This document shows, in pieces, positions 1-13,326 of a DNA stretch of 13,326 bases (the first letter of the stretch is position 1; every line of letters starts with the position of its first letter). The stretch covers positions 1 through 13,326 of the forward strand of contig NW_021826171.1 in assembly GCF_006345805.1 (NCBI RefSeq), in the 5' to 3' direction. A program made the position numbers and the translations under genes. Origin of the DNA: Octopus sinensis (taxonomy: Eukaryota). A model generated the notes under the pieces. The model searched no databases. It was not told the DNA's origin and saw nothing but the letters and a program-made list of their open reading frames with translations.

Positions 1-204
1 TAAAGAAGCTCTGAGATTTAACCCATACTTTCAGAATTGCGGGCATTGTGCAAAAATAAATTATAAAGAATTATTAAGTTTACCTTTGTCATAACTGTAC
101 TTCTTAACCGTTATATTTTGGCTTCAGTTTCCACAGACTAACGGTTAAGCACAACACGAAAGTTATATTTTCGTCTTAACTCTGAATTCAATCATTGTAT
201 GTGT

Positions 205-305
205 GGGGGTGTGTGAGTGTGTGTGTGTGCACGCGTGTAAACACACAGATCCTATAATATATACATATACATACTACATATATATAAGATATATTATATA
301 TATAT

Positions 306-337
<32 letters not shown>

Positions 338-366
338 ATGTATGTAATATATATGTATATTATATA

Positions 367-435
<69 letters not shown>

Positions 436-440
436 GTATA
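205..440. repeat. (TG)n followed by degenerate (TA)n microsatellite
   Basis: Direct dinucleotide periodicity. Explains ORFs 203..484 and 326..547. Boundaries approximate. Confidence 0.95.
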
Positions 441-957
441 AACGCATTATGTGTCAGTTTAGAATAACAAATTTTATCTCTTAGCAAATTTTCCAAATAC
501 ATACACAGACATATAAACACAAACACACGCGCAACACTGACGCACATACAAAAAAGAAAACAGCCTTACCCGCGCTTCACTTACATACACTTATACACAA
601 TTCCATTATCCATGACACACACATACACAGACATATGGATGCACGTACGTACACACATTAGTAGACTCTGTCATTACAGTTAAGACGTGACAACTGACAG
701 CTCTTCCTCTCTATTAGTTGGAGAGTAACTATGGAAGTCGCTAAGTATGAACACTTAAACTCGCCGAACAAATGAATTTTTTTCTTTCTTTTTTCACAAA
801 CCCCGCTTATAGCATAATCTATACAGCTTCCGGGCCATTCTTCTCCGGAAAAGATCGATTACATTAACGCTTATTCAACAAATTGATTGAATTTATTAAC
901 GGCGAACGTTTACTATAATTCAGTTGTAATATACCCCTTTATGGTGCCATGAAGTGG

Positions 958-1016
958 ATATATTATATATACATATATAATATATATATATATATCTATA
1001 TAGTATATATTATATC

Positions 1017-1052
<36 letters not shown>

Positions 1053-1115
1053 ATATATATTATACAATATATATATATATATTATATATATATATACTAT
1101 ATATATATATATATA
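958..1115. repeat. degenerate (TA)n microsatellite
   Basis: Direct periodicity. Boundaries approximate. Confidence 0.95.
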
Positions 1116-1769
1116 AATAAGTGAAATGTGTGTGGTGAGCGATGAATATAAATGTGCATGAGAGTAAAGGACACACAGAAGCACACATACGTATGCACAT
1201 GCATAATAACATACACATTTTCATACATTAAGAATATAGCACTCATCATACATAGATAGTTACAGACACACACACATATACACATATAGGTACATAATCC
1301 CATACATATGTATGAATATTGATTTATCATACACAACGTACGCATAAATATATGTATATCTACACGCACGCGCACACACGTATATAAACATATGAATACA
1401 TGTATGAGTATATATATATGTTTACGCATAGATATCTGATCAAATGATAGACACGTATGTATATAGATATAGCGGTTATCTGTCATATACAATTCGTATA
1501 TATGTATATTAATGCGTGTGCTTTATAAACCAAGCAAGTTTGTTTCATTTAATTTTCATTCATGGCATAACTGTCTGCCTAATAACATTATTTTTATGTC
1601 TGTATGTCTGAATGCAGTCAAATACAAATGTATATATGTGTGTATGTATATAAGTATATTCACATATTCTCACATATACCATATATATATATAAATGCAT
1701 ATGTGCGTGTGTTAGTATATGGAATCACATATGTTCTCCTAAAACATATGTATGTGTTTCAATATCGAT

Positions 1770-1947
1770 ATAATGTAGCTGCATATATATATATACACAC
1801 ACACACAAATGTATATATGTATATATGTATATATATATATATATACATGTATATATATATATATATATTATATATATACGTATATATATATATACACATT
1901 GATAAATATACGTTTATATATATATATGCGTATACATATATAGATGC

Positions 1948-1984
<37 letters not shown>

Positions 1985-2200
1985 TTGATATATACGTATA
2001 TATATATACATTGATAAATATACGTTTATATATATATATGCGTATACATATATAGATGCATATATATATATATTATGTATATATATATACGTATATATAT
2101 ATATACATTGATAAATAACGTTTATATATATATATGCGTATACATATATAGATGCATATATATATATTCATATATGTTATATATATTTATCTAAATATAT
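1770..2200. repeat. (TA)-rich tract containing a three-copy higher-order repeat
   Basis: The unit ACATTGATAAATA(T)ACGTTTATATATATATGCGTATACATATATAGATGCATATATA starts at about 1896, 2008 and 2105. Confidence 0.9.
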
Positions 2201-2376
2201 ATATATACCATTACATTAATGAGCTTATAGGTCTATCTATCTATCTATCTCTATCTACCTTAGCATTTATATATTTAAGGCAAAGTTATATATAATAATA
2301 ATAATAATAATAAAATATAAATAAAATATATGTATTATACATATATTTAAGTACATACGTTATATATATATATATA

Positions 2377-2409
<33 letters not shown>

Positions 2410-2419
2410 GGATATATGG

Positions 2420-2695
2420 GTCAAAAACGTGAACGAGGACATAAAAAAAAAAAAAAAAGTGGAAAACGAACTACGAAAGAAACAAACAGAGAAACGAGAC
2501 AGGCAACATAAAGAACATTCCCTTCATCAGTTGTCCCCTGTTTTAACTACTCTACGTTTCGAATGTAGGGACAGTCGTTCCCGCAAAGCAAATTTTTAAA
2601 AAATTAGGGATTTGCGGAGGGTTAAAGCGCTGACAAAAACAGGACAGTGAGAACAAAACAGTAAAAACAAACGGTGAGGGTTGTTAAGCAGCAAC
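2420..2695. mobile_element. unclassified interspersed repeat, copy 1 (possibly Penelope-like remnant)
   Basis: 2571-2690 (ACAGTCGTTCCCGCAAAGCAAATT...GGGATTTGCGGAGGG...AAAAACAAACGGTGAGGGTTGTTAAGC) is homologous to the reverse complement of 5803-5985. It carries CTGATGAAGGG and CGAAACGT on the minus strand. The family assignment is inference. Confidence 0.65.
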
Positions 2696-2730
2696 GAGAT
2701 TAAGTGGTGAACGCTGGAGAAAGGAGCGAT

Positions 2731-2739
2731 GTATGTATG

Positions 2740-2772
<33 letters not shown>

Positions 2773-2826
2773 TATATTATATCATATATATATACGTATA
2801 TATACATATACATATATCGATACATG

Positions 2827-2894
<68 letters not shown>

Positions 2895-3093
2895 TACATA
2901 GACGCATTAATGCACCACAATACGCTCACACTTATCTCTCTACCCACCTACATACATACATACATACATACATACATACATACATACATACATACATGCA
3001 TGCATAAATACATACATACATACATACATACATACATACATACATACATACATACATACATACATGCATACATACATACATGCATACACATAC
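2731..3093. repeat. compound microsatellite: (TA)n, (GA)n at 2868-2893, (ACAT)n at about 2948-3093
   Basis: Direct periodicity. Confidence 0.95.
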
Positions 3094-3978
3094 GTTAAGT
3101 TTTGAATAAGCTCTTTGTCTGCTATGATTATCATAACGTATTGTAATGAAATTTATCCAACCCAATATACAGCACCATGGCGATAATGTATGGCCAATTG
3201 TATGTTAGTGTGTGGTTGACGAGATCTTAATTGTTTGAAATCAGCCTAGCGTTATGCTATTGATTAGAACGTTGAAAATTTCCTGTTAACAAGTGTTTTA
3301 GACTTATAACGTCGCCACAAACAACTTGTCGCATATGACGTCGTAAAACCTAGTGTTGTAAATTCATAAACATTGACCGGACTTGATGCTACTTGACTAG
3401 ACTGGCCCGGACTGGACTTAGTTAATTGAGTAAAGTCCGTTTTTATTGTTATTTTTGTGATTGTGTTTTTGGTGATGGTAATGGTGGTGGTGGTGGCCGT
3501 TGTGGTGGTCGTTGTCGTCGTATCCATTAGGCTTCCAAAAGGATGCTCTTTGGCCGAAAGACATTTAAAAGAGGAAGCAGAATTAAATTGTTGGTGAGGA
3601 ATGAGATATTTAGTTCTGTGCTTGGCCGTGTCTGTTCCTGTCTGAGAATTAAAATGATTGGTTGTAAAGGCATTTCATCCAGCACACACAGCCTCTGTCT
3701 GTGGCAATGTATTTAGTCTTCAATGACAATTCACCTCTAACTTCATCGACGACATCATCATCTTCGTCGTCATCATCATCACCAACTACAATGGCAAAAT
3801 TAGCTGTTGCAACCAAAGTATTTTGACTTTGGTACAACAGCAGATATTTTAGTTGGATACGGCGATGAAGTCAGCATTAGAATCGAAATGGTGTTTTAAA
3901 TAATTGATTCAGTAAAAAGTGAAACGTGAAAGAACTGAAAGGTAAAGTTCTTCAATAATATTTCAACCTTGGTTGACG

Positions 3979-4375
3979 GGCGGCGAGCTGGCAGAAACGT
4001 TAGCACGCCGGGCGAAATGCCCAGCGGTATTTCGTCTGCCGCTACGTTCTGAGTTCAAATTTCACCGAGGTCGACTTTGCCTTTCATCCTTTCGGGGTCC
4101 ATTAAATAAGTACCAGTTACGCACTAGGGGGTCGATATAATGGACTTAATCCGTTTGTATTTCCTTGTTTGTCCTCTCTTTGTTTAGCCCCTTGTGGGTA
4201 GTAAAGAAATAGGTATTGCGGCTGTCTCTACGTTCTGAGTACAAATTCCGCCGAGGTCGACTTTGCCTTTCATCGTTTCGGGGTCGATAGATTAAGTACC
4301 AGTTGTATACTGGGGTCGATATAATCGACTGGCCCCTCCCCCAAAATTTGGGCATTGTGTCTACAGTAGAAAAGA
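3979..4375 (+). mobile_element. SINE family B, dimeric copy (tRNA-like head plus duplicated body)
   Basis: Head GGCGGCGAGCTGGCAGAAACGTTAGCACGCCGGGCG and B-box-like GAGTTCAAAT (4051-4060). The body CTACGTTCTGAGT...CCGAGGTCGACTTTGCCTTTCATC.TTTCGGGGTC...AAGTACCAGTT occurs twice (about 4042-4140 and 4228-4330). Confidence 0.85.
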
Positions 4376-4396
4376 AATATTTTAACCTTGGTCAAA

Positions 4397-4524
4397 GGCG
4401 GCAAGCTGGCAGAAACGTTAGCACGCTGGGGTCGATAAATTAAGTACCAGTTGCGTACTGGGGTCGATGTAATTGACTGGCTCCCTCCCCAAAAATTTCA
4501 GACCTTGTTCCTAGAGTAGAAAAG
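4397..4524 (+). mobile_element. SINE family B, internally deleted copy
   Basis: The same head (GGCGGCAAGCTGGCAGAAACGTTAGCACGC) is joined directly to GGGGTCGATAAATTAAGTACCAGTT. It has the same 3' end as the dimer (CTCCCCAAAAATTT...AGTAGAAAAG). Confidence 0.85.
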
Positions 4525-4897
4525 AATATTTTAACCTTGGTTGAGTTGTATTAACGATCCTACAATTTCTCTCAAGTCCCTATATTTTAGAAGACAGGAA
4601 TCCATGATTAAAGTAAAATTCGTTCGTCGCTGCCATGTTGTTTTTCTACATTTGGTAGAGTCGTTAGAATATTGTATTGAGTGGTAACTGGCTGGTGATA
4701 TGGATAGTGTGCCAAACAAATTCGTCGAATGCAAGTAAAATTTGCCTGGTGCTGAACATACTGGCTAGCTGCATGAAATAGCGGTCGAAAGCCATAATGT
4801 TTGGTCGGGTGCCAGATAAAATATTCTGGGGCTGATGATTTGGTTAGGCCTCAAAAAGAAAAATGGTTGGGCGTTATAAAATTTAAACGGGTATTGG

Positions 4898-5010
4898 GGC
4901 TGTGTGGTAAGAAGTTTGTTTTCTAACAACATGCTTCTAGGTTCAATCCCACTGTTGCACCTTGCCTTGTGAATGAATTTGGTAGACGTGGACTGAAAGA
5001 AGTCCATCGA
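4898..5010 (+). mobile_element. SINE family A, degenerate and internally deleted 5' part
   Basis: GGCTGTGTGGTAAGAAG...GGTTCAATCCCACTG...CCTTGTGAATGAATTTGGTAGACG...CTGAAAGAAG aligns with 7325-7480 and 9305-9460. Confidence 0.75.
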
Positions 5011-5024
5011 ATATAGTATATAAT

Positions 5025-5085
<61 letters not shown>

Positions 5086-5129
5086 CATAATTAAATCTCA
5101 GAATGAGATTGAAACAGTAATCGCTCGAT

Positions 5130-5509
5130 AATGTAAAGTATAGAGCCATCTTATCATGGCTAACCACATTGGGGAGGGGGTGTTACTGTAGCTTTATAGC
5201 CCCAAGAGATCTTCGTCTCTAGCTGGCTTTAGACACAATATCTGTGTCCTTGGAGTATTTGCAAAGGGAGGCCATCTTTTCCTCGCAAGCCTGAGTGATA
5301 CGCTCGAACTAGTTTCGGGATTGTTGTCCCTCGTCAACGGGCGGTAACCACCAGGTAGCGATGAAAGTGAAGGCTCCTTTGCAAATACTCCAAGGACACA
5401 GATATTGTGTCTAAAGCCAGCTAGAGACGAAAATCTCTTGGGGCTATAAAGCTACAGTAACACCCCCTCCCCAATGTGGTTAGCCATGATAAGATGGCTT
5501 CTATACTTT

Positions 5510-5514
<5 letters not shown>
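5130..5514. mobile_element. fold-back element with long inverted arms, flanked by (TA)n
   Basis: Arms 5130-5267 and 5376-5514 are reverse complements, differing by one 1-nt indel and one substitution. The spacer is 108 bp. (TA)n tracts lie at 5027-5083 and 5516-5564. Confidence 0.95.
5278..5366 (-). ncRNA. type I hammerhead ribozyme-like motif (minimal stem III, variant core)
   Basis: The minus strand reads CGCCCG-UUGACGA-GGGA(CAACAA)UCCC-GAAA-CUAGU-U-CGAGCG. Core 5337-5331; stem II 5330-5317 (4 bp); GAAA 5316-5313; palindromic ACUAGU 5313-5308; putative cleavage between 5307 and 5306; stem I has 5 of 6 proximal pairs plus a long bulged extension. Deviations: U instead of C3, and a GUU triplet. 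Confidence 0.7.
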
Positions 5515-5570
<56 letters not shown>

Positions 5571-5576
5571 TGTGTG

Positions 5577-5607
<31 letters not shown>

Positions 5608-5802
5608 GTAAATATCTCCCCTTCACCGTTCCCTCTTTCTTACTCCTCCTCCTCCTCCTCCTCCTCGACTCTCTCGTCAGTCACGTGACCAGCGAGAAGC
5701 CATCTTTCCAACTGCTATCTTCACCAAGACAAGACGGCTTTATCCTGTCCCTCTCATAAGCTGTTTCCTTAATGCGTTCAAAAATAAATTTTCCATCGTC
5801 TT

Positions 5803-6033
5803 GGCTTAACAACCCTCATCGTTTGTTTTTATTGTGTTATTCTCTTTGTCCTGTCTTTTACTGTTTTTACTTTTATTGTTTTTACCGTCTTGATTTGTTC
5901 TTACTATCCTGTTCTTGTTACCACTTTTACCCCTCCGCAAAAATCCCAAATTATATTTAATTTGCTTTGCGGGAAGGACTGTTTCAACGAAGTCGCGTCT
6001 TGTCCTTGCCTTGCCGGTAAATTTGAAACGTTT
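5803..6033. mobile_element. unclassified interspersed repeat, copy 2 (inverted relative to copy 1)
   Basis: GCTTAACAACCCTCATCGTTTGTTTTTA...CCTCCGCAAAAATCCC...AATTTGCTTTGCGGGAAGGACTGT is the diverged reverse complement of 2571-2690. It retains GAAACGT at about 6026. Confidence 0.7.
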
Positions 6034-6257
6034 ATATTAATTTAGCATTAGAATTCTTCAAGTTGTATAAAATAGTTATTGTCTGCATCATTCGAAAGAG
6101 AAATAAATTCTGCATAAAGTGTAACAGATAGAAATAATTTGTATGATGTTAGTAACAAAATATTTTGTAAGAAATAGAACTTTTATCATCGGTCTTAAAA
6201 ATTCATTTTCGCCAGTGTAAATTTGCACAGCCGAATAAATATTAAGAGCAGCTGCAG

Positions 6258-6559
6258 AAGTGGTAGTGTTAGTATTAACAGTAGTACTGGTAGCAGAGGT
6301 GGTGGTGGTAGTGGTAGTGCTGGTGGCGGTCGTGGTGGCGGCGCCGGGGGTGGTAGTAGTAGTAGTAGTAGTAGTAGTTGCGGCAATCTTTATTGTTGCT
6401 CTGGTAACGAAAAAGAAGAGGAACGAAGAAAGTAGAAATAAGAAAAGAAGAAGAAGAAGAAAAGAAGAAGAAGAAAAAGAGAAGAAGAAGAAGAAGAAGA
6501 AAAAGAGAAGAAGAAGAAGAAGAAGAAGAGGAAGAGGAAGAGGAAAAAAAAGAAGGAGA

Positions 6560-6595
<36 letters not shown>

Positions 6596-6660
6596 AAGAA
6601 CAACAACAAGGACAAGAGGAACAAGAAGATGAAGACAATGAATAAAGGGGAAAGAAAGAG
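6258..6660. repeat. compound trinucleotide microsatellite: (GGT/AGT)n, (GAA)n, (GAGGAA)n, (CAA)n
   Basis: Direct periodicity. Opens spurious ORFs in most frames. Confidence 0.95.
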
Positions 6661-7204
6661 GAGAGAGCAAATTGTGGGAGGAGTAGCATGCGGGAGTTGA
6701 CAGAAGGAGTTCCAAGGTCAGAAATTTTATGAGGCTGTTCATTTCTCCCCGTTGAACTTTCTCCAGCGACCCCTTGCAAGGGTCATTGGAGAAATGAACG
6801 CATCGTTACATTTTTGATAGCTTCCCGACAAATAGCAGAGCTTAACGGCTCGCGAGTTGTGTGTGTTTTTATGAATCAGGACGTACACATATGTTAATAC
6901 ATACATACATACATATGTGTGCATGTGTGAGCGCGTAGAAGACTGGGTTTTATGCATCGGAGTTTTTGTATAATAGCGTCGGGACGGAACTGATACATAA
7001 TATATAATAAGCAAGCGATGACAATGAGTAAAATATGGGTGGGCTGATCAAACAAATGAGATTTCTGCGATCGATACGGGAACTGTGACGTCACTGATAT
7101 TATTTGAACGTAGAAAATATTAATGAACGTTTGAGACCAATTCTCTACATATTTTTTGATGTTGTATTTTGCTGTCTGCAAAATAAAGATACCAATTATC
7201 AAAT

Positions 7205-7312
7205 AATATATATAAAATATATAAAATAATATATACATAAAATACAAAATATATATACAAAATATATACAAATGTATACAAATATATACAAATTTATATA
7301 CAAAATATATAT
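7205..7312. repeat. AT-rich minisatellite of about 10-11 bp (ACAAAATATAT-like)
   Basis: AAAATATATAC / AAATGTATAC / AAATATATAC / AAATTTATATAC units in tandem. Confidence 0.8.
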
Positions 7313-7703
7313 AGGCGCAGGAGTGGCTGTGTGGTAAGTAGCTTGTTTACCAACCACATGGTTCCGGGTTCAGTCCCATTGCGTGGCACCTTGGGCAAGT
7401 GTCTTCTACTATAGCCTCGGCCGACCAAAGACTTGTGAGTGGATTTGGCAGACGGAAACTGAAAGAAGCCCGTCGTATATATGTATATATATATATATGC
7501 GTGTGTGTATTTGTGTGTGTGTGTTTGTCAACCGATGCTGGTGTGTTTATGTCCCCGTTACTTAGCGGTTCGGCAAAAGAGACCGATAGAATAAGAACTG
7601 GGCTTACAAAAGAATAAGTCCCGGAGTCGAGTTGCTCGATTAAAGTCGGTGCTCCAGCATGGCCGCAGTCAAATGACTGAAAGAAGTAAAAGAGTAAAAG
7701 AGT
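7313..7703 (+). mobile_element. SINE family A, full-length tRNA-derived SINE with internal (TA)n(TG)n tract
   Basis: A-box TGGCTGTGTGG (7324-7334), B-box-like GGTTCAGTCCC (7367-7377), and tandem 3' tail (GTAAAAGA)n. Colinear with 9294-9737. Confidence 0.9.
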
Positions 7704-7737
7704 ATATAAAATACAGAGAAACAAAGCGAACAAAGAA

Positions 7738-7855
7738 TGTGTGATTAATAAGTTCGCTTCGCAACCACGCAGTTTCGGGTTCAGCACCAATGCGGGGCAC
7801 CTTGGGACAATGTCCTCTCCTATAGACACAGATTCGGCAAATCGACCCTTGTGAG
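7738..7855 (+). mobile_element. SINE family A, older diverged head fragment
   Basis: CAACCACGCAGTTTCGGGTTCAGCACCAATGCGGGGCACCTTGGGACAATGTCCTCTCCTATAG aligns with 7351-7415. Confidence 0.75.
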
Positions 7856-7926
7856 CCTGGCATACTGGAGAAAGACACACAAGAAGAAGAATATATTCAC
7901 ACTCGACGGGAAAGCAACAGCGGCGT

Positions 7927-8117
7927 GGAAAGCAACAATGGCCCAGTGGTTAAGGCAGCTGACTCGCGGTCGTAAAGACGCGGTTTCGACTTCCAGATCG
8001 GGCATTATGAGTGTTTATTAAGCAAAAACATCTAAGCTCCACGAGGCTCCGGCGGGGAGCGGGGAGTGAACCCCGCTGTACTCTTTCACTATAACTTTCT
8101 CTCACTCTTTCTTCCTA
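7927..8117 (+). mobile_element. SINE family C, tRNA-derived head and body
   Basis: A-box TGGCCCAGTGG (7939-7949) and B-box GGTTTCGACTTCC (7982-7994) at tRNA-like spacing. No proper cloverleaf acceptor stem, so it is not called a tRNA gene. Confidence 0.75.
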
Positions 8118-8405
8118 CTTCTGCCACAAAGCAGAGGAACCATGGTGTAATCCACGATGGTGCAGTAAAACTTTCAGACCCTAGTCTAGATTGCGAATCC
8201 TCTGTACCCCAGGATGGTTGAGCTCTCCACCCGTTAAAAGCCACCTTTTACGGAATGAGGATAACAACGTAGCTTTCGCGCCCGTGCAACCGCCAGTCTA
8301 TCGCGTGTGGTGGGTGGATCTTCAAGTTGCCACACGCACTCTTAGTAGCTTAGAGTAGGCTCGAATCGGAGATTATTCTTTGTGGTTAATTGCGTGAGTC
8401 GTGAT

Positions 8406-8540
8406 TGGAAGAAGAAGAAGAAGAAGAAAGAAGAAGAAGAAGAAGAAGAAGAAGAAGAAGAAGGAGGAGGAGGAGGAGGAGGAAGAAGAAGAAGAGAAGA
8501 AGAAGAAGAAGAAGAAGAAGAAGAAGAGGAAGAGGAAGCA
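8406..8540. repeat. (GAA)n/(GAG)n microsatellite
   Basis: Direct periodicity. Confidence 0.95.
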
Positions 8541-9007
8541 ACAGTGGCTGTCAATCTGTAGAAGGACAAACGGAAGCCCAAAATAAGCACGCACGCACAC
8601 ACGTGTACATAAAAGTATCCTGTTTGTATTTTGTCTTTAAATGATGGCAATTTAATTGTTATTTGTAGCAGTTAAAATGTCCACATCGAAAATTCCTCAT
8701 CGGCCCGTAACTGAACAGTTTTTAGTGGGGCAGCCGGTTTGGGGGACGAGGTAAAAGTAAGGGCTTCAATGTGATGAAACCCAATGTACCGAACTGTGAC
8801 AAAAGAGGGTGTATTATGGGTAGCAGAGGTCAGAGTTCAGTGTGACACTCTAATGCTAAAGAGGTGTAGGAGGTGGTGAGATGGTGAGAATGATGATGGA
8901 TAGAGACAGAATGTAGGGATGTTGTAGAAGAGTGATGATAGAAACGCAACAGTGTAATGGGTGGGGCAGAATGTGGAAAGTATGTGGAATGTGGAAAAGT
9001 AATCAAG

Positions 9008-9008
9008 T

Positions 9009-9048
<40 letters not shown>

Positions 9049-9112
9049 CGGCGGCGGTGGTTGCGGTAGTGGTGGTGGTTGCAGTGGTAGTGGAGGTAGT
9101 AGCAGTTGGAGC
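9008..9112. repeat. (TAG)n grading into (GGC/GGT)n microsatellite
   Basis: Direct periodicity. Confidence 0.9.
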
Positions 9113-9293
9113 ACTACAAATACCTGCACATGGTAGCCGGTACTTCTTGGTTGTCTCACCCCCATTAAAAAATTGGGTTGGTTATCTCCCACCGTTTTAC
9201 GAGAAATCTTGGTACTTTTGGTTTTCTCCCTCAACGACAAAAAAATTGTCTATCCCTCAATAAAACAAACAAAAAGAAAAATGAAAAATTAAT

Positions 9294-9737
9294 AGGCGTA
9301 GGAGTGGCTGTGTGGTAAGTAGCTCTCTTACGAACCACATGGTTCCGAGTTCAGTCCCACTGCGTGGCACCTTGGGCAAAGTGTTTTCTACTATAGCCTC
9401 GGGCCGACCAAAGCCTTGCATGTGGATTTGTGATTTGGTAGCTGGAAACTGAACGAAGCCCGTCGTATATATGTATATATATATATATATATAAATATAT
9501 ATTATATATCTGTGTGTGTGTGTGTGTGTGTGTGTTTGTGTGTCTGTGTTTTCCCCCCAATATCGCTTGACAACCGATGCTGGTGTGTTTACATCCCAGT
9601 AACTTAGCGGTTTAGCAAAACTGACCGATAGAATAAGTACTAGACTTACAAAGAATAAGTCCCGGGATCGATTTGCCCGACTGAATGCGGTGCTCCAGCA
9701 TGACCACAGTCACATGACTGAAACAAGTAAAAGAGTA
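9294..9737 (+). mobile_element. SINE family A, full-length copy
   Basis: AGGCGTAGGAGTGGCTGTGTGGTAAGTAGC...GAGTTCAGTCCCACTGCGTGGCACCTTGGGC...(TA)n(TG)n...CAACCGATGCTGGTGTGTTT...GTAAAAGAGT. Colinear with 7313-7703. Confidence 0.9.
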
Positions 9738-10205
9738 AATATGGAAACTGAAAAAACTTAAACATCTGATAACATTTATATAACATTGGGGTGGCCAAAC
9801 GTCAACAATGTGTTGAAGTATTGAATCAAAAGGATCTAACTTTTTTTTTAATACAGTCTCTTGTGGCCACATCAACTCGATTTTTTTATTGAGGAGATAA
9901 CCGAATTTTGTAATGGCAATTTTTTAATGGGGGCGAGGTAACCAAAATGTATCTGGTAGTCTCACCATAAAAATAGCAGTTAAATCATTTTTATGTCACG
10001 TCCTCTTTTCTTTCAGCTTGGATGAACATCTCGGACATTGATGTAGTTGTAGATATAGTAGCCTAGAAAAAAAAATCAGACTGTAGGGCAGACTTGGTTT
10101 ATAGGTCTACTTGATGAAAGATGAACTCTAGGAACAACATTGAAAATGGCGACAACGATGACGATGACGATGACGACGGCAGTGCCTCCACTCTTTCCAA
10201 TCTTA

Positions 10206-10502
10206 TCTATCTATCCGCTCAGTCGAAGTCGACTCTCGGTCACTCGTTGGATCAGTGTCCTCCTATCAGTTCTATCCTGGGCCGCTTCTTTCAGATTGGC
10301 TATGTCCATTCCGGTATCCCTCTTGAAGGTGTCAAGCCAGCGGGTTCTTGGTCGGCCTCTTCCTCTCTTGCCACTGACCATTCCGAGCATGATGTCCTTC
10401 TCCAGGGATTTTCTCCGCATAATATGACCGAAATATGCCAATCTATGTTTGGTGATCCTAGCTTCTAGCGACATTTTCGGCCTGATCTACTTAAGAACTT
10501 CG
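10206..10502 (-). mobile_element. 5'-truncated RTE/BovB-type non-LTR retrotransposon 3' end
   Basis: The minus strand translates EVLK*IRPKMSLEARITKHRLAYFGHIMRRKSLEKDIMLGMVSGKRGRGRPRTRWLD...VTESRLRLSG*. The YFGHIMRR and G-R-RGRP-RW-D pattern is the known post-RT C-terminus of RTE-clade LINEs. There is a short (ATAG)n tail, an in-frame stop at 10489-10487, and a candidate TSD CCAATCTTA (10197-10205) / CCAAACTTA (10503-10511). Confidence 0.9.
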
Positions 10503-11619
10503 CCAAACTTAGTGAGCCCTAAATGAGTAACCCTGCAACGGACTTACTTTTCGATCAGTCGGAAATGTTCGCCTGCTCACTAGCCAACGAGGTGGCATCA
10601 TTCGAATGCTAAGACGATGCAAAGCGTATTCTGACTAGCGATGCATTACTACATCCGATAGTCTGGTCAATCACACGATCACGTGATGTGTGCGTGTGTG
10701 CGTATCTTATTGACGAGTACACTTGACTAAGGTCAACCGGAGGAAACTTAGCTTGGAGTACTAATCAGGTTTATCAGCATTCAATTATATACAAACAGGA
10801 ATATATATATATATATATACACACAGATATTCGCATATACATACATATACAATATATGTGTTTGTGTGTTTGTGTGTGTATACACAAGTACATATATATA
10901 AATATACACACCTACACCATACATACACACATATACATACATGTACGCATGTATATACACAGGTGTATACACCTTTATAGACATATATAGTTATGTATAT
11001 GTTTGTGGCTGTGTGAATGAGAGCGTGTGCGTATGTATGTGTTTTTGTATGTGTGTAAGCATGTCTGAGTAGTAAGATAATTCGCAGCAGATATGCTGAT
11101 AGAGTTATAGATATACAGGTATACAAACGTATGTGTTTAAATGCGTAAGCACCCATATACTCTCAAGTGCACACACAAAACGCATGCATATATGATATAT
11201 ACCTACATGTCTTTATAGAAGCACACATATACACACATGAAATATATATATATAGGAAGACAATCGCCCACAATACATAAACACAGCCAAAACGCACTTC
11301 ATCATACAGCAGACAGAAGTACGTGGATAGAAACCATCTGATGTAGTCTTAGGGGCTTCCTGGTGGTCCCTAAACCTCAGGGGTTCCATCAAGACGCGTA
11401 GTGATCTCCCTTTTCCTCACATCGTCTCCCAACCACCCTGCGTAGATCGCTGATAACGGCCATCTTGTTACCGTGGAAATCCTATCCCACTCTCTTTAGT
11501 ACTTGTCAGATTGTATCTCGTCCGTTTGTTTGTCACTCGGTGTGTTGTGTCCGCTTTCACCTCTCGCAACCGCCAACACCAACACCACCACCACCACCAC
11601 TATCACCACGCCCTCTTTC

Positions 11620-11805
11620 ACTCTCTCTCTTTCTCTCTCTTTCTCTCTCCACTCACACACATCGTTTGTCTCTTATCTTTCAAATGATTCTCTGATTGTT
11701 TTCACCTGTTTCTCTGTCACTCCTGTATTGTTTGTCAGTTTTTCTTTCAGCTTCTCTCCCCTCTCCCTCTCGACCCCTCTTTCCCACTCTCTCTTTGTCT
11801 CTTTC

Positions 11806-11863
<58 letters not shown>

Positions 11864-11865
11864 GA
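11620..11865. repeat. pyrimidine-rich (CT)n tract and (TCTA)n microsatellite (about 11806-11862)
   Basis: Direct periodicity. Confidence 0.9.
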
Positions 11866-12127
11866 TCTACCAATCTTTAATGCTGCATATACATAACTAT
11901 GTGTCTCACCAAAAATCTTTCTATATACCAATATTTCTGTTCATCTTTCATACACACACACACACGCACACACGCGCACATACACACACACCCACACACA
12001 CAATAAACTCACTCTATCTAGCTCTTTCCTAAACGACTGTTTTCTCTCTCGCTTTTCATCCACACACCTACATATTTCGCTTGCACTCTCTAATTTCTCT
12101 TACATTATTATTTTTCTTATGTCTCTG

Positions 12128-12240
12128 GCTGTCTGTCTGTCTGTCTCTCTCTCTCTGTCTCTCTCTGTCTCTCTCTGTCTCTCTCTCTCTCTCTGTCTCT
12201 CTCTCTGTCTCCTTCTCTCTCTTCTCCCACTCTCTCTTTT
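12128..12240. repeat. (CTGT)/(CT)n microsatellite
   Basis: Direct periodicity. Confidence 0.9.
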
Positions 12241-12658
12241 GCATTTTCTATAACACACACACAAAAGTACTCACATACACCCAGGTATTTCAAATGGAAT
12301 CCGATTTATAATTCATCTCACGATAACAGTTTTTTTTCCAGCATTTCCTTAGATACGATTTAATTCTAATTTCAAATCCCCGATAACTCGACAAAAGAAA
12401 ATTTGACCACACTGGTATCTGAACTCAGAATGGGAGTAGATGCATTGAACTTATACCTAGCCTCACATCTGTGCCTTAAGGCGCGGGGTAGACCTAGTGA
12501 ATTTAGTCAAAACTACTACTTTAAGGGCGTCAATAAAGTGTTTATCGATTATGAACTAGATTTCTTTTATGATAGACTCCACCTAAAACTTACGAATTGG
12601 GACCAAAATCTCGTGGAGGGAATCGACAGAGATTCGGAGAAGATAATTTTATATTATA

Positions 12659-13162
12659 CTAGCAGTATCGCCCGGCGTTGCTCGGGTTTGTAGCGGAAAT
12701 AACTATATAAGCATTTTTAGAGAGTTACTTCCCTTATAAATTCGGGCTTTCTTAGCCATTTTTGTTTGTTGGTGTCTTCAAGCCATGAAGTCGTTGTTCT
12801 AAAAGAACGCTGGTTCCTTCACAACGCATTACGAGTTGATTTCTTTACACTCCTTCCCCACAGCTTCACGAGGAGGGAAGGGGGAGAAGCAAACAGGTGC
12901 AGCTGTGAGCGTGGACGCCAACTCCGCCGCCATCGACATACGATGCATTTTATGCATTAAAATGGAATAAAAAATGATGTTAAATTATTTTTAAAATCGT
13001 AGACTCATCGTTGACGCGCGCTAATAGTCAGACGGGCTCGATATGAATCACGACTATAAGATACCCGAATTTGGTTAAACTGCACCGCAAAATGTGGGAG
13101 GAGTTAGGAATCTAAATCGAAGGGGACAGACACTCACACAACTAGAGTTTTATATATATAGA
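12659..13162 (-). mobile_element. non-autonomous Helitron-like rolling-circle element
   Basis: On the minus strand it starts with 5'-TC (13162-13161) and ends with CTAG-3' (12662-12659). A GC-rich hairpin CCCG-A-GC-AAC-GC-CGGG lies about 12 nt before the end. It is inserted between A and T with no TSD. These are canonical Helitron termini; there is no Rep/helicase ORF. Confidence 0.85.
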
Positions 13163-13326
13163 TTTAGTTCCCTAATGTTCTAAGTGCTCGTTGAAATATC
13201 GATAAGACGTGTAACTAGTGAATCTACTTTTAACCGTTTTTTTGTGTTAATCGCGACAATGTATATCAGTATATTAGTTTATCGCTGGCGGAGAGATGAG
13301 TCGCTACTAACTCTAGCGATCGGGCG

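What the first reader, a model, noticed from the sequence alone, without database searches (positions are those of the whole stretch)
5278..5366. Hammerhead-ribozyme fold at the apex of a long fold-back element
Seen: on the minus strand the spacer of the inverted repeat has every hammerhead element in type I order. These are stem I (G5338-C5306, C5339-G5305, a C/A mismatch, then three more pairs, then a bulged extension reaching 5366/5278), core UUGACGA, stem II GGGA/UCCC with a CAACAA loop, GAAA, ACUAGU and a GUU site. Known: Penelope-like retroelements and retrozymes carry type I hammerheads, often with a minimal palindromic stem III that forms only as a dimer, as in the newt satellite 2 and avocado sunblotch viroid double hammerheads. 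Inference: this family is a self-cleaving, rod-like RNA element. This copy has U at C3 (C3 normally pairs with G8) and the poor GUU triplet, so it may be a decayed copy of an active consensus.
Basis: partly seen in the sequence, partly recalled or inferred. Interest (0 to 1): 0.88.

Follow-up and report, generated by a model that had tools for sequence, protein, structure and literature searches.

The report
Crippled hammerhead ribozyme in retroelement insertion
A real but probably inactive copy of a well-known animal self-cleaving RNA motif sits inside a 431-bp retrotransposon-type insertion, and the insertion's near-perfect "fold-back" shape looks like a by-product of how it was pasted into a (TA)n microsatellite, so it is an ordinary member of a known class.

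Summary
It scores 31.2 bits on Rfam HH9 and 46.9 bits on a model built here from 27 independent relatives. It is not chance. It has U at C3 without the compensating A8, and a GUU site. All 27 relatives have C3; 26 have GUC and one has GUA. Its 2-bp helix III closes a 2-nt loop, so it can only form as a dimer, and the window holds one copy. It is therefore probably inactive.

The "rod" is two things. One is a natural imperfect 108-nt hairpin around the ribozyme (5268-5375). The other is a 139-bp, 99% identical inverted duplication (5130-5267 / 5376-5514). A 46-nt unpaired tail (5084-5129) lies on one side only. The whole 431 bp is inserted in the (TA)n tail of a SINE copy.

Head-to-head 5'-truncated copies, a tail at one end and an AT-rich target are the published signature of Penelope-like element (PLE) insertion. 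My best reading is a dead PLE-type double insertion of a hammerhead-bearing RNA. No other family copies could be retrieved. It is a new member of a known kind, of low to moderate interest.

The parts
4898..5020 (+). SINE-like repeat copy, internally deleted; its 3' (TA)n tail is the insertion target
   Evidence: Direct-repeat families D16 and D18. Alignment with the paralogous copies at about 7325-7540 and 9306-9560.
5021..5083 (.). (TA)n run forming the left flank of the insertion (first half of the SINE tail)
   Evidence: (TA) runs of 20 nt or more make up 2.3% of the window.
5084..5129 (-). 46-nt 'tail': unique sequence inside the insertion but outside the inverted repeat, on one side only. 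It contains a 7-bp hairpin (AAUCUCA/UGAGAUU).
   Evidence: The paralogous SINE tails go from (TA)n to (TG)n with no such sequence.
5130..5267 (-). Left arm: the last 138 nt of the longer, minus-sense copy
   Evidence: Inverted repeat I1. Gapped alignment gives 138/139 identical plus one indel.
5268..5375 (-). Unique centre: a self-contained imperfect hairpin that carries the hammerhead; stem I extended by bulged pairing
   Evidence: Fold of -35.0 kcal/mol, z = -2.0, 7 of 200 shuffles fold as well.
5285..5355 (-). Type I hammerhead motif (full Rfam HH9 model span)
   Evidence: 31.2 bits against a gathering score of 52.
5298..5348 (-). Hammerhead core with loop 1, stems I-III and loop 2. The predicted scissile bond lies between U5307 and C5306. 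Defects: U5337 at position 3, U5307 at position 17, and a C5340/A5304 mismatch in stem I.
   Evidence: R1 model scores 46.9 bits, E = 1.8e-11. Direct reading.
5376..5514 (+). Right arm: inverted, shorter copy of the same 3'-terminal 139 nt, without the tail
5515..5563 (.). TT followed by a (TA)n run forming the right flank (second half of the SINE tail). A (TG)-rich stretch follows, as in the paralogous SINE copies.

Best explanation
The 431 bp at 5084-5514 is a dead insertion made by Penelope-like-element (PLE) type target-primed reverse transcription into the (TA)n tail of a SINE.

The template RNA (minus-strand sense) carried a canonical type I hammerhead inside a natural hairpin of about 108 nt. 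The hammerhead lay about 180 nt upstream of the RNA's reverse-transcription start sites. Both strands of the cut target primed cDNA synthesis:
- One cDNA started at the distal start site and ran 292 nt (5375 to 5084: hairpin, arm and 46-nt tail).
- The other started at the proximal start site, 46 nt further in, and stopped at the base of the hairpin (the 139-nt arm, 5376-5514).

Joining the two head to head produced a near-perfect inverted repeat around the hairpin, with a tail at one end only.

The hammerhead is a passenger and is very probably inactive here. It has U3 opposite G8, a GUU site and a C/A mismatch in stem I. Its helix III cannot close in a monomer, and there is no second copy nearby. 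Whether the template was the end of an autonomous PLE transcript or a short non-autonomous, retrozyme-like RNA is not resolved.

Shown: the motif, its defects, the anatomy of the repeat, and that the element is an insertion. Inferred: the insertion mechanism, the inactivity, and that the defects came from the template.
For: 1. The hammerhead is real and of the canonical metazoan class. It has the same loop 1 (UUAC) and loop 2 (CAANAA) as Rfam HH9 and as 27 distinct metagenomic relatives. In those relatives, stems I and II covary: 95% of cells are paired and 9 of 12 pairs show double changes.
2. It is an insertion. Joining the flanks rebuilds the (TA)n-to-(TG)n tail seen in two paralogous SINE copies in the same window.
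3. The anatomy matches published PLE hallmarks. These are high 5' truncation, an inverted 5'-truncated copy adjacent to the element, a 30-40 bp tail at one end only, and a (TA)n or microsatellite target (Craig et al. 2021). A purified PLE protein cuts and extends both DNA strands, prefers AT-rich DNA, and starts reverse transcription at two internal sites whose spacing is the tail. Hammerhead mutants still insert, and unprocessed RNA is the substrate (Frangieh et al. 2024, PMC11167929).
4. The perfect repeat begins exactly where a natural imperfect hairpin ends. The unit alone is not rod-like. The rod is therefore a DNA-level duplication.
5. Hammerheads of the same architecture, including 2-nt palindromic helix III loops, lie directly beside degenerate CCCTAA repeats in L011 and L034. 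Craig et al. describe that arrangement for endonuclease-less PLEs.
6. On inactivity: C3 is present in 27 of 27 relatives although the search pattern allowed C or T. The site is GUC in 26 and GUA in 1. C3 pairs with G8, and the only natural variant described is the covarying U3-A8.
7. On inherited defects: the arms differ at 2 of 139 positions, so two or more in-place changes in the 51-71 nt ribozyme have P = 0.05-0.09.
Against: - No PLE reverse transcriptase or GIY-YIG ORF is in the window, and no other copy of the element.
- The family consensus, copy number and any full-length parent could not be examined. No collection held related DNA or ORFs.
- Hammerheads reported in metazoan PLEs are mostly 'minimal' variants with a long helix II and no helix III. 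Canonical ones like this are assigned to tandem non-LTR retrozymes.
- The tail is 46 nt, against the 30-40 bp described.
- No target-site duplication can be read inside (TA)n.
- Insertion into a (TA)n run has a chance probability of roughly 0.02-0.06 in this microsatellite-rich window, so the target preference is weak evidence.
- Inactivity is inferred and was not measured.
Confidence: 0.6

Rival explanations
1. It is a solo or partial monomer of a metazoan non-LTR retrozyme. Retrozymes are tandem-repeat elements expressed as self-cleaved circular RNAs. Here a copy would have been made from a circular or linear retrozyme RNA, with the inverted arm as a reverse-transcription artefact (snap-back self-priming at the hairpin). 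This overlaps the best explanation if PLE machinery did the copying.
For: The hammerhead is the canonical type that Cervera and de la Pena 2020 assign to retrozymes of 170-400 nt. The long unit is 292 nt, and the element's GC content is 45%, below 50%. The closest relatives by pattern include many contigs whose hammerheads match the coral retrozyme type. The authors propose PLEs as the mobilisers of retrozymes.
Against: There is no tandem repeat and no second hammerhead in 13 kb. The unit alone is not highly self-paired. The hammerhead is intact in the middle of the copy, so the template was not a monomer cleaved at this site.
Confidence: 0.2
2. This is the reader's reading: a family of rod-like (hairpin) RNA elements whose apex hammerhead self-cleaves, with this copy a decayed member.
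For: The whole element folds into one hairpin of -308 kcal/mol in which stems I and II of the hammerhead still form. The dimer helix III is computable.
Against: A 99% identical 139-bp duplex next to an imperfect natural hairpin indicates a recent DNA duplication, not a selected RNA rod. The 46-nt tail is unpaired. A cut at the apex would leave both products held together by about 160 bp. The core is defective. No family members were found.
Confidence: 0.1
3. It is a terminal-inverted-repeat DNA transposon or MITE, or a fold-back element, that captured a hammerhead and inserted at a TA site.
For: It has a long inverted repeat. The (TA)n flanks would hide a TA target duplication.
Against: The true ends of the insertion (GGCATAATT... 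at 5084 and ...CTTTACATT at 5514) are not inverted repeats of each other, because the 46-nt tail lies outside the left arm. There is no transposase ORF and no other copy in the window.
Confidence: 0.04
4. It is an assembly or sequencing artefact (a palindromic chimera) around a single-copy hammerhead sequence.
For: Craig et al. note that complex PLE insertions cause assembly problems.
Against: The arms differ by a substitution and an indel. The junction sits at a natural hairpin. Both flanks rebuild a SINE tail.
Confidence: 0.03

Closest known systems
Canonical metazoan type I hammerhead ribozymes (Rfam Hammerhead_HH9 RF02275 / Hammerhead_1 RF00163; the Schistosoma, newt satellite 2, coral and axolotl retrozyme type)
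   Same: Type I topology. A 6-bp helix I followed by an internal loop 1 (UUAC / UA). A 4-bp helix II with a 6-nt CAANAA loop 2. GAAA. A 2-bp helix III with a palindromic loop that only forms as a dimer. Cleavage after position 17.
   Different: U3 instead of the invariant C3, with no A8 to compensate. GUU instead of GUC or GUA. A C/A mismatch in helix I. The score is below the Rfam gathering threshold, but so are seven intact relatives with 2-nt helix III loops (31.9-51.9 bits).
Penelope-like element (PLE) insertions: pLTR, inverted 5'-truncated copy, 'tail', AT-rich or (TA)n target, hammerhead in the pLTR
   Same: Head-to-head 5'-truncated copies. A tail at one end only. A (TA)n target. A hammerhead 100-200 nt upstream of the 3' end. 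The ribozyme is left uncleaved in the inserted copy.
   Different: No RT or GIY-YIG ORF and no pLTR tandem are visible. The hammerhead is canonical rather than the 'minimal' PLE variant. The tail is 46 nt rather than 30-40 nt.
Metazoan non-LTR retrozymes (Cervera and de la Pena 2020)
   Same: Canonical type I hammerhead. Unit size of about 290 nt. GC content below 50%. No coding capacity.
   Different: It is not in tandem. The unit is not highly self-paired by itself. No circular RNA evidence is available.
Double-hammerhead systems (newt satellite 2, avocado sunblotch viroid)
   Same: The monomer cannot form helix III. A palindrome allows an intermolecular helix III in a dimer.
   Different: With U17 the palindrome grows to 8 nt (AACUAGUU). 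That would pair A14 with U17 and hide the cleavage site. There is no adjacent second copy.

Membership tests
Hammerhead ribozyme, type I | Three helices around the core, with helix I open and helices II and III closed | tested here: met
   Direct reading. Full-length alignments to HH9 and to R1.
Hammerhead ribozyme, type I | Conserved core C3-U4-G5-A6-N7-G8-A9 ... G12-A13-A14, with the A15.1-U16.1 pair | tested here: not met
   All positions match except position 3, which is U5337. C3 is present in 27 of 27 relatives where C or T was allowed. The known natural variant is the covarying U3-A8, and here position 8 is G.
Hammerhead ribozyme, type I | Cleavage triplet obeying NUH | tested here: met
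   GUU formally satisfies NUH (rule as stated in PMC3884650). It is not seen in any of the 27 relatives, which have 26 GUC and 1 GUA.
Hammerhead ribozyme, type I | Loop 1 / loop 2 tertiary-contact motifs of canonical metazoan hammerheads | tested here: met
   UUAC/UA and CAACAA match the HH9 consensus. The search pattern fixed these motifs, so their presence in the 27 relatives is by construction.
Hammerhead ribozyme, type I | Rfam gathering score | tested here: inconclusive
   The score is 31.2 against 52. Seven intact relatives with the same helix III architecture score 31.9-51.9 and also fail, so the threshold does not discriminate here.
Hammerhead ribozyme, type I | Site-specific self-cleavage | not testable with these tools
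   This needs in vitro transcription of the minus strand as monomer and as dimer.
Penelope-like element insertion | RT plus GIY-YIG ORF, or sequence identity to the end of such an element | tested here: not met
   No such ORF is in the window. A parent element could not be searched for, because no related sequences are in any collection.
Penelope-like element insertion | 5'-truncated copy with an adjacent inverted 5'-truncated copy | tested here: met
   A 292-nt copy and a 139-nt inverted copy share the same 3' segment, head to head.
Penelope-like element insertion | Short 'tail' extension at one end only | tested here: met
   A 46-nt tail at 5084-5129 lies inside the insertion and is absent from the other end. 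The described range is 30-40 bp.
Penelope-like element insertion | AT-rich or (TA)n microsatellite target | tested here: met
   Both flanks are (TA)n and belong to a SINE tail. The chance expectation is about 0.02-0.06.
Metazoan non-LTR retrozyme | Tandem repeats of 150-450 bp, each with a type I hammerhead | tested here: not met
   There is one hammerhead and one unit in 13.3 kb.
Metazoan non-LTR retrozyme | Expression as self-cleaved linear and circular RNAs | not testable with these tools
   No transcriptome data are available.
TIR DNA transposon / MITE | Inverted repeats at the very termini of the inserted DNA, plus a target-site duplication | tested here: not met
   The left terminus is the unique 46-nt tail, so the termini are not inverted repeats of each other.

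The most novel reading that the evidence does not exclude
The locus would be a natural footprint of PLE machinery mobilising a short, non-coding, retrozyme-type hammerhead RNA. Both target strands would have primed reverse transcription, using two alternative start sites 46 nt apart. That would be direct genomic support for the proposal that PLEs drive the spread of metazoan retrozymes. It would also suggest that lineages with a crippled (U3/U17) ribozyme are copied preferentially, because their RNA stays uncut.
Probability: 0.2. Interest if true: 0.55.

Novelty: new member of a known kind. Interest (0 to 1): 0.3.

Why it matters
Type I hammerheads occur by the hundreds to the hundred-thousands in animal genomes, in retrozymes and PLEs, so one more copy, and a defective one, is not news. 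The useful point is anatomical. A canonical retrozyme-type hammerhead is packaged in an insertion with the full PLE signature: an inverted truncated copy, a one-sided tail and a (TA)n target. If that holds genome-wide, it links the two element classes mechanistically. It would also agree with the 2024 in vitro finding that PLE proteins prime from both DNA strands at two internal RNA sites and do not need ribozyme cleavage. There is also a practical caution. A long perfect fold-back around a structured RNA can be a by-product of insertion and should not be read as a selected rod-like RNA. If transcribed, the 139-bp perfect duplex would be an obvious substrate for dsRNA pathways.

Tried and rejected
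- Rfam at gathering thresholds over the whole window found nothing. The permissive run gave the HH9 hit and a 95-bit, sub-threshold MIR6217 hit spanning the hairpin. I treat the MIR6217 hit as an artefact of any long perfect hairpin, because the alignment is almost all compensatory-pair symbols with little sequence identity. The many mir-297, mir-1277 and mir-3149 hits are microsatellite artefacts.
- I looked for family copies through translated ORFs. The 85-aa open frame across the element shared no words with any of 5.8 billion proteins. A LINE-like ORF from the window found only three distant metagenomic proteins, 70% identical at best. The source genome is therefore not represented, and I dropped the plan to pull more of it.
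- The exact pattern TGANGAGGGACAACAATCCCGAAAC gave zero hits in the metagenome, viral and prokaryote-genome collections. The broader pattern also gave zero hits in viral contigs.
- blastn of the element against the window found no other copy, arm or tail.
- ORFs in the metagenomic relatives' contigs showed no obvious long PLE ORF, so I ran no further search on them.
- I considered a Helitron and rejected it: there are no 5'-TC / CTRR-3' ends. I also rejected a MITE: the termini are not inverted repeats.
- I checked CpG decay as the cause of the three defects by reading the sequence. None of the three sites is in a CpG context, so I rejected it.
- A literature string search for the SINE sequence gave an irrelevant hit. 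From memory, the window's SINE and microsatellite content looks like a cephalopod genome. This is untested and nothing rests on it.
- I did not run the HMMER representative search with the 32-aa ORF that spans the arm/tail junction (a possible PLE N-terminus). The query is too short to reach significance, and the genome appears absent from the library.

Full report
**1. What is in the sequence**

The window looks like non-coding animal DNA. It is full of (TA)n, (TACA)n, (GAA)n and (TG)n microsatellites and carries three copies of a SINE-like repeat. It also holds a LINE-type ORF2 C-terminal fragment, and there is no convincing host gene.

Around the finding, the layout on the plus strand is as follows:

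| Coordinates | Feature |
|---|---|
| 4898-5020 | SINE copy |
| 5021-5083 | (TA)n |
| 5084-5129 | Unique 46-nt stretch (the tail) |
| 5130-5267 | Left arm |
| 5268-5375 | Unique centre, 108 nt |
| 5376-5514 | Right arm |
| 5515-5516 | TT |
| to 5563 | (TA)n |
| after 5563 | (TG)-rich stretch |

The arms are reverse complements with only two differences. One is C5211 opposite A5432, which is a G·U pair in minus-strand RNA. The other is one extra T at 5499-5500.

**2. The hammerhead**

- Helix I is six positions, 5343-5338 with 5306-5301, including one C/A mismatch.
- An internal loop follows (UUAC opposite UA), then five more pairs.
- The core is UUGACGA.
- Helix II is GGGA/UCCC with loop CAACAA.
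- GAAA follows.
- Helix III is two base pairs (A-U and C-G) around a 2-nt UA loop, giving the palindrome ACUAGU.
- The site is GUU, ahead of C5306.

Rfam finds nothing at gathering thresholds. In permissive mode it aligns the full HH9 model to 5355-5285 at 31.2 bits, with E = 1.5e-4 for the whole window against all 4227 families. This is the only hammerhead hit in the window.

**3. An independent yardstick**

I scanned public metagenomes for GTTAC-N6-YTGANGA-N4-CAANAA-N4-GAAAC. The pattern fixes only loop 1, the core, loop 2 and GAAAC. It leaves the stems, helix III, the cleavage site and position 3 (C or T) free.

Of 34 loci, 32 are true hammerheads and 27 of those are distinct. They have complementary stems I and II and a helix III, followed by GUC or GUA and the 3' strand of helix I. 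On their alignment 95% of cells pair, against 73% in shuffles and 22-36% when the partner columns are slid. Nine of 12 pairs show changes on both sides. The two remaining loci (L001, L012) match the pattern only. Both have T at position 3 and no stems.

A covariance model built from the 27, with the window sequence left out, scores the window site at 46.9 bits (E = 1.8e-11). The next best hit in the window scores 6.7 bits. The pattern-only loci score 19-23 bits and the true ones 59-81 bits. About 20 of the 47 bits therefore come from the way the relatives were chosen, and the rest comes from the unconstrained parts.

The motif is thus a real hammerhead-derived sequence, intermediate between intact relatives and noise.

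Failing Rfam's HH9 threshold carries no weight. Seven intact relatives with the same 2-nt helix III loop score 31.9-51.9 bits and also fail.

**4. Is it likely to cleave?**

- **Position 3.** It is C in 27 of 27 relatives although T was allowed. C3 pairs with G8. The natural variant described is the covarying U3-A8 (Cervera and de la Pena 2014; Perreault et al. 2011). This copy has U3 with G8.
- **The site.** It is GUC in 26 relatives and GUA in one. GUU satisfies the NUH rule but is not used by any relative.
- **Helix III.** Two base pairs cannot close a 2-nt loop, since a hairpin loop needs at least three nucleotides (established RNA structural knowledge). The active fold therefore needs a second copy.
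- **The class as a whole.** The helix III loops are AGCU (17 sequences), GC (6) and CG (1), and here UA. All are self-complementary. One sequence has the mutated AGCC, and two HH9-like sequences have long stems. This supports the dimer mechanism described for newt and axolotl repeats.
- **The computed dimer.** A homodimer of the 71-nt motif is 5.4 kcal/mol more stable than two monomers and forms the intermolecular helix. With U17 the palindrome extends to AACUAGUU, pairing A14 with U17. That would bury the cleavage site.
- **Copy number.** Only one copy exists in 13 kb.

I infer that this copy is inactive or nearly so. This was not measured.

**5. The fold-back**

The complete element folds into one hairpin of -308 kcal/mol, but it has two parts of different nature.

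The 108-nt centre is a self-contained, imperfect, bulged hairpin (-35 kcal/mol, z = -2.0). It is helix I of the hammerhead extended outwards. Immediately outside it the pairing jumps to 99% identity over 139 bp. The unit without its inverted partner is not rod-like: the 246 nt of 5375-5130 gives z = -1.5 and the arm alone z = -1.4.

A sharp step from imperfect to perfect pairing, exactly at the base of a natural hairpin, is what a recent DNA-level inverted duplication gives. A selected RNA rod would not show it. The 46-nt stretch at 5084-5129 has no partner on the other side.

**6. It is an insertion, and the tail belongs to it**

Two other SINE copies in the window (about 7325-7540 and 9306-9560) end in (TA)n followed by (TG)n. 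Joining the flanks of the element (to 5083 and from 5515) rebuilds the same tail. The inserted DNA is therefore 5084-5514, including the asymmetric tail. Its two termini are not inverted repeats of each other, which argues against a TIR transposon or MITE.

(TA) runs of 20 nt or more cover 2.3% of the window, and runs of 10 nt or more cover 6%. Landing in one is mildly non-random.

**7. Mechanism**

The anatomy matches what is described for Penelope-like elements. Craig et al. 2021 list these features:
- frequent 5' truncation;
- an inverted 5'-truncated copy abutting the element;
- a 30-40 bp tail at one end only;
- (TA)n or microsatellite targets;
- a hammerhead in the pseudo-LTR.

Frangieh et al. 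2024 (PMC11167929) showed the following for a purified PLE protein:
- it cuts and extends both DNA strands;
- it prefers AT-rich DNA;
- it starts reverse transcription at two internal RNA sites, and the sequence between them is the tail;
- hammerhead mutants insert normally, and unprocessed RNA is the substrate.

Read this way, the minus strand is the sense strand. One cDNA started at the distal site and ran through tail, arm and hairpin (292 nt). The other was primed from the opposite DNA strand, started at the proximal site 46 nt further in, and stopped at the base of the hairpin (139 nt). A template switch from the short cDNA onto the end of the long one gives exactly the observed strand: reverse-complemented arm, then hairpin, arm and tail.

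Snap-back self-priming at the hairpin is a variant that explains the junction equally well. It explains the missing tail on the short arm less well.

All of this is inference from one locus.

**8. Where the defects arose**

If the two arms were identical at insertion, their 2/139 divergence predicts 0.37-0.51 changes in the 51-71 nt ribozyme since then. The probability of two or more is 0.05-0.09, and of three or more 0.006-0.015. U3, U17 and the C/A mismatch were therefore probably already in the template RNA.

That fits the in vitro result that cleavage is not needed for insertion. It also suggests that uncut RNAs may be the better templates. Gene conversion between the arms would weaken this argument.

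**9. PLE or retrozyme?**

The ribozyme is of the canonical type that Cervera and de la Pena assign to tandem non-LTR retrozymes. It is not the minimal type of metazoan PLEs. The same authors propose PLEs as the machinery that mobilises retrozymes.

Among the relatives found here, hammerheads with identical architecture sit directly after degenerate CCCTAA repeats in L011 and L034. Craig et al. describe that arrangement for endonuclease-less PLEs. Others are on contigs whose hammerheads match the coral retrozyme type, and two pairs of loci (L025/L029 and L009/L033) are HH9 itself. This hammerhead architecture is therefore shared across these element classes.

The window has no RT/GIY-YIG ORF and no tandem repeat. 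Whether the template was autonomous or not stays open.

**10. What could not be done**

I obtained no other copy of the element. The translated-ORF route, three exact-pattern scans and a LINE-ORF search all showed that the source genome is not in the searchable collections. The covariation shown here is at the level of the hammerhead class.

**11. Verdict**

The ribozyme motif is real, and its kinship and dimer-type helix III were correctly recognised.
- The rod is best explained as a by-product of insertion, and this copy is probably dead.
- It is a new member of a known kind, of low to moderate interest.

Noticed in passing
window 4898-5020, 7325-7540, 9306-9560: Three copies of a SINE-like repeat, about 170 bp long, with a tRNA-like box-B-type motif (GGTTCAGTCCCA) and a (TA)n-(TG)n tail. 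The first copy has an internal deletion of about 40 bp and hosts the hammerhead insertion in its tail. From memory it resembles an abundant cephalopod SINE; this was not verified.
   Followed up: partly
window 7281-7700 vs 9262-9740: A block of about 450 bp (the SINE plus downstream sequence) is repeated about 2 kb away at 83-87% identity (families D17, D18, D20). It is either a composite repeat or a local segmental duplication.
   Followed up: no
window 10214-10486 (-): A 91-aa open frame resembles the C-terminal end of a LINE ORF2 (it contains a GRGRPRTRWLD motif). The best database relative is 70% identical, from a JGI metagenome contig. It is a LINE remnant.
   Followed up: partly
window 4026-4129 vs 4212-4315, and ORF-like frames at 3946-4497: Two 104-bp direct repeats at 84% identity, 186 bp apart, lie in a region that looks like another short interspersed repeat family.
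   Followed up: no
window 5197-5446 (-): Rfam's MIR6217 microRNA precursor model scores 95 bits (gathering score 110) on the long hairpin. The match is almost entirely structural, so it is probably a generic long-hairpin artefact. If the locus is transcribed, the 139-bp perfect duplex would still be a plausible source of small RNAs or an RNA-editing substrate.
   Followed up: partly
L034 (1-123 = 1417-1539), L019 (1-99 = 1775-1873), L011 (1-121 = 988-1108): Metagenome contigs carrying intact hammerheads of the same architecture have 100% identical terminal direct repeats. They are either circular molecules or tandem units of about 1.0-1.8 kb. L011 and L034 have degenerate CCCTAA repeats immediately 5' of the ribozyme, as described for endonuclease-less, telomere-attaching PLEs.
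   Followed up: partly
L024 1896-1948 (-) and 2032-2084 (+): Two hammerheads lie on opposite strands, 84 nt apart. In L003 and L018, inverted repeats of 91-105 nt (88-94% identical) overlap the hammerhead. Inverted arrangements around this ribozyme class also occur outside the window.
   Followed up: no
window 5155-5084 (-), continuing into (TA)n: An ORF (MALYFTLSSDYCFNLILRFNY...) starts 25 nt before the end of the arm and runs through the tail. In the anole PLE the two reverse-transcription start sites lie just inside the start of the ORF, so this could be the first codons of a parent element's ORF. It is too short to test.
   Followed up: no
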